From Candidatus Parcubacteria bacterium (lineage in GTDB: Bacteria > Patescibacteriota > Minisyncoccia > Phycocordibacterales > Phycocordibacteraceae): a stretch of 50,259 nt of DNA. Positions 1 to 50,259 of this stretch are shown piece after piece. The translations under genes and the position numbers were made by a program. How positions within the stretch are numbered: the stretch's first letter is position 1; the number at the start of each line of letters is the position of its first letter. The stretch is from the NCBI GenBank assembly GCA_034666125.1, contig JAXDML010000010.1, forward strand, positions 1 to 50,259, read 5' to 3'. The notes below the pieces were generated by a model, which worked only from the letters and a program-made list of their open reading frames with translations, did not search any database and was not told the origin of the DNA.

Positions 1-5
1 TAGAT

Positions 6-57
6 AAACGCGAAAAGGCGCCATTATCCAGAAGGATAATGGCGCCTTTTCGCGTTT
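6..57. terminator. Long perfect inverted repeat, probably a bidirectional intrinsic terminator
   Basis: 24-bp perfect stem AAACGCGAAAAGGCGCCATTATCC / GGATAATGGCGCCTTTTCGCGTTT with AGAA loop and A/T-rich ends. Confidence 0.7.
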
Positions 58-166
58 TCTGCCTATCCACAGAGGCTCATCCGTCTTTACCCTGGCTTGC
101 TACACTTAAGTCAAGCAGCGATCGAGCTGCGGCGCTTACCCAAATAACAACGTTAGTTAAACGTAT

Positions 167-847
167 ATGTTCATAAACACTTGGGCGGATGTGCTGACCC
201 AGTCCTTCTACGGACTCTTCTACGGGACGGTTGCGTTCCTTCCGAACCTCATCGTAGCGCTGGTGGTATTCATCATCGGCTGGCTCATCGGTGCAGGGCT
301 CGGACGGCTCGTGGCACAGGTCGTCACCGCGGCCCGCGTGGACGATGCGCTCCGTTCCGCAGGGGTGGAGACCTTCGTCGAGCGCGCGGGACTCCGGATG
401 AATGCCGGCGTCTTCCTCGGTACGCTCGTGAAGTGGTTCTTCATCGTCGTCTTCCTGGTTGCCGCACTCGACGTGCTCCACCTTACGGAAGTGACCATCT
501 TCCTCCGCACGGTCGTTCTGGCGTACCTGCCGAACGTCATCGTCGCCGTCCTCATCCTTCTGGTGGCGGCCGTCCTCGCGGACGTGGTACAGAGGGTGGT
601 TGCGGGATCCGCGGCCGCGGCGAACCTTCGCTCGGCCAACCTCCTGGGCTCGCTCGCTCGCTGGGCGATCTGGATCTTCGCCATCCTCGCGGCGCTGAAC
701 CAGCTGCAGATCGCGAACGACTTCATCCAGCCGCTCTTCACCGGCCTGGTCGTCGCGCTCGCGCTTGCCTTCGGCCTGTCCTTCGGCCTTGGCGGCCAGC
801 AGGCGGCCTCGCGCGTCATCGAACGGATGCACGAGCAGACCCGTTAA
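167..847 (+). CDS. Membrane protein with TM-helix repeats (MscS N-terminal/CmpX-like)
   Basis: 226 aa, highly hydrophobic; repeated FLPNLIVA / YLPNVIVA motif and C-terminal AFGLSFGLGG typical of this family. Confidence 0.75.
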   Translation: MFINTWADVLTQSFYGLFYGTVAFLPNLIVALVVFIIGWLIGAGLGRLVAQVVTAARVDDALRSAGVETFVERAGLRMNAGVFLGTLVKWFFIVVFLVAALDVLHLTEVTIFLRTVVLAYLPNVIVAVLILLVAAVLADVVQRVVAGSAAAANLRSANLLGSLARWAIWIFAILAALNQLQIANDFIQPLFTGLVVALALAFGLSFGLGGQQAASRVIERMHEQTR

Positions 848-864
848 CCGGTTCGGTTCGATCG

Positions 865-899
865 AACGAAAAAGCCGCGCGGAGCGCGGCTTTTTCGTT
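865..899 (+). terminator. Intrinsic terminator
   Basis: AACGAAAAAGCCGCGC-GGA-GCGCGGCTTTTTCGTT right after the stop at 847. Confidence 0.8.
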
Positions 900-926
900 G
901 CATGAAGCCGTCCGATCTGACGGTAT

Positions 927-955
927 TTGACAGGCTTTTTGGGTACCTATATACT
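927..955 (+). promoter_or_regulatory. Sigma70 promoter of the 23S-5S unit
   Basis: TTGACA (927-932), 17-nt spacer, TATACT (950-955). Confidence 0.85.
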
Positions 956-1412
956 CCATATACGTGTTAACAGCAGCCCAAAACCACGTACTACGGAGCG
1001 GATAGGTCGCAAGGCCTTTGCATGCGAATGCGCCGCCCCGGAAGGGGTGTTTTTAATTCAGGGCTGCCGCGAACCACGTGCACCTTGAAAACTGAATACG
1101 TAAGGTAATCAACGAGCTTCTACGAAAGTAGGAGTGAAATTGATATTGCAATCACAGAAAATTAAGTTAAGTGGTATTCAGGTTTCCGCACTGGAAACTG
1201 AAGGGTGCACGGTGGATGCCTTGGCTTATGCATGCGATGAAGGACGTGACTAATCTGCGAAATGCTTCGGGGAGGCGATATGTAGCCTGCGATCCGGAGG
1301 TGTCCGAATGGGGAAACCCGGCCAGTAATGGTCATCTTGCCCGTATGTGGCAAGAAGCGAACCTGGGGAAGTGAAACATCTCAGTACCCTGAGGAATAGA
1401 AAGCAATAGAGT

Positions 1413-1456
1413 GTTGCCTTCCGTCTGTTCGATCACTCGAACGGATGGAAGGCAAC
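1413..1456 (+). other. Hairpin insertion (expansion/IVS-like) in 23S domain I
   Basis: 20-bp stem GTTGCCTTCCGTCTGTTCGA-TCAC-TCGAACGGATGGAAGGCAAC inserted between the conserved AAAGCAA and GCGATTCCC blocks. Confidence 0.7.
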
Positions 1457-1461
1457 TCCCG

Positions 1462-1493
<32 letters not shown>

Positions 1494-1730
1494 GAAGCCC
1501 AAACCTCTTTCTTCGGAAAGGGGGGTTGTAAGGTAGGAGCTCCGTACTTGTACGGCAAGAGTTACAAAGGATGTCTATAGCGGAAGTTGCTGGGAAGCAA
1601 CGCCACAGAGGGTAATGGCCCCGTACGCGAAATACACATCTCTCTTGTGCTCCTATTCTTGAGTAGTTCGAGACACGAATAGCTCGAATGAATCTGCCGG
1701 AACTAACCGGTAAGGCTAAATAATGCATAG

Positions 1731-1776
<46 letters not shown>

Positions 1777-2459
1777 GAGAGGGGAGTGAAATAGAACTGA
1801 AACCGTGTACTTACAAAGGGTTAAGGGGGGCGTTCGCGTCCTTCTTAGCGTGCCTATTGAAGAATGAGCCTGCGAGTGTATGTATGTTGCCCATGGCTAA
1901 GTCCGTTACGGGACGGAGCCGCAGGGAAACCGAGTGTGAATAGCGCGTTAGTAGCATACATACGACCCGAAGCCAAGTGAGCTTGCCATGGGCAGGTTGA
2001 AGTGTGTCGAAAGACACATGGAGGACCGAACCCGTAGATCGTACAACGTCTTGGGATGACCTGTGGCAAGGAGTGAAAAGCTAATCGAACTTGGTAATAG
2101 CTGGTTCTCTCCGAAACAGCTTTTGGGCTGGCGTCGTGTGATCCCTCCGGGGGTAGAGCACTGGAAGGGACAAATAGGGGGAAACCTCGTTGTTCCTATC
2201 AAACTCCGAATACCGAGAGGTTACAGCACGGCAGTTAGACGGTGGGGGCGAAGCTCCACTCGTCGAAGGGGGAAGAGCCCTAGATCGCCAGTTAAGGTCC
2301 CTAAATTAACGCTCAGTACAACTTAAGGAAGTGAGGATCCTTTGACAATGAGGATGTTGGCTTAGAAGCAGCCACCATTTAAAGAAAGCGTAACAGCTCA
2401 CTCATCGAGGGTCCTTGCGCCGAAGATAATCGGGGTTAAGCGTTATACCGAAACTGCGG

Positions 2460-2517
2460 GCTTGCATATTGCATGGTGCGCGCGATTTATTTCGTGTGCA
2501 CCATGCAGTGTGCAAGC
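2460..2517 (+). other. Long hairpin at 23S helix 45 (IVS-like)
   Basis: About 26-bp stem GCTTGCATATTGCATGGTGCGCGCGA / TCGTGTGCACCATGCAGTGTGCAAGC between CCGAAACTGCGG and GGTAGGAGAGCG. Confidence 0.7.
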
Positions 2518-3248
2518 GGTAGGAGAGCGTTCGCATCCGCGATGAAGCCAAAGGGGTGACCCATGGTGGAGCGTTGCGAAGTGAGAATGCAGGCACAAGT
2601 AACCACAATGCGGGTGAGAACCCCGCACGTCGAAAGAACAAGGTTTCCTCAGCTATGATGATCAACTGAGGGTTAGTCGGGCCTAAGGGGATGGCGAAAG
2701 CCGCACCCGATGGACACATGGTTAATATTCCATGACCGATCATGTATGCGATGGAGTGACGGATTGTTGTACCTGCTGCCCATTATTGGATTTGGGTCCG
2801 TGAGTGAGAAGGTCTTCTAGGCAAATCCGGAAGACATTAACTTCGAGCAGAGCGGCAATGTTCTCCCACGGGGGAGCAGAGAGCAGGGAGCACGGTTCCA
2901 AGAAAAACTTCTAAGCTTCAGTACATGACGACCGTACCGGAAACCGACACAGGTGTTCAGGTCGAGTAGACTAAGACGAACGAGTGAGAGGTCCTCAAGG
3001 AACTCGGCAAAAAAGCGGCCGTAAGTTAGCGATAAGGCCTGCCCCCAGCAATGGGGGCCGCAGCGAAAGATTTTCTGCCAACTGTTTACCAAAAACACAG
3101 CTCCCTGCGAACTCGTAAGAGGATGTATAGGGGGTGACGCCTGACCAATGCCGGAAGGTCAAGCACGGAAGGTGATATGTCTTCGGACGTGTTGCTGGAT
3201 CGTATAAGCCCCGGTGAATGTCGGCGATAACTATAATCGTCCTAAGGT

Positions 3249-3443
3249 TCCGTATCTGAGCGATCGGGTACGGAACGGATTGGGACGATTATAGGAGACC
3301 GTAAACAGTTCTGAGAAGATTGCGTCATAAATAGCTACCTCTTTCGACCGAAAGGTTGATTGAATCCGCGACTCAAATGAGAGGCCATACGTCGCGCCCC
3401 TAGCAATAGGGTGAAGATATGGTCCTACTGTGAGGAATAGTAG
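3249..3443 (+). ncRNA. Group I-type intron at 23S position 1931 (E. coli numbering), 195 nt, ORF-less
   Basis: Interrupts CCTAAGGT^AGCGTAATTCC; 5' exon ends in U and intron ends in G; P7 GAGGCCA/TGGTCC, J8/7 GAAGATA, and P3, P8, P9 are recognisable. Confidence 0.85.
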
Positions 3444-4104
3444 AGCGTAATTCCTTGTCTGGTAAGTTCAGACGTGCACGAATGGCGTAATGAGTGGAAA
3501 ACTGTCTCGAGGACTCGCTCGGTGAAAATGCAATACCGGTGAAGATGCCGGTTACCCGTAGTTAGACGAAAAGACCCCAGGAGCTTTACTACAGCTTGAT
3601 ATTGGGGCTGTGTGATTCATGCGTAGCATAGGTGGGAGGCTTTGAAGCAGATCTTTCGGGGTTTGTGGAGCCGCCAGTGAAATACCACTCTTGAATTGTG
3701 CAGTCTCTAACCCGGTTAAGAACTAATCGGGAACAGTGTCTGGCAGGTAGTTTTAGTGGGGCGCTATCCTCCTAAAAAGTAACGGAGGAGTCTATTAAGG
3801 TCCGCTAGGCGCGAATGGAAACCGTGCCGATAGTGTAATGGCATAAGCGGGCTTAACTGCAAGGGGTACATCCCGCGCAGATGCGAAAGCAGAGCATAGT
3901 GAACCGATGGTCCGCCTTAGATGCGGCCAGAGATTAACGGATATAAGTTACCCTGGGGATAACAGGCTAGTTCCGCCCAAGCGTCCATAGCGACGGCGGA
4001 GTTCGGCACCTCGATGTCGGCTCACCTTAGCGCGGGGCTGGAGAAGGTCCCAAGCGTTTGGCTGTTCGCCAATTAAAAAGGTACGCGAGCTGGGTTCAAA
4101 CCGT

Positions 4105-4410
4105 GAGGGAATTGACTAGCAATAGTTGATTCTCTCACCGTTTGAATCCCTTCGAGATTTCTGTTGTCAGAACTTGAAAAAGTGCGAAGTGAATGTCTTT
4201 TCGTCTTGAAATTAAGATAGAACCAACCACGACACGGCGGTCATGCGCAGGAATGTGTATGAACAAACTGACTCATATCGGTAGAACCCTACTCATTGCG
4301 AGGGGCGATACCGAGGGAAACCGAAAGGTGCCCGTAGAGACTGAATGTCAGTCATCGAGAACCGATGAAGTTACAGTCCGATCCCCCGAGTAACCGGGGC
4401 AAACGAAATG
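4105..4410 (+). ncRNA. Group I intron at 23S position 2593, 306 nt, ORF-less
   Basis: Interrupts TTCAAACCGT^CGTGAGACAG; ends in G; P3 ACTGAC/GTCAGT, P4 TCGGTA/TACCGA, P6, P7 GAGACTG/CAGTCC, P8 and P9 present. Confidence 0.92.
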
Positions 4411-4787
4411 CGTGAGACAGGTTGGTCTCCTATCTACTACGGGCGTTGATTCTTGATGAGTGTTGCCCCTAGTACGAGAGGACCGGGGTGAACTGACCTC
4501 TGGTCTACCAGCTGTTGTGCCAACAGCACCGCTGGGTAGCTATGTCGGGACGGGATAACTGCTGAAAGCATATAAGCGGGAAGCCCACTCAAAGATTAGG
4601 AATCGTTATGAGACACCTAGCAGACTACTAGGTTGATAGGCTCTAGATGTACGCACAGCAATGTGTTCAGTCGAGGAGTACTAATATGTCCAATGTTCCC
4701 AGTGCGGAATTCTGTATGTCACTGACTTAAGATAGTGTTTGCATATACCTTACGTATTCAATTTTCCGGAAATAAACGCGCCCGGAA

Positions 4788-4897
4788 CGCTGGTGATTCA
4801 TCGGAGGGGCCATACCCGTTCCCATTCCGAACACGGCAGTCAAGCCCTCTTGAGCCGATGGTACTCCGAAAGGGGGAGAGTAGGTTGTCGCCAGCGT
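4788..4897 (+). rRNA. rrf: 5S rRNA (ends approximate)
   Basis: CCCGTTCCCATTCCGAACACGG and GAGAGTAGG...GCCAG motifs; helix I CTGGTG/CGCCAG. Confidence 0.95.
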
Positions 4898-4928
4898 TCC
4901 GGGCGTGTTTTTGTATACTTATCCCATC

Positions 4929-6167
4929 ATGATCGGCTTTCGCAGTGAATTCAGCCAATTCACCACACGGCTCGCCCCTGGCGTACGCCGTCTTTTCCGG
5001 TCGAATACCGTGCAGATGCTTTCGGGTACGTTAGCGGATGTTTTCGTAGGCGCTTTCATTTGGCAGGTCACCAATTCCTTGATCTCGGTCGCCGTCTTTT
5101 ACCTCGCGCAATTCGTTCTGCAGCCTCTGGTATTCGGTCTTAACGGCCTTCTCTTACGGCATGTTCATATTAAGCGTCTCTTCTTCCTTGGATCATTGCT
5201 CGCCGGGTTAGCCGTTCTTGTCGTGTTGCTGTCCGCGATATCGAACCACTTGGCGATGTTCGTGTTTCTTGGCTTCCTGCGAGCCGTCGGTCATGGACTC
5301 TATTGGCCGAATAGGAATTACCTGGAGCTTCAAGAAGTCCCTGACGATTCGAGGAACTATTACTTCGGCCTCATACACTCGCTTTCGTGCGTTATGAGCA
5401 TTATCGTCCCATTCGTCGCGGGGTGGTTCATCGTGTTCGGGCCGTATACGGGCTGGTATGCCACGATTCACGCGTATTGGCTCATCTTCGTCCTGTCATT
5501 CCTGCTCATGTTTGCGGTCGGACGCATCGTACTCGCGGGGCCCTATGAAAGCCCGTCGCCTAGATTGATAACGCGTTTCAGCGCAGGACCGTTCCTGAAC
5601 AAGCGCCGGGCGCTTGTGTTCATCATGGGCATGTTGAACGGCCTGAACTTTATCGTGCCTGTCCTGGTACTTATGCTGCTCGGCAATGAAGGGACGCTTG
5701 GTACGCTTACTTCGATCGCCGCTCTCGTTACAGCGGTCGGCATGTATGCGTACGGGCGCTTTGTCGGTAAAGGGCGCCGCCTGCAATTGGCGCTTTTTTC
5801 GAGCGCGGCGTTTCTCGGGTGCGCCGCCCTCCTTTTCGCGCTGCCTAGCCCGCTTAACGTGCTGATATACGTGCTACTTGCCAAAACGGCTTCGGACTTC
5901 CTGTTTATAGGCATCGAAGCAGCTTCGCTTGCGTACTCGGACGCCGAAATGAGAGGAGAAGGGCCGGCACGTTACTCTTTTATCTTTGATAATGAGCTGG
6001 CACTCAATACAGGTCGCGTGTGCAGTATCGTTCTCATCGTACTTCTTGCTTTCCTTACCTCAGAGTTGTTTTCCGTGATATACGGACCCCTGATAATTGG
6101 TGCCCTCCAGTTCATTTTGCTCGTTCTTGCGCTTCGCATGAGGGATTACACGATTCCCGTTACCTAA
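4929..6167 (+). CDS. MFS-type transporter
   Basis: About 12 hydrophobic segments; ATG 4929 preferred over the upstream TTG, with TATACT at 4914-4919. Confidence 0.7.
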   Translation: MIGFRSEFSQFTTRLAPGVRRLFRSNTVQMLSGTLADVFVGAFIWQVTNSLISVAVFYLAQFVLQPLVFGLNGLLLRHVHIKRLFFLGSLLAGLAVLVVLLSAISNHLAMFVFLGFLRAVGHGLYWPNRNYLELQEVPDDSRNYYFGLIHSLSCVMSIIVPFVAGWFIVFGPYTGWYATIHAYWLIFVLSFLLMFAVGRIVLAGPYESPSPRLITRFSAGPFLNKRRALVFIMGMLNGLNFIVPVLVLMLLGNEGTLGTLTSIAALVTAVGMYAYGRFVGKGRRLQLALFSSAAFLGCAALLFALPSPLNVLIYVLLAKTASDFLFIGIEAASLAYSDAEMRGEGPARYSFIFDNELALNTGRVCSIVLIVLLAFLTSELFSVIYGPLIIGALQFILLVLALRMRDYTIPVT

Positions 6168-6191
6168 TAGGGAATACCGTATAATAAGCCA

Positions 6192-6965
6192 ATGTCATGG
6201 GCAGGAGAAAGGCGGGCGATCATTATCATCATCGCGGGAGCGATCCTGCTCGGAGCGCTCGTTACGCTCGGCTTCAGCATCTTCTATAAGACCCCCACGT
6301 GCACCGACAAGAGGCAGAACCAGGACGAGCAGGGCGTCGATTGCGGCGGCTCGTGCACCACACTCTGCGCGTTCCAGGTCGACGACGCTCCGGTCGTCGG
6401 TTTCGTCCGCGCGCTCACGCCACAGCCGGGACGCACCGACGTCGTCGCGTCCGTACAGAACCGGAACAGCGACGCCGAGTCGGCCGACACCCCGTTCCTC
6501 CTCGAGGTATACGGCACCGAGCGCCAGCTCATCGCGAGCAAGACGATACTGGTCGATCTGCCGCCGTTGAGCAGCGTGCCAGTCTATGTCCCGGACGTAG
6601 CGCCCCGCGGGAGCGTCGCCGCGCAGGCGTTCCTCGCGCCCGTCAGCGACTCGATCGTCTGGCGGCGCGTTTCCGGGGAGAAGCCCGCGCTGCCGACCGT
6701 AGATCGGGTATCGATCGTAGGCGGCGAAGCGCCGCGCATCACGGCGACGCTCGTCAACGCGTTCGCGCGCCCGGTATATGACACGACTCTCGTCGCGATC
6801 GTCCGCGACGCGTCCGGGAACGTCATCGCCGCTTCCCAGACGTTAGTAGCCACACTGCCCTCGCAGGGAACGGCTCCCTTGGTATTCACCTGGAACGTGC
6901 CTTTTAGCGACCCGTCCCCGCGCGTCGAGATACTGCCCGTGCCCGAACTTTCCCGTGCGCCATGA
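6192..6965 (+). CDS. Membrane-anchored hypothetical protein with CxDxxQNxxExGVDCGGxC motif and Ig-like C-terminal domains
   Basis: N-terminal TM segment, CTDKRQNQDEQGVDCGGSC, beta-rich repeats; 4-nt overlap with rodA. Confidence 0.7.
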   Translation: MSWAGERRAIIIIIAGAILLGALVTLGFSIFYKTPTCTDKRQNQDEQGVDCGGSCTTLCAFQVDDAPVVGFVRALTPQPGRTDVVASVQNRNSDAESADTPFLLEVYGTERQLIASKTILVDLPPLSSVPVYVPDVAPRGSVAAQAFLAPVSDSIVWRRVSGEKPALPTVDRVSIVGGEAPRITATLVNAFARPVYDTTLVAIVRDASGNVIAASQTLVATLPSQGTAPLVFTWNVPFSDPSPRVEILPVPELSRAP

Positions 6966-8098
6966 GCGAGATCGTACGTACTCACTCCCTAAAATCCGTT
7001 CTGGCGACGTGGCCCCTCCTGGCGCTCGGCGTCGGAATCTCGCTACTCGGCGTCCTCACGATCCATCCGTTCGACGGCTCGGCGTCGCTCGCGCCCCGGC
7101 AGCTCATATTCGTCGCGATCGGCGTCATCGCGTACGTCGCGGTCGCGATAACGGATATGCGGTTCATCCGGAGGACGCCTGTCATCATCGCGAGCTATGT
7201 CGGGGTCGTCGGACTCCTTTGCCTCGTCCTGCTCGTCGGAGATGTCGTCCAGGGCGCGAAAAGCTGGTTCGATTTCGGCTTCTTCTCCTTCCAGCCGTCG
7301 GATCTCGCGAAGCTCATCGTCATCGCGCTCCTGGCGAAGTATTTCTCGCGAAGGCACATGGAGATCGGCTACATCCACCACATCATCATCTCGGGGGTGT
7401 ACGTAGCCGCCATCGTGCTTCTGGTCCTCGTGCAGCCGGACCTCGGCACCGCCGCGATACTGCTCGCGGTATGGTTCGGCATGGTGCTGGTGTCGGGCAT
7501 CTCGAAGAAGCACCTCGCGACGGTGTTCCTGATCGGACTGGTCGCCGCAGCCGGACTCTGGTTCTTCGGGCTCCACGACTATCAGCGCACGCGCATCCTC
7601 GCCTTCGTGAACCCGGCGGGCGACATCCGCGGCAGCGGGTATAACGCGTACCAGGCGACGGTCGCCGCGGGCAGCGGGCAGGTACTGGGCAAGGGGATCG
7701 GGTACGGGACGCAATCGAAACTACGTTTCCTCCCCGAGTACGAGACGGACTTCATCTTCGCGGCCTTCGCCGAGGAGTGGGGGTTCGTCGGCGTTACACT
7801 CCTACTGGCGCTGTACGGCCTGCTGCTCTACCAGCTGCTCAGGGTCTCGCGCCTCGCGGCGACGAACTTCGATGCGCTGTTCGCCATCGGCGTCGCCATA
7901 CTCTTCACCGCGCATATCGGCATCCACGCCGGCATCAACCTGGGACTCCTGCCGGTCACGGGCACGACGATACCGTTCATGAGCTCGGGCGGCTCGCACG
8001 TGCTCATCGAATTCATCGCGCTCGGCATCGTCGCCTCGCTGTCGCAACAAGGGAGGAGCGTACCGAGGGATGCGTCGCAGCAGGAGTACGAAGGCTAG
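6962..8098 (+). CDS. rodA: Rod shape-determining SEDS protein RodA (FtsW/RodA family)
   Basis: GAKSWF, FQPSDLAK, QPDLGT, FLPEYETDFIF, LLPVTGTTIPFMSSGGS motifs. Confidence 0.9.
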   Translation: MSEIVRTHSLKSVLATWPLLALGVGISLLGVLTIHPFDGSASLAPRQLIFVAIGVIAYVAVAITDMRFIRRTPVIIASYVGVVGLLCLVLLVGDVVQGAKSWFDFGFFSFQPSDLAKLIVIALLAKYFSRRHMEIGYIHHIIISGVYVAAIVLLVLVQPDLGTAAILLAVWFGMVLVSGISKKHLATVFLIGLVAAAGLWFFGLHDYQRTRILAFVNPAGDIRGSGYNAYQATVAAGSGQVLGKGIGYGTQSKLRFLPEYETDFIFAAFAEEWGFVGVTLLLALYGLLLYQLLRVSRLAATNFDALFAIGVAILFTAHIGIHAGINLGLLPVTGTTIPFMSSGGSHVLIEFIALGIVASLSQQGRSVPRDASQQEYEG

Positions 8099-9249
8099 TA
8101 CAAGGCGAAGGTTTTCGTAAGCATCTCCTCTTCGGAGAATTGCTCGCTGACGGTGCGCTGGAGAGCCGTTCCGAAGGCACGCGCCTCTTCGGGATTCTTG
8201 AGAAGACGGGCGACCGAGCCGGCGAGCGCGTCTGAGTCATTCGGAGCCGTAAGTAGGCCGTTCTTTTCATGCCCGATGATTTCCGGGATGCCGCCTACGT
8301 TACTCGCGACGACGGGAAGCGACGCGTGACCCGCTTCGAGGAGCGCGAGCGGGAGGCCCTCCTTGCGCGAGGGCATGAGGAAGATATCGGCGGCGGAAAG
8401 ATACTGCCGCGCGTCCGGAATGAAGCCGAGCATGAATACGCGGTCCTGTACGCCGAGTTCGCGCGCCTGCCGCAACAATGCTTCACGCTCTTCTCCTTCG
8501 CCAAGCACGACGAGCGCGTCGTCCGGATACGTATTGGAAAGCTTCGCGAGTGCGGCGATCGCGATGTCGATGCCCTTGTTCGCATGCAGTTCCGTCGGCA
8601 TGACCAGCCACGGCACGGTTTCGGAAAGGGTGGGCGCTTTCCTGATAAGTTCCTGGCGCGCCTTCACGCGCGGAAGGAGCGCGAACGGCGCGATACCAAG
8701 ATGCACGACGCTGATCCTGTGCCGGAGGAATAGCGCGGGAGCGGTCATGCGGTCGCAGTCGGAAACGGCGATGACCGAGTGGGAAAGGAGCACGGTCGCC
8801 CACGAGCTAAGTCGGATAAGCATCCTTGCGAAGATGCCGCGCGATTCCCGGTGCGCCCATCCATGCACGGTGAATACGATGCGTTTTACGCGCGCGATCC
8901 GCCCCGCAAACGCGCCGATCCCTCCCGCCTTGGAACTGCTGAGATGAAGGATGTCCGGCCGTTCGCGGCGGATGATCGCAAGGAGTTCTCGGAACGCGCG
9001 CAGTTCCTGCGCAATCGAGATATCGCGGGCGAATGACGCAACGGGAACCGCGCGTATCCCGATGCCGGCAAGCCGCTGCGCAAGCAGGCCCCCATCGGCT
9101 CCGCGCTTGCCGGTACCGCCAAAGGCGACCGCGACGTCGGCGCCCTGCTCATGCGCGAGCTTCGCGAGAGTATAAACATAGCTCTGGGCGCCGCCCCAGT
9201 TGGATTTGGTGATGACGAAGAGGACCTTCTTGTCCGTGAGAGTGCTCAT
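8095..9249 (-). CDS. Glycosyltransferase family 4
   Basis: ITKSNWGGAQ, TVHGW, KGID, PSRKEGLPLALLEA; start taken at ATG 9249. Confidence 0.9.
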   Translation of the reverse strand: MSTLTDKKVLFVITKSNWGGAQSYVYTLAKLAHEQGADVAVAFGGTGKRGADGGLLAQRLAGIGIRAVPVASFARDISIAQELRAFRELLAIIRRERPDILHLSSSKAGGIGAFAGRIARVKRIVFTVHGWAHRESRGIFARMLIRLSSWATVLLSHSVIAVSDCDRMTAPALFLRHRISVVHLGIAPFALLPRVKARQELIRKAPTLSETVPWLVMPTELHANKGIDIAIAALAKLSNTYPDDALVVLGEGEEREALLRQARELGVQDRVFMLGFIPDARQYLSAADIFLMPSRKEGLPLALLEAGHASLPVVASNVGGIPEIIGHEKNGLLTAPNDSDALAGSVARLLKNPEEARAFGTALQRTVSEQFSEEEMLTKTFALY

Positions 9250-9335
9250 GTATAGGGTAACTGTACGTATTACGGTACAGGTAGCAAGCGGCACTTTACA
9301 CGGGCTCGCTGAGTTATAGTATCCAATAACGCACC

Positions 9336-10670
9336 ATGACCTCTAACCGCCGCGATACGGCCCTTCTCCTTGTCGGGGACGTGCTGCTGCTCGTGTTCTC
9401 CCTGTGGCTCGCGCTTGCGGTCCGTAATCTCGCTATCCCGGCCTACGCCTACTATGGCGAGCACTTCATCGCCTTCGTCCCGGTGTTCCTAATCTCGCTC
9501 CTCATCTTCTTCATCGCGGGGCTGTACGAGCGGCAGACGCGCCTGGTGAAGCGCATCCTCGGCCTGCGCATCCTCGGCGCGCAGCTCGCGAACACGCTCA
9601 TCGCCGCGGTGCTGTTCTTCATGCTCCCGTTCGAGATCGCGCCGAAGACCATCCTCGCGCTCCACCTCGGGATATCGGTCGCGCTCATCAGCGCCTGGCG
9701 CTTCTTCGTCGTACCGTCCTTCAGGATCGCCGGGAGAGGGCGCGCGCTCCTGGTGGGCAGCGGACCCTTGCTCGAAAAGGTGTTCGACGAGGTGAACGGG
9801 CAGCCGAAGTACTACGTCGAATTCGTCGAACGCATCGATTTGGCGGCGATCGCGCCCGGCTCGCTCCCCGAGCGCGTCCGCGAGGCGGCAGGGAAGGGGG
9901 TCGGGCTCGTCGTCATCGATACGCGCGACGCGGCCGTGCGCAGCGAGCTCCCGGCCCTTTACGACCTGATGGTGTCCGGGGTGTCCTTCGTGGAGTTCGC
10001 GACCTTCTACGAAGGGCTCTTCGATCGCGTGCCGGTCGACCATATCGACCACGCCTGGATACTCGAGTGCCTTCCGAAGCGGAACATCCTGTACAGCTTC
10101 GCGAAGCGGGCGATAGATATCGGGGGCGCCCTCGTCGGCCTCGTGCTCGCTTCGCCCTTCATCGCCGTAGCCGCCGTACTGCTCTCGATCGAGCGAGGCG
10201 AGCCGTTCGTATTCCATGAGCGCATCGGATGCGGCGGAAAACGCTTCTCCATCGTGAAGCTCCGCAGCATGCTCATAAACGACCACGGCGACTCTGAGAT
10301 GCAGAAGCAGAACCGGGTGACGTCCCTCGGCAGGTTCCTCCGGAAGACGCGCATCGATGAGCTGCCGCAGCTCTGGAACATCCTCAAAGGCGACCTGTCG
10401 TTCATCGGCCCGCGCCCGGAGCTGCCGAGCATCGCCGCCGTCTATGAGCGCGAGATACCGTACTACGAGATACGGCACCTCATAGCGCCGGGGCTCTCGG
10501 GCTGGGCGCAGATATACGACTATGACGCGCCGCGGGCCGCGGCGGACGTGGAGCGCACGAAACGGAAACTCTCGTACGACCTCTACTACCTGAAGAACCG
10601 CTCCTTCGGGCTCGACATGACGATCGCGCTCAAGACCCTGCGCGCGCTCGCGTCCTTTTCCGGCACCTAG
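9336..10670 (+). CDS. Priming polyprenyl glycosylphosphotransferase (WcaJ/WbaP-like sugar transferase)
   Basis: N-terminal TM segments plus KRAIDI, KLRSM, LRKTRIDELPQLWNILKGDLSFIGPRPE, PGLSGWAQ. Confidence 0.92.
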   Translation: MTSNRRDTALLLVGDVLLLVFSLWLALAVRNLAIPAYAYYGEHFIAFVPVFLISLLIFFIAGLYERQTRLVKRILGLRILGAQLANTLIAAVLFFMLPFEIAPKTILALHLGISVALISAWRFFVVPSFRIAGRGRALLVGSGPLLEKVFDEVNGQPKYYVEFVERIDLAAIAPGSLPERVREAAGKGVGLVVIDTRDAAVRSELPALYDLMVSGVSFVEFATFYEGLFDRVPVDHIDHAWILECLPKRNILYSFAKRAIDIGGALVGLVLASPFIAVAAVLLSIERGEPFVFHERIGCGGKRFSIVKLRSMLINDHGDSEMQKQNRVTSLGRFLRKTRIDELPQLWNILKGDLSFIGPRPELPSIAAVYEREIPYYEIRHLIAPGLSGWAQIYDYDAPRAAADVERTKRKLSYDLYYLKNRSFGLDMTIALKTLRALASFSGT

Positions 10671-10716
10671 GTATGAAAAAGAACACAGTCGTCATGGGCG
10701 GGACCGAGCGCATATC

Positions 10717-11532
10717 ATGATCATCGACGGTAAAGCCATCGCCGCCCGCATCGTCTCGCGCGTGAAGGAGCGCGCGGCGGCGCTCCCCGAGCGACCGTCC
10801 TTCCTCGCGATAGGGGTCGCTCCCTCCGCCGCGACGCGGTCCTACCTCCTCATGAAGCAGCGTCAGGCGGAACGGGGAGGTATCCGGATGGAAGTGCGCC
10901 TCTACGATCAGGAAACTACCGAGGGCTTGATACGCGCACTTGCGCAAGCGGAAGAGGATGCGGTCATCGTGCAGCTGCCCCTTCCGGAGAATATCGATAC
11001 GCAGCGCGTACTCGATGCCATTCCGTCCCATAAGGATGCGGATGTCCTTTCTCCTCGGACGCGCAGGGAAGGATCGCTTCTGCATCCCGTCGCGGCTGCC
11101 ATCAAGAGCGTGCTTGCCGAAGGCAGCCTTGACCCCAAAGGAAAGAAGGCGACCGTCATCGGCCAGGGATGGCTCGTCGGAGCCCCGGCCGCCGACTGGC
11201 TTCGCTCGGTCGGCGCGTCGGTCACTACGGTCACTAAGGACTTCGGCATCTTGGGAGAAGCGTGCCACGACGCGGACATCATCGTAACGGGAGCCGGCGT
11301 GGCCGGGCTTATCACTCCGGACCAGGTGCGTCCCGGGGCGGCGGTCATCGATATAGGAACGAGCGAGCTTGGAGGCTCGATAGCCGGAGACGCCGACCCG
11401 GAGGTCGCGCGGGTAGCCGGACTTTTCACGCCGGTCCCGGGCGGAGTCGGTCCCCTAACCGTTGCTCACCTTCTCGAGAACGTCGTAACGGTCGCGGAAA
11501 GGCAGCGGGATCTCCGGACTGTCAGCCGGTAG
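10717..11532 (+). CDS. folD: Methylenetetrahydrofolate dehydrogenase/cyclohydrolase
   Basis: IDGKAIA, IVQLPLP, KDAD, VIDIG, TPVPGGVGPLTVA. Confidence 0.92.
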   Translation: MIIDGKAIAARIVSRVKERAAALPERPSFLAIGVAPSAATRSYLLMKQRQAERGGIRMEVRLYDQETTEGLIRALAQAEEDAVIVQLPLPENIDTQRVLDAIPSHKDADVLSPRTRREGSLLHPVAAAIKSVLAEGSLDPKGKKATVIGQGWLVGAPAADWLRSVGASVTTVTKDFGILGEACHDADIIVTGAGVAGLITPDQVRPGAAVIDIGTSELGGSIAGDADPEVARVAGLFTPVPGGVGPLTVAHLLENVVTVAERQRDLRTVSR

Positions 11533-11547
11533 AGGTATACTTTCGGC

Positions 11548-11814
11548 ATGACCTATTTCCTGGAATTCCTGAACAACGTCATCGTGCCGTTCTTCGCGGG
11601 GCTCGCTATTCCGGTCTTCGCCATCGCCACCGTCGTTTTCGTCATCATATATATACTCCGAAAGGGGAGGCCGGGCAGGGGCTGGCTCGTGATCGGCATA
11701 CCCGCCCTCGTATACGCGGCCGTCGGACTTCTCTGGATACTCGCGAATATCCTCGGCGGCGCTACGTCCGTTCCGGATAACGACCTGCTCCCCAGCGCGA
11801 CCTACGAGCGATAG
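11548..11814 (+). CDS. Small two-TM hypothetical protein
   Basis: 88 aa, two hydrophobic segments, own -10 box (TATACT 11536-11541). Confidence 0.65.
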   Translation: MTYFLEFLNNVIVPFFAGLAIPVFAIATVVFVIIYILRKGRPGRGWLVIGIPALVYAAVGLLWILANILGGATSVPDNDLLPSATYER

Positions 11815-11859
11815 GCGCGATTTGCAGATGTCCGCAAAAGGCATACACTAGGCGTATCT

Positions 11860-13218
11860 ATGGAATCACGGACCCGGCACGTCGTATGGTCGGTGGCAGT
11901 ACTGCTCATCGCGGGCCTGCTTGCCTGGTTCGTCCTCTCGACCCATCATGCCGATTCCCGCTATGCGGTGAAGCTCGGGCTCGACCTCGCGGGCGGCACG
12001 GAACTGATCTACAAGGCCGATACGAGCGCGATCGCGACGGATAAGGAGGGGGCGCTTTCCTCGTTGCGCGAGGTCATCGAGCGGCGCGTGAACCTCTTCG
12101 GCGTCGCCGAGCCGCTGGTGCAGCTCGAAAAGTCGAGCGCGGTCGCAGGCGCCCAAGAGGACCGGCTCCTCGTCGAGCTTCCGGGCGTCACGGACGTGAA
12201 GGCCGCCGTCGACGCGATCGGTGCCACGCCCGTGCTCGAATTCAAGCTGCTTCAGCCTGCAAAAGAGAACGAAAACGGTACGGCATCCTCCACGTATCTC
12301 GATACCGGCCTCACCGGACGCTACCTCAAGTCCGCCGAGCTCCAGTTCGGGCAGGGTGCGGGCGGGGCAGTCGGAAGCGCGCCGATCATCGTGCTCCATT
12401 TCAATGAGGAGGGCGGGGACTTGTTCGAGGCCATCACTACCGAGCACGTGGGCGATACGCTCGCGATCTTCCTCGACGGCGTGTCCATCTCGGAACCGAC
12501 CATACAGGAGCCCATCGCGGGAGGCGACGCGACCATCACCGGCACCTTCACGGCCGTCGAGGCGAAGGAGACCGTCCGCGACCTCAACTTCGGCGCGCTT
12601 CCGGTACCGATCGAACTCGTATCGAGCAACTCCATCGGACCGACCCTCGGTGCGGACGCGTTCCAGGCAGGTCTCAAGGCGAGCGTCATCGGCTTCATCC
12701 TCGTCGCGTTGTTCATGATCCTCTGGTACCGCCTGCCGGGACTCGTCGCCTCGGTCGCGCTCGTGATCTACATCCTCATGACGATCGCGCTCATCAAGTT
12801 CATACCGGTCACGCTCACCGCCTCCGGGATCGCCGCGCTCATCCTTTCCATAGGCATGGCGGTGGACGCGAACGTGCTCATCTTCGAGCGCATGAAGGAG
12901 GAGCTGCGGCAGGGCAAGGCGCCGCACGACGCGGTCGCCATAGGCTTCAAGCGCGCGTGGCCTGCCATCCGCGACGGGCACTTCACGATGATCATCTCGA
13001 GCATCATCCTCTTCTGGATGGGCACGTCCATCGTGCAGGGCTTCGCGCTCGTCTTCGGCCTCGGCGTCATCTGTTCCCTCATCACGGCGGTGTCCATCAC
13101 CCGCGTATTCCTGCTCGCGATACTGCCATTCGAGGCGACGCCTGCGTGGCGGCGATTCCTTGAGGCCGGGTTCGGCAAGCGCAAGAAAGGCGATACCACG
13201 CCCACTAACCCCAACTAG
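11860..13218 (+). CDS. secD: Protein translocase subunit SecD
   Basis: LGLDLAGG, RVNLFGVAEP, IGPTLG, GMAVDANVLIFERMKEE. Confidence 0.96.
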   Translation: MESRTRHVVWSVAVLLIAGLLAWFVLSTHHADSRYAVKLGLDLAGGTELIYKADTSAIATDKEGALSSLREVIERRVNLFGVAEPLVQLEKSSAVAGAQEDRLLVELPGVTDVKAAVDAIGATPVLEFKLLQPAKENENGTASSTYLDTGLTGRYLKSAELQFGQGAGGAVGSAPIIVLHFNEEGGDLFEAITTEHVGDTLAIFLDGVSISEPTIQEPIAGGDATITGTFTAVEAKETVRDLNFGALPVPIELVSSNSIGPTLGADAFQAGLKASVIGFILVALFMILWYRLPGLVASVALVIYILMTIALIKFIPVTLTASGIAALILSIGMAVDANVLIFERMKEELRQGKAPHDAVAIGFKRAWPAIRDGHFTMIISSIILFWMGTSIVQGFALVFGLGVICSLITAVSITRVFLLAILPFEATPAWRRFLEAGFGKRKKGDTTPTNPN

Positions 13219-13219
13219 T

Positions 13220-14146
13220 ATGTTCATCGTCAATCATCGCGGCTTCTTCTTCTGGGTTACGGGACTCTTGCTCGTCGCCTCCGTCGCCGCGCTCGTCATC
13301 ATCCCGCCGAAGCTTTCCATAGAGTTCACCGGAGGGTCGCTCATCGAGGTCGCGTACACGGGAGAGCGCCCCGCGCATGAGGAGAACGCTGCGCGCGTGG
13401 AGGCGCTCATCGGCGACGCCTCGGTCCGCGAGTCCGGAGAGAAGGGCCTTATCGTTCGGACCCACACCCTCACGCCCGCCGAGCACGACGCGCTCATCGG
13501 CGCGCTTTCCGCGAATGGGACGTACCCGCTCACTGAACTCCGCTTCAACTCGATCGGACCGTCGCTCGGCCAGGAGCTCGCCACCAAGGCGCTCTACTCG
13601 ATCCTCGCGGTCACGCTTGCCATCATGCTCTATATCGCTTGGGCCTTCAGGAAGGTGTCGAAGCCCGTGCCCGCCTGGGGCTACGGCATCATCTCGGTCC
13701 TGATGCTCGCCATCGACATCATCGTTCCGGCAGGATTCTTCGCCGTCTATGCGTACTTCACGGGCGCGCAGGTGGACACGCTCTTCGTGGTCGCGCTCCT
13801 TGCCCTCATGGGGTACTGCATTAACGACGTCATCGTCATCTTCGATCGCGTACGCGAACACCTGAAAGCCAATATCGACAACAAGCTCGACGAGCCCTTC
13901 GAGACCACCGTCGGCAAGTCCATCACCGAGACCCTCGGCCGCTCCATCAATACCTCGCTCACGGTGGCGCTCGCGCTTCTCGCGATCGTCATCTTCGGCA
14001 GCGTCTCGGTACGCACCTTCGCGCTCGTGATGCTCGTCGGGGTCGTCGTCGGCACGTTCTCGTCCATCGCGCGCTCGGCACCGCTCCTCATCCCCGTCGC
14101 CGCATGGGCCCAGAAACGCGCTGCGGGGAAGGCGAAGAAGAAGTAG
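13220..14146 (+). CDS. secF: Protein translocase subunit SecF
   Basis: IEFTGG, IGPSLG, GYCINDVIVIFDRVRE, RSINTS; ATG 13220 just after the secD stop. Confidence 0.95.
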   Translation: MFIVNHRGFFFWVTGLLLVASVAALVIIPPKLSIEFTGGSLIEVAYTGERPAHEENAARVEALIGDASVRESGEKGLIVRTHTLTPAEHDALIGALSANGTYPLTELRFNSIGPSLGQELATKALYSILAVTLAIMLYIAWAFRKVSKPVPAWGYGIISVLMLAIDIIVPAGFFAVYAYFTGAQVDTLFVVALLALMGYCINDVIVIFDRVREHLKANIDNKLDEPFETTVGKSITETLGRSINTSLTVALALLAIVIFGSVSVRTFALVMLVGVVVGTFSSIARSAPLLIPVAAWAQKRAAGKAKKK

Positions 14147-14147
14147 C

Positions 14148-14705
14148 ATGATCATCGGACTCGCGGGTACTATTGGGGCCGGAAAAGGAACGGTCGTCGA
14201 CTACCTGAAGTCCAAAGGGTTCGTGCAGTATTCAAGCTCCGGGCTGCTCGGTGAGCTGGTCGAAAAGGAAGGGAATCCTAGAATCCGGGATTTCCTTTCA
14301 CCCATGGCGACGCGTCTCCAGAAGGAATTTCCTGGAGGAGTGGTCGAGAAGGCCTATAACGAGAAGTATCTTCTCCAGGAACCGGAGAACGCGATATTCG
14401 AGGCGATACATCGTAAAAGCGAAGCAGACTTTCTCAAGAGTGTCGGGGGCAAGATCATAGGCATCGATGCTGATCTCGAAACTCGCTTCAAGCGCACAAC
14501 GCTTCGTAATGAAGGCGAGAAGGACCACGGCGACTTCGAGGATTTTAAGAAACAGGCAGCTATCGAGGACGAAGGGGGAGGGGGCGCGAGCCGTGACAAT
14601 AATATCCGCTTAGTCATTAACGAAGCGGATGCAGTCATATATAACGATGGGACGGTCGCCGAGCTGCAAGGGCAGATAGAAGATATTTTAAAAAAGATTT
14701 CCTGA
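14148..14705 (+). CDS. P-loop nucleotide kinase-like protein (dephospho-CoA/cytidylate kinase-like)
   Basis: IIGLAGTIGAGKGTV Walker A; ADAVIYNDGT C-terminus. Confidence 0.75.
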   Translation: MIIGLAGTIGAGKGTVVDYLKSKGFVQYSSSGLLGELVEKEGNPRIRDFLSPMATRLQKEFPGGVVEKAYNEKYLLQEPENAIFEAIHRKSEADFLKSVGGKIIGIDADLETRFKRTTLRNEGEKDHGDFEDFKKQAAIEDEGGGGASRDNNIRLVINEADAVIYNDGTVAELQGQIEDILKKIS

Positions 14706-14706
14706 C

Positions 14707-15168
14707 ATGCCGCACATCCACGAGAAGATCGACTACGTCTCGAATATCTATATCGTGCACGACGGCTCGGTGCTCCTTCGCAAGCATGACAAGCACGGCC
14801 TCTGGTTCCCGCCGGGCGGCCACGTAGAACTTGATGAAGACCCGCCCCACGCTGCCGTGAGGGAGGCTAAAGAAGAGGTAGGGATGGACGTAGAATTGAT
14901 CGGTTCCGAACCCCGCTCCTTTCTAGAGGGCGAGAAGGAGATTCTCGCTCCCCGGTTCATGGACAGGCACCGCATAAACGAGAGTCACGAGCATATCTCT
15001 TTCACTTTCTTCGCACGCTCAGTCACCCGGGAATTCGCGCAAAGCGAGGGAAGGGAGGTGAGCGATCACATCAGATGGTTCACGAAGGAGGAGCTTGATG
15101 ACCCGCAATACGGCGTGACGGAGATGATCAATTACTACGCAAAAGCAGCGCTCGATGCGCTTGCCTAG
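14707..15168 (+). CDS. NUDIX hydrolase
   Basis: Nudix box GGHVELDEDPPHAAVREAKEEVG. Confidence 0.92.
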   Translation: MPHIHEKIDYVSNIYIVHDGSVLLRKHDKHGLWFPPGGHVELDEDPPHAAVREAKEEVGMDVELIGSEPRSFLEGEKEILAPRFMDRHRINESHEHISFTFFARSVTREFAQSEGREVSDHIRWFTKEELDDPQYGVTEMINYYAKAALDALA

Positions 15169-15872
15169 GAAATCACTGTTCCGACGAACGGCTCGCCCTT
15201 CAGGTACTTTCCGAACTCATTGAGACTCTTGCCGTTGATGACGGCGACCTCGAGGCCAAGCGCTTCGGCTTCCTTCGCGGCGACCGGGTCGAACGGGGAA
15301 GAGAGGCCCGGATCCCAGCGTTCCGGGATGATGGAGCGGAAACGTGCCCAGTCCACGGTCTCGAGCTTCTGCGCATCCGGGAATTCCTTCGGATTCTTAT
15401 CATAGACGTAGTCGATATCCGAAAGGTTGATGAGCTTCTTCGCGCCGAGCTTCTTCGCCGCGAGCACGGCGCAGTAGTCGGTGGACCAACCCGGGCGCCA
15501 GCCGGCGCCGATGATGACTGGCGCGTGCGAGCGGAGCCCGCGCGTCGGGTTCTTCACAATCTTCTCCTGCGCCTCCTCGCGGAAGAGCGTGCGCATGAGA
15601 TGCGCATTCAGGCGCGTCGAGTGGATGCCGAGCCAGTCGAGATCATCGCGGTCGAGGCTTCCGTGCGAGTCCCTGCCTGCGTCGCGGTACCTGCGCGCGG
15701 TCGCGCCGCCGCCGGTGATGATGAAAAAGGAAACGCCCCGGCGTATCTCGCCGAGGATGAACTCCCTGAAGCTTTTCAAGAAGGAAACGTCTATCGCGTC
15801 GGGAACGATGAGGCTCCCTCCGACTGAGACCACTATGTATTCACGTTTTTTTGCACGGGTTAATAGACTCAT
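15165..15872 (-). CDS. pyrH: UMP kinase, archaeal-type
   Basis: SVGGSLI, TGGGATARRY, LGIHSTRLNA, PGWSTD, VYDKNPK, PFDPVA; start at ATG 15872. Confidence 0.88.
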   Translation of the reverse strand: MSLLTRAKKREYIVVSVGGSLIVPDAIDVSFLKSFREFILGEIRRGVSFFIITGGGATARRYRDAGRDSHGSLDRDDLDWLGIHSTRLNAHLMRTLFREEAQEKIVKNPTRGLRSHAPVIIGAGWRPGWSTDYCAVLAAKKLGAKKLINLSDIDYVYDKNPKEFPDAQKLETVDWARFRSIIPERWDPGLSSPFDPVAAKEAEALGLEVAVINGKSLNEFGKYLKGEPFVGTVIS

Positions 15873-16015
15873 GCAAGACTTGACGGTCCGTTCATCATAC
15901 GCCGATGGGGGAGGCGCGCAACTTGTATAAATCCGGATCCGTTCCGTAAATCGTTGCCGTTCATAAGCGATGCGCCGCCCTTGTTTTACGGCCCGAAAAC
16001 GGCCTAACGCCGTGC

Positions 16016-16044
16016 TTGACTCCCCCCAGGGCTTCCTATAGTAT
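16016..16044 (+). promoter_or_regulatory. Sigma70 promoter of the 16S gene, followed by a boxA-like element at 16081-16092
   Basis: TTGACT, 17-nt spacer, TAGTAT; TGCTCTATGACA resembles rrn boxA. Confidence 0.7.
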
Positions 16045-16152
16045 GTCCTTACTGCCCCCGTGAGGGGGCGGGCATTCTTTTGCTCTATGACAATTGAATA
16101 GTTCGAATGGTAGGTAACCAAGAATTCATTGTTTTCTTGTGTTCCGCCTATT

Positions 16153-17611
16153 CTTAATGAGAGTTTGATCCTAGCTCAGGATGAATGCTGGCTGTATGGA
16201 TAAGGCATGCAAGTCGAACGGACCGCAAGGTCAGTGGCAGACGAGGTAGTAACACGTACGAACGTACTCCCAAGTCGGGCATAGCCAACCGAAAGGTTGG
16301 GTAATTCCCGATAGTCCCTACGGGGTAAAGATTTATCGCTTGGGAAGCGGCGTGCGTAGTATCAGCTTGTTGGTAAGGTAACGGCTTACCAAGGCTACGA
16401 CGCTTAGGGGAGCTGAGAGGCTGACCCCCACCGATGGGACTGAGACACGGCCCATACTCCTACGGGAGGCCGCAGTCGAGAATCTTCCGCAATGGACGAA
16501 AGTCTGACGGAGCGATACAGCGTGGTGGATGAAGTGCTTCGGTACGTAAACACCTTTTATGTGGGACGAAATTATTGACGGTACCACATGAATAAGGGGC
16601 TCCTAACTCTGTGCCAGCAGGAGCGGTAATACAGAGGCCCCAAGCATTATCCGGAATCACTGGGCGTAAAGGGTGTCAAGGCGGTCATGTTAGTCGTTCG
16701 TAAAATCCGTGGGCTCAACCTACGGCTCGCGAGCGAAACGGCATGACTAGAGGTCGGGAGAGGTGCGTGGAACTCACGGTGTAGGGGTGAAATCCGTTGA
16801 TATCGTGGGGAACACCAAAGGCGAAGGCAGCGCACTGGTCCGAATCTGACGCTCACACACGAAAGCCAGGGTAGCGAATGGGATTAGATACCCCAGTAGT
16901 CCTGGCCCTAAACGTTGCTCGCTCGCTTTACGGAGTATCGACCCTCTGTGAGGCTAAGCTAACGCGGTAAGCGAGCCGCCTGGGTAGTACGAGCGCAAGC
17001 TTAAAACTCAAAGGAATAGACGGGGACTCGCACAAGTGGTGGATCATGTGGCTTAATTCGTAGCTAAGCGAAGAACCTTACCAGGGCTAGAAACCAAGCT
17101 GCACGCCTCCAGAAACGGAGGAAGCCTTCGAGGGTGCTTGGCAGGTGATGCATGGTTGTCGTCAGTTCGTGGCTTGAGCTGTTCCCTTCAGTGGGGTAAC
17201 GAACGCAACCCCCGTTGTCTGTTACTTATGTCAGGCGAGACTGCTCCCTCACGGGAGAGGAAGGTGGGGATGACGCCAAATCAGCATGTCCCTTGATGCC
17301 CTGGGCTGCACACGTGATACAATGGCCGGTACAGAAGGACGCAATACCGCAAGGTGGAGCAAATCCCAAAAACCTGCCCCAGTACGGATTGAGGTCTGCA
17401 ACCGACCTCATGAAGCCGGAATCACTAGTAATCGTAGGTCAGCCATACTACGGTGAATACGTTCTCGAGTCTTGTACTCACCGCCCGTCAACTCAAGGAA
17501 GTTGGAAGCGCCCGACATCTTGTCCAGTACAGGACTACGGCGAGTTCAATGACAGGGAGTAAGTCGTAACAAGGCACGGCTAGCGGAAGCTGGTCGTGGA
17601 ACATATCCAAT
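16153..17611 (+). rRNA. rrs: 16S rRNA (no intron seen; ends approximate)
   Basis: AGAGTTTGATCCTAGCTCAG, GGATTAGATACCC, AAACTCAAAGGAATAGACGG, AAGTCGTAACAAGG. Confidence 0.98.
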
Positions 17612-17868
17612 CGGAATGAGATGTTCGAAAGAACACTCTCCGGTCGATGCTCGGTAGCTGAATGTTGGGAGTCAGTATTTCAGGACGGACTTGTCTGTTC
17701 AGTTGTCTGATTCTCAACATTCAGCTACCGGGTGGGAAATGATACCCATCCCTAAATGGTATTCGGACGCCGGAAAAACGCACCGGTACCGGGTTGGAGC
17801 GCTCAATTGACGCTCTGACCGGGTCGAATAGGCGGAACACAAGAGTACGAAGAATTCTTTGGTTATAA

Positions 17869-17924
17869 GAAAAATGCCGTGCGGTGGATGCTTCTCCGGA
17901 AGCGTTCACCGCACGGCATTTTTC
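17869..17924. terminator. Long hairpin, probably a bidirectional terminator for the 16S transcript and the convergent small ORF
   Basis: 26-bp stem GAAAAATGCCGTGCGGTGGATGCTTC-TCCG-GAAGCGTTCACCGCACGGCATTTTTC. Confidence 0.75.
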
Positions 17925-17927
17925 GGT

Positions 17928-18089
17928 TCAGGCCGGTGAAGGGAGAAATTCCGGAGCGTTGAGCCGCTTCACGGCCCGCCGCCAGATGCGGAGCTTGTTA
18001 CGGTGGCGACGCGCCTTTTCATCGGGGGTGGACGAGAACACCCGTCCTCCCTTGGATCTCGATTCACGGGTAGTACCGCGATGGACCAT
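17928..18089 (-). CDS. Small basic hypothetical protein (53 aa)
   Basis: MVHRGTTRESRSKGGRVFSSTPDEKARRHRNKLRIWRRAVKRLNAPEFLPSPA; TATAGT 11 nt upstream of the ATG and a terminator immediately after the stop. Confidence 0.45.
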   Translation of the reverse strand: MVHRGTTRESRSKGGRVFSSTPDEKARRHRNKLRIWRRAVKRLNAPEFLPSPA

Positions 18090-18153
18090 GTATGTCCGTA
18101 CTATACCTGGAAAAGGGGGGGCGGGTCTGGTAGTATCCACAGGTCAGCCATAT

Positions 18154-18229
18154 GCACGCTTAGCTCAGTTGGTAGAGCACTCGACTGATACTCGAGCGGT
18201 CCTAGGTTCGAATCCTAGAGCGTGCACCA
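18154..18229 (+). tRNA. tRNA-Ile (GAU)
   Basis: 76-nt cloverleaf; acceptor GCACGCT/AGCGTGC; anticodon arm CTCGA-CTGATAC-TCGAG; TTCGAAT T-loop; encoded CCA. Confidence 0.96.
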
Positions 18230-18276
18230 AGGTTCATAGAGGAGTTTCGCGCGTATGAGCAGGGTATACTGGGTCC

Positions 18277-18795
18277 ATGCGTGATGCGCTCATCATTTTT
18301 GTAGCGATCATCCTCGCCATCGTCATCGGCGGCTACCTCTTCCTGAACGGCGGTCCGGAGTTCAATCCGGGGTCTATCGCCTTACCGCAGTCGCAGCAGC
18401 CAGCTTCATCCTTCTGGGTGCTTGCGGAGGGACAGGATGCGGGCGGCGTCGACCGCCGCACGAACTTCCGTATCATGACCGACGATGAGTTCCGCGCGCT
18501 CTGGAGTCTCGTCTACGGCACCGGCGGCCCGGCCGTACCTGCGGTCGATTTCTCGAAGGACGAGGTCATCGCCGTCTTCGACGGCAGCCACTCCTCGGGC
18601 GGGTACCGCGTGGAAGTCACCGGCGTGACCGACGCGGAGGGGAAGCGCACGGTCTCCATACTGCGCGAAATGCCCGGTGAGGACTGTACGGTCACTGCAG
18701 GCATCACGAGCCCGTTCCAGATCGTCCGCGTCCCGAAGACCTCTCTCCCGCTCGCGAAGGAGGAGCAGTCGCGTACGCGCAGGTGCGGTCCGTAA
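18277..18795 (+). CDS. Membrane-anchored protein with PrcB C-terminal-like domain
   Basis: N-terminal TM segment; PAVDFSKDEVIAVFDGSHSSGGYRVEV...ITSPFQIVRVPK. Confidence 0.75.
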   Translation: MRDALIIFVAIILAIVIGGYLFLNGGPEFNPGSIALPQSQQPASSFWVLAEGQDAGGVDRRTNFRIMTDDEFRALWSLVYGTGGPAVPAVDFSKDEVIAVFDGSHSSGGYRVEVTGVTDAEGKRTVSILREMPGEDCTVTAGITSPFQIVRVPKTSLPLAKEEQSRTRRCGP

Positions 18796-18811
18796 GTAGT
18801 ACGATAGGGCA

Positions 18812-20155
18812 ATGGACGCCGCGGCGCATTTCAAAGGCAAGAAGATAACCGTGATGGGACTGGGGCTTCTCGGGCGCGGGCTGGGGGATGTGCGGTATCT
18901 CGCCTCGCAGGGCGCGGACCTCATCGTCACCGATCTGAAGACGCGCGAACAGCTTGCATCTTCCCTCGCCGCGCTTGCGGCATTCCCGGACATCACGTTC
19001 GTGCTCGGCGAGCACCGACCCGAGGATTTCCGTGATCGCGATTTCATACTGAAGGCAGCGGGCGTACCACTCGACTCCCCGTACATCAATGAAGCCCGTG
19101 AGAACGGTATCCCTATAAAGATGAGCGCGTCGTGGTTCGCGGAGATCGCGCGCATACCGATCGTCGGCATCACGGGCACACGCGGGAAGTCGACGGTAAC
19201 GCACATGATCCAGTGGATCTTCGAGCACGCGAAGAAAAAGATACTGCTCGGCGGGAACGTACGCGGTGTCTCGACGCTCGCGCTTCTCGACCAAGTACAA
19301 GGGAACGAGGTCGCGATCATGGAACTCGACTCCTGGCAGCTCCAAGGCTTTGGGGAGGTCGGCATCAGCCCGGATATCGCCGTATTCACGAACCTTTTCC
19401 CCGACCACCTCAATTATTACAAGAACAGCATGGTCGCGTATCTGGACGATAAGGCGCAGATATTCGTGAACCAGAAAGAGGGGGACACGCTCGTGCTCGG
19501 TCGCCAGGTGGAGGAGATCGTACGCGAGCCGTACGGCGATCGCATCAAGGGGAACGTCGTCATTGCGGGAGAACAGGACTTGCCCGCGGATTGGAAGTTG
19601 AAGGTTCCGGGAGCGCATAACCGTTATAATGCGGCGCTCGCACGCGCGGCTGCGCATGCGGCGGGCATCGACGATAGCTCCATCCGCGAAGCGCTCGAAA
19701 CGTTCACCGGGGTTCCCGGCCGCCTCGAGCTCGTGCGCACGGTCGATGGCGTCGCCTACTATAACGACACCACGGCGACCACCCCCGAGGCGGCCATCGC
19801 CGCACTCACGGCTCTTAATGATTCCCTTGCTGCACCCGGTACAGGCGGCATCGTCCTCGTCACCGGCGGTGCCGACAAGGCGCTCGATATGAGCGCATAC
19901 GTCGAGACCGCGAAGCGGCTCGCGAAGCGCATCATCTTCCTTGCGGGTACGGGTACCGAACGCATACGCGGAGAGTTCCCGGACGCACCGATATTCAACG
20001 ATCTTGAGAGCGCGTTCGAAGATGCACGTGCGCATGCATCATCCGGAGACGCGGTCATACTGAGCCCGGCCTTCGCGTCCTTCGGGATGTTCCGTAACGA
20101 ATTCGATCGTGGGGACCAGTTCAATGCGCTCGTGGCGAGTCTTCCGGACGCATGA
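18812..20155 (+). CDS. murD: UDP-MurNAc-L-Ala--D-glutamate ligase
   Basis: GTRGKST, ELDSWQL, PDHLNYY, YNDTTAT, LSPAFASFGMFRNEFDRG. Confidence 0.95.
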   Translation: MDAAAHFKGKKITVMGLGLLGRGLGDVRYLASQGADLIVTDLKTREQLASSLAALAAFPDITFVLGEHRPEDFRDRDFILKAAGVPLDSPYINEARENGIPIKMSASWFAEIARIPIVGITGTRGKSTVTHMIQWIFEHAKKKILLGGNVRGVSTLALLDQVQGNEVAIMELDSWQLQGFGEVGISPDIAVFTNLFPDHLNYYKNSMVAYLDDKAQIFVNQKEGDTLVLGRQVEEIVREPYGDRIKGNVVIAGEQDLPADWKLKVPGAHNRYNAALARAAAHAAGIDDSSIREALETFTGVPGRLELVRTVDGVAYYNDTTATTPEAAIAALTALNDSLAAPGTGGIVLVTGGADKALDMSAYVETAKRLAKRIIFLAGTGTERIRGEFPDAPIFNDLESAFEDARAHASSGDAVILSPAFASFGMFRNEFDRGDQFNALVASLPDA

Positions 20156-20991
20156 AGAAGACCGCGGGAAAGGGCTCGATAGGGGTGTTCGACTCCGGGT
20201 TCGGCGGCATCGCCATACTGAAGGAAGTGCGAAAGGCGCTTCCCAATTACCGCTACATCTACCTGGGGGATACGGCGCGCACGCCGTACGGCACCCGCTC
20301 GATGGATGTCGTGCATGAGTTCACGCTTGAGGCGATAGATTTCCTTTTCGAGAAGGGCTGCGAGATCATCGTCGTCGCCTGCAATACCGCCTCCGCGGAG
20401 GCGCTGCGCAGGATACAGCGCGAGTATCTTCCGAGGCGCCACCCGGACCGTCGCGTACTCGGCGTCATCGTCCCGGTACTTGAGGAAGCGATCGACGTAT
20501 CCCGGAGCGGGCGTATCGGGGTGCTCGCGACCGAAGGCACGGTCCGTTCCGGGAAATTCCCGAAGGAGCTGCGCAAGATGCGCCGGGATATGGAGGTCTT
20601 CCAGCAGTCCGCACCGCTTCTCGTGCCACTGGTCGAGGAGGGCGAGCACCGCTCCCAGGCCGCGAGACTCATGCTCCGCACGTACCTCGCGCCCCTGAAG
20701 CGCCGTCGCATCGATACCCTCATCCTCGCCTGCACGCATTACGGGCACTTCGAGAAGATGATCGCACGGGAAATGGGCTCTCGAGTCAGCATCATATCGG
20801 AGGGGAAGGTCATCGCGTCGAAGCTCAAGGACTATCTGCGGCGGCACCCGGAGATCGACGCGAAGCTCGCGCATACGCAAGGTACGACCTTTTATACGAC
20901 CGACCTGACCGACAAGTTCAAGACGATCGGAGCGAGGCTCTTCGGTCGGCCGATAGCGCCCAGGAAAGCCGTCCTCAAGCACGTAGTCTAA
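20152..20991 (+). CDS. murI: Glutamate racemase
   Basis: GVFDSGFGG, PYGTRS, VACNTAS, ILACTHY. Confidence 0.96.
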   Translation: MKKTAGKGSIGVFDSGFGGIAILKEVRKALPNYRYIYLGDTARTPYGTRSMDVVHEFTLEAIDFLFEKGCEIIVVACNTASAEALRRIQREYLPRRHPDRRVLGVIVPVLEEAIDVSRSGRIGVLATEGTVRSGKFPKELRKMRRDMEVFQQSAPLLVPLVEEGEHRSQAARLMLRTYLAPLKRRRIDTLILACTHYGHFEKMIAREMGSRVSIISEGKVIASKLKDYLRRHPEIDAKLAHTQGTTFYTTDLTDKFKTIGARLFGRPIAPRKAVLKHVV

Positions 20992-21012
20992 GGGTGCGGT
21001 ATGGTATCGAGT

Positions 21013-22308
21013 ATGGAACCCGCGACGAAAGTGCACTTTGTAGGTATCGCCGGCGTCGGCATGTCCGCGCTCGCGCAGCTGTTGCATCATGACGGCTACG
21101 ACGTGTCGGGCTCGGATAACGCCTGGTTCCCGACCCTGCGGGCGGTCGAGAAGCTCGGCATCACGGTCCCTATAGGTTACGACGCGAAGCACGTTCCGGA
21201 AGACGCCCAGTACGTCGTCTACACGGATGCCGCACCGAAGGACAATCCCGAACGCATGCGGGCGGAGGAGCTCGGCATCGCGCAGCTCTCCCTTTTCGAG
21301 ATGCTCGGGCGTATCTCGGGCAGCAAAACAACGATTGCGGTTTCGGGTACGAACGGCAAGACCACCACGACTGGCATGCTCGCACGAATACTTCGGGACG
21401 CGGGAGCGTCACCTTCGGCATTCGTAGGATCCATTGTTACGGATTTCGAAAGCAATTATCTTGCCGGGGATTCGGACCTATTCATCGTGGAGGCATGCGA
21501 ATACAACCGGCACTTCCTCAACCTCACGCCCCATATACTCGTCGTGAACAATCTCGAATTCGACCACACCGATTACTTCGCGGATCTCGCGGACGTGCAG
21601 AAGGCTTTCCGCGCGCTCATGGAGAAAGTGCCCGAGTCGGGTGCCATCATCACCGATACGGAGAATCCGAACATCATCCCGCTCCTTGAAGGCCTTGCCG
21701 CGCCTGTCGTCCACTATCCGTCAGAACCCGCCTATATGCTCCGCATGCCCGGCGAGTTCAACCAGATGAACGCGCGGGCGGCTTCGGCTGCGGCGAAAGC
21801 AGTCCTGCCGGAGCTTACCGATGCGAAGATCGCACATTCCCTCGCCGAATTCCGGGGCGCGTGGCGCAGGTTCGACTACAAGGGCAAGACCGCGCGCGGG
21901 GTCGATGTCTATGACGACTACGCGCACCACCCGACCGCAGTCAAGGAAACGCTGCGTGCGCTGCGCGCCAAGACCAAAGGGCGCGTCATCGTCGCCTTTC
22001 ATCCACACCTCTACAGCCGCACACGTGACCTGCTCGACGGCTTCGCGCGTTCGTTCGGGGACGCCGACCGTGTTCTTATCGCGCCCATATACGCCGCACG
22101 CGAAACGGATGACGGCTCGGTCTCGTCCGAGCTGCTCGCAAGCCGCATACGCGACGAAGGAGACAGCGCGGAAGCCGTGAGCTCGCTTGAGCAGCTGGAG
22201 ACGCTCCTGCGCGCCGAAGGCGAACCTGGCGACGTCATCATGACGATGGGGGCAGGGGATGTCTTTAAAGTTGCGGATGCGATCGTGGAGGATGGTTCAA
22301 ATAAGTAG
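21013..22308 (+). CDS. murC: UDP-MurNAc--L-alanine ligase
   Basis: HFVGIAGVGMS, GTNGKTTT, EACEY, DDYAHHPT, HPHLYSRT, TMGAGD; ATG 21013 preferred (alternative 21001). Confidence 0.95.
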   Translation: MEPATKVHFVGIAGVGMSALAQLLHHDGYDVSGSDNAWFPTLRAVEKLGITVPIGYDAKHVPEDAQYVVYTDAAPKDNPERMRAEELGIAQLSLFEMLGRISGSKTTIAVSGTNGKTTTTGMLARILRDAGASPSAFVGSIVTDFESNYLAGDSDLFIVEACEYNRHFLNLTPHILVVNNLEFDHTDYFADLADVQKAFRALMEKVPESGAIITDTENPNIIPLLEGLAAPVVHYPSEPAYMLRMPGEFNQMNARAASAAAKAVLPELTDAKIAHSLAEFRGAWRRFDYKGKTARGVDVYDDYAHHPTAVKETLRALRAKTKGRVIVAFHPHLYSRTRDLLDGFARSFGDADRVLIAPIYAARETDDGSVSSELLASRIRDEGDSAEAVSSLEQLETLLRAEGEPGDVIMTMGAGDVFKVADAIVEDGSNK

Positions 22309-22318
22309 GAATGGAAGT

Positions 22319-22729
22319 ATGTACCTAGTAAAGATAGAAGCGCGTGAGTCAGATATTGACGGTAAAGGAGTTTTTGCGCTTGAGAACATAAGACAGGGAA
22401 CCGTAGTCTGGAAGTTTGACCCCACACACGACGAAACTCTCTCGAAAGGAGAATTCGAAGCAGCGAGCGAAGCAACCAAGGAAGAGTTACGCCATGTAGC
22501 TTATCTCTCCAAGAGCACAGGACGTCTGATCTACCCTCCTAAAGACGACCCTGCTCGATACACTAATCACAGCAAGGAAAATAATTTATCCGTACTGCTA
22601 GACGACTCTATATCGGAAGAACCAATATTCGTGGCCAATCGCGATATTCTCGTCGGGGAGGAACTTACTAATGACTACACTGAATTTGATGATCTGGCTC
22701 AGACTCTGGAGGAAGACTGGCTTAAGTAG
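22319..22729 (+). CDS. SET domain protein (putative lysine methyltransferase)
   Basis: GKGVFA, RYTNHS, RDILVGEELTNDY. Confidence 0.88.
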   Translation: MYLVKIEARESDIDGKGVFALENIRQGTVVWKFDPTHDETLSKGEFEAASEATKEELRHVAYLSKSTGRLIYPPKDDPARYTNHSKENNLSVLLDDSISEEPIFVANRDILVGEELTNDYTEFDDLAQTLEEDWLK

Positions 22730-22753
22730 ATTCCGATATCTGCAAACGTCCAG

Positions 22754-23287
22754 TTATTTTCCCTTAGATATTATTTGAACTACCTGTTCTGCAACTTCAT
22801 CGGGACTTAGCGAGGACGTATCTATGATCGGGCATCCTGCAGCAGAACATTCTTCCCGCATCTTCTCGGCGTACCAAACGTTGCTGGCAATAAACTCCAT
22901 AACCGGCTTTCCGATTACTTTCCGGTTCTCATCGAAGACGCCGTCTTTCGTATAACGTCCAGTAAGCCGCGTACGAATCGTCTCTGCATCGGCGTAGAGA
23001 AGGATTACTCGTGCCTCGGGAAGATTAGTGTCAGCAATTTGCTCAAAGTCTTCAGGTTTAACAAAGCCGCAAACAATACTGTCTTTACCATCTGCTTTTG
23101 CGGCTTCTTCTAACCACAACCTAACCTCGTTTAGTCTCCAGGCATGATCAGCGCCATCAGGAACACCTCGAGCATCGAAGTCATGCACCGCATACTTGTC
23201 TGCCGGTAGTAGCGTCTTAAGGTGAGGAATGAGCGTAGACTTACCGACACCATTTACGCCGCTCACAAAATAAACTCTCTGGCTCAT
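22754..23287 (-). CDS. P-loop kinase/AAA-like protein
   Basis: SGVNGVGKST Walker A; IDTSSLSPDEVA C-terminus of nucleotide kinase folds. Confidence 0.75.
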   Translation of the reverse strand: MSQRVYFVSGVNGVGKSTLIPHLKTLLPADKYAVHDFDARGVPDGADHAWRLNEVRLWLEEAAKADGKDSIVCGFVKPEDFEQIADTNLPEARVILLYADAETIRTRLTGRYTKDGVFDENRKVIGKPVMEFIASNVWYAEKMREECSAAGCPIIDTSSLSPDEVAEQVVQIISKGK

Positions 23288-23361
23288 CTGGGAAGTATAA
23301 CAATCAGCGCAGTCCTGACAGCAGACTCGTCATCGGCCCCCCGGTTTGCTAAAGTCAACCG

Positions 23362-24048
23362 ATGCAGGGAACCCTCTCCGTCGTCGCCACGCCCATCGGG
23401 AACCTGGGGGACGTCACGCTCCGGGCGCTTGAGACATTGCGGCAGGCGGACGCTATCGCCGCCGAGGACACGCGCGTGACCAGCAAGCTCCTCGCGCGCT
23501 ACGACATCAAGAAGCCGCTCCTGGTATATCACGCGCAGAGCGGCCGTCTCGCCGCGACCCGCATCCTCGCGCTGTTGGGGGAAGGGAAGCATGTCGCGCT
23601 CGTGACGGACGCGGGGACTCCGGGCGTCTCGGATCCCGGAAGCGAGCTCGTTTCAGCCGTGCGCGAGCGGCTCGGGGACGACGTGCGCATAGACACCATC
23701 CCGGGACCGTCGGCGCTCACGGCGGCGCTCTCGATCGCCGGCGTGCCGGTACATGAGTTCACGTTCCTCGGCTTTCTCCCGCACAAGAAAGGGCGGCAGA
23801 CCATCATGAGGGAAATTGCAGCTGCCGAGCGCGCGTACGTGTTCTATGAATCCCCGCATCGCATCGAGAAGGCCCTTGCCGAGCTTGCGGCAGCCCTTCC
23901 TCCTGAGCGCCGCGTCGTGGTGCTGCGCGAACTTACGAAACTCTACGAGTCGGTCAAAAGCGGCACGGCCGAGGAGCTCGCGGCTCATTTCAAGACTAAT
24001 CCCAAGGAAGTCCGGGGCGAATTCGTGGTCATCGTCGCTTCGGAGTAG
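23362..24048 (+). CDS. rsmI: 16S rRNA C1402 2'-O-methyltransferase
   Basis: VATPIGNLGD, AEDTR, DAGTPGVSDPG, FYESPHR, RELTKLYE. Confidence 0.96.
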   Translation: MQGTLSVVATPIGNLGDVTLRALETLRQADAIAAEDTRVTSKLLARYDIKKPLLVYHAQSGRLAATRILALLGEGKHVALVTDAGTPGVSDPGSELVSAVRERLGDDVRIDTIPGPSALTAALSIAGVPVHEFTFLGFLPHKKGRQTIMREIAAAERAYVFYESPHRIEKALAELAAALPPERRVVVLRELTKLYESVKSGTAEELAAHFKTNPKEVRGEFVVIVASE

Positions 24049-24051
24049 CGA

Positions 24052-24924
24052 TCACCTGATCTCTACCGTTTCGTAGCCTCGCTCGGCAAGATACTCGTCG
24101 GTGACAGGATAGACGACGGGCGCGAAACTTACGCCTACGGGCTCTTCGCGCGTGAGCGACCCGTTCACGAGCGTTTGCCGGTAGATCTCGTTGTATCGGT
24201 AGTAGCGGCCGTTCTTGTATGCGAAACAGTGGTTACGCTCGAGTACGTGGAATTTCTGAAGCGCAGGGCGGGTAGAGCGCAGCTGCCCTTTGAGGCACGT
24301 TTCGGTAAGCCAAAGCTTGAGTTGCAACGGATACGGGGAGATATTCCGCATCCTTAGATCAAGGTAATTGCTGAACACGGTCGCGCCGCTTCCGAAAGGA
24401 AGCGTGCGCTTCGAGTCCGGGAAGGCGTCGACCGAGTGATGATGCCGTTCGAGGACTTCCATATTTGCGTGGAGGAATATCCAGAAGAGGAAATTGGATA
24501 GCTGGCAAAGCCCTCCCCCGAGGCCTTCGGAAACCTGGCCGTTCGAGAGCAGCATGCCGTCGACGTACCCTTTCTTCCGGGTGACCGGTCCGAGGACATG
24601 CCAGAAGGAGAATACCTGGCCGGGAGGGATCACTATGCCGTCCAGCGCCTGGAGAGCCATGTTCAGGTTCACGACCTTATTCACCTGGAGTCGCATGTCG
24701 CTGTCCCCGAGCCTTCGGAACAGCGGCGAGGAGTGACGGGCGACAACCGAAGGAAGGGGTTGCCCCTTATGAAGCTTCTTCAGAGACAGGGAATTCTTGA
24801 AGGTACGCCTCGTTCTGCGTACGAGCACGGCCCCGCCGACCAGCCAGGGGAAGCGTCGCGAGAGCGCCACGCGTTTGGGGCGTTCGTATTCCATGACCCG
24901 GGAGGAAAGGCGCTCTGCCATCAT
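24052..24924 (-). CDS. VanW family protein
   Basis: PGQVFSFW, GGGLCQLS, ERHHHS, GSGATV, YLDLR; start at ATG 24924. Confidence 0.88.
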   Translation of the reverse strand: MMAERLSSRVMEYERPKRVALSRRFPWLVGGAVLVRRTRRTFKNSLSLKKLHKGQPLPSVVARHSSPLFRRLGDSDMRLQVNKVVNLNMALQALDGIVIPPGQVFSFWHVLGPVTRKKGYVDGMLLSNGQVSEGLGGGLCQLSNFLFWIFLHANMEVLERHHHSVDAFPDSKRTLPFGSGATVFSNYLDLRMRNISPYPLQLKLWLTETCLKGQLRSTRPALQKFHVLERNHCFAYKNGRYYRYNEIYRQTLVNGSLTREEPVGVSFAPVVYPVTDEYLAERGYETVEIR

Positions 24925-24976
24925 GGTCCCTATAGTACCGTGCCACGGCATCGACGAAATATCGTATACTGGAGGC

Positions 24977-25189
24977 ATGAACCGTGAAAACGTCCTCATC
25001 GTGCTCGGCGTACTCATCGGCATCTCGCCGTACCTCGGCGTCCCGCTTTCCATGCTCGGCATCGTTCTGCCCGTCCTCGGCCTCCTGGTGATCGCCATCG
25101 GCCTGATGCTCCGTCGCACGAATCAGCTTTCGCTCCGTCACGCCACGTCGGAACATACGCTTCCTATCCATGAGTCCCCGGAAGCGTAA
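24977..25189 (+). CDS. Small two-TM hypothetical protein (70 aa)
   Basis: MNRENVLIVLGVLIGISPYLGVP...; TATACT 6 nt upstream. Confidence 0.7.
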   Translation: MNRENVLIVLGVLIGISPYLGVPLSMLGIVLPVLGLLVIAIGLMLRRTNQLSLRHATSEHTLPIHESPEA

Positions 25190-26258
25190 GCGCACAGGAC
25201 TGACGCGTTATTGGTCGCTCGGCTTTTTCGCGCTCGTAATGCTCGTCGGCTTCGTCGTCCTGCCGTCCATGGCCGCGACGCGCTTCTCGCGCGACGAGCC
25301 GAAGAAGGAGACCGACAAGAAGGAGGAGCAGATCAGTAAACTCGACACGGCCGACTACGACCGGCGGATGATCGCGCTCGCGAACTATCCGCCGGCAGCC
25401 ACTTCGACGGCTTCTACAAGTGCTCCTCAGCCGCGCCGCCCATGGCCTCCCGCAGGCCCGTACCCGAAGGCCGGCGCCATACTCCCGTTCAAACGCGTCG
25501 TCGCGTACTACGGCAACTTCTATTCGACCAAGATGGGCATCCTCGGCGAGTACGACGAAGCTGTCGTCATCGAACGCCTGAAAGCCGAGGTCGCGAAGTG
25601 GAATGCCGCCGACCCGACCACGCCTGTCATTCCCGCGATCGACTATATCGCCATGACCGCGCAGGAAAGCCCGGGCGCGGACGGCTATTACCGTTTCCGC
25701 ATGCCTGAGGAGCATGTGAACCGCGCGATTGCGATGGCGAACAAGGTGAACGGCATCGCGGTGCTCGAAGTGCAGGCAGGACTGGCGCCGCTCCAGGCCG
25801 AAGTGGAATCGTTCGAAAAGTACCTGATACAGCCGAACGTGCATCTCGCCATCGACCCGGAGTTCAATATGAAAGGAGGAGAGAAGCCGGGCACGGTCAT
25901 CGGCACCGTCTCGGCGGGGGACATCAATCGCGCATCGGCGTACCTAGCGCGTCTCGTGCAGGAGCACGACCTCCCGCCGAAGCTCCTCGTCGTGCACCGC
26001 TTCACGCAGCGCATGGTCACCGGATACGAATCGATAGAGAAGCGTCCCGAGGTCCAGGTCGTGATGGTGATGGACGGGTGGGGACCTCCGGCGAAGAAGA
26101 TCAACACGTACCGGGGCTTCATCGCTCCCGAGCCCGTGCAGTTCACCGGCTTTAAGATCTTTTATAAGAACGACCTGAAGCCGCCGAGCGACCGACTGCT
26201 TACGCCCGGCGACCTCCTTAAGCTCACGCCGCGCCCGAGCTACATCCAGTATCAATAA
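25170..26258 (+). CDS. Membrane-anchored extracytoplasmic hypothetical protein, possibly a glycoside-hydrolase-like fold
   Basis: N-terminal TM segment, low-complexity linker, then a globular domain with VVAYYG, HLAIDPEF, VHRFT, MDGWG, GFKIFY; function not assignable. Confidence 0.65.
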   Translation: MSPRKRKRTGLTRYWSLGFFALVMLVGFVVLPSMAATRFSRDEPKKETDKKEEQISKLDTADYDRRMIALANYPPAATSTASTSAPQPRRPWPPAGPYPKAGAILPFKRVVAYYGNFYSTKMGILGEYDEAVVIERLKAEVAKWNAADPTTPVIPAIDYIAMTAQESPGADGYYRFRMPEEHVNRAIAMANKVNGIAVLEVQAGLAPLQAEVESFEKYLIQPNVHLAIDPEFNMKGGEKPGTVIGTVSAGDINRASAYLARLVQEHDLPPKLLVVHRFTQRMVTGYESIEKRPEVQVVMVMDGWGPPAKKINTYRGFIAPEPVQFTGFKIFYKNDLKPPSDRLLTPGDLLKLTPRPSYIQYQ

Positions 26259-26264
26259 GATGCC

Positions 26265-26726
26265 ATGAGTACCTTGAGGCCGCATAGCGAGTACGGAGAA
26301 GCTCTCAAAGCCTTGAAAGGACAGTGCGCTTTCTGCCTGCCTCAAGAACCGTTCGTTATCAAGGACTACCTTCACTGGTCTTGGATATTCAATAAATATC
26401 CCTATTGGAAATACAATACGATGCTGATCCTGAAGCGACATATCACCAGTTTCTCAGAACTCTCGAATCAAGAACTGCAGGAGCTTAGATATGCCGAAGG
26501 GGATATCGAGGCAAGATATATACGTTCAGGAATCGTAGGACCTGAGTCGTCATTCGGGACCGAGCTTCTTATGTTTTGGCGCAGACGAGTCGATAGTCCT
26601 ATCAAGAAATCAGTCGAGCATTTGCATCTCCACATAGCCCCTGAATTTGAAGGCGCGTGGTCAAGCATCCTTCACCAGGATGCTTGGGATATTGATATGA
26701 ATCTCCTGAAAGAAGACGCGGTATAA
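26265..26726 (+). CDS. HIT family hydrolase
   Basis: CAFC, NKYPY, SVEHLHLHI histidine triad. Confidence 0.8.
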   Translation: MSTLRPHSEYGEALKALKGQCAFCLPQEPFVIKDYLHWSWIFNKYPYWKYNTMLILKRHITSFSELSNQELQELRYAEGDIEARYIRSGIVGPESSFGTELLMFWRRRVDSPIKKSVEHLHLHIAPEFEGAWSSILHQDAWDIDMNLLKEDAV

Positions 26727-26733
26727 TTTCCGT

Positions 26734-28551
26734 ATGGACAATCCGGACCGCGTGACCTATTTCGCCGCGACCGACAGTCGCGGGCAGCGTACGCCCTTCG
26801 GGCTCAAGGCCAGGGACCGCAACAAGCACATGTACGTCATCGGGAAGACGGGCATGGGGAAGTCGACCCTGCTCGAGAATATGGCCATCCAGGATATGCG
26901 GAACGGCGAGGGTCTCGCCTTCATCGACCCGCACGGCGAGACGGCCGACCGGCTTCTCGAATACGTGCCGCCGGAGCGCATCAACGATGTCGTGTATTTC
27001 GCGCCGTTCGACCTCGATCGCCCGATCGCCTTCAACGTCATGGAGGACGTCGGATACGACAAACGCCACCTCGTCGTGTCCGGACTCATGGCGACCTTCA
27101 AGAAGATCTGGGTCGACGCCTGGTCTGCCCGCATGGAGTACATCCTCACGAATACGCTCCTCGCGCTCCTCGAGTATCCGGATGCGACCCTGCTCGGCGT
27201 CAACCGCATGTACACCGATAAGGCATACCGGAAGAAGGTCGTGGACAACGTGAAGGACCCGGTCGTGAAGGACTTCTGGGTGAATGAATTCGCGCAGTAC
27301 ACCGACCGTTTCACGCAGGAGGCGACCCCGGCCATCCAGAACAAGGTCGGCCAGTTCACGAGCAACCCGCTCATCCGCAACATAATCGGCCAGCCGAAGT
27401 CCTCGTTCGATATGCGGGACCTGATGGACAAGAAGAAGATATTCATCGTCAACCTCTCGAAAGGGCAGGTCGGGGATACGAACGCGCAGCTTCTCGGGTC
27501 GATGATCACGACGCGCATCTTCCTCGGCGCGATGAGCCGCGCCGACCTTTCAGGTCCGGACCTCGCGCGGCTCCCGAACTTCTACTTCTATGTCGACGAG
27601 TTCCAGAACTTCGCGAACCAGACCTTTGCGGAGATCTTGTCCGAGGCCCGCAAATACAAGCTCAATCTCGTCATCGCGCACCAGTACGTCGAGCAGATGG
27701 AAGAGGAGGTCCGCGACGCGGTCTTCGGCAACGTCGGCACGACCGTCTGCTTCCGGGTGGGTCCGTTCGATGCCGAGACTCTGGAAACGATATTCCTGCC
27801 GAAATTCACGAAGGAGGACCTGGTCGGTCTCGGCTTCGCGCAGATATACCTGACCCTCATGATCGACGGTGTCGGCTCGCCGCCGTTCTCCGCGCTGACC
27901 CTGCCGCATATCGAAGCGCCGCCGCAGACCTATAAGAAAGAGGTGATAGAGGCATCGCGCACGAATTTCGGTACCGAGCGCGCCTTGATCGAGAACGCCA
28001 TAAACAGCGAGCTCGCGGCGACCGCAGGCGCGCCTCCCGCGCCTCCCGCGAAGAAGACATATGCGAAACCGGGCCAGAAGCAGACACCGGACGCGCCCCG
28101 CGCAGAAGAGCAGCGCCCGCGCCCGCCTCGCCCACCCGAACGCCGTGATCAGGCAGCCGTGCCGCAACGCGACGACCGCCCGCGACCGCCCGTAGCTCGC
28201 CCTGCGCCTCCGTCGGAGGGGAAGTCGGCGGAGGACCTGAAGGCGATCCTGCGCAGCATGACGAATAAGGCCGATACCGAACGGAAGACGCAGGAAACGT
28301 CGAAGGCCCAGCCGCTCAAAGGGGCGCTTGCGGATGTGCTTGCAAAGAGCGCGTCCCCGGCATCGGAACGGCAGGCTCCGCCTGCCTCTCAGGGCCGGTC
28401 CCAGGCTCCTGCGGCGCGCGATCAGAAGCCGGCCCAAACTCCGCAGCCCCGTCGCATGCCTCATGACTCTCGATCCCGCGAACCGGCTCCCGGTACCCCC
28501 TTTGAAGTGCCTGAAGAAGCCCTCCGTGCCATTTTCCGGGAACCGAAGTAA
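26734..28551 (+). CDS. VirD4/TraD/HerA-like ATPase (type IV coupling-protein-like) with disordered C-terminal tail
   Basis: HMYVIGKTGMGKST, IDPHG, YVDEFQNF, LSEARKY, AHQY, FGNVGT. Confidence 0.85.
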   Translation: MDNPDRVTYFAATDSRGQRTPFGLKARDRNKHMYVIGKTGMGKSTLLENMAIQDMRNGEGLAFIDPHGETADRLLEYVPPERINDVVYFAPFDLDRPIAFNVMEDVGYDKRHLVVSGLMATFKKIWVDAWSARMEYILTNTLLALLEYPDATLLGVNRMYTDKAYRKKVVDNVKDPVVKDFWVNEFAQYTDRFTQEATPAIQNKVGQFTSNPLIRNIIGQPKSSFDMRDLMDKKKIFIVNLSKGQVGDTNAQLLGSMITTRIFLGAMSRADLSGPDLARLPNFYFYVDEFQNFANQTFAEILSEARKYKLNLVIAHQYVEQMEEEVRDAVFGNVGTTVCFRVGPFDAETLETIFLPKFTKEDLVGLGFAQIYLTLMIDGVGSPPFSALTLPHIEAPPQTYKKEVIEASRTNFGTERALIENAINSELAATAGAPPAPPAKKTYAKPGQKQTPDAPRAEEQRPRPPRPPERRDQAAVPQRDDRPRPPVARPAPPSEGKSAEDLKAILRSMTNKADTERKTQETSKAQPLKGALADVLAKSASPASERQAPPASQGRSQAPAARDQKPAQTPQPRRMPHDSRSREPAPGTPFEVPEEALRAIFREPK

Positions 28552-28703
28552 CCTTGTGCGCGTGAGCCGGGTAGTACTGGCTGTACGGACCTGTTCGTAC
28601 TGAACGGTATGAGAAACGCATAACTGCCCCGGGAGGGCGGCCATCACTGGCCCGCCCTCCCGGGGCCCGTTCACATACTCCCGACACGTGCTACCTTTTG
28701 CTT

Positions 28704-29588
28704 ATGAAAGAGGCTCAGAAGACCATGCTTGTCACAGGCGGCGCGGGCTTTATCGGTTCGCATCTTTGCGAGCGCCTGGTCAGGGACGGCCACCGCGTCA
28801 TCTCGCTCGATAACTACTTCACCGGCTCCCGTGACAATCACGTCCCGGGCGTCGACTACCGCGAGGGGCATACCAGGGACATAGAAAAACACGTCTCGGA
28901 AACACCCGACTTGATCTACCACCTGGGAGAGTATTCACGAGTCCATAAGAGCGTCGAAGAACCGGATCTGGTCTGGGATATGAATATCAACGGTACGCAG
29001 GCCGTGCTCGAATTCTGGCGTAAGAAAGGAGGGAAGCTCGTGTATGCCGCCTCTTCGACAAAGTCCGCATCGACCGAAACCGTTAACGGGGTTTCGGGCA
29101 AGGATATGGCTCCGTACACCTGGGCGAAAGCGGCTAACGTCGAGCTTATACAGAACTACGGCCGCTGGTACGGGCTTACGTACGCCATTGTCTATTTTTA
29201 TAACGTGTACGGACCACGCGAACGTGCCTGGGGGAACTACGGCACCGTCGTACAGACGTTCCTCAATAACGTCAGCGCCGGCGTTCCGCACAAAGTCAAC
29301 AAACCGGGAACGCAGACGCGCGCATTCACCCATGTCCTCGATACCATCGACGGCATCATCCTTGCGGGCGAGAAGGGCGAGAACGATGAGTTTAATATCA
29401 GCTCCGACAACGTCCATTCGATCATCGAAGTAGCGCAGATGTGCGGGGGTGCTATCGAGATGCATCCGCAGACGAAAGTATCGCGTTCGTCGGGAGTTGA
29501 CGATAGCTCGAAGATACGAGAGCTTGGCTGGAATCCCGTACGCACTCTTAAGCAGTACGTCGAGGAGGCTAAACGAACACCATCATGA
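28704..29588 (+). CDS. NAD-dependent epimerase/dehydratase
   Basis: VTGGAGFIGSH, YTWAK (YxxxK), FYNVYGP. Confidence 0.92.
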   Translation: MKEAQKTMLVTGGAGFIGSHLCERLVRDGHRVISLDNYFTGSRDNHVPGVDYREGHTRDIEKHVSETPDLIYHLGEYSRVHKSVEEPDLVWDMNINGTQAVLEFWRKKGGKLVYAASSTKSASTETVNGVSGKDMAPYTWAKAANVELIQNYGRWYGLTYAIVYFYNVYGPRERAWGNYGTVVQTFLNNVSAGVPHKVNKPGTQTRAFTHVLDTIDGIILAGEKGENDEFNISSDNVHSIIEVAQMCGGAIEMHPQTKVSRSSGVDDSSKIRELGWNPVRTLKQYVEEAKRTPS

Positions 29589-30763
29589 AGCGCATGCTTA
29601 TATTCTCGCTCGCATATTATCCGAGCCATGTCTCGGGCGCCGAGACGGCGATCAGGGACACGACCGATCGCGTAGATCCGTCCGATATCGAATTCCACCT
29701 CATCACGCATCTATTCGACCCGTCGGGGGTACGGGAAGAGACGATCGGTAACGTGCATGTGTACCGCGTCGGGTTCGGCGGAGCGTACCTGTCGAAAGTA
29801 CTTTTCGTGCCGCTCGCGGCGCTCAAGGCGCGACGGCTTCACGCACGCCTCCGGTTCGACGCCATGTGGACCATGATGACCTATATGCTTTTCCCGACCA
29901 TGCTCGCGAAGTGGGTGGGCGTTCGGATTCCGCACGCGCTATCGCTCCAGGACGGCGATCCGTACGAGAAGGTGTTCAAGCGATGGTTTATCCGGCCGGT
30001 GGTACCGATACTCGATGCCGGGTTCAGGAGCGCGAAAGTAGTACAAGCCATCTCCCACTACCTGGCAGAGTGGCCTGCGAAGCGCGGGTATCGAGGCGTT
30101 GTCGAGATCATCTATGACGGCGCGAATCCGCGCGACCTTAAGACGACGCCCGATCCTGCGGACGTGGAGCGCGTACGCCAGGAGCTCGGCAAGATGCCGG
30201 ACGATATATTCCTCGTAAATACGGCACGGCTTGGCTACCAAAAAGGAGCTGATACCACGATACGGGCACTCCCGCTTCTCCCCGAGCATGTGAAGCTTGT
30301 ACTGGTGGGGGGAGGTTCCGACGAGTCGATGCTTAAGGAGCTCGCCCAAGAGCTCGGGCTCTCCGATCGCGTGATCTTCACCGGTCCGGTCGACCGTTCC
30401 GTAGTCACCCTCTACCGGCAGGCATGTGACATCTTCGTAGGGCCGTCGCGCTCGGAAGGTCAGGGGCACGCGTTCAATTCCGCGATGGCATCAAGGCTGC
30501 CGGTCGTGACCACGCAGGAAGGCGGGCTGGCAGAATTCGTCTTCGACGAGAAACGGAATCCCGATAAGCCAACGACGGCTTGGGCGGTCGATGTCGATAA
30601 CCCGGAGCAGATCGCGGAAGCGGTAAAGGAGATCATTTCGCATCCGGACAAAGTGAAGCGAGTGACTGAGACCGCGCGAGCCCTGATGCTCGAGAAGTTC
30701 GACTGGGACGCTATCGCAAAACAGATGCGCGAGCGCGTCTTTGGAAAGACGCTCGGCGCGTAG
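29585..30763 (+). CDS. Glycosyltransferase family 4
   Basis: ARLGYQKG, PSRSEGQG, GT-B two-domain layout. Confidence 0.9.
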   Translation: MKRMLIFSLAYYPSHVSGAETAIRDTTDRVDPSDIEFHLITHLFDPSGVREETIGNVHVYRVGFGGAYLSKVLFVPLAALKARRLHARLRFDAMWTMMTYMLFPTMLAKWVGVRIPHALSLQDGDPYEKVFKRWFIRPVVPILDAGFRSAKVVQAISHYLAEWPAKRGYRGVVEIIYDGANPRDLKTTPDPADVERVRQELGKMPDDIFLVNTARLGYQKGADTTIRALPLLPEHVKLVLVGGGSDESMLKELAQELGLSDRVIFTGPVDRSVVTLYRQACDIFVGPSRSEGQGHAFNSAMASRLPVVTTQEGGLAEFVFDEKRNPDKPTTAWAVDVDNPEQIAEAVKEIISHPDKVKRVTETARALMLEKFDWDAIAKQMRERVFGKTLGA

Positions 30764-30835
30764 CCGCCTCCTACTTTCGCTACCTAGTCCGAAGCGCGCC
30801 CTTTTCCTTTAGCTGCCGTGCGGTACCATTCCTCT

Positions 30836-31378
30836 ATGAAAGATCCCATCGAACGCGCCATGCGCATCGCCGTGAGGGCCCATCAGGGGCAGACCCGGAA
30901 GGAAAGCGACCTGCCGTATATAAGCCATCCGGCGATGGTGGCGCTCATCCTCGCCCGGCACGGGTTCGGGGACGTAGTCATCGCCGCTGGGCTTGCGCAC
31001 GATACGGTCGAGGATACGACGGTGACTTCCGAAGACCTTCGCAGGGAACTCGGGGATGAGGTCGCGGACATCGTCGCTACGGTCACGAATGACGATGACC
31101 TTTCATGGGATGACAAAAAGCTCGCGTATATCGAAGCCGTACGGAACGGTTCCGAAGGCGCGAAGGCGGTGGCGACCGCCGACAAGATCCATAATGCGGA
31201 GAGCCTTATTCTCGCGCATGCCGAGCAGGGAACCTCTCTATGGAGGCATTTCAAGGCAGGAAAGGAAAAGAAGCTCTGGTTCGAGAATGCGATGCTCGCC
31301 ATGCTTAAGGAAGTCTGGGAGCACCCGCTCGTGGACGAGTACGCCGTTCTGGTCGAGCGGATGAACGCGCTCGACTAG
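30836..31378 (+). CDS. HD-domain protein, Mesh1/small alarmone hydrolase-like
   Basis: AHQGQTRK, PYISHP, AGLAHDTVEDT, ADKIHN. Confidence 0.85.
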   Translation: MKDPIERAMRIAVRAHQGQTRKESDLPYISHPAMVALILARHGFGDVVIAAGLAHDTVEDTTVTSEDLRRELGDEVADIVATVTNDDDLSWDDKKLAYIEAVRNGSEGAKAVATADKIHNAESLILAHAEQGTSLWRHFKAGKEKKLWFENAMLAMLKEVWEHPLVDEYAVLVERMNALD

Positions 31379-32481
31379 TGAAGTCCCTGTTGACGCTTCT
31401 TTTCCTCGGGGCTTCGTAGACGGTCCCGAAGCTCGATATACTCCCGCCGGACGGACCCGTTCGGCGATTCGCCGTTCAGAATGCGTTCCAGGACATGTCT
31501 CCACCATCCGATACGCGCGAGGTTAAGCTCCTTAAGGTCGCCGTCGCTCCGGTCGAGCGTATGTGCGTAGTACCAGAGAATCTCTCCCAGCCGATAGACG
31601 CGCATCAGCTTGAGCGAGAGCGACTCGCCGGACGTGCGGTTATCGCGCACGTACGCGACGAGGGCTTGCGCAAGCGGCGGATTGTACAGCTCCATGAAGT
31701 TCACGAAGCGCGCCCATCCCTCGTACTTGTTCCCGAACCGGAGCGACGAATGGTCGAGCAGATACAGCTTGTCCTCCGCGATCCTGAAGTTGTGGGGAAT
31801 AAAGTCGGTGTGGGTCAGGAAGTCCTCGTATTGCTCGACGGTACGGCTATGCTCCGAAAGGAAGGAAGCGGCTTTTGCCAGGAGAGCCGAGAGTTCCCGG
31901 TAATCCGGGAATTTCCCTTCCACGTCGCGCCTGAATAGGTCGAAGGCTTTCAGGTATTCCCTAACCGTCCTCCGTCCGAACGTCCGCTCGATGAGGCGGA
32001 TATGCCCGTATGTCGCCGCGTGAGCTCCTTCCTGTGCCTTGAAAGAGCGCAAGGCGATGGCGAACTGGTCTTCTATGGGCCGCTCCATGAAGGAGCGCTC
32101 TTGCTCGATGAACGCCTGGATCGCTATGGTATAGCCGTGCGCTTCCGTGAAGAGGATCTCCTCGGGAGTCTCGAATGCCGTGTACGCGAAGCCGATGTCC
32201 GCGAGCACGCGCCGGCACAAGCGCTCATGCGCAAGCTCGCGCTTGCCGGCGGGATCGCTCGTCACCTTGATGACCACGCGCCGCCCGGTGCGCGCTTCAT
32301 TCCCGAGCAGGATGAACTTCTTCCCGCTCGCGGTCGTTACGGCCTGCATCAGGTAGCGTTCGCCGCCCATATGCGGCTGCTCCTCGTCGAGCGCGAAGCC
32401 GAGCCTCTCGAGCATGGCGCTGATCGCGCCGAGCTGCTCGGCATACGCCTCTTCCCAAAGCGTTCTCTCGTCCTTAGACAT
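31375..32481 (-). CDS. Protein-kinase-like/aminoglycoside-phosphotransferase-like protein
   Basis: VVIKV, LTHTDFIPHN, LYLLD; ATG 32481 overlaps the end of the upstream gene. Confidence 0.75.
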   Translation of the reverse strand: MSKDERTLWEEAYAEQLGAISAMLERLGFALDEEQPHMGGERYLMQAVTTASGKKFILLGNEARTGRRVVIKVTSDPAGKRELAHERLCRRVLADIGFAYTAFETPEEILFTEAHGYTIAIQAFIEQERSFMERPIEDQFAIALRSFKAQEGAHAATYGHIRLIERTFGRRTVREYLKAFDLFRRDVEGKFPDYRELSALLAKAASFLSEHSRTVEQYEDFLTHTDFIPHNFRIAEDKLYLLDHSSLRFGNKYEGWARFVNFMELYNPPLAQALVAYVRDNRTSGESLSLKLMRVYRLGEILWYYAHTLDRSDGDLKELNLARIGWWRHVLERILNGESPNGSVRREYIELRDRLRSPEEKKRQQGLH

Positions 32482-33025
32482 GGCAAAGGGCGCGAAACGT
32501 CTCTCTAAGTCCCGCAATGTGCGTTTCCCAGGAGCGTTCGAAGGCGTCGAGCTCCGCGACCGGATGATCCCTGAAGGGAAGTATCTCCGGGCGCGGGTCC
32601 GGCGAATCGGTAACGACCTCCTTCGCGCGTCGCAGCGCGAACCGCTCTATTGCCTGCAGCTGCGGTCTCGTCCGGGCATACGTATGCGCAGCTTCATCGC
32701 CGATGCGCATCACGATCGGCGTGCGCCTAAAAAAGGAGGCGATGGCAACGGGCAGCTCGACCGACGGTCCGTTCTGCATGTACAAGATGTCCGCATCGCG
32801 CGCCGTTCTAAGGAGTGCGAACGTATAGGCAATAAGCCGGAAGGGAAGCGGACGCTGCTTGCTGACCGCGCGCATCCTGACACCGTCTACGTCCTCGGGA
32901 ATGTGCCCGTACGTGACGATAATCACCTCGTCGGTCTTCGCGAGGCGCGTCGCGAGCTCCTTGGCATACGGGGCGGGCTCGGCGATGTCGGGAGGGTAGA
33001 GGGGGGTCGCCAGGACGATCTTCAT
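32474..33025 (-). CDS. Stand-alone GT4 N-terminal (acceptor-binding) domain protein
   Basis: 183 aa; MKIVLATPLYPPDIAEPAPYAKEL matches the N-terminus of the divergent GT4; no nucleotide-sugar-binding C-domain. Confidence 0.7.
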   Translation of the reverse strand: MKIVLATPLYPPDIAEPAPYAKELATRLAKTDEVIIVTYGHIPEDVDGVRMRAVSKQRPLPFRLIAYTFALLRTARDADILYMQNGPSVELPVAIASFFRRTPIVMRIGDEAAHTYARTRPQLQAIERFALRRAKEVVTDSPDPRPEILPFRDHPVAELDAFERSWETHIAGLRETFRALCHV

Positions 33026-33115
33026 GGGTCAAATCTATCATGATAACCAAAGGCTTTTTCGACGGGTTTCAGCCTGTATCGACCCCTTGGGCCCTCTACC
33101 GTTAGAATACCTACT

Positions 33116-34213
33116 ATGCGTCTTCTCATAGCGACCCCGCTGTATCCGCCCGAGCCGGGGGGTCCCGCTACCTACGCCAAGCTCCTTGAGGAAGGACTGC
33201 CCGCGCTCGGCGTCGACGTGTCTGTCGTGAAGTTCGGCGACGTGCGGCATCTGCCGAAACTCGTCAGGCATTTCGCTTATATGCGGCGGCTCGTGCGGAA
33301 AGGGCGCTCGGCAGACGTCATTCTCGTCCTTGATCCCGTATCGACAGGATTCCCCGCGGCTCTCGCCGCCCTCTTTCTCAGGAAACGCCTCGTGCTCAGG
33401 GTCGGAGGCGATTATGCCTGGGAGCAGGGGAAGCAGCGCTTCGGCATAACGCAATCGCTCGACGACTTCGTGCGGACGGGGCGCGTGCCGCTTCCGGTCG
33501 CCATCCTGCGGAGCGTCGAGTCCTGGGTAGCGCATCGCGCACGCCTCGTCATCACGCCGAGCGAGTACCTCAAAGGCATTGTTGCGACCTGGGGTATTCC
33601 GGCTGGAAAGATCGCGGTCGTGCATAACTCGGTCGCGCCTACGGAAGGAGGAGCCGTTCCGGAACACGTACGGGAACTTCCGCATCCGCGCGTCGTTACG
33701 GTCGCCCGGCTCGTTCCGTGGAAGGGGGTCGACGGGCTGATCGACGCGGTAGCCGAAGCGCGAAGTACGGGAAAAGCCGTCTCGCTCGTGATAGTCGGCG
33801 AGGGACCGGAACGTGCGAGGCTGGAGGCGCATGCCCGTGAAAAGCTCGAGGGAGGGACCGTGTTCACGGGGGCGTTATCTCCCGAGAACGTGCACGCAAT
33901 GCTCCGCGAAAGCGATATCTTCGTGCTCAATTCCACGTACGAGGGCCTTTCCCACGTTCTCATAGAGGCGCTCATGGCCGGGGTGCCGGTCGTCGCGACG
34001 CGGGCTGGCGGTAATGGGGAGGTACTGACCGAAGATAGTGGCATACTTATTCCCGTAGGAGACACTCCTGCGCTTGCCGACGCGATCGGAAAGATCGCGC
34101 GCGATCCGGAACTGCGTGCACGGCTCCGCAAGGGAGCGCTGGAACGGGCAGGAGCCTTCTCCGTGCCGGTCATGCTCGCGCGTACCCAGGAACTGCTTTC
34201 CAAACTCGTATGA
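33116..34213 (+). CDS. Glycosyltransferase family 4
   Basis: YPPEPGGPATY, ARLVPWKG, STYEGLSHVLIEA. Confidence 0.92.
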   Translation: MRLLIATPLYPPEPGGPATYAKLLEEGLPALGVDVSVVKFGDVRHLPKLVRHFAYMRRLVRKGRSADVILVLDPVSTGFPAALAALFLRKRLVLRVGGDYAWEQGKQRFGITQSLDDFVRTGRVPLPVAILRSVESWVAHRARLVITPSEYLKGIVATWGIPAGKIAVVHNSVAPTEGGAVPEHVRELPHPRVVTVARLVPWKGVDGLIDAVAEARSTGKAVSLVIVGEGPERARLEAHAREKLEGGTVFTGALSPENVHAMLRESDIFVLNSTYEGLSHVLIEALMAGVPVVATRAGGNGEVLTEDSGILIPVGDTPALADAIGKIARDPELRARLRKGALERAGAFSVPVMLARTQELLSKLV

Positions 34214-35355
34214 ACGTACTCTTCGTCTCGAACGACCCCGGCTTGTGCGATCCGGAAAGCGACGTACGCGCGCGCATGCGGGAGTACGCCGCGGAAGTCG
34301 CAAAGACCGGAGGCGTCCTCCATATCCTTACGCGCGCCCCGCGCGCATGCGAAGGGAATGACGGACCGCTCTTCGTGCATGGCATACGCGTATCCAGGCT
34401 CCGCTCCCTATGGGCCCTCGCGAAGCGCGGTAGAGCGCTCATACGCGAGCATCGCATCGATGTCGTTTCCGCGCAGGACCCGTTCGAGCACGGGCTTGCG
34501 GCCCTGTGGGCGATAGAAGGGACGAGCGCGAAACTCCATCTCCAGGTACACACGGATTATCTCTCGCCCTGGTTCACGCGCGGCGCCATCTTCCGTTCGC
34601 CCCAGGTACGCATGCCGTTCCTGAATCACGTGCGTATACGCATCGCCGACCGCGTCGTGCCGGAGGCGGACGGCATCCGTACCGTTTCCAAGCGCATCAA
34701 GGAGTCCATGCAGAAACGCTATGGCGAGTCGATTCCCGAACCTTCCGTCATGCCGGTGCGTACCCCGGCCGAAGTCCCGCCTGCGGTACCTCTCCCGCCG
34801 CTGCCGTTCACCTTCACGCTTATTACGGTCGGCAGGCTCGAGCCGGAAAAGCGCATTCCGGATTTGTTCGCCGCAGTGAAGCGCCTCAAGGACGCGTATC
34901 CCATGCTCGGGCTCGTCATCGTGGGCGACGGGCGCGGGCGCGGGAAGCTCGAGAGGCTCGCGCGCTCCTTTGGCGTTGCCGATAAGGTCGCCTTCCTCGG
35001 CTGGCGGACCGACGCCTGGGGGCTCATACGGAGCGCGAACGCGTACATCCAGGCAAGCGCGTATGAAGGCTGCCAGCGCACCCTGCTCGAGGCCGCGCTC
35101 GCCGGCGTGCCTATCATCACGAGCGATACGGGCATCGTAGGGGAAGCATTCACGGGCTACGAGAACGTATTTGCCGCTCCCGTCGGTGACCCGACCAATC
35201 TCGCCGCGCTCACCGCGCAGCTGATCGAGGACCCGCATGCCCGCACGCTCCTTTCGATCGAAGGGAAGCGCGCGGCGCTCGCGTACCTGGCGGCCGCACG
35301 GAACACGCCTGAAGACATCGTTGCCGACATGGCTCGTACGCTCACGAAGCCATGA
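34210..35355 (+). CDS. Glycosyltransferase family 4
   Basis: VGRLEPEK, SAYEGCQRTLLEA. Confidence 0.9.
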   Translation: MNVLFVSNDPGLCDPESDVRARMREYAAEVAKTGGVLHILTRAPRACEGNDGPLFVHGIRVSRLRSLWALAKRGRALIREHRIDVVSAQDPFEHGLAALWAIEGTSAKLHLQVHTDYLSPWFTRGAIFRSPQVRMPFLNHVRIRIADRVVPEADGIRTVSKRIKESMQKRYGESIPEPSVMPVRTPAEVPPAVPLPPLPFTFTLITVGRLEPEKRIPDLFAAVKRLKDAYPMLGLVIVGDGRGRGKLERLARSFGVADKVAFLGWRTDAWGLIRSANAYIQASAYEGCQRTLLEAALAGVPIITSDTGIVGEAFTGYENVFAAPVGDPTNLAALTAQLIEDPHARTLLSIEGKRAALAYLAAARNTPEDIVADMARTLTKP

Positions 35356-36410
35356 AACTCCTTTTCGTCACCCAGGTAGTCGACCGGAATGACGGCGTGC
35401 TTGGCGCGTATCATGGCTGGCTCACCGAGCTTGCGAAGCATACTGAACGCATTGAGGTCATATGCCTCTACGAAGGGGAGCATGACCTGCCGGCGAACGT
35501 AACGGTCCATTCGCTCGGCAAGGAATCGCTTTCGTCGCGCCGGAAGCCCTTGCACCGCCTTCTCTACGTATTCCGCTTCAAACGGCTCGCCTGGACGCTG
35601 CGCCACGACTACGATGCGGTCTTCGTCCATATGAATCAGGAGTACCTCCTTATCGCCGGTCCCTTCTGGAAGCTGCTCGGCAAACGCATCTATATGTGGC
35701 GCAACCATTACGCGGGCTCATGGCTCACGGATATCGCCGCCGCTTTCTGTACGAAGATCTTCTCCACTTCACGTCACTCGTATACGGCAAGATACCGGAA
35801 AAACGTCCTTATGCCGGTCGGCATCGATACATCCCTTTTTCGTCCGGACACGTCCATGGCGCGAAAGCCGCGCTCGATACTTTTCCTCGCGCGCATGACG
35901 CCGTCGAAGAACCCGCTCATGCTTATCGAGGCGCTCCGGGAGCTGAAGGAAAAACGTGTCCCGTTCACGGCGACGTTCGTCGGCTCGCCACCGCCCGAGC
36001 ACGAGGCCTATTACCGGAGCCTGGCCGGGCGCGCGGAGCATTATGGGATTGCGGAGTACGTCACGTTTCTCCCGAACGTATCCAATCGAGAAACGCCCGA
36101 TCTGTATCGCGCGCACGAAGTATTCGTGAACTGCTCACGCTCTGGCATGTTCGATAAGACGATCTTCGAGGCCGTCGCCTCCGGCTGCGTACCGTTCGCG
36201 CGAAGCCGGGACTGGGAAATGCTGGTCGGAGACGAACGGCTTTCATTCGCAGAGAACGGCGGATCCCTGGCAGCGAGACTGGCCGCCTTCTTCTCGCTTG
36301 GCGAGACCGAGCAGGAAGCCGTACGGGATATGCTTGCCGAGCGGGCCGTAGCGCCGAACGCGCTTTCCGCGCTTATCGTCGCGCTCGAGCGGGAAATGGG
36401 CTTAGAATGA
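35352..36410 (+). CDS. Glycosyltransferase family 4
   Basis: ARMTPSKN, SGMFDKTIFEA. Confidence 0.88.
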   Translation: MKLLFVTQVVDRNDGVLGAYHGWLTELAKHTERIEVICLYEGEHDLPANVTVHSLGKESLSSRRKPLHRLLYVFRFKRLAWTLRHDYDAVFVHMNQEYLLIAGPFWKLLGKRIYMWRNHYAGSWLTDIAAAFCTKIFSTSRHSYTARYRKNVLMPVGIDTSLFRPDTSMARKPRSILFLARMTPSKNPLMLIEALRELKEKRVPFTATFVGSPPPEHEAYYRSLAGRAEHYGIAEYVTFLPNVSNRETPDLYRAHEVFVNCSRSGMFDKTIFEAVASGCVPFARSRDWEMLVGDERLSFAENGGSLAARLAAFFSLGETEQEAVRDMLAERAVAPNALSALIVALEREMGLE

Positions 36411-36414
36411 CCGT

Positions 36415-37047
36415 ATGAAGAAAACCAAGTCATTCCTGCGGAGGGAGGAGTACGCGGCGCTTTCGAAGACGGTCCTTGACGGGAAGATACTGGATATCGG
36501 CGGCTCGAAGAAATCCGGATATCACGAACTTCTCGGCGGGAACCATGAGATCGTAACGGCTAACATAAATGCCGACTACGGCACGGACCTGGTCTTCGAT
36601 GCCGAGGAAACCTGGCCGATCGAGGACGCGTCGTTCGACGCGGTGCTTTTCGTGAACGTGCTCGAGCATTTGTACAGATACGAGCACGCCGTGTCCGAAG
36701 CCCGCCGGGTGCTGAAGAGAGGGGGAAAGGTGGCGGGAGTAGTGCCCTTCATGTTCAACGTGCACGGATCGCCGAACGATCATTTCCGCTACACACGCCA
36801 TACCCTGGAACGTACGTTCGCAGATGCGGGATTCACCGATACCCGCATCCGGGAGCTCGGTACGGGCGCATTCAGCGTCGTGTACCACTGCCTGATCGGG
36901 TTCGTGCGGTGGGACTGGCTTGCGACTCCTCTTATCGTACTGGCCCGCGCGCTCGACCGGATCGTTCTCTGGATACGCCCTGCGAACAAGATGTCCGCCG
37001 CCTACATGCCCCTCGGGTATTTCTTCGAAAGCACGAGGAAAGACTAG
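36415..37047 (+). CDS. Class I SAM-dependent methyltransferase
   Basis: ILDIGG, SFDAV, VLEH, RVLKRGG, HGSPNDHFRYT. Confidence 0.88.
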   Translation: MKKTKSFLRREEYAALSKTVLDGKILDIGGSKKSGYHELLGGNHEIVTANINADYGTDLVFDAEETWPIEDASFDAVLFVNVLEHLYRYEHAVSEARRVLKRGGKVAGVVPFMFNVHGSPNDHFRYTRHTLERTFADAGFTDTRIRELGTGAFSVVYHCLIGFVRWDWLATPLIVLARALDRIVLWIRPANKMSAAYMPLGYFFESTRKD

Positions 37048-37066
37048 CCCCTGCTATACTCGCCCC

Positions 37067-37810
37067 ATGAAGCTTGTCCGTAGGTACATCCAACGGTTCC
37101 TCGCGCGGTTCGGGTACCGGCTGCAGAACGTAACGCAGAGCACGGCCGACGACCGGTTCCGAAACATACATGAAGCCGTCCGGACCTATACGATGACCTC
37201 GTATGAGCGCCAACAGGCGCTCTTCGATGCCGTGAATTATATAGAGGATAACCGCATAGAAGGAGCGATCGTCGAGTGCGGCGTATGGAAGGGCGGAAGC
37301 TCCATGCTCGCCGCGCTTACGCTCCTCGAACGCGGAAGCGCCGACCGTACCCTCTACCTCTACGACACGTACGCCGGCATGTCGGAACCGACCGCAAGCG
37401 ATGTCAACATTCACGGCCGCGCCGCCGGGGCCCGGTGGCGCGAACTCGCGCGCGACGGCATGAACGAGTGGGACTATGCCTCGCTCGATGAGGTCCGATC
37501 CAATCTCCGCTCGACGGGCTATCCTGAGAGTAAGACGGTGTTCGTGAAGGGGAAGGTCGAGGAGACGGTCCCGGGAACCGTGCCCGAACGCATCGCCCTG
37601 TTGCGGCTCGACACGGACTGGTACGAGTCGACCCGCCACGAGCTCGAGCATCTCTTCCCGCGGCTCGTGCGCGGCGGGGTGCTCATCCTCGACGACTACG
37701 GCCACTGGCAAGGCGCCCGCAAGGCGGTCGACGAATACTTCAAGGGCAGCCCCGTTCCGATCTTCCTGAACCGCATCGACTATACGGGCAGGATAGCCGT
37801 GAAGCTCTAG
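37067..37810 (+). CDS. TylF/MycF/NovP-family sugar O-methyltransferase
   Basis: VECGVWKGGS, YDTYAGM, LRLDTDWYEST, LDDYGHWQGARKAVDEY; start ATG 37067. Confidence 0.92.
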   Translation: MKLVRRYIQRFLARFGYRLQNVTQSTADDRFRNIHEAVRTYTMTSYERQQALFDAVNYIEDNRIEGAIVECGVWKGGSSMLAALTLLERGSADRTLYLYDTYAGMSEPTASDVNIHGRAAGARWRELARDGMNEWDYASLDEVRSNLRSTGYPESKTVFVKGKVEETVPGTVPERIALLRLDTDWYESTRHELEHLFPRLVRGGVLILDDYGHWQGARKAVDEYFKGSPVPIFLNRIDYTGRIAVKL

Positions 37811-37816
37811 CGCGCC

Positions 37817-39067
37817 TTACCGTTTCTGCGGATACCAGTAGAAGAGCGCAGTCGATACGACGGTATCGAGCACGCTCGAGATGATGCGTCCGACGATGAG
37901 TCCCCAAAGGCCGAAGGACCACAGAAGCGCGACCTGGAAGGTGAGCTGGACGAAGGGCGTGACGGTATAGAAGATATAGAGCTCCCGCTTGAGCTGCTGC
38001 GAGAGGAGGGCGGACGTGGAAAGGTTGCTTGCCGACGCGACGATAAGGAGGGCGTAGAGCTGCGAGTAGGGTATCGCCTCGAGGTAGGCGGGGAAGAGAA
38101 GCGCGAACACGTACGGCGCCGCCGCGATGTAGAGCAGGGCGATCACGAGCCCCGCGGCCGTCATGAACATCATCTTCGACAGGAGAGAGGACTGGATGGA
38201 CTCCCGGGTGCGGGTGGAGAACTTCGGGAGTGCCGCGGTGAACGCGAACTTGAAGAAGCCCGCGATGCGTTCCGGAACCGTCGAGGCGAAGCTGTACACG
38301 GCAAGCTGGACGGGCCCGAGCATCTGGAATACGAGAATGTTGTCCAGCTGCCGTATGACTAGGGTCGGCACGTACATGAGACTGAGGTGCTTCCCGTACG
38401 GCAGCGTCTCCGTATCGATGGACCGGTTCGGGCGGTAGCGCGCGAGCGTCCGCATATACAGCGCCACGGTCACGGCCGCGTTCACCAGCAGGTTCACGAG
38501 CAGCAGTAGCAGGGCCTCTTTGAGGTATACGGTCGCGAGGAGAATACTTCCGTAGTACGCGCCGTTGAGGACCACGCCGTATACGAACGTCTGCTTGAAT
38601 TCTTTCTTGCCGTTCAGGAAGGCGATGTACGTATTGAACGCATAGATGAGGGGCGTGAATACGCCGATGAGAAAGAGGCCGTACCCGAGTTCGGCGTTGC
38701 CCTGAAGTAGGTAGTAGACGCCGACACCGATGCCGCATAACAAGGGAATGACGGACCAGCGAAGCTGCGTGCGCACGGACTCCCGGACGACGCCTTCGTA
38801 CCCGCGCGCGACCGCCTGCGTCACGGCGTAGTTCATCCCGGTAAGCGTGAGCGCGCCGATGATCGTGGAGAAAGAGAGCAGGTACTGATATACGCCGTAC
38901 GTCTCGGCGGGCAGCAGGTTCGCGAACGCGATCGCCAGGAAGAGCGAGCCGACAGACAGGAACAGGACCTGGGCATTCATCCAGAAGCCGCTCGTAGCGA
39001 GATATACCATATCCGTCTTGGTATACCGCTCGGAAGCGCGGAGGAGGCGATAGAGGCGATCTTTCAT
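37817..39067 (-). CDS. Wzx-type oligosaccharide flippase
   Basis: About 12 TM segments, ANLLPAETYGVYQY, LGPVQLAVYSFA; glycan-locus context. Confidence 0.85.
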   Translation of the reverse strand: MKDRLYRLLRASERYTKTDMVYLATSGFWMNAQVLFLSVGSLFLAIAFANLLPAETYGVYQYLLSFSTIIGALTLTGMNYAVTQAVARGYEGVVRESVRTQLRWSVIPLLCGIGVGVYYLLQGNAELGYGLFLIGVFTPLIYAFNTYIAFLNGKKEFKQTFVYGVVLNGAYYGSILLATVYLKEALLLLLVNLLVNAAVTVALYMRTLARYRPNRSIDTETLPYGKHLSLMYVPTLVIRQLDNILVFQMLGPVQLAVYSFASTVPERIAGFFKFAFTAALPKFSTRTRESIQSSLLSKMMFMTAAGLVIALLYIAAAPYVFALLFPAYLEAIPYSQLYALLIVASASNLSTSALLSQQLKRELYIFYTVTPFVQLTFQVALLWSFGLWGLIVGRIISSVLDTVVSTALFYWYPQKR

Positions 39068-39101
39068 GGGGGACAGGGGTACTGCTATATACTAGGGCAC
39101 A

Positions 39102-40205
39102 ATGAGCAAAGTTGCCCGCGTCCTCAGGCGGCCAGTATCGTGGCCGCTCATGATACTAGCCGCTACGACCCTCGGTCTCTACGTCGTCGCGACATTCTCC
39201 CTTCAGCCGCCCTTCGACCTTGCGGGGGACGCGCCCGGGTACCTCGAGGCGATGCGCGTCCTGAACGGCATGCATCCGCCCGACGGCTTCATCCCGAACC
39301 GCATCCTCACGACCTTCGGCGGGGTATCGACCGTCGCCGCGCTCGCCTGGATCACCGGAAATTACCTCGCGTCCTGGTTCTTCGTGAACACGCTCTACTT
39401 CTTCGGGCTCGCCTTCGTAAGCTACTTCCTCTTCAGGCGCATCACCGGAAGCGACATCGGGAGCATTCTCGGCGCTCTTTTCCTGGTCGGGAACTATGAC
39501 GTGCTCGTCTTCGGCCTGAACTATCTTATGGATATTTCGGGGTGGTTCTGGTTCATGCTGTCGCTGCTATTCCTTTCCATATATATGGAAGGCGACGATA
39601 GGCGGTTCCTCTGGGGCGCGGCGCTTGCCGCGGGCGTGGGTACGCTCTTCAAAGAATACGCCTTCTTCGCCTTCCTGCCGCTCGGCGTCTATCTGCTCTA
39701 CCGCCATTGGCGGAGTCCCCGCGAGATGATCCGCGCCGTCGTACCGTGCGCCGTGTCGCTCTTGCCGCTCGTTCTCGTTCATATAATCGTTTATCTCGCT
39801 TATGGCTACAGCTACTTTGATTGGTACGGCATGAATACGGAGACGTTTGCCTTCGAGGGCTGGGCCTGGAACGCGGGACGGAGCTTCCTCGTCGTGCTCG
39901 GCTTCATGCTCCCGGTTTCGCTCCTCGGCATTTTCGCGTTCGTACATCGTGCGCGCACATCGCTCGACGCACGCAAAATATTGTTTGTCGTATCGCTCGC
40001 CCTGCCCGCGCTCGCCGTATTCCTCTGGCCCATCATCACGGAGCGGCTCGTCTTCCTTTTCGTGCCGCTTGCCGCGCTCCTCGCGGCATTCGCCGTTGCG
40101 CGCTACGAGCGTCATTGGCCATGGTTCGCCTTTATCTGGCTTCTCTACGTCATGGTCGCGCTTAAGACCGACGGGCTTATCCTGAGCGTGCTGTATGGGA
40201 TGTAA
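39102..40205 (+). CDS. GT-C fold membrane glycosyltransferase (PMT/ArnT-like)
   Basis: Multi-TM protein; GD..Y after the first TM segment, LMD, GTLFKE motifs. Confidence 0.65.
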   Translation: MSKVARVLRRPVSWPLMILAATTLGLYVVATFSLQPPFDLAGDAPGYLEAMRVLNGMHPPDGFIPNRILTTFGGVSTVAALAWITGNYLASWFFVNTLYFFGLAFVSYFLFRRITGSDIGSILGALFLVGNYDVLVFGLNYLMDISGWFWFMLSLLFLSIYMEGDDRRFLWGAALAAGVGTLFKEYAFFAFLPLGVYLLYRHWRSPREMIRAVVPCAVSLLPLVLVHIIVYLAYGYSYFDWYGMNTETFAFEGWAWNAGRSFLVVLGFMLPVSLLGIFAFVHRARTSLDARKILFVVSLALPALAVFLWPIITERLVFLFVPLAALLAAFAVARYERHWPWFAFIWLLYVMVALKTDGLILSVLYGM

Positions 40206-40274
40206 GTGGGGAAATATGCTTACTCTATAGGCTTCGAGACCTGCTCCGCCAGCAATAATGCTAAAGTTTATCTC

Positions 40275-41312
40275 ATGGAATTTGTCGATCTTCCCAAACT
40301 CAAAAAAGGAGACAGAGTAGCCGTGATCTCTCCCTCCTTTGCCGCGCCTGGAGTATGGCCTCATGTGTATGAATGGGGCTTAAAACAACTCAAGGATGTT
40401 TTTGGCTTTGAACCAGTAGAGTTGGCCGCAACTAAGAAACTCGGAGCCTCAGCGGAAGAGAGATCGAAAGATTTAATCGATTCTTTTGAACATAAAGAGA
40501 TTAAAGCCGTTATTGCATCGCTGGGTGGAAACGATCAGGTTACTTACATAAAAAACTTGCCAGCCGAACCTTTCCAAAAGAATCCGAAGCCATTTCTCGG
40601 ATTTAGCGATAATACTCATTTCGCGAATTTTCTCTGGCTTAACGGCATTCCCTCGTACTACGGAGCTTCGTTGTTTACTCAATTTGCAATGCAAAAGCGA
40701 ATGGACGAGTTCACTGTTAAATACTTGAAGTACGCTTTCTTTGAGAAAGGCGAATTTGAGCTTACTGCAAGTGATATATATAACGATATTGGCCTAGGTT
40801 GGGACGACCCAAGCAATCTTAAAAAAGAAAGAGTATACGAATCAAATGATGGCTGGTACTGGGAAGGAAGCGCGGACACCGAAGGCGTTACTTGGGGTGG
40901 TTGCCTGGAATCCATCGATGAACTATTAAGGCATGGGGCTCAGATCCCCACACTCGATGAATTTGAAAATATAATCTTGATGACCGAAACTTCTGAGGAA
41001 ATTCCTTCGAGCGATTATGTTTCCCGCGTCTACCGTGCTTTGGGTGAAAAGGGAATCTTAGGGAAAGTGAAGGGAATACTGGTTGGTCGCCCAAAAGCGT
41101 GGGAATTCGACAAACCGCACTCTGCCGACGAAAAGGCAGAGTATCGAAAGAAGCAAAGAGACGCGACTCTTGAGATTATAAGAACGTACAGCAAAACTGT
41201 TCCCGTAATCCAAAATATGGACTTTGGGCATACTGACCCGCAAATCCCTATGCCGTACGGAAGAAGGGTTAGAATTGTATCCTCTGAATGTAGAATATTC
41301 GCCGAGTTCTAG
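40275..41312 (+). CDS. S66 family peptidase (LD-carboxypeptidase/MccF-like)
   Basis: LKKGDRVAVISPS, GGNDQ, GFSDNT, WGGCLE, ETSEE, DFGHTDP; start ATG 40275. Confidence 0.92.
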   Translation: MEFVDLPKLKKGDRVAVISPSFAAPGVWPHVYEWGLKQLKDVFGFEPVELAATKKLGASAEERSKDLIDSFEHKEIKAVIASLGGNDQVTYIKNLPAEPFQKNPKPFLGFSDNTHFANFLWLNGIPSYYGASLFTQFAMQKRMDEFTVKYLKYAFFEKGEFELTASDIYNDIGLGWDDPSNLKKERVYESNDGWYWEGSADTEGVTWGGCLESIDELLRHGAQIPTLDEFENIILMTETSEEIPSSDYVSRVYRALGEKGILGKVKGILVGRPKAWEFDKPHSADEKAEYRKKQRDATLEIIRTYSKTVPVIQNMDFGHTDPQIPMPYGRRVRIVSSECRIFAEF

Positions 41313-41373
41313 ATATTTACTAAAAGGGTCGCAGCGTTGCCCGAGACCGTCAGCCATTTGGTAAGCTAAGCAG

Positions 41374-41877
41374 ATGCTACGACTCGAAGTGAAAGGATTT
41401 CAGGAAACTCTCGGAAAGGGCATGTGCGGACCTGCCTCATTGAAGATAGTCCTCGGCTACTATGGTTTGGATAAGAGCGAGCAGGAACTCGCCGGGCTCA
41501 TAGGAGTTACTGAACTGGGTTCAAACGCCGAAGGTATAGCTCGCGCTGCTGAATCTCTTGGATTCAAGACGCTCATCAAGAACGAGAGTAGCTTTGAAGA
41601 TATAGAAGAATGGCTGAGCAAGAACACTCCCGTCATCGTGAACTGGTTTACGCGCGGCCGATCGGACTATTCCGACTCGGCTGTTCCTGATGGCCATTAC
41701 TCGGTCGTAACCGGGCTAGACGAGGAATCTATCTACTTACAGGATCCGGAGACAGGCGGGTTACGGAAAATCGCTAGAGAAGACTTTCTCGGCGTATGGT
41801 TCGATTTCGAAGGCAAATACATTAAGCCGGATGAGCTGATCATACGGCAGCTTACTGCCATCTACCCAAATACGTAG
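41374..41877 (+). CDS. C39-like cysteine peptidase
   Basis: Q..CGPASL, GHYSVVTG, LQDP (Cys-His-Asp). Confidence 0.82.
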   Translation: MLRLEVKGFQETLGKGMCGPASLKIVLGYYGLDKSEQELAGLIGVTELGSNAEGIARAAESLGFKTLIKNESSFEDIEEWLSKNTPVIVNWFTRGRSDYSDSAVPDGHYSVVTGLDEESIYLQDPETGGLRKIAREDFLGVWFDFEGKYIKPDELIIRQLTAIYPNT

Positions 41878-41930
41878 TTTTCGACGTCGCCTCGGATCAC
41901 TATCGAACTACGGTATACTGCCCGGAACTC

Positions 41931-42647
41931 ATGCGCACGCTATCCATCGTCATCCCGTGCTACAACGAGCGCGCCACCGTGCGCACGCTCCTCGAGCGCG
42001 TTCTCGCGGCGAAGTTTCCGGAAGGATGGGAACGGGAAGTCATCGTAGTCGACGACGCCTCGACCGACGGCACGCGCGAATTGCTTGAGGATATCGATCT
42101 CCCGGTACGCGTCATCCTCCGCAGTGAGAACGGAGGGAAGGGGACGGCGCTCGTCGACGGCTTCAAGGAGGCGAAAGGGACCCATATCCTTATCCAGGAT
42201 GCTGACCTCGAATACGATCCGGATGATATCGGCACGCTCCTCGCCGCAGTCGACGATTCTCCCATTACGGTCGTTTACGGGTCGCGCAACCTGCATCCAG
42301 GCCCGCGCAAGGGGTCGTTCACCCTGCGTGCGGGCGTATGGTTCCTGACCAAGCTCGTAAACGTCCTCTACCGCGTGCAGCTCACCGACGTCAACACGTG
42401 CTATAAGCTTTTCCCGCGCGAAGCGGCGTCCCTGTTCCGGCGAGGCGGCTTCGAAGCGGATATCCTGTTCGACCCCGCGCTCATCCGCGCGGGGTACAGG
42501 ATCAAGGAAGTGCCTATCTCGTATTCGGCGCGTACCGTCGCCGAGGGGAAAAAGATCAAGTACCGGGACGGCGTTCATGCGGCCTTCGCCTTGCTCGCGG
42601 ATTATCTGAGGAATGGGCGGTCTGGTATCATGAAAACCGAAGACTAG
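41931..42647 (+). CDS. Glycosyltransferase family 2 (polyprenol-phosphate glycosyltransferase-like)
   Basis: IVIPCYNE, VDDASTDGT, QDADLEYDP, GSR, TDVNTCYK. Confidence 0.92.
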   Translation: MRTLSIVIPCYNERATVRTLLERVLAAKFPEGWEREVIVVDDASTDGTRELLEDIDLPVRVILRSENGGKGTALVDGFKEAKGTHILIQDADLEYDPDDIGTLLAAVDDSPITVVYGSRNLHPGPRKGSFTLRAGVWFLTKLVNVLYRVQLTDVNTCYKLFPREAASLFRRGGFEADILFDPALIRAGYRIKEVPISYSARTVAEGKKIKYRDGVHAAFALLADYLRNGRSGIMKTED

Positions 42648-42654
42648 TCCATCC

Positions 42655-44829
42655 ATGTATACCAAGACGATCGCCCGCTGGGCCGTACTCACACCTCTTT
42701 TTCTCATTCCGTTCCTCGCGCTTTTCGTATCGGGGGATCTTTTCTTCCCGTTCATCACGGGTAAGAACTTCCTATTCCGGGCGCTCGTGGAGATCGCGCT
42801 CGCCGGATACGCCGTACTCGCCTTTGCCGACCGCCGATACCGCCCGCAGTTCTCCTGGGTGCTCGCGTCCTTCGCGCTCCTGGTCGCATGGACGCTTGTC
42901 GCCGATCTGTTCTCCATCAATCCGCATAAGGCCATCTGGAGCAACTTCGAGCGTATGGACGGGTGGATCACGCTCATCCACGTCTTCGCGCTCTTCCTCG
43001 TGGCGGGACCCGTACTCTCGATCGACCGGCTTTGGCGGCACTGGTGGATGACCCTCGTGGGCGTTTCCTCGCTCGTGACCCTGCACGCGATCATGCAGTT
43101 CTTCTGCGTCGGCAATGCCTGCGGTGCGACGGGCCGTTTCTTCGCGGTGCATCAGAGCGCCACGCGTCTTGACGCCACACTCGGTAACTCCGAGTACCTC
43201 GCCGGCTTCCTCCTCCTGGCTATCGGCATCACCCTCTGGCAGGCCTTTGCGACGAAGGGGAAGGGGTTGCGCGCCTCCCTGTTCGTCCTCGTCGCGCTGC
43301 AGGTACTCGTGCTCTTCGGCACCGGCACGCGCGGCACGTTCGTCGCGCTCATCGCCGCTGCGTTTGTAGGGGGCTTGCTCTGGCTCCTTGAAATGGGGAA
43401 GCGTGGCCGCAAGGGAGCGCTCGTCTTCCTCGCCGCCGTCATCGTTCTCGCCGCAGGGTTCTATGCCGTGCGAAACACGGCGTTCGTGCAGCAGAGCCCG
43501 AATCTTTCGCGCTTCGCGACGATCTCGCTCGGCTCCCTCGACACGCGTGTCGCGATCTGGGGCATGGCGGTCGAAGGCGCCAAAGAGCGGCCGCTCATGG
43601 GCTGGGGCCACGAGGGGTTCAACTACGTTTTCAACAGGCATTACGAGCCGTCCTTATACGGCCAGGAGCAATGGTTCGACCGGGCGCACGACGTGTACCT
43701 CGATTGGCTCATCACGGGCGGCGTACCGGCGCTCCTCCTGTTCCTTCTGCTCGGCGGGAGCGCGATCCTCGCCGTGCATCGGTCCCGGGAACTCAAGGCC
43801 TGGGAGCGCGTGCTGATCCTCTCGGTGTTCGCCGGATACGCCATACAAGGACTGGCCGTCTTCGACAACCTCTTTACCTACATACCGATAGGGATGCTGC
43901 TGGCGTACGCGCACACGCTCCGTTCCCGGCCGATTCCGGCGCTCGAGCGCGTCCGGGAGGTACGCGGAACCGCGCTCGATGCCGTTACGGTGCCCGTCGC
44001 GGTCGTTATCGCGCTCCTGGTCCTGTATATGGTCAACATACCGACCTATGCCGCCGGGACGGAACTCATCAACGGCCTGAGGTCCGGAGGCACGGTGGAG
44101 TCGCGCACGGGATACTTCAAGAGCGCGCTTGCGCGGAACCCGTTCGCAACGCAGGAGATCCGTGAGCAACTACTGGTATTCGCGGGGCAGGTAGTCGGAA
44201 GCGACGTGCCCGCGCCCGCGAAGTCGGCGGCGTTCGCTCTCGCTTCCTCCGAGATAGAAAAGGAGATCGCGCGCGCTCCGCAAGACGCGCGCCTGTACGT
44301 GCAGTACTCCTTCTTCCTACGCGCGGCCGGCCAGTTCGATATGGCCCGCGAGACGGCCGCGAAGGCCCGCTCGCTCTCGCCCCTGAAGCAGAGCATCATC
44401 GTCGAGCAGGGAATCGTCGAATGGCAGGCGGACAAGCCCGAGGCCGCCGCGGCCTTCTTTGAGGAAGCGTATGCGCTCGCGACCACGTCCGACGAGCTTG
44501 CCGCATATGCCGCCGCTGGCCATATTATTTCCGGGGATATCCCGGGCGGGAAAGCCGTACTCCAGGACCGTTTCGGGACCACGACGGTCAATAACATAGT
44601 CCTCGCGCTGGCGTACCAGAGAGCAAACGCCTGGAACGACGTCATCGTGATCCTCTCGGAACGGTATGCGCAGCAGGAGGACGCGACGACCGGCTACCAG
44701 CTCGCCATCGCGTACGTGCGCGCGGGGCGTTTGGACGAGGCGCGCACGCTCGCACGCGCGGTGATGCAGGCGCATCCCGAGACATCGTCGCAAGGCGCGT
44801 CGCTCCTCATGCAGCTCGGCGTGCGATAG
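42655..44829 (+). CDS. O-antigen ligase-like (Wzy_C) membrane protein with C-terminal TPR repeats
   Basis: TLGN, TGTRG, R..IW, PLMGWG, DRAHD motifs; helical TPR-like C-terminus. Confidence 0.85.
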   Translation: MYTKTIARWAVLTPLFLIPFLALFVSGDLFFPFITGKNFLFRALVEIALAGYAVLAFADRRYRPQFSWVLASFALLVAWTLVADLFSINPHKAIWSNFERMDGWITLIHVFALFLVAGPVLSIDRLWRHWWMTLVGVSSLVTLHAIMQFFCVGNACGATGRFFAVHQSATRLDATLGNSEYLAGFLLLAIGITLWQAFATKGKGLRASLFVLVALQVLVLFGTGTRGTFVALIAAAFVGGLLWLLEMGKRGRKGALVFLAAVIVLAAGFYAVRNTAFVQQSPNLSRFATISLGSLDTRVAIWGMAVEGAKERPLMGWGHEGFNYVFNRHYEPSLYGQEQWFDRAHDVYLDWLITGGVPALLLFLLLGGSAILAVHRSRELKAWERVLILSVFAGYAIQGLAVFDNLFTYIPIGMLLAYAHTLRSRPIPALERVREVRGTALDAVTVPVAVVIALLVLYMVNIPTYAAGTELINGLRSGGTVESRTGYFKSALARNPFATQEIREQLLVFAGQVVGSDVPAPAKSAAFALASSEIEKEIARAPQDARLYVQYSFFLRAAGQFDMARETAAKARSLSPLKQSIIVEQGIVEWQADKPEAAAAFFEEAYALATTSDELAAYAAAGHIISGDIPGGKAVLQDRFGTTTVNNIVLALAYQRANAWNDVIVILSERYAQQEDATTGYQLAIAYVRAGRLDEARTLARAVMQAHPETSSQGASLLMQLGVR

Positions 44830-44844
44830 CGAACGCGTAAAGCG

Positions 44845-44882
44845 AAAACAAAAGCGGCGTCGCATGACGCCGCTTTTGTTTT
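44845..44882 (+). terminator. Intrinsic terminator
   Basis: AAAACAAAAGCGGCGTC-GCAT-GACGCCGCTTTTGTTTT. Confidence 0.8.
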
Positions 44883-44916
44883 ACGCACGCACGCAAACGT
44901 TTTTGCGTAAATAAAG

Positions 44917-44925
44917 TTATCCACA
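44917..44925 (+). promoter_or_regulatory. Consensus DnaA box
   Basis: TTATCCACA in an AT-rich intergenic region; degenerate TTCTGCACA at 44937-44945. Confidence 0.55.
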
Positions 44926-45078
44926 CCTCGTGCTTTTTCTGCACAAAAATTTCACCAACGCGCAATAATGTATGCAGAACACATTCGTTCGCGAATCAGT
45001 TTCCGTAATGCGCATTGTTGGAACTGATTCGCGTGCGAGTGGGTCGACATTAGCACTCTAACTTCACCTAACGGACTT

Positions 45079-45264
45079 ATGGCAGCAAAAAGGAAGGCAG
45101 CTAAGCGCCCGGCAAAGAAGGCAGCTAAGCGCCCGGCAAAGAAGGCAGCCGCTAAGCGCCCAGCTAAGCGCCGCGCCGCTAAGCGCCCGGCAGCTAAGAA
45201 GGCAGCGAAGAAATCCGCAGCGAAGCGCCCAGCAAAGCGCCGCGCAGCGAAGAAGCGCCGCTAA
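45079..45264 (+). CDS. Histone H1-like (Hc2/AlgP-type) Lys/Ala/Arg-rich protein
   Basis: 61 aa of AAKRPAKK repeats; tandem 24-nt DNA unit AAGGCAGCTAAGCGCCCGGCAAAG; followed by a terminator. Confidence 0.8.
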   Translation: MAAKRKAAKRPAKKAAKRPAKKAAAKRPAKRRAAKRPAAKKAAKKSAAKRPAKRRAAKKRR

Positions 45265-45275
45265 GCGACTCACGC

Positions 45276-45309
45276 AAAAGGAAGGCCCCCGCGAGGGGGT
45301 TTTTCTTTT
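45276..45309 (+). terminator. Intrinsic terminator
   Basis: AAAAGGAAGGCCCCC-GCGA-GGGGGTTTTTCTTTT. Confidence 0.8.
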
Positions 45310-45319
45310 GGTTCCGCAT

Positions 45320-45348
45320 TTGCCATCTGAAGCACGACGCGGTATATT
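45320..45348 (+). promoter_or_regulatory. Sigma70 promoter
   Basis: TTGCCA, 17-nt spacer, TATATT. Confidence 0.7.
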
Positions 45349-45357
45349 TTGAGGGCA

Positions 45358-45444
45358 ATGAAAAGGACTGGCAACGCAACGTATTTTGCTTGGCATAAAT
45401 CAACCCGAAGAGGGCTGATTTGTGCTTCGGTAGACGTTTCCTAA
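45358..45444 (+). CDS. Putative 28-aa leader peptide MKRTGNATYFAWHKSTRRGLICASVDVS
   Basis: ATG 9 nt after the -10 box, TAA at 45442-45444, lies upstream of a terminator; below the ORF-track size limit. Confidence 0.5.
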   Translation: MKRTGNATYFAWHKSTRRGLICASVDVS

Positions 45445-45469
45445 ACTCCACGCATCGTCTCCGGATTAC

Positions 45470-45504
45470 ACACCAGCCCCTTTACGGGGCTGGTGTTCTT
45501 TTTG
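45470..45504 (+). terminator. Premature intrinsic terminator (attenuator) in the 5' leader
   Basis: ACACCAGCCCC-TTTAC-GGGGCTGGTGT-TCTTTTT between the promoter and the gene at 45538. Confidence 0.8.
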
Positions 45505-45537
45505 CCTTGAGAAACCGATAGAGAGAAGGAGAGTCCG

Positions 45538-46503
45538 ATGTATCTTACTTCGCACGATTCCCTACAACGAGCGCTCGAAGCTCGTATCCGGGACAAAGGC
45601 GCAGTCCAGGAAGGCATACGGCGATTCCTTAAGCGCGAGTATGGTATTGATCAGCCTCTTGAGATCATCCCGCCATATGTCAGACGCGATCGTCCGGTAG
45701 CTGTGCTGGCGCGTCAGATCGCTTCCGCCTGCATTGAGGATATCGCCTTCAACCTGGGGGCGAAGCGGCTCGGTCTCACGCCGCTGACGGCAACGTTCGT
45801 AAGAGATGCCTTCGACGCGAGGAATCATGACAAATACCACCGTGTGCGTATTCCCTGGATCGAGTACTCGAGAAGTAATGTCCGATCCATAAAGCACGAG
45901 CAGATCTCACGCGAGAACGTCCCGGATCTTACAGCCATACCGCTCGAGCATATCCGTTGCCTAGACGGGAAGAAATTGCCCGCCCATCACCGAGATTTGC
46001 GCGCGGCGACAAGGCTTTCAGGCCTCCTTACCGATGTCTCCGGCATGCATGTGGCGATGCTCAAAAGCGCCGACCGGAAGCCGACGCATGTGTATCGGAG
46101 CACAAGACAAGGACATGCGGAGAAGCGTCTACCCCTTGAAAAGGGTTTCGAACTGGCGGACTACGACCGTCCCCCGGCATCGTGGTACTACCCCTACTAC
46201 CTGTCCTGGTTCGTGGACGGGTCGGCAGTGCTTTTCGAGACCTACGACAATCCGATTGCCCAAGTCTCGGAAGCGAAAAGGCTTTTCGAGGCATGCCTTC
46301 TGAAGGTAACGGAAGGAACTGGCTTCACGCCGCTTATCGTGAAGATACCGCCTCTCAGCAACGATATGCTGTGGTGCAATCGGCATCTGCTTTGGGATAA
46401 CGACGGCATACCGTCGCTCGAGCAGGAGGCGGAGCGACTCTGCATGCGTGATACCGTCACGTTCTTCAGAGCTATTGCAGAGTCGGCAATCGGCTATCAC
46501 TAA
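45538..46503 (+). CDS. Hypothetical soluble protein (321 aa), function unknown
   Basis: Long ORF with globular composition (LARQIAS, DAFDARNHDK, WYYPYYL, LFETY, GFTPLIV); followed by a hairpin at 46515-46553. Confidence 0.75.
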   Translation: MYLTSHDSLQRALEARIRDKGAVQEGIRRFLKREYGIDQPLEIIPPYVRRDRPVAVLARQIASACIEDIAFNLGAKRLGLTPLTATFVRDAFDARNHDKYHRVRIPWIEYSRSNVRSIKHEQISRENVPDLTAIPLEHIRCLDGKKLPAHHRDLRAATRLSGLLTDVSGMHVAMLKSADRKPTHVYRSTRQGHAEKRLPLEKGFELADYDRPPASWYYPYYLSWFVDGSAVLFETYDNPIAQVSEAKRLFEACLLKVTEGTGFTPLIVKIPPLSNDMLWCNRHLLWDNDGIPSLEQEAERLCMRDTVTFFRAIAESAIGYH

Positions 46504-46597
46504 CGGTGCGATTGGTTCGCTCCGGCCCCTCGTATGGGACCGGAGCGAACTTTCTGTCGGGCGCTTAAGGCATACTACTTAGAAGTAACGAACGTAT

Positions 46598-47563
46598 ATG
46601 AAAAAAATGAACATCGTGCGAGCACTTACCGAGTTTGGTGAACGACAAGGGCAGGCCACGATACGGGCGGGAGAGTATATTGAAAACCTTCTTATTACGG
46701 GAGGGGTGATCACATATGGGAAGGAGTTTATTGAGGTCGAGCTGCCTCATGCTTCAGCGACGCTTCGCGCAGATACTAAAGAAATTAAGTGCGCCCCCAC
46801 CTCATTCATTGGTGGAAAGATCAATGACAAGGACGCGCTAGTAAGCTCACTCGTTCCCTCTCGTTATCTGCTTACGGTTCCAAACATAAACTTCAATCCG
46901 CGCTCCGACTCGCTGTCGCGCCCGAATTTTTATTTCGCGCCCGCCCTTGCCGTCAGAAAGAAAGACATGCCGCGCATCCTCACGGCCCAAAAGGTTGAGG
47001 GAACAGTGTACGTTCGAAAAATGCGGCACCGGCTAATCCAATTTCTGATAGGTAATCGGAAAAGTCCCGAAGTCGTACTTTTCGCGCATTACGATTCGAT
47101 TGGGCCAGGCGCGATGGATAACGCCTCAGGTACTGCTGTATGCATCTCGATTGCGCTCAAGCATCCGGAGGTTCTTTCGAAAGTACTCATCGTCCTTGAT
47201 CCGAACGAAGAGCTTTCCTACGACAGCCCAACATACTGGGGACATGGCTATCGTGTGTTTGAAAAAAGGCACCCACTCCTGTTGCGTAATGCCAAGCGCG
47301 TCATTGTCGTTGATTCGGTCGGGAATGGGAAACCGCAGATCTTTCGGGATTCTCACACCCTTAATCTCGCTTTTCCGCTGAAAGCCGTTGCCCGCCTTCG
47401 AGGGGACGTGCTAACGGTTGGAGGAGACGTGGAGGGAATGATGGAGTTCTATCAGAGCGATACAGACGTGCCGAGCCAATTGACCGAGGGTTTTCTTGAG
47501 GAGACCGAGGAACTTGTCCTGAAACTCGTCTTATCCGGTTACGGTAGAAGAAATACGCGATAA
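46598..47563 (+). CDS. M28 family metallopeptidase-like protein
   Basis: AHYDS, GAMDNASG, NEE, VDSVG. Confidence 0.8.
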   Translation: MKKMNIVRALTEFGERQGQATIRAGEYIENLLITGGVITYGKEFIEVELPHASATLRADTKEIKCAPTSFIGGKINDKDALVSSLVPSRYLLTVPNINFNPRSDSLSRPNFYFAPALAVRKKDMPRILTAQKVEGTVYVRKMRHRLIQFLIGNRKSPEVVLFAHYDSIGPGAMDNASGTAVCISIALKHPEVLSKVLIVLDPNEELSYDSPTYWGHGYRVFEKRHPLLLRNAKRVIVVDSVGNGKPQIFRDSHTLNLAFPLKAVARLRGDVLTVGGDVEGMMEFYQSDTDVPSQLTEGFLEETEELVLKLVLSGYGRRNTR

Positions 47564-47583
47564 AAGGTATAGTGGGCGGGTCT

Positions 47584-50115
47584 ATGGCCAGTCTATTGAG
47601 CCGTTTCTTCACCCAAAACCAGTCCGCAAGCTTCCTCAAGGGAGCGGCGGGCGTCGTCTCCCGTGCAGGTCAGATCGAGCCCGAGCTCACTGACGCGTCA
47701 CAGGAAGACCTGCGTGCGCGACTTATTGGGGTCCGGGAGCGCATGAACGTTGCGACTCCGTCCGAGGACGATATCGCCGAGGTGTTCGCGCTCGTGCGCG
47801 AAGCTGCACGGCGCACGCTTAACGAGCGGCATTACGACGTACAGCTTATGGGGGGTCTCGCGCTGGCACGCGGGAAGATCGCCGAGATGCGCACCGGGGA
47901 AGGAAAAACGCTCGTTGCGACCCTGCCCGCGACGCTGTGGGCGCTTGCCGGCAAGGGCATGCACATCGTGACCGTGAATGATTATCTCGCACGACGCGAC
48001 GCGGCATGGATGGGGCAGGTGTACGACTTCCTCGGCCTTACCATCGGGGTCGTGACGAGCGCGGGGAGCTACGTGTACGACGCGTCGCACGTGCCGAAGG
48101 ACGAGGATGAGGAGCGCGACGAGGAAGGTTCCTTCCGCATTTTCTACGATTACCTCCGTCCGGCACCGAAGCAGGAGGCGTACGCGGCCGATATCACGTT
48201 CGCGACCAACAACGAGCTCGGCTTCGACTACCTGCGCGACAATACGGCGTACGAGGCCGGACAGATCGTCCAGCGCGGCCACCATTACGCCATCGTGGAC
48301 GAGATCGACTCGATCCTTATCGACGAGGCGCGTACCCCGCTCATTATTTCCGGGCCGGTCCCGGAAAGCGAGCAGTTCTACGAGCGCTTCGCGATGATCG
48401 CGCGCACGATGGAGGAAGGAACCGACTATACGATCGACGAGAAGCAGCGCGCCATCCAGCTCACCGACGACGGCATCACCAAGGCTGAAAAGGCTCTGAA
48501 CATCGAGAACCTCTATACCGAAGGCGGGGTGAAGCTCGCGCATCATCTCGAGACGGCAGTGCGGGCGAAGGCGCTCTTCAATAAGGACAAGGAGTACGTG
48601 GTGCGCGACAACCAGATCGTCATCGTGGACGAGTTCACGGGGCGCCTGCAGCCCGGCCGTCGCTGGTCGGAAGGCCTCCACCAGGCCATCGAGGCGAAGG
48701 AAGGCGTCGATATCCAGAAGGAGACCCGCACGTACGCGTCGATCACGTTCCAGAACCTCTTCCGCATGTATGAAGGGCTCGCCGGCATGACGGGTACCGG
48801 TCTTTCCTCAGAGGAGGAATTCTATACGGTCTACAGGCTCGAGGTGATCGTGGTGCCGACGAATAAGCCGGTCGCGCGCATCGATCACGATGACCTTATC
48901 TTCCAGAACAACCACGGCAAGTATACGGCGCTTACGCGCGCGGTGAAGGAACTCCACGAGAAGGGGCAGCCGGTACTCGTGGGTACGGTATCCATCGAGG
49001 ACAACGAGATCGTGAGCACGTATTTCAGCGACGCAGGCGTCCCGCACGAGGTCCTGAACGCGAAGAACCACGAACGCGAGGGCGAACTCATCGCGCAGGC
49101 GGGAGAGAAGGGACGCGTCACGGTAGCGACGAACCTCGCAGGCCGCGGCGTGGACATCAAGCTCGGCGGCGCGACCGCCGAGCCCGCAGCGCGGGAAGAG
49201 GTCCGGCAGCTCGGCGGGCTCGCGGTCGTCGGTACCGAACGGCACGAGGCGCGGCGCATCGACAACCAGCTGCGCGGACGTTCCGGCCGCCAGGGCGACC
49301 CGGGCGCGACCCAGTTCTACGTATCTCTCGAGGACAAGCTCATGCGCGTCTTCGCGAGCGACATGCTGAAGAAGGTGATGGGCTCGTTCAAGATCCCGGA
49401 GGACGAGCCGATCGGGAGCCCGATGATCAGCCGGTCGCTTGAGACCGCGCAGAAGCGCATCGAGGGATTCAACTTCGACTCGCGCAAGCAGGTGCTCGCG
49501 TACGACGACGTCCTGAATACCCAACGGCTCGCCGTCTACGAACGCCGGAACCTCGCGCTTACGGGCTCCGACGAGGAACTCCGGACGGCGATAGAGGAGA
49601 TCATTCTGGGCGACGAGGCCGCGTCCGAGGCGCTTACGGCCCGGGGAGCGGAATTTGGAGAGGCCGTCTGGAACCGGCTCCTCCGGCGCCTTATCCTCCA
49701 GGTGACGGACGCTTTCTGGCTGGAGCATCTCGATACCATGGAATACCTCCGCCGCTCGGTGTCGCTGCGCGCATACGGGCAGCGCGATCCGCTCCAGGAA
49801 TACCGCAAGGAAGGCCTTCGCCGTTTCCAGGACATGCTCGATGGCATCGAGGAGCAGATACGCCAGGCGCTGCCGCACCTGCGGCCCGCCGACGACACGC
49901 GTACCCGCGCGGAGGAAGCGAAGACACGCGCACGGCTCGTCGCAGCAAGCGAAGAATCCGACGAGTCGACAACGCAAGGACCGATCGTGAAGACCGGTAC
50001 GACGCATGGTCGCAACGACCTCGTGACCATACGCAAGGGCGAGGAAACCCAGACGCTCAAGTATAAGAAAGCCGAACCGCTTCTTGCGGAAGGGTGGGTC
50101 GTCGAACGCACATAA
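47584..50115 (+). CDS. secA: Protein translocase ATPase SecA
   Basis: MRTGEGKT, VTVNDYLARRDA, DEIDSILIDEARTPLIISG, ATNLAGRGVDI, QLRGRSGRQGDPG. Confidence 0.98.
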   Translation: MASLLSRFFTQNQSASFLKGAAGVVSRAGQIEPELTDASQEDLRARLIGVRERMNVATPSEDDIAEVFALVREAARRTLNERHYDVQLMGGLALARGKIAEMRTGEGKTLVATLPATLWALAGKGMHIVTVNDYLARRDAAWMGQVYDFLGLTIGVVTSAGSYVYDASHVPKDEDEERDEEGSFRIFYDYLRPAPKQEAYAADITFATNNELGFDYLRDNTAYEAGQIVQRGHHYAIVDEIDSILIDEARTPLIISGPVPESEQFYERFAMIARTMEEGTDYTIDEKQRAIQLTDDGITKAEKALNIENLYTEGGVKLAHHLETAVRAKALFNKDKEYVVRDNQIVIVDEFTGRLQPGRRWSEGLHQAIEAKEGVDIQKETRTYASITFQNLFRMYEGLAGMTGTGLSSEEEFYTVYRLEVIVVPTNKPVARIDHDDLIFQNNHGKYTALTRAVKELHEKGQPVLVGTVSIEDNEIVSTYFSDAGVPHEVLNAKNHEREGELIAQAGEKGRVTVATNLAGRGVDIKLGGATAEPAAREEVRQLGGLAVVGTERHEARRIDNQLRGRSGRQGDPGATQFYVSLEDKLMRVFASDMLKKVMGSFKIPEDEPIGSPMISRSLETAQKRIEGFNFDSRKQVLAYDDVLNTQRLAVYERRNLALTGSDEELRTAIEEIILGDEAASEALTARGAEFGEAVWNRLLRRLILQVTDAFWLEHLDTMEYLRRSVSLRAYGQRDPLQEYRKEGLRRFQDMLDGIEEQIRQALPHLRPADDTRTRAEEAKTRARLVAASEESDESTTQGPIVKTGTTHGRNDLVTIRKGEETQTLKYKKAEPLLAEGWVVERT

Positions 50116-50118
50116 CGT

Positions 50119-50259
50119 ATGGCATTCGTTGACGAAGTCACCATACACGCGACCGCAGGAAGAGGCGGCGACGGCGTCGTGCGCTGGCTCCATATGAAAG
50201 GGAAGGAAAAGGGCGGACCGTCGGGCGGCGACGGGGGGCGCGGCGGAGATATCATCCTC
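50119..50259 (+). CDS. obgE: GTPase ObgE, partial (runs off the window)
   Basis: [19 protein letters not shown]...[15 protein letters not shown]. Confidence 0.92.

Follow-up and report, generated by a model that had tools for sequence, protein, structure and literature searches.

Long exon-intron helices at the 5' splice sites of two group I-type introns of a Parcubacteria 23S rRNA gene

Few features of group I introns are as constant as the U.G wobble and the P4-P6 domain, the latter carrying the wobble receptor. In Tetrahymena pre-rRNA, P1 alternates with a second pairing, P(-1), and the competitor of P1 lies within the exon. A 23S rRNA intron of Coxiella burnetii reportedly lacks the canonical terminal G.

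L1931 and L2593 are known group I sites in 23S rRNA according to the accessible part of PMC11270868, which names introns at these positions for organelles, Thermotoga, Simkania and CPR, and in which only 45% of 23S insertions are classed as group I. Two lines of engineering are also relevant. As far as the available text of PMC6155759 goes, trans-splicing ribozymes with extended guide sequences become more efficient when an internal loop and a long duplex are added. A mutant of the T4 td intron deprived of P4-P6 is about 1000-fold slower than the full-length form, according to the accessible portion of PMC2879505.

Here, we describe two introns of Candidatus Parcubacteria bacterium (assembly GCA_034666125.1, contig JAXDML010000010.1) in which a long exon-intron helix spans the 5' splice site. 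The window, meaning the whole stretch of DNA analysed, comprises 50,259 nt, and all features below lie on its forward (+) strand. In the literature searched, with subscription journals outside it, we came across neither exon clamps nor natural group I introns lacking P4-P6; the supplements of PMC11270868 may list these insertions.

Two insertions and their joined exons

The host 23S rRNA gene occupies positions 1189-4706 (Rfam RF02541, 2333.5 bits, model positions 1-2925), and its RF02541 alignments leave insertions of 198 and 312 nt unaligned. Boundaries taken from the Rfam LSU alignment place intron 1 (195 nt, site L1931) at 3249-3443 and intron 2 (306 nt, site L2593) at 4105-4410. As in group I introns, the last exon base is U in both cases (U3248 and U4104) and the terminal intron base is G (G3443 and G4410), the latter being invariant in 20/20 of the small relatives of intron 1 described below. 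Both insertions are group I-type introns at known rRNA sites. BLAST searches of 401 genomes from the phylum with either intron as query returned partial matches only, which were the source of the first relatives; the comparison sets used throughout hold 109 distinct L1931 and 99 distinct L2593 insertions.

Metatranscriptome contigs join 3248 to 3444 (runs X2 and X3) and 4104 to 4411 (run X5), indicating precise excision and ligation of both introns as seen in contigs, not reads, whose shorter side measures 25-26 nt against an advised 30. The RNA runs give no cover of either intron, and the DNA run X1 is continuous; because the data are contigs, this absence of cover says nothing about the levels of excised introns. 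Even the nearest of 107 relatives has at least 9 differences from the host over 146 exon positions, and RNA contigs that match perfectly should therefore derive from this or a very close organism; an intron-less strain is a possible source of the exon-joined ones. Both introns are apparently spliced in vivo. An RNase III-processed intervening sequence, excised without ligation, was rejected because RNA contigs span both junctions, and its position also opposes it, since L1931 and L2593 differ from the intervening-sequence sites 23IS2 and 23IS4 given in the accessible part of PMC11270868.

Exon clamps at both 5' splice sites

An earlier note on this DNA had described a long helix between exon and intron at each 5' splice site. 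Both helices are present where it placed them and dominate the minimum-free-energy folds, with z-scores of -6.09 and -5.16 and 0 shuffled sequences folding as well. The helix of intron 1 consists of the pairs U3248-A3275 and G3247-C3276, a 1x3 internal loop and the pairing of 3231-3245 with 3280-3294, and it is capped by a hairpin with a GCGA loop (3249-3274), immediately followed by A3275 and C3276. Within it, 13 nt of the 5' exon (3231-3243) are complementary at 13/13 positions to the intron strand 3282-3294. K-turn and loop-E motifs, considered by eye for the internal loop, were dropped, as the tandem G.A signature is absent. The helix of intron 2 pairs the exon strand 4092-4104 with 4137-4149 at 12/13 positions: U4104-A4137 and G4103-C4138 precede a C4102xC4139 mismatch, and ten pairs follow between 4092-4101 and 4140-4149. 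Its cap, a hairpin with a GCAA loop at 4105-4136, stacks directly on these pairs. We call these 13-nt exon-intron pairings clamps. They exceed chance, since the best ungapped complement in clamp-less relatives reaches 7-10/13 at L1931 and 8-10/13 at L2593.

Clamps recur in 39 of the 109 L1931 insertions and 67 of the 99 L2593 insertions, the latter figure falling to about 66 with one false positive found on inspection. Across 20 aligned L1931 introns devoid of P4-P6, hereafter minis, 95% of the clamp cells are paired and two columns are compensatory (CG 13/UA 6/UG 1 and GU 11/CG 7/UA 1). Of the 67 L2593 members, 66-67 pair exon positions -5 to -12, and A or G at -6 is matched by U or C. The L2593 pairs at -1 and -2 are likewise kept (65/67 and 67/67), so that covering of the splice site itself appears to be selected, in competition with P1. 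On this comparative record, the clamps are evidently under selection. The hairpins are regularly placed: in 38/39 relatives the L1931 hairpin begins at intron nucleotide +1 and is separated from the next helix by 1-2 nt, while in 60/67 clamp-type L2593 introns nucleotide +1 pairs with the nucleotide preceding the clamp strand. The unusual geometry that the earlier note saw at both sites (a U(-1)-A pair, a break at -2/-3 and a long exon-intron helix) proves to be common to two intron families; two of the individual pairs it drew are rare among the minis, A3245:U3280 being kept in 2/20 and G3247:C3276 in 3/20.

No clear clamp was found at the other 23S sites inspected (L1917, n = 5; L1951, n = 15; L2604, n = 5), a small and mostly non-CPR sample in which the best complement scores, 8-12/13, fall mostly where the ordinary guides sit. 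Intron 1 is also complementary to its 3' exon, through the loop of the P9 hairpin that, with terminal G3443, occupies 3426-3443: loop positions 3433-3438 (AGGAAU) match 3450-3455, and across 20 sequences 96.7% of the cells are paired. For the L2593 family, a 3' exon clamp was considered and rejected; the 8-nt complement seen in 27/66 members is a probable coincidence because it sits in the conserved 5' strand of P7.

Canonical guides, catalytic core and loss of P4-P6

The earlier note, having found no obvious alternative internal guide, took the long helix to replace P1. Both introns nevertheless hold a conserved canonical guide just before P2, in its canonical place, which provides P1 and P10 and shares its motif with short-P1 relatives at the same sites. 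The long helix is best read as sequence inserted into the P1 loop, gripping 13 nt of the 5' exon and overlying the splice site.

The guide of intron 1 (3334-3340), followed by the P2 hairpin (3341-3354), pairs GCU 3334-3336 with 3' exon bases 3444-3446 (P10), CCU 3338-3340 with 3245-3247 and A3337 with U3248, the splice-site U that ends the exon strand AGGU (3245-3248) of P1. This P1 has only 4 bp and P10 only 3 bp; in the 20 minis, 98.8% and 100% of their cells, respectively, are paired, with U-A in 20/20. Since the L1931 exon is invariant, covariation within P1 of the minis is not possible. All 39 clamp-type L1931 introns have the motif G[CU]U-R-CC[UC] downstream of the clamp, and short-P1 L1931 introns have it 5-13 nt past the splice site.

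The guide of intron 2 (4233-4241, CACG-G-CGGU), immediately 5' of the P2 hairpin (4242-4261), pairs CACG 4233-4236 with 3' exon bases 4411-4414 (P10) and CGGU 4238-4241 with 4100-4103, and G4237 forms a wobble with U4104; P1 thus comprises a U.G pair plus four further pairs, and its exon strand, 4100-4104, doubles as part of the clamp. Clamp-type L2593 introns carry this guide as CACGGCGG in 62/67 and CAUGGCGG in 2/67 members (conserved in 64/67), and short-P1 relatives carry CAYU-GCGU at offset 4-6. It covaries with exon position -4 in 94/96 cases (A~U 18/18, C~G 76/76; 2 exceptions), a pattern that lies between clades.

These guides recast the splice-site pairs. The proposed U-A pair at the 5' splice site stands for intron 1, by way of A3337 and not A3275, and gives way to the U4104.G4237 wobble in intron 2. 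A conserved U.G-containing P1 was what the earlier note itself had named as overturning its reading, and G4237 supplies one in intron 2. G3277 and G3278, suggested there as wobble partners of U3248, pair with C3367 and C3366 in a covarying helix, and the shared alternative first step it proposed is not needed.

The helix in question joins GGAUU (3277-3281) to AAUCC (3363-3367), which runs straight into P3. In the 20 minis, 95% of its cells are paired and two columns are compensatory (GC>UA and CG>UA); a full 5/5 complement of its first strand follows P2 in 30/39 clamp-type L1931 introns, and the linkers at the strand exchanges of the L1931 junction all measure 0-3 nt. Exon positions -2 to -4 are unpaired within the long helix in 18/20 minis, and the intron bases facing them have other partners, with which they covary.

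Intron 2 retains a group I core at 4267-4378, with P3 (4267-4272/4347-4352), P4-P6 (about 4276-4333), P7 (4339-4342/4375-4378) and P8 (4353-4367) assigned from the alignment to the Rfam group I model RF00028. This alignment spans model positions 1-253, including the P3-P7 pseudoknot, P8, J8/7 and each of P4, P5 and P6. The match, at 4181-4400, scores 25.1 bits (E = 0.00063), below the gathering score of 50, and the model places its P1 at 4181-4207, off the guide. Intron 1 gives no match to RF00028 even at E <= 10. Its core remnant (3368-3424) aligns column for column with two relatives, L003 and L005, that score 48.3 and 27.7 bits against the same model, and it comprises P3 (3368-3372/3391-3395), P7 (3383-3387/3420-3424), P8 (3398-3411) and J8/7 (3412-3419). 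P3 covaries across the 20 minis (GC 10, AU 8, GU 2), and the AAGA of J8/7 is invariant among them.

P4-P6 is absent from intron 1. Only 10 nt separate the 5' strands of P3 and P7, and the alignment with five full-size relatives shows a clean gap of ~75 columns at P4-P6. Scanning the organism's own genome for a P4-P6 encoded in trans, by means of an 11-nt motif, yielded 34 matches against 42 for the reversed control. The sample contains 21 distinct minis of 178-254 nt. The U.G wobble is absent as well, since the intron 1 guide, GCU-A-CCU, gives the Watson-Crick pair U3248-A3337. Among clamp-type L1931 introns, the wobble position of the guide is A in 20/20 that lack P4-P6 and G in 18/19 that retain it, L034 being the sole exception. 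This bears out the earlier suggestion that the U-A pair of intron 1 is connected with a lost wobble receptor. The tree of 29 clamp-type L1931 introns (21 minis and 8 full-size members of up to 461 nt, drawn from the 39 clamp-type introns plus L083) leaves 15/26 inner branches open; the minis require two changes on the best tree, and one is also compatible. The association between A or G and P4-P6 lies between clades, and since a single origin of the minis is compatible with this tree, the 20/20 may reflect one event; for the same reason, we make no claim of repeated, independent loss of P4-P6.

Proposed mechanism, alternatives and comparison with known systems

We consider it likely that the clamp is a module of the P1 loop and that catalysis relies on the canonical guide downstream, with U3248-A3337 as the reactive pair of intron 1. 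This pair would follow from the loss of P4-P6 in the subfamily and from the guide A in place of G. The P1 loop would have gained a hairpin whose 5' end is the first intron base and, after it, a 13-nt complement of the 5' exon. The resulting long helix would clamp the exon and bury the splice-site U in a U-A pair, while the chemical steps would take place on the guide before P2, which would align both exons by means of P1 and P10. The guide of intron 2 would displace the last 4-5 clamp pairs, which the frequent -3 mismatch weakens; within the clamp of intron 1, the exon bases beside the splice site would be largely free, and the clamp, P1, P2 and helix 3277-3281/3363-3367 could form one four-way junction. 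We propose that the clamp may serve to keep a large, folding rRNA exon beside a short P1.

By nearest-neighbour energies, freeing exon positions -1 to -5 of intron 2 costs 10.1 kcal/mol and the P1 duplex returns only -5.3; in the L2593 family this freeing cost averages 9.5 kcal/mol where the -3 mismatch is present and 15.1 where it is absent. As these energies favour the closed helix, the switch to the guide would need tertiary, stacking or protein help. The closed state, favoured by about 5 kcal/mol in intron 2, also suits an unlikely alternative, namely that the long helix is purely an anti-P1 switch, much as P(-1) competes with P1 in Tetrahymena, which hides the 5' site until the core and 3' exon have been made, or until an assembly signal, and then melts entirely without holding the exon. 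Its elements are transcribed first, and its conserved pairs at -1 and -2 compete with P1. However, the best-conserved pairs, those from -5 to -13 (66-67 of 67; 95% at L1931), lie outside P1, the four-way junction at L1931 fits with linkers of 0-3 nt, which argues for coexistence of clamp and P1, and the L1931 family has a 3' exon clamp as well, for which masking offers no role.

Considerably less probable is the proposal that the long helix is itself the substrate helix, docking with a U-A pair at the reactive site in a first step that differs from attack by G on a U.G-marked P1. It is the most stable local structure, its -1 and -2 pairs are kept at L2593 (65/67 and 67/67), U(-1) can pair with A in about 35/39 L1931 introns, and the recurring break at -2/-3 resembles a specific geometry. 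Yet both introns possess conserved guides with P10 that are homologous to those of short-P1 relatives, and they keep the terminal G, P7 and J8/7. The base opposite U(-1) in the L2593 clamp is A in 59, G in 6 and another base in 2 of 67 introns, all of a family that retains P4-P6 and the guide G; since members with intact P4-P6 keep a guide G yet a clamp A, the reactive pair is not the U-A that the long helix forms. The 18/20 minis with -2 to -4 unpaired, whose facing bases covary elsewhere, also speak against this proposal.

Least probable of all is a helix acting as a protein platform (for a maturase, an assembly factor or a double-strand RNase) or standing in for the interrupted native rRNA helix so that pre-50S assembly could precede splicing: sampled clamp-type L1931 introns are mostly ORF-less and mostly from CPR-titled records (phylum names that we take together as CPR lineages), and the A-C-(A/C)-G start of the clamp in most L2593 members is similar to the native geometry, in which the Rfam consensus pairs the two exon bases before L2593 with A and C and then has an unpaired A ahead of further pairs, but the ungapped register of the clamp differs from the native pairing, the idea does not carry over to L1931, where the Rfam consensus leaves the splice-site U unpaired, no protein partner was identified, and a double-strand RNase cut would sever the exon.

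Returning to the clamp module with a canonical guide, a broader proposal may be advanced tentatively, with somewhat less than even confidence. Intron 1 could represent a widespread natural class of group I-derived ribozymes of 178-254 nt, present in several CPR lineages by record title and spliced in vivo without P4-P6 or the G.U wobble. Their 4-bp P1 ending in U-A would be held by the four-way junction of the 13-bp exon clamp, P1, P2 and 3277-3281/3363-3367, together with the P9-loop 3' exon clamp, in place of docking in the J4/5 wobble receptor, and the clamp at L2593 would apply this principle independently. If this is true, natural introns that lack both the U.G pair and P4-P6 and are excised exactly would embody another way to position the substrate helix, and the minis would offer a small test system of about 180-200 nt. 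For introns of single-copy rRNA genes in very small genomes, exon clamps may be a means of securing a short P1 in the face of an exon that is large and folds. Moreover, the minis escape the Rfam group I model, which may explain why PMC11270868 leaves a number of insertions in CPR rRNA without a class.

Both introns resemble canonical L1931 and L2593 introns in their sites, guide motifs (GYU-G-CCU... and CAY-N-G-CG-K), P10, P3-P7-P8, J8/7 and terminal G. They differ in the 50-120 nt (L1931) or 60-230 nt (L2593) between splice site and guide, a stretch formed here by a hairpin and a 13-nt exon clamp over the splice site that canonical members lack; intron 1 further departs from canonical L1931 introns by the absence of P4-P6 and by A at the wobble position. 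As with P(-1) and P1 in Tetrahymena, the splice-site bases are contested between P1 and a helix that involves the 5' exon, although here the intron supplies the competitor, which shows conservation and covariation and reaches 8-9 pairs past P1. Intron 1 also recalls the Coxiella burnetii intron as a natural bacterial 23S group I intron that breaks a near-universal splice-site rule, the deviation reportedly falling on the 3' terminal G in that case and on the 5' U.G pair in this one.

Extended guide sequences, in the available text of PMC6155759, likewise supplement a short P1 with a long additional substrate duplex, but they bind 3' of the splice site from the 5' end of the ribozyme, whereas the natural clamp binds the 5' exon from within the P1 loop and overlaps or abuts P1. 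Finally, like engineered P3-P7 minimal ribozymes, intron 1 keeps P3, P7, P8, J8/7 and P9 without P4-P6. Unlike engineered P4-P6-less ribozymes, it is natural, widespread and apparently spliced in vivo, and it is equipped with additional exon clamps and a junction.

Two insertions in the 23S rRNA gene and exons joined in RNA contigs

The bacterial 23S rRNA gene (1189-4706, forward strand; Rfam RF02541, 2333.5 bits) is interrupted twice on the same strand, by intron 1 at 3249-3443 (195 nt) and intron 2 at 4105-4410 (306 nt), both with flanks matched to the consensus in the Rfam alignment. Each follows an exon U and has G as its last base. We take the two sites to be L1931 and L2593 in E. coli numbering. 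Positions 1931 and 2593 are both listed by PMC11270868 as common places of insertion in CPR 23S genes. Two long, near-perfect hairpins in apparent extra sequence of the gene (~1411-1460 and ~2458-2520) could represent either intervening sequences or expansion segments, the kind which that paper assigns to RNase III sites. Within this 723 kb genome of 10 contigs, ~11 kb separate the 23S and 5S genes (1189-4896) from the 16S gene (16153-17611), which follows them on the same strand, so the order is not the usual 16S-23S-5S; a tRNA follows the 16S gene.

The whole stretch is present in one DNA run, possibly its source, and RNA evidence comes from three metatranscriptome runs of one other study, as contigs, which cannot show ends. 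Pieces of these contigs match the exon parts with 0 differences, with zero depth in either intron. Contigs skip exactly 3249-3443 in runs X2 and X3 and exactly 4105-4410 in run X5; on its shorter side every joint spans 25-26 nt, below the advised 30. The rRNA is ligated, not fragmented. The joints point to splicing in vivo, and an intron-less strain is another possible source of the contigs. Over the 146 covered positions of the 3' exon, the closest of the 107 other L1931-bearing loci listed has 9 differences, so the contigs derive from the window's organism or a very close one.

Long exon-intron helices at both sites

At each 5' splice site an earlier note had described a long exon-intron helix. 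We call it the clamp: a 13-nt intron strand that follows a 5' hairpin is complementary to the 5' exon. Both clamps dominate the minimum-free-energy folds (z = -6.09 for intron 1, -5.16 for intron 2), and the pairs described are all present: U3248-A3275, G3247-C3276 and a GCGA loop in intron 1, and U4104-A4137, G4103-C4138, a C4102xC4139 mismatch and a GCAA loop in intron 2.

Relatives were collected by an exon-pattern scan of genome contigs for L1931 and a metagenome-contig scan for L2593, each yielding at least 120 stretches and combined with earlier loci, which gave at least 109 distinct insertions with both boundaries and at least 99 distinct insertions, respectively; the L2593 pattern was biased against introns beginning with C. 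A clamp, defined at L1931 as at least 10 of 13 pairs with the last exon bases, early in the intron and just after a GGAYU-like motif, is found in 39 of the 109 insertions listed, with three further borderline cases (L083, L121 and L078). At L2593, 67 of the 99 insertions listed carry one (at least 11 of 13 pairs), including a false positive on inspection (L192), and about eight weaker cases fall within the remaining 32. In introns without a clamp the best exon complement is only 7-10 of 13.

Among 20 aligned L1931 members, 95% of clamp cells are paired, and two columns vary on both sides, tracking exon variation (CG 13, UA 6, UG 1; GU 11, CG 7, UA 1). At L2593, positions -5 to -12 of the 5' exon, counted from the splice site, are paired in 66-67 of 67 introns, and an exon A or G at -6 is met by U or C/U with zero mismatches. 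These alignments indicate that the clamp helix is under selection. Per-position pairing in the 67 L2593 introns also makes the geometry first described a family trait: position -1 is U:A in 59, U.G in 6 and otherwise in 2, -2 is paired in all 67, -3 in only 19 (CxA 33, CxC 13, CxU 2) and -4 in 54. The Rfam consensus pairs the two exon bases immediately 5' of L2593 with an A and a C in the 3' exon (window 4417-4423), after which comes an unpaired A. Most clamps begin A-C-(A/C)-G, which makes the closed helix similar to the native one interrupted by intron 2, though in a different register.

Internal guides and the loss of P4-P6

Both introns contain the canonical internal guide that the earlier note did not find. 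Intron 1 carries it at 3334-3340 (forward strand), where GCU pairs with 3444-3446 (P10), A3337 stands opposite U3248 and CCU pairs with 3245-3247; intron 2 carries it at 4233-4241 (forward strand), with CACG paired to 3' exon 4411-4414 (P10), G4237 opposite U4104 and CGGU paired to 4100-4103. The L1931 guide, G[CU]U-R-CC[UC], lies downstream of the clamp in all 39 clamp-type introns listed, and recurs at offset 5-13, followed by UUAG, in relatives without a clamp (short-P1 introns); in the 20 aligned members 98.8% of P1 cells and 100% of P10 cells are paired. The clamp-guide linker at L1931 holds a conserved GUAAACA-like motif and often also AUCAUUACA, and is otherwise variable. Clamp-type L2593 introns have CACGGCGG (62/67) or CAUGGCGG (2/67) 14-191 nt past the clamp, immediately followed by a hairpin and P3, and the short-P1 equivalent, CAYU-GCGU, lies 4-6 nt past the splice site. 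Across both L2593 types, the guide base facing exon -4 follows the exon, U standing opposite an exon A in 18 of 18 and G opposite an exon C in 76 of 76, with two exceptions and three introns without an identifiable guide. Since canonical guides are present in both introns, the long helix is an insertion within the P1 loop and not, as had been proposed, a replacement of P1.

Were the long helix itself the substrate helix, G would be expected opposite U(-1) there in introns with intact P4-P6. Such L2593 introns have A at this place in 59 of 67 and keep G in the guide, and full-size L1931 members (those with P4-P6) follow the same pattern, which speaks against this reading.

Intron 1 still departs from the canonical form. 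Alignment A2 shows a gap of ~75 columns in it and in three further short members where P4-P5-P6 stands in five longer relatives; the flanks (P3 and J6/7-P7-J7/3-P3') align cleanly. Against RF00028, L003 and L005, both longer relatives, reach 48.3 and 27.7 bits; intron 1 has no match at E<=10. A occupies the guide wobble position in all 20 clamp-type L1931 introns without P4-P6 (minis), and also in L083, and G does so in 18 of 19 with P4-P6, L034 being the exception. J4/5 is the receptor of the G.U wobble, and A in the absence of P4-P6 fits this role. The unresolved tree of 29 clamp-type L1931 introns is compatible with a single origin of the minis, and the pattern may count one evolutionary event; in that case A has at least been stably kept in members with a mean column identity of 52%. 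The clamp observation is confirmed and extends to relatives, and its interpretation was right in part: a U-A pair at the 5' splice site linked to a lost wobble receptor holds for intron 1 and its missing P4-P6, but not for intron 2, which has a normal wobble; its main claim, a replaced P1, is wrong.

Five full-size clamp-type L1931 introns (L003, L076, L089, L101 and L134) end in A, U or C with boundaries set by exon motif, reflecting either shifted boundaries or true loss of the terminal G. In locus L002 the L1931 mini-intron is followed, after only ~10 nt of exon, by a second intron that scores above the Rfam group I threshold (L002:1197-1485, reverse strand; 54.7 bits).

Clamp, P1 and known systems

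Exon positions -1 to -4/-5 of intron 2 are wanted by both the clamp and P1. Freeing -1 to -5 costs 10.1 kcal/mol in intron 2, and on family average 9.5 with a -3 mismatch (n = 37), 15.1 with -3 and -4 both paired (n = 16) and 6.8 where neither of them pairs (n = 9). Forming the P1 duplex gives back about -5 kcal/mol. The -3 mismatch is thereby predicted to reduce the switching barrier without abolishing it, and the calculated energies weigh against an easy clamp-to-P1 switch. The conserved clamp pairs at -1 and -2 show selection for keeping the splice site covered, so the clamp could double as a timer or mask, roles not separable here.

The internal loop previously assigned to intron 1 is not a loop. 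Strand d (3277-3281), five bases that lead into the clamp strand, is complementary to strand d' (3363-3367), which lies between P2 and P3; 95% of cells are paired in 20 members, with double changes GC to UA and CG to UA, and the alternative pairs A3245:U3280 and G3247:C3276 occur in 2 and 3 of the 20. The strands run in the order exon clamp strand, P1 exon strand, hairpin, d, clamp strand, linker, guide, P2, d' and P3, which gives clamp, P1, P2 and d-d' the layout of a four-way junction, where they would coexist in one fold. Among the 39 clamp-type L1931 introns listed, junction linkers are mostly 0-3 nt, and the 5' hairpin begins at intron base +1 in 38, leaving one base (36) or two (3) before d.

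At 7-12 nt beyond the splice site, 3' exon AUUCCU (3450-3455) is complementary to the P9 loop AGGAAU (3433-3438), with 96.7% of cells paired in 20 relatives. This pairing would create a pseudoknot and serve as a 3' exon clamp; together with the 5' clamp, both exons of intron 1 are apparently clamped. In 27 of 66 introns of the L2593 family, the conserved 5' strand of P7 is complementary over 8 nt (G.U included) to 3' exon +12 to +19, probably by coincidence, both sequences being conserved.

The literature searched, mostly outside subscription journals, yielded no description of natural group I introns lacking P4-P6, or of exon clamps. Competition between P(-1) and P1 occurs in Tetrahymena, and that between clamp and P1 here recalls it. 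According to PMC2879505, engineered ribozymes without P4-P6 keep weak activity, a T4 td mutant being ~1000-fold slower. [quoted passage not shown] The sites, guides, core and terminal G of both introns are the same as those of group I introns.

What the first reader, a model, noticed from the sequence alone, without database searches (positions are those of the whole stretch)
3249..3443. 195-nt group I-type intron that appears to lack the whole P4-P5-P6 domain
Seen: P3 CGCGAC (3367-3372) / GTCGCG (3391-3396); P7 GAGGCCA (3381-3387) / TGGTCC (3420-3425) with the bulged-A G-binding site; P8 (3397-3412); J8/7 GAAGATA; P9; terminal G3443. Only 8 nt (TCAAATGA, 3373-3380) lie between P3 and P7, whereas the second intron has about 64 nt forming P4/P5/P6 there. 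Established: P4-P6 is a near-universal scaffold carrying the J4/5 receptor for the U.G splice-site pair, and position 1931 lies in a core functional region where removal should be essential. Inference: a natural minimal P3-P9 ribozyme that splices by another route, with help from its own 5' module (3295-3366), from a protein, or from P4-P6 supplied by the L2593 intron in the same precursor. This is the best candidate for an undescribed system here.
Basis: partly seen in the sequence, partly recalled or inferred. Interest (0 to 1): 0.88.

Follow-up and report, generated by a model that had tools for sequence, protein, structure and literature searches.

The report
Group I intron without P4-P6 domain
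The only 23S rRNA gene of this tiny bacterium carries a 195-base self-splicing-type intron that has lost a core domain thought to be universal in such introns, yet RNA data show it is cut out precisely.

Summary
Window 3249-3443 is a 195-nt insertion in the genome's only 23S gene, between exon ...AAGGU and AGCG.... It has a guide sequence, P2, P3, P7, P8, J8/7, P9 and a terminal G. Only 8 nt separate P3 from P7, so there is no P4-P5-P6.

I collected 45 distinct homologues with the same architecture from candidate-phyla-radiation (CPR) genomes. Compensatory changes support every variable helix. Relatives at the same site do keep a canonical P4-P6, one with a LAGLIDADG gene in P6, so the short form is a deletion derivative.

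In three soil metatranscriptome runs a contig joins 3248 to 3444 exactly. The intron interior has no RNA cover, while a DNA run reads straight through. The joined contig is species-specific.

The lineage also has a 13-bp helix to the 5' exon and a 6-bp helix from the P9 loop to the 3' exon, both with compensatory changes.

Still open is whether it splices alone, with a protein, or with the co-resident L2593 intron. My literature searches found no natural P4-P6-less group I intron. I rate it a new variant of a known kind, of high interest.

The parts
3231..3243 (+). 5' exon segment (-18 to -6, the 3' strand of helix 69) that pairs with intron 3282-3294
   Evidence: 13 of 13 pairs in 38 of 49 sequences. 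Exon variants AAUCGU, AACUGU and AACGGU are matched by intron ACGAUU, ACAGUU and ACUGUU/ACCGUU.
3245..3248 (+). Last four 5' exon bases, AGGU, which pair with ACCU of the guide (P1). U3248 is the 5' splice-site base.
   Evidence: Read from the sequence. P1 cells pair in 100% of 40 sequences, with two one-sided C-to-U changes that keep pairing. RNA joint at 3248/3444.
3249..3274 (+). Hairpin A, the first 26 intron bases, starting at intron base 1
   Evidence: 10 of 11 pairs have compensatory changes. Intron base 1 pairs as U-A 34, C-G 4, A-U 1, G-C 1.
3275..3275 (+). Invariant A directly after hairpin A. It could pair with splice-site U3248 as an alternative to A3337.
   Evidence: RNAalifold pairs columns 20-72 as U-A in 40 of 40 sequences. 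Which A pairs with the U is not resolved.
3277..3281 (+). Strand X of long-range helix X/X'
   Evidence: 48 of 49 sequences have a Watson-Crick 4-mer partner, against 8.1 expected. Three pair sets occur: GGAC/GUCC 26, GGAU/AUCC 21, AAAC/GUUU 1.
3282..3294 (+). Anti-exon strand, the 5' exon clamp
   Evidence: See the exon segment 3231-3243.
3301..3308 (+). Conserved unpaired segment GUAAACAG, role unknown
   Evidence: Nearly invariant in alignment A1.
3310..3319 (+). Small hairpin with a GAGA tetraloop, present in subtype A only
   Evidence: 3 of 3 pairs are compensatory. The hairpin is absent in 21 of 40 sequences, which are subtype B.
3334..3340 (+). Internal guide GCUACCU. GCU pairs with 3' exon AGC (P10). 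ACCU pairs with 5' exon AGGU (P1).
   Evidence: Complementary to the ligated exons. Changes are C-to-U only, which keep pairing. P4-P6-bearing relatives have GCUGCCU or GUUGCCUUAG at the same place.
3344..3359 (+). P2 hairpin with a GAAA (GNRA-type) loop
   Evidence: 6 of 6 pairs are compensatory.
3363..3367 (+). Strand X' of helix X/X', directly abutting P3
3368..3372 (+). P3, 5' strand
   Evidence: 3 of 5 pairs are compensatory, for example C-G 22 with U-A 18.
3373..3380 (+). J3/7 linker, 8 nt, in the place of P4-P5-P6
   Evidence: 5 to 8 nt in all 40 aligned short forms. Relatives with P4-P6 have about 100 to 550 nt here.
3381..3387 (+). P7, 5' strand, with unpaired A3382 (the guanosine-binding helix in canonical introns)
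   Evidence: The same P7/J8/7 letters occur in canonical introns: 35 of the 76 loci from the pattern scan were not short L1931 forms. One short form found without the pattern (L234) has GAGACUA/UAGUCC (read by eye).
3391..3396 (+). P3, 3' strand
3398..3411 (+). P8 hairpin with a GCAA loop
   Evidence: 4 of 5 pairs are compensatory.
3412..3419 (+). J8/7, containing GAAGAUA
   Evidence: Matches the J8/7 consensus of the Rfam model, as seen in the alignment of the second intron. Invariant here partly because of my search pattern.
3420..3425 (+). P7, 3' strand
3426..3442 (+). P9 hairpin. Its loop bases 3433-3438 (AGGAAU) pair with 3' exon 3450-3455.
   Evidence: P9 stem: 3 of 3 pairs are compensatory. 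Loop-exon helix: 96.7% of cells pair. One relative (L241) has AGGUAU in the loop with exon AUACCU.
3443..3443 (+). Terminal G (omega-G position), the 3' splice site
   Evidence: G in all 40 aligned sequences. RNA joint.
3444..3455 (+). 3' exon. +1 to +3 pair with the guide (P10). +7 to +12 pair with the P9 loop.
4105..4410 (+). Second intron (site L2593, 306 nt) with a canonical P4-P6. Context, and the candidate helper.
   Evidence: Rfam group I model scores 25.1 bits at 4181-4400. Boundaries read from the exon sequence. No RNA cover at 4144-4399.

Best explanation
This is a naturally miniaturised group I intron at 23S site L1931. It keeps the substrate helices and the P3-P7-P8-P9 half of the core:
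- P1 and P10 on the guide GCUACCU, and P2
- the guanosine-binding helix P7 with its unpaired A
- J8/7 and a terminal G

It has lost the entire P4-P5-P6 domain, which is replaced by an 8-nt linker.

It descends from a CPR-specific L1931 lineage that first gained an extra 5' module and a P9-loop clamp:
- hairpin A
- long-range helix X/X', which stacks next to P3
- a 13-bp helix to the 5' exon
- a P9 loop that pairs with the 3' exon

Later the lineage lost P4-P6, together with the homing-endonuclease gene that sat in P6.

The intron is removed in vivo with exact exon ligation.

My inference is that catalysis still uses the intron's own P7/J8/7 site. The two exon clamps plus X/X' would hold the 4-bp P1 and the 3' splice site in place, a job normally helped by P4-P6 and its J4/5 receptor.

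Shown: the anatomy, the covariation, the descent from P4-P6-bearing relatives, and the ligated exons in RNA. Inferred: group I chemistry, the compensating role of the clamps, and autonomy.

My odds:
- anatomy: 0.9
- spliced in vivo: 0.8
- splices without a dedicated helper: about 0.45
For: - Boundaries and single gene copy.
- Homologues: 40 short forms aligned, 45 distinct in all.
- Covariation: hairpin A 10 of 11 pairs, GAGA hairpin 3 of 3, P2 6 of 6, P3 3 of 5, P8 4 of 5, P9 3 of 3. The whole structure pairs in 96.4% of cells against 84.5% shuffled, with 0 of 500 shuffles as high. Sliding the partners gives 38-45% paired.
- The RNAalifold consensus has no P4-P6.
- Helix X/X' is present in 48 of 49 sequences, against 8.1 expected.
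- The 5' exon clamp tracks three different host helix-69 sequences.
- The P9 loop to 3' exon helix has one compensatory case, L241.
- Relatives with the same 5' module plus a canonical P4, P5 and P6: L226, L239, L240, L242, and L241 with a LAGLIDADG-like reading frame in P6.
- RNA: in each of 3 metatranscriptome runs one contig joins 3248 to 3444, skipping 195 nt, at depth 412, 108 and 358. Neighbouring contigs with 0 differences have depths of about 50 to 300. Intron bins 3312-3439 have depth 0. The DNA run has no such joint and a continuous contig.
- The 146-nt exon side of the joined contig differs by at least 2 nt from each of the 55 relatives' loci that gave a match, so it belongs to this species.
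Against: - No biochemical test exists. Self-splicing, guanosine dependence and metal use are all unshown.
- The Rfam group I model gives no match, even at E<=10.
- The splice-site U faces an A (U-A), not the canonical G (U.G wobble), in all 45 P4-P6-less forms.
- In solved canonical introns a P4 phosphate helps bind a catalytic metal. This is recalled, not tested here.
- The RNA joint has only 26 letters on its short side. All three RNA runs come from one study. No DNA run from the same samples was laid, so a same-species strain without the intron is not excluded.
- P1, P10, P7 and most of the P9-loop helix are invariant, so they carry little or no covariation evidence. P7 and J8/7 invariance is partly forced by my search pattern.
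- Every short-form gene I could assess also carries another group I intron, so dependence on a helper cannot be excluded.
Confidence: 0.6

Rival explanations
1. Helper intron. The P4-P6-less core cannot fold or act alone, and it borrows the P4-P6 domain (or the whole fold) of the canonical L2593 intron, which lies 661 nt downstream in the same precursor.
For: - Short forms carry an L2593 insertion in 28 of 29 assessable genes. The exception, L172, has another canonical group I core elsewhere on its contig.
- A phylum-wide sample of 23S genes has the insertion in 2 of 20.
- Module-bearing L1931 introns that keep their own P4-P6 have the insertion in 1 of 4.
- The L2593 introns also place an A opposite their splice-site U (read by eye), as the short forms do.
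- Trans-assembly of a P4-P6 domain with the rest of a group I core has been done in vitro (Doudna and Cech 1995). I saw only the reference entry; the content is recalled.
Against: - Within this genus, L1931-less genes also have the L2593 insertion in 4 of 5. The co-occurrence may therefore be inheritance rather than dependence.
- I found no complementary or receptor motif linking the two introns. I only looked by eye.
- The donor's P4-P6 is already engaged with its own core.
- Kin are not independent, so the counts overstate the association.
Confidence: 0.15
2. Protein- or assembly-dependent degenerate intron. The RNA keeps group I chemistry but needs a host protein, such as a chaperone, a ribosomal protein or a maturase, to replace the P4-P6 scaffold. 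This would resemble the reduced nuclear group I introns of lichen fungi, which are removed in vivo but do not self-splice in vitro.
For: - Lichen rDNA group I introns that lack about 100 nt are fully removed in vivo but failed all self-splicing tests (PMC8527467, passages read).
- P5-P4-P6 is described as universally conserved and as the scaffold for P3-P7 (PMC6257700, passages read).
- The intron is spliced in vivo here.
Against: - No LAGLIDADG_1 match in this 97.5%-complete genome. Other maturase families were not searched.
- The intron has no reading frame.
- The strongly conserved RNA-only clamps suggest an RNA solution.
- No candidate protein was identified.
Confidence: 0.25
3. Not group I chemistry. 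The element is an intervening sequence cut out by host nucleases and rejoined by an RNA ligase, or cut without rejoining to give fragmented rRNA.
For: - Bacterial 23S intervening sequences removed by RNase III are known, and short CPR insertions at other sites are interpreted that way (PMC11270868, passages read).
- The Rfam group I model does not match.
Against: - RNA contigs show exons joined, not fragmented, at exactly the U|...G| boundaries expected of group I.
- P7, J8/7, the terminal G and the guide are conserved as in canonical relatives.
Confidence: 0.04
4. The intron stays in the mature 23S, or this gene copy is not used. That would parallel the Simkania L1931 intron, reported as unspliced.
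For: A paper title in a reference list reports an unspliced L1931 intron. I did not read the paper, which is not held.
Against: - Intron bins 3312-3439 have depth 0 in 3 RNA runs, while flanking contigs identical to this species have depths of about 50 to 300.
- A contig joins the exons.
- This is the only 23S gene in the genome.
Confidence: 0.02

Closest known systems
Bacterial and organellar L1931 group I introns with a LAGLIDADG gene (Thermotoga, Synechococcus, Simkania; 654-700 nt)
   Same: - Same insertion site.
- Same core layout of P3, P7, P8, J8/7 and P9 with a terminal G.
- A 700-nt example (L141) and a compact 207-nt example (L149) from my scans share the P7/J8/7 letters.
   Different: - The known introns have a full P4-P5-P6, often with the endonuclease gene.
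- They are described as lacking P2 (PMC1995217, passages read).
- L149 and L141 lack hairpin A, X/X' and the 5' exon clamp, and place a G opposite the splice-site U (L141 read by eye).
CPR L1931 introns with the 5' module and P4-P6 (L226, L239, L240, L242, L241), found here
   Same: Hairpin A, X/X', the 5' exon clamp, the guide position, a GNRA-capped P2 and the P9-loop clamp are all shared.
   Different: - They keep J3/4, P4, P5 and P6. L241 has a LAGLIDADG-like frame in P6.
- Four of the five have G opposite the splice-site U. L241 has A.
Engineered group I ribozymes without P4-P6, or with it supplied in trans (Ikawa et al. 2000; Doudna and Cech 1995)
   Same: A P3-P7 domain working without a covalently attached P4-P6.
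   Different: - These are laboratory constructs.
- Their conditions and rates are recalled, not read. I saw only the reference entries.
- The present intron is natural, conserved across many species, and carries its own exon clamps.
Degenerate nuclear rDNA group I introns of lichen fungi and the 56-81-nt Phialophora introns
   Same: Reduced group I introns that are still removed in vivo (PMC8527467 and PMC3160393, passages read).
   Different: - They are eukaryotic and nuclear.
- I could not see which domains they lack.
- The very small ones keep only P1, P9 and P10 in the cited analysis.
- The present intron keeps an intact P3-P9 core and lacks precisely P4-P6.
Rfam RF00028 (Intron_gpI)
   Same: The J8/7 and P7 consensus letters resemble the model (alignment of the second intron).
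   Different: No match to 3249-3443 at E<=10, and none to the P4-P6-bearing L226 form at E<=0.01.

Membership tests
Group I intron | P1: an internal guide pairs with the end of the 5' exon, which ends in U | tested here: met
   ACCU (3337-3340) pairs with AGGU (3245-3248). 100% of cells pair in 40 sequences, and only C-to-U changes occur. Relatives have the guide at the same place.
Group I intron | U.G wobble pair at the 5' splice site | tested here: not met
   An A faces the U in 45 of 45 P4-P6-less forms. A G faces it in 4 of 5 module-bearing relatives with P4-P6, and in L149.
Group I intron | Terminal G (omega-G) at the 3' splice site, and P10 with the 3' exon | tested here: met
   G3443 is invariant. 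GCU pairs with AGC in 100% of cells, with C-G 23 and U-G 17 at one pair. The RNA joint falls exactly after G3443.
Group I intron | P3/P7 pseudoknot with P8 between, and a conserved J8/7 | tested here: met
   P3 has 3 of 5 compensatory pairs and P8 has 4 of 5. P7 pairs in 100% of cells but is invariant in the pattern-selected set. A variant P7 in L234 pairs too (by eye).
Group I intron | Guanosine-binding site in P7 (a G-C pair next to an unpaired base) | tested here: inconclusive
   The sequence fits: unpaired A3382 is flanked by G-C pairs, with the same letters as in canonical introns. Binding itself cannot be tested with these tools.
Group I intron | P4-P5-P6 domain with J3/4, J6/7 and J4/5 | tested here: not met
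   5 to 8 nt lie between P3 and P7 in 40 of 40 sequences. No such domain appears in the RNAalifold consensus. The helices of the 5' module are accounted for otherwise.
Group I intron | Guanosine-initiated two-step self-splicing | not testable with these tools
   Only the end product, ligated exons, is seen.
Bacterial rRNA intervening sequence removed by RNase III (fragmented rRNA) | Excision without rejoining of the rRNA pieces | tested here: not met
   RNA contigs join 3248 to 3444 in 3 of 3 RNA runs laid.

The most novel reading that the evidence does not exclude
Two introns in one precursor share one scaffold. The P4-P6-less L1931 core would be activated by the P4-P6 domain of the L2593 intron 661 nt downstream. 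That would be a natural split ribozyme and would impose an order on rRNA maturation. The near-complete co-occurrence fits this: 28 of 29 short-form genes against 2 of 20 phylum-wide. So does the shared U-A splice-site pair. Inheritance within the clade could explain both as well.
Probability: 0.12. Interest if true: 0.95.

Novelty: new variant of a known kind. Interest (0 to 1): 0.8.

Why it matters
P5-P4-P6 is described as one of the two universally conserved helical domains of group I ribozymes, and as the scaffold for the catalytic P3-P7 domain (PMC6257700).

Here a conserved, covarying family of introns lacks that domain entirely and is still removed precisely in cells. It occurs in dozens of species.

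- It gives a natural test case for what the minimal group I catalyst is.
- It may show how extended exon pairing, or a neighbouring intron or protein, can replace an RNA scaffold.
- It offers a view of how introns shrink after losing their homing endonuclease.
- It gives a very small starting point for engineered splicing or circularising ribozymes.

On the practical side, Rfam-based surveys of CPR rRNA insertions classed only 45% of 23S insertions as group I (PMC11270868). Elements like this one would be among those missed.

Tried and rejected
- **Rfam scan.** Scans of the window and of 3150-4500 at E<=10 gave no group I match to the element. A scan of L010, L141 and L181 matched only other introns, or only the 3' core.
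- **First collection pattern.** Only 3 of the loci it returned were relevant. I replaced it with a 23-base gapped pattern.
- **Hidden P4-P6 in 3295-3366.** Rejected. The stretch is filled by the GAGA hairpin, the guide, P2 and X'.
- **U-A at the splice site as a signature of P4-P6 loss.** Weakened. L241 keeps P4-P6 and has A. The L2593 introns, which have P4-P6, also show U opposite A.
- **Co-occurrence with the L2593 intron as proof of dependence.** Weakened by the within-genus base rate of 4 of 5.
- **Tree of 49 intron sequences.** The P4-P6 state needs 3 changes, and starred branches force at least 2. But the long-form branches are long, the alignment is 190 columns and the bootstrap had not settled. 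Repeated loss is only a hint.
- **Model R1 on 150 phylum genomes.** It found only 1 further short form. Five other matches were 16S-end or endonuclease-bearing introns. Strict filters may have lost weak matches.
- **Second intron in RNA.** There is no cover over 4144-4399, but no joint was listed, so its splicing is not shown.
- **Other RNA joints.** Joints at 2831/2833 to 2931 and near 3604 to 3732, with sides of 21 to 42 letters, probably come from other organisms. I did not use them.
- **Papers not held.** PMC196884 and PMC93955.
- **Supplements.** The supplements of PMC11270868, which list each insertion, could not be seen. They may already contain these elements as unclassified insertions.

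Full report
**Where it lies.** The window holds a 23S gene at 1189-4706, a 5S gene at 4789-4896 and a separate 16S gene at 16153-17611. The 23S covariance model aligns across 3150-4500 with a 198-nt unaligned insertion between model positions 1953 and 1954. Read against the exon sequence, the insertion is 3249-3443, 195 nt. It follows a U and ends in a G. The genome is 723 kb in 10 contigs and 97.5% complete. It has this one 23S gene and one copy of the element. It agrees with the site lists in two papers I read in passages, but I did not compute E. coli numbering.

Every element named is present at the stated coordinates:
- P3: 3367/3368-3372 with 3391-3396
- J3/7: the 8 nt at 3373-3380
- P7: 3381-3387 with 3420-3425, with unpaired A3382
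- P8: 3398-3411
- J8/7: 3412-3419
- P9: 3426-3442
- terminal G: 3443

The Rfam group I model does not detect the element even at E<=10. It gives 25.1 bits, below threshold, to the second intron at 4181-4400.

**Homologues.**
- A BLAST-type search of 60 relatives found the element in 8 of 36 same-genus genomes.
- A gapped pattern built from P7 and J8/7 found 76 loci in the species-representative genome collection.
- A script that cuts out whatever lies between the L1931 exon motifs gave 41 distinct insertions of 178-223 nt.
- One of the 41 (L149, 207 nt) is a compact canonical intron. I dropped it from the alignment.
- The other 40 share the window's architecture in two subtypes. Subtype A, like the window, has J3/7 of 8 nt and an extra GAGA-loop hairpin. 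Subtype B has J3/7 of 5 nt and a longer P9 loop.
- Five more P4-P6-less forms came from searches that did not use the pattern: L217, L225, L227, L234 and L238. That makes 45 distinct sequences.
- The remaining pattern hits are canonical group I introns at other rRNA sites in Actinomycetota, Bacteroidota, Desulfobacterales and CPR. The P7/J8/7 letters of the short form are therefore those of ordinary, complete introns.

**Structure and covariation.** On the 40-sequence alignment with exon flanks (A1) I scored a structure written from the window sequence.
- 96.4% of cells pair, against 84.5% in shuffles.
- 33 pairs have changes on both sides, and 0 of 500 shuffles reach that.
- Sliding the partners by 1-3 columns drops pairing to 38-45%.
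- By helix, pairs with compensatory changes are: hairpin A 10 of 11, including intron base 1; GAGA hairpin 3 of 3; P2 6 of 6; P3 3 of 5; P8 4 of 5; P9 3 of 3.
- P1, P10 and P7 pair in 100% of cells but are invariant or change on one side only. P7 invariance is forced by my pattern.
- RNAalifold, run without my structure, returns the exon-intron helix, hairpin A, P10, P2, P7, P8 and P9. It returns nothing resembling P4-P5-P6.
- In all 40 sequences P3 is followed by 5-8 nt and then P7.

**What fills the 5' half.** The guide is GCUACCU at 3334-3340. It is complementary to the ligated exon junction: P1 has 4 bp and P10 has 3 bp.

Upstream, in what would be the P1 loop, lie three elements:
- hairpin A (3249-3274)
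- an invariant A (3275)
- strand X (3277-3281)

After these comes a 13-nt strand (3282-3294) that pairs with exon bases -18 to -6, the 3' strand of helix 69. That exon-intron helix is fully paired in 38 of 49 module-bearing sequences. It tracks the host: three different helix-69 sequences are each matched by the complementary intron letters. The low-scoring cases include three (L007, L182, L205) in which another intron sits 8-14 nt upstream and interrupts the exon strand.

Strand X pairs with X' (3363-3367), which directly abuts P3. 48 of 49 sequences have a Watson-Crick partner where 8.1 would be expected, in three pair sets.

At the 3' end the P9 loop bases AGGAAU (3433-3438) are complementary to exon +7 to +12. 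In the one relative whose exon differs there (L241), the loop differs in the compensating way.

Which A pairs with the splice-site U is unresolved. It could be A3275 after hairpin A or A3337 in the guide. The two may represent alternative states.

**Descent.** Five introns at the same site have the same 5' module and P9-loop clamp, but between P3 and P7 they keep J3/4, P4, P5 and P6:
- L226: 369 nt, same genus
- L239: 293 nt
- L240: 247 nt
- L242: 242 nt
- L241: 713 nt, with a LAGLIDADG-like reading frame inside P6

I identified the helices by eye, using motifs shared with canonical introns. L149 and the 700-nt L141 have P4-P6 but no module.

The simplest history has three steps:
1. A canonical L1931 intron with an endonuclease gene in P6.
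2. Gain of the exon-clamp module in a CPR lineage.
3. Deletion of P4-P6 together with the gene.

A tree of 49 intron sequences needs 3 changes of the P4-P6 state, and well-supported branches force at least 2. The long forms sit on long branches and the alignment is short, so repeated loss is only a hint.

The guide base opposite the splice-site U is A in 45 of 45 P4-P6-less forms. It is G in 4 of 5 module-bearing forms with P4-P6, and in L149. L241 combines P4-P6 with A. The L2593 introns, which have P4-P6, also place A there. So U-A is associated with the loss but is not a consequence of it.

**Is it removed?** I laid one DNA run and three soil metatranscriptome runs, all from one study, on 2800-4706.
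- The DNA run has a contig covering 2800-4492 with 0 differences and no joint.
- Each RNA run has one contig that joins 3248 to 3444, skipping exactly 195 nt, at depth 412, 108 and 358.
- Neighbouring RNA contigs with 0 differences to the window have depths of about 50-300.
- Bins 3312-3439 have depth 0 in all three RNA runs.

There are caveats.
- The short side of the joint is 26 letters, below the tool's comfort limit of 30.
- The junction sequence is conserved.
- The runs belong to one study.
- No DNA from the same samples was laid.

Against the worry that the contig belongs to an intron-less relative: its 146-nt exon side matches the window exactly, while each of the 55 relatives' loci that gave a match differs by at least 2 nt. 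Bin 3248-3311 has low depth (68, 35, 94). That may reflect precursor or excised intron, but I could not inspect it. I conclude that the intron is spliced in vivo, at about 0.8.

**How it may work.** The conserved P7 with its unpaired A, J8/7, the terminal G and the P1/P10 guide are the same parts that canonical relatives use. So group I chemistry by the intron's own core is the economical reading, though it is an inference.

What replaces P4-P6 is open. I see three candidates.
- (a) The intron's own exon clamps and X/X' pre-position P1 and the 3' splice site. This is my preferred reading, because these elements are conserved, covary with the host and predate the loss.
- (b) A host protein or the assembling ribosome helps. 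No LAGLIDADG_1 match exists in this genome, and other families were not searched.
- (c) The co-resident L2593 intron helps. The evidence is set out in the next section.

**The L2593 helper candidate.**
- Short forms co-occur with an L2593 insertion in 28 of 29 assessable genes. The exception has another canonical core on the same contig.
- A phylum-wide 23S sample has the insertion in 2 of 20.
- Module-bearing forms with their own P4-P6 have it in 1 of 4.
- In this genus, L1931-less genes have it in 4 of 5. Shared ancestry may therefore explain the pattern, and kin are not independent.

**Literature.**
- A survey of CPR rRNA insertions classed 45% (433 of 968) of 23S insertions as group I by the Rfam model, and lists 1931 among LAGLIDADG-bearing sites.
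- Full-text searches for a natural intron lacking P4-P6, and for minimal, smallest or degenerate group I introns, returned only engineered constructs and reduced nuclear introns of lichen fungi and Phialophora.
- The library lacks most subscription journals. "Not found in these searches" is all I can claim.

**Verdict.** [quoted passage not shown] It is spliced in vivo. I rate it a new variant of a known kind. It would surprise specialists and can be tested directly at the bench.

Noticed in passing
window 4105-4410: Second 23S intron at site L2593, 306 nt. It scores below the Rfam threshold (25.1 bits). It has a long contiguous P1: about 13 exon bases pair with a guide that sits directly after a 5' hairpin. 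An A, not a G, faces the splice-site U. The 28 co-resident homologues that I looked through by eye show the same layout. RNA contigs give no cover over 4144-4399, but no joint was listed.
   Followed up: partly
L205, L007/L216 and L182 (loci), just upstream of the L1931 5' splice site: Another intron ends only 8-14 nt before the short intron's 5' splice site, leaving a micro-exon. That upstream intron interrupts the exon strand of the 13-bp clamp. It would have to be spliced first, which implies an order of splicing.
   Followed up: partly
Tree of 49 L1931 introns; loci L008, L009 versus L003-L006: Subtypes A and B both occur within the window's own genus. Near-identical introns carry host labels from several CPR classes. 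Some labels (Vitreimonas, Proteobacteria) are probably mis-binned contigs. This suggests horizontal spread of an intron that has no endonuclease gene.
   Followed up: no
L241 (G190, contig 69), 713-nt L1931 intron: A LAGLIDADG-like reading frame sits inside P6 of a module-bearing L1931 intron. This is the likely ancestral state before the P4-P6 deletion. The host's 3' exon differs at one base, and the intron's P9 loop compensates.
   Followed up: partly
L243-L246 and L137, L143, L196, L199 (loci): Introns near the 3' end of CPR 16S genes share the same P7/J8/7 letters and carry long reading frames upstream of P7. Model R1 picked them up at weak scores.
   Followed up: no
window 1189-4896 and 16153-18226: The rRNA genes are unlinked. 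23S and 5S lie together, and 16S with a tRNA lies about 11 kb downstream. The 23S is 3518 nt against a 2925-position model. The two introns explain 501 nt of the excess, and about 90 nt of further insertions were not examined.
   Followed up: no
window 2831-2931 and 3604-3733: RNA contigs show further joints skipping 97-99 and 127-128 nt, with short sides of 21-42 letters. The regions are covered in RNA, so these probably come from other organisms that lack expansion segments.
   Followed up: no

Follow-up and report, generated by a model that had tools for sequence, protein, structure and literature searches.

A candidate leader-peptide transcription attenuator preceding an uncharacterised gene pair in Patescibacteria

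In the 50,259-nt stretch of DNA from a Candidatus Parcubacteria bacterium analysed here (contig JAXDML010000010.1, positions 1 to 50,259; hereafter the window), a promoter, a short upstream open reading frame (uORF) and an intrinsic terminator precede a two-gene operon, gene A and gene B. From the sequence evidence laid out below, we consider it probable (roughly 70%) that a ribosome-mediated, or leader-peptide, transcription attenuator governs this operon, and about equally probable that the element represents a new, unannotated family of such attenuators. A leader-peptide attenuator had been suggested at this place in a preliminary description of the window, and the suggestion is now supported by a layout conserved across related loci, by a Trp codon in the frame of the uORF, by the position of this codon relative to the RNA structure, by a covarying antiterminator and by the lack of a downstream promoter. 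We infer that the uORF is translated, that ribosomes stall at its Trp codon, that read-through results, and that the role of the operon lies in the salvage of amino acids or peptides. No earlier description of the element was found in print.

Leader of the window and its alternative structures

All of the features described below lie on the forward strand. The sigma-70-type promoter (45320-45348) consists of a -35 element at 45320-45325 and a -10 element at 45343-45348 separated by a spacer of 17 nt, and matches the consensus at 10 of 12 positions. It is followed by the leader uORF (45358-45444), which starts with the ATG at 45358 and has 28 codons and a stop codon at 45442-45444. The codon cluster for Tyr-Phe-Ala-Trp-His (45382-45396), the proposed stall site, contains the single Trp codon of the frame (45391-45393; codon 12 of 28), and the predicted peptide ends in Ser. 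Promoter, 28-residue uORF and codon cluster were all found where the preliminary description had placed them. Since the ATG lies 9 nt 3' of the -10 box and a usable Shine-Dalgarno spacing is absent, the uORF would be translated, if at all, from a leaderless or near-leaderless mRNA. Leaderless starts as a genome-wide habit were considered and rejected, as the window has one further strong promoter that a start codon follows at a distance of 5-9 nt (at 964, before the 23S rRNA).

The leader RNA can adopt mutually exclusive structures. In the minimum-energy fold, segment 1 (45393-45406) is paired with 45412-45425, forming the 1:2 hairpin of the preliminary description, in which segment 1 is the 5' arm of an anti-antiterminator; this hairpin alone has a predicted stability of -17.3 kcal/mol. 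Segment 2 (45412-45430), as delimited by constrained folds, the duplex test and covariation, is the partner of either segment 1 or segment 3 (45461-45480); the 3' half of segment 3 (45470-45480) doubles as the terminator's 5' arm. The alternative pairing of segments 2 and 3 had been described before as a helix of six pairs; the pairing itself exists, but its extent is larger, since 45412-45430 pairs with 45461-45479 through three helices that stack on a hairpin in the centre (45432-45460). This central hairpin, the apical part of the antiterminator stem, is present in all folds and holds the stop codon of the uORF, and the whole antiterminator hairpin (45409-45482) has a predicted stability of -26.7 kcal/mol. 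The intrinsic terminator (45470-45503), for which a strong stem with this 5' arm had been expected, comprises a stem-loop at 45470-45496 with 11 pairs (8 of them G-C) closing a loop of 5 and, behind it, a T-run that extends to 45503; its predicted stability is -22.5 kcal/mol. As a whole, the 151-nt leader folds with z = -5.49, and none of 200 shuffled sequences folded equally well.

When the transcript was cut before the 3' arm of the terminator and a ribosome was placed at the Trp or His codon, the constrained fold adopted the antiterminator; with no ribosome, or with a ribosome at the stop codon, the 1:2 hairpin formed in its place. Constrained folding had been named as a check in the preliminary description, and its outcome agrees with the proposal. 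These folds of cut transcripts superseded an equilibrium model of terminator occupancy, in which the terminator of the window kept a probability of at least 0.9 at each modelled ribosome position, without the clear dip near the Trp codon that many of the relatives displayed. Since the terminator of the window wins at equilibrium, the effect of the antiterminator can only be a kinetic one, in the time before RNA polymerase has made the 3' arm.

The spacer between terminator and gene A (45504-45537) includes the Shine-Dalgarno sequence of gene A and a box whose conservation extends to L001, L002 and L003, the closest loci. The preliminary description had counted a promoter of gene A's own past the terminator against its reading; our scan of the 34 nt from the T-run to the ATG of gene A found no promoter-like site, and there is no room for a separate promoter. 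Gene A thus depends on read-through.

The proposed mechanism is as follows. Transcription would begin at or a few bases from the AUG of the uORF, and a ribosome would load on the 5' end once this has emerged. A ribosome passing through the uORF would first occupy segment 2 and then free it to pair again with segment 1; segment 3 would thereby remain free, the terminator (45470-45496) would form, and the transcript would end at the T-run near 45503. A ribosome stalled with the Trp codon, or with one of its aromatic or His neighbours, in the decoding site would instead cover segment 1 and spare segment 2, which could pair with segment 3 before the 3' arm of the terminator is made, so that RNA polymerase would continue into gene A. 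The stall signal is most likely a scarcity of charged tRNA-Trp, or of aromatic amino acids more broadly.

Related loci, covariation and the Trp codon

The preliminary description had also called for conservation of the uORF and terminator upstream of homologues, and both were present just upstream of the gene A homologue in 17 of 19 related loci, six of which carry two tandem units. The exceptions are L006, which is cut 73 nt upstream so that the terminator alone is visible, and L019, which has neither. In the 17 loci the uORF has 17 to 41 codons at an equivalent position. Together with the window, 24 units were analysed. A hairpin and T-run follow the uORF in the related units, with the terminator coordinates of 5 of the 24 set or corrected by hand. 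Fourteen first or sole units have the ATG 5-9 nt past a -10 box, with a -35 element of the TTGAC[AGT] type and a spacer of 16-18 nt, which would make their mRNAs leaderless. Where units are paired in tandem, the downstream one lacks a good promoter as well as a Shine-Dalgarno site, and its translation is therefore doubtful.

The open frame reaches segment 2 or beyond in all 24 units, which are interrelated, so that this and the other counts over units are not counts of independent cases. Frame length was dropped as evidence of coding: an open frame of 28 codons from the ATG of the window is ordinary for G+C-rich sequence (P = 0.40), and no single unit was significant (P = 0.08-0.57; Fisher combined 0.011). 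Save for the pairing logic, the sequences of the units are wholly different, and they share no multi-helix core resembling a ligand pocket.

How well segment 2 complements the terminator's 5' arm was assessed with a duplex test, passed when at most 5 of 300 dinucleotide shuffles were as good. It was passed by 18 of 24 units and failed by L001, L009b, L011, L012b, L016a and L017; in the window, the duplex has -18.3 kcal/mol, compared with -11.3 +/- 2.3 kcal/mol in the shuffles, one of 300 being as good. Covariation was examined in a MAFFT alignment of the window and four loci, with the pairs taken from the constrained fold of the window. For the antiterminator, 94.6% of the alignment cells were paired and 7 of 15 pairs had changed on both sides; none of 500 shuffles scored as high, and slid controls reached at most 56%. 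The terminator helix was recovered by RNAalifold over the five loci. For the 1:2 hairpin in the same alignment, 70.5% of the cells were paired, and 173 of 500 shuffles were as high. Furthermore, the antiterminator is already favoured without a ribosome in 9 of 24 units (P > 0.8 for a paired 5' arm of the terminator); the trp geometry with three structures is therefore not general in the family.

Trp is enriched in the uORFs, being present in 21 of 24 where 6.0 would be expected from its background frequency of 0.99%; with one unit per related group, it is present in 15 of 16 (4.1 expected). Between the ATG and segment 2, TGG occurs 23 times in the frame of the uORF and 7 and 3 times in the other frames (binomial P = 2e-5). 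The codon is also placed with respect to the RNA structure. We defined, from the RNA structure alone, a structural boundary as the ribosome position where the antiterminator is lost; such a boundary exists in 23 units, and Trp lies within the 10 codons before it in 17 of these, with a cluster of Cys codons there in two more. Trp makes up 11.4% of the 8 codons preceding the boundary, compared with the background of 0.99%. Three uORFs are without Trp (L008, L013 and L017), and in L013 and L017 the Cys-codon cluster stands at the structural position held elsewhere by Trp. Classical attenuators have runs of regulatory codons; the window and most other units have one Trp codon each. In about half of the units, counted by eye, His follows Trp directly or after one residue.

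The peptides themselves have no common length, charge or hydrophobicity pattern. Around the Trp, peptide conservation is poor (2 synonymous and 10 non-synonymous codon changes between L009b and L012b). The close relatives L016a and L018a differ by three single-base indels, and a 7-mer of segment 2 that they share is read in different frames. Since this 7-mer is conserved in different frames among close relatives, the 3' part of the uORF is, as judged from the sequence comparison, constrained as RNA and not as peptide.

No relevant Rfam family, T-box included, was found at the gathering score in the whole window, and none was matched at that score in 16 of the 19 related loci (L017-L019 left out). 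A search of 44800-45700 at E <= 10 gave, within 45320-45540, terminator-type matches far below threshold. The sole match to a leader-peptide family, Phe_leader, lies outside the element (44800-44882; 19.6 bits, cutoff 55); rnk_leader, overlapping the element (18.5 bits, cutoff 50), and L20_leader, outside it (19.1 bits, cutoff 58.7), were weak as well. There is no tRNA or tmRNA in the region. 6S RNA and SRP RNA, suggested by the transcript size, were ruled out by the multi-branched fold and by the lack of an Rfam match.

The regulated genes and alternative readings

Gene A (45538-46503; 321 aa), the first regulated gene, belongs to an uncharacterised family of 566 cluster representatives at E <= 1e-3, which carry no annotation. 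As the preliminary description had it, the element precedes an unknown gene: searches of Pfam and NCBIfam with gene A gave zero matches, as did a Pfam search with 20 distant members of the family. The closest homologue, P0002, is 78% identical. For the AF2 model of the protein (pLDDT 91.8), the best Foldseek match in the PDB is class I LysRS, and this is weak (E = 5e-3, TM 0.47). A profile search of the PDB gave nothing below E = 0.2, and the ESM Atlas matches, with scores of at most 0.84 and TM of at most 0.34, are leads only. In our own reading of the invariant alignment columns, the HIGH and KMSKS motifs are absent, and the protein has no Pfam synthetase domain. On the model, gene A appears to encode a Rossmann-like protein that weakly resembles the core of class I aminoacyl-tRNA synthetases. 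Gene B (46598-47563; 321 aa) is similar to M28-type metallopeptidases (Pfam Peptidase_M28, 2.4e-08; aminopeptidase YwaD, 6hc6, 6.1e-05), and is the gene immediately following gene A in 17 of the 19 loci. Neither gene is a Trp biosynthesis gene. The secA gene follows gene B in the genome of the window and is possibly co-regulated with the operon; it was rejected as part of the conserved module, as a SecA match adjoins gene A in none of the 19 loci.

One possible alternative is that the uORF senses something other than the supply of Trp-tRNA, with the same output. The signal could be a small molecule to which a nascent-peptide arrest motif around Trp-His responds, an antibiotic that targets the ribosome, or a general stress on translation; His at or near the residue after Trp in about half of the units, the single Trp codon of most uORFs, and the position of the regulated genes outside Trp biosynthesis would all be compatible with this. 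Moreover, the sensing of ribosome-targeting antibiotics of several classes by uORFs has already been published (PMC12121999). However, the replacement of Trp by a Cys-codon cluster in L013 and L017 fits the sensing of a scarce amino acid better than one arrest peptide, and the peptide around the Trp is poorly conserved, as between L009b and L012b. In a geometry like that of TnaC, with the Trp about 12 residues behind the stall, a stalled ribosome would sit on segment 2 and lead to termination, not induction. We regard this alternative as rather unlikely. Less likely still is an RNA-only switch, that is, a riboswitch or an antiterminator dependent on a protein or tRNA, with an incidental and untranslated open frame. 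The strongest evidence, the covarying antiterminator and the terminator, needs no translation; the lengths of the frames are not significant, the second tandem units have no promoter or Shine-Dalgarno site, and the string UGGCA could be an RNA motif. On the other hand, an ATG that coincides in 14 units with the predicted start of transcription, the preference of TGG for one frame (23 against 7 and 3) and the open frame to segment 2 or beyond in every unit point to translation, while the absence of a common ligand-pocket-like core and, in the window and the 16 loci scanned, of any Rfam match, T-box included, is not what such a switch would lead one to expect.

The uORF might instead encode a functional small peptide, either a small protein or a RiPP precursor on which gene A and the M28-like gene B act, with the terminator setting the ratio of peptide to enzyme, or the terminated RNA of about 150 nt might be a trans-acting sRNA. 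A conserved peptide gene does adjoin two conserved enzymes, one of them peptidase-like, its Trp is conserved, and trans roles of both an attenuator RNA and a leader peptide have been published for rnTrpL and peTrpL of Sinorhizobium (PMC6614838, PMC7298713). However, the C-terminal halves vary, as the indels and shifted 7-mer of L016a and L018a illustrate, no pattern of length, charge or hydrophobicity is shared, Cys-rich motifs stand for Trp in L013 and L017, a terminator of its own follows every tandem copy, and a trans role would be additional to attenuation and not a substitute for it. The RiPP-like substrate offered as an alternative in the preliminary description is disfavoured, since conservation in the 3' part of the uORF is that of an RNA, and since gene A, which belongs to no Pfam or NCBIfam family, matches none of the known RiPP maturase families. 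We consider a peptide or sRNA function highly improbable as the explanation of the element.

To our knowledge, next to nothing has been learned of how Patescibacteria (CPR) regulate their genes, as most members have been seen only as metagenomes. They are generally described as reliant on other cells for amino acids. If the attenuator reading holds, the gene A - gene B operon probably responds to amino-acid stress or to stress on translation, under an element that can be read from the sequence and recurs in many lineages, and the attenuator suggests when the gene A family is expressed. We tentatively extend this to a mobile, self-contained starvation switch, an idea that we hold to be possible but somewhat doubtful: a leaderless frame, often as two sensors in series, would read the charging of tRNA for Trp (in some lineages Cys) and turn on an operon of a Rossmann-like enzyme and a peptide-recycling M28 peptidase. 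If true, this would be the first described circuit by which these episymbionts sense the amino-acid supply of the host, and would give a physiological role to a protein family that has 566 cluster representatives and no annotation. For metatranscriptomes, the attenuator reading predicts that leaders terminated at about 150 nt are abundant and that the full-length mRNA appears under starvation alone.

Comparison with known attenuators

TnaC, the tryptophanase leader peptide, senses free Trp; its critical Trp precedes the C-terminal stall site by about 12 residues, and the stall, at the final codons, blocks Rho. The present element is similar in that a leader peptide that is short and has a Trp as its critical residue would control downstream transcription termination. 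However, the terminator here is intrinsic, the Trp of the window lies 16 codons ahead of the stop, with Ser as the last residue of the peptide, and a stall far past the Trp would cover segment 2 and favour termination; a TnaC-type arrest peptide was rejected on the position of the Trp (codon 12 of 28), the C-terminal Ser and the intrinsic terminator. Leader peptides with aromatic regulatory codons also control non-biosynthetic translation genes, namely an auxiliary TrpRS gene of Streptomyces and pheST of E. coli (pheM). These attenuators are of interest given the weak likeness of gene A to class I synthetases; homology of the leaders is not claimed.

A close mechanistic parallel to the proposed attenuator is the E. 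coli trp attenuator, as summarised in section 16 of PMC4007540. Like the window, trpL has a short leader ORF with regulatory Trp, the pairings 1:2, 2:3 and 3:4, and an intrinsic terminator before the first structural gene; when the ribosome stalls there, the antiterminator is favoured, as would be the case here. However, there is no sequence or Rfam relationship between the two, and the window has one Trp codon where trpL has two, and a leaderless start where that of trpL is led by a Shine-Dalgarno sequence. Furthermore, the genes here encode a Rossmann-like protein and an M28-like peptidase instead of biosynthesis enzymes, and conservation of the 1:2 element across the family is not supported by the alignment of five loci.

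With regard to the leaderless start, PMC4007540 describes 14 leaderless short ORFs of Deinococcus deserti that are rich in one amino acid and for which attenuation is predicted. In these, as predicted for the present element, the AUG of the short ORF starts the transcript and a longer mRNA leader follows; the D. deserti leaders differ in controlling tRNA synthetase and amino-acid biosynthesis genes, as described there, and in belonging to another phylum. No sequence relationship is expected. In the Cys 'ribulon' of mycobacteria, ribosome pausing at the codons of a scarce amino acid in leaderless polycysteine sORFs alters expression of the downstream operon (10.1101/834739). The uORFs of L013 and L017 with their Cys clusters resemble these sORFs, which differ, in that account, in acting by translational control, with no intrinsic terminator under their control. 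Leaderless sensory uORFs are so far described in these two sources from Deinococcus and Actinobacteria (PMC4007540, 10.1101/834739), and the element presented here would widen their range, together with that of serial tandem attenuators, to another phylum.

Leader anatomy and its conservation upstream of gene A

On the forward strand of the window, a sigma-70-type promoter (-35 at 45320-45325, a 17-nt spacer and -10 at 45343-45348; 10 of 12 consensus matches) precedes a short open reading frame (uORF) of 28 codons, which runs from the ATG at 45358 to the stop codon at 45442-45444 and includes the codons for Tyr-Phe-Ala-Trp-His (45382-45396). In the same leader, segment 1 (45393-45406) pairs with segment 2 (45412-45425) to form the 1:2 hairpin (-17.3 kcal/mol), and folding gives a central hairpin, second in order, before the terminator (45470-45496; 11 pairs, -22.5 kcal/mol) and its T-run. 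The fold of the 151-nt leader has a z of -5.49, and none of 200 shuffles was equally good. Gene A (45538-46503, forward strand; 321 codons, uncharacterised family) begins 34 bases past the terminator and T-run, behind a strong Shine-Dalgarno site, and the promoter scan of the window found no promoter-like site between the terminator and gene A. The promoter, uORF, 1:2 hairpin and terminator all lie where the preliminary description, which had proposed a trp-style attenuator from the sequence alone, placed them. However, that description needs one correction: the uORF ATG is only 9 nt past the -10 box, which leaves no usable Shine-Dalgarno spacing and makes the uORF leaderless.

In the minimum free energy fold of the window, the T-run of the terminator is paired with the purine-rich Shine-Dalgarno region of gene A, and this predicted pairing may add translational control. 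Upstream of this Shine-Dalgarno site and past the terminator (window 45504-45533), a conserved box some 20 nt long is near-identical between the window and the three closest loci, L001, L002 and L003.

Conservation of the uORF and terminator upstream of homologues, which had been named as a check, was found when a profile of 25 gene A homologues was searched in species-representative genomes. Among the resulting 19 loci (L001 to L019), 17 have a short open reading frame, then a hairpin and T-run, directly upstream of gene A; the sequence of L006 is cut 73 nt upstream of gene A, leaving the terminator alone visible, and L019 has no such element upstream of gene A. Six loci (L009, L010, L012, L015, L016 and L018) carry two units, each a uORF with its terminator, in tandem (at about 3500-3995 in each). 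The total is 24 units, window included, of which five have terminator coordinates set or corrected by hand; the units are mutually related and were placed by eye in 16 groups, so counts over them are not independent. Between the terminator and gene A, L004 has an additional 93-codon open reading frame (3717-3998) that is preceded by a Shine-Dalgarno site of its own and matches no Pfam family, and L001 (about 3893-3990) and L002 (about 3885-3990) have two additional hairpins that the window does not have. The first of these has a loop common to both loci and stems that are different yet complementary.

In 14 first or sole units, including the window, the uORF ATG lies 5-9 nt behind a -10 box that a spacer of 16-18 nt separates from a TTGAC[AGT] -35 box; in three of these units the ATG is an in-frame one picked by eye. 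From this spacing, transcription is predicted to start at or beside the AUG of the uORF. The exceptions are L013, with the ATG at 13 nt and a Shine-Dalgarno-like site, and L016a (the first unit of L016), with the ATG at 12 nt; no clear promoter was seen in the leaders of L004 and L008. In tandem pairs, the second unit lacks both a good promoter and a Shine-Dalgarno site, and thus its translation is uncertain. Only one other strong promoter in the window has a start codon 5-9 nt behind it, at 964 before the 23S rRNA, and the window thus gives no sign of leaderless starts as a general feature. The 23S rRNA match (1189-4706) spans 3518 nt against a model of 2925 positions, indicating an insertion of about 0.6 kb, and no open reading frame of at least 150 aa lies inside the match. 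The 23S-5S pair (5S at 4789-4896) is unlinked from the 16S-tRNA-Ile pair (16153-17611 and 18154-18229), about 11 kb downstream.

Tryptophan and cysteine codons in the uORF

Trp codons are present in 21 of the 24 uORFs, where 6.0 are expected from a background of 0.99% Trp, and in 15 of 16 when one unit is taken per group (4.1 expected). Between the ATG and segment 2, TGG occurs 23 times in the uORF frame, versus 7 and 3 times in the other frames (P = 2e-5). The uORF of L008 has Phe-rich codons in place of Trp. In L013 (3701-3811) and L017 (3673-3792) a cluster of Cys codons replaces Trp, with TGY in frame in 3 of 3 and 4 of 5 cases, respectively; with respect to the antiterminator strand, the cluster occupies the position that Trp has elsewhere. 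The length of the uORF was uninformative as a coding signal: P lay between 0.08 and 0.57 for single units, the window having 0.40, and was 0.011 when the units were combined by Fisher's method.

Alternatively, the uORF could encode a RiPP core, as the preliminary description had also considered, or a functional small protein. Between the first units of L009 and L012 there are four synonymous codon differences and one non-synonymous difference; between the second units there are two and ten, respectively. L016a and L018a have a common 5' part up to Trp-Ala, after which there are three single-base indels, so that the two units do not read the conserved segment 2 7-mer in the same frame. Hence the 3' half of the uORF is constrained as RNA and not as a peptide, which argues against both a RiPP-like substrate and a small protein.

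RNA pairing and the position of the ribosome

The terminator 5' arm plus 8 nt was compared with the upstream leader, using 300 dinucleotide shuffles and requiring that at most five form an equally good duplex. By this test 18 of the 24 units passed, and L001, L009b, L011, L012b, L016a and L017 missed the cut; in the window the duplex is -18.3 kcal/mol versus -11.3 +/- 2.3 kcal/mol for the shuffles, one of 300 being equally good. Segment 2 begins 12-42 nt (12-25 nt in most units) past the last preceding Trp codon, so that a ribosome decoding this codon would stop just short of it. Between groups, segment 2 and the terminator are wholly different in sequence, while their complementarity is kept.

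The antiterminator of the window (pairing of segment 2 with segment 3) consists of 15 pairs (45412-45417/45474-45479, 45421-45424/45467-45470 and 45426-45430/45461-45465), which we mapped on a MAFFT alignment of the window, L003, L004, L005 and L014. In this five-row alignment 94.6% of the antiterminator cells are paired, a value somewhat favoured by taking the structure from one of the rows (the window), and seven pairs have both sides changed. In 500 shuffles neither the paired fraction nor the covariation score was ever matched; controls with the pairs slid along the alignment reached at most 56%. RNAalifold recovered the terminator and the middle helix, with double changes in 8 of 19 pairs. 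In contrast, the 1:2 hairpin is 70.5% paired in the same alignment, a level that 173 of 500 shuffles also reach, so it does not stand out from them. Thus, of the 1:2 / 2:3 / 3:4 geometry described earlier, the 2:3 pairing covaries, whereas the 1:2 hairpin is real in the window and unproven as a feature of the family.

The effect of a ribosome was modelled as a 30-nt footprint kept free of pairing, placed at each A-site codon in turn. When the transcript was cut before the 3' arm of the terminator, the 5' arm was paired with segment 2 while the ribosome was at or before the Trp or Cys cluster, and was released once the ribosome was one to five codons further on. A boundary, the ribosome position at which the antiterminator is lost as defined from RNA structure alone, exists in 23 units; Trp lies at most 10 codons before it in 17 of these and a Cys cluster in 2, and Trp makes up 11.4% across the eight residues preceding it. 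The window has no sharp boundary by this structural criterion. In explicit constrained folds of its cut transcript, a check already proposed, the antiterminator forms when the A site is occupied by the Trp or the His codon, and with no ribosome, or one at the stop codon, the 1:2 hairpin forms and the terminator arm is unpaired with segment 2. In the full-length equilibrium model, the terminator of the window has a probability of at least 0.9 at every ribosome position, with no dip, and thus the switch must be kinetic. Even with no ribosome present, 9 of the 24 units favour the antiterminator; in these, the translating ribosome, and not the 1:2 hairpin, would destroy it.

We propose that the leader is a ribosome-mediated transcription attenuator. 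A ribosome would load onto the 5'-terminal AUG and, in smooth translation, pass segment 2 to the stop codon, which would let the terminator fold and end the transcript at about 150 nt. As suggested earlier, a ribosome halted at the codons for Trp or other aromatic residues would mask segment 1; segment 2 could then capture the emerging 5' arm of the terminator, and the polymerase would continue into gene A. Two units in series would make this control more stringent. The computations establish the parts of the leader, their conservation, the enrichment of Trp by frame and by position, and an antiterminator that covaries, whereas we infer that the uORF is translated, which signal causes the stall, and that the alternative pairings compete kinetically.

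The putatively regulated genes and known attenuators

Downstream of gene A on the forward strand are gene B (46598-47563), which encodes an M28-peptidase-like protein (Pfam 2.4e-08; aminopeptidase YwaD, 6hc6, at 6.1e-05), and secA (47572-50115), with no promoter-like or terminator-like site on that strand between them. Gene B is directly 3' of gene A in 17 of the 19 loci (the contig of L011 ends first, and gene B of L019 is on the opposite strand), and secA is behind these genes in none of the 19. Neighbours differ among the loci: ClpB in L009 and L012, DnaK and DnaJ in L015, HisRS in L003 and HIT in L016 and L018; in L001 and L002 there is a third, overlapping gene, AstE/AspA-like, of a zinc deacylase family. 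The G+C content of genes A and B is 51-57%, versus 58-66% upstream and 60-68% in secA. Since G+C is lower here and the neighbours change from locus to locus, the leader and genes A and B may move together as one, possibly mobile, cassette. Upstream of the leader, there is a 61-codon gene (45079-45264) with its own terminator (about 45279-45306). Its product, a repeat protein rich in Lys, Ala and Pro, resembles histone H1 or a nucleoid protein and matches nothing in Pfam. On the reverse strand, 44831-44915 weakly matches a Brucella sRNA family in Rfam; at 27.4 bits against a cutoff of 114, we rejected membership, and the region resembles a bidirectional terminator hairpin after a Wzy/TPR gene.

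Gene A matches no family in Pfam or NCBIfam, and none of 20 distant members of its own family has a Pfam family. This family is large, with 566 cluster representatives at a cutoff of E <= 1e-3, of which 110 stay when it is tightened to E <= 1e-30. The relatives of gene A come nearly all from Patescibacteria-type metagenome genomes, and on this ground the window is presumed to be of the same lineage; the closest homologue is P0002 (78% identical). The AF2 model is confident (pLDDT 91.8), and its best PDB match is a weak one to class I lysyl-tRNA synthetase (E = 5e-3, TM 0.47), with lower scores for MshC and further synthetases of class I. Among the invariant columns of the 25-homologue alignment, neither a HIGH nor a KMSKS motif was seen. 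From the two hydrolase-like partners and the type of regulation, our guess is that the operon has a role in peptide or amino-acid salvage.

The window and loci L001 to L016 were scanned for Rfam leader families and T-box, and no membership was found. The geometry that defines TnaC does not fit the uORF. No such element was found in the literature on Patescibacteria, CPR and Saccharibacteria accessible outside subscription journals, as far as its available text goes. The kind of system is already well known; what appears new is this family, together with its host phylum, the operon it targets, the exchange of Trp for Cys and the tandem arrangement. As summarised in PMC4007540, the E. coli trp attenuator has the same working principle as that proposed here, and the 14 predicted leader peptides of Deinococcus deserti with a leaderless start share that start with the present uORFs. 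The mycobacterial polycysteine sORFs (10.1101/834739) are also leaderless; however, they act on translation, whereas the output of the present leaders would be a terminator.
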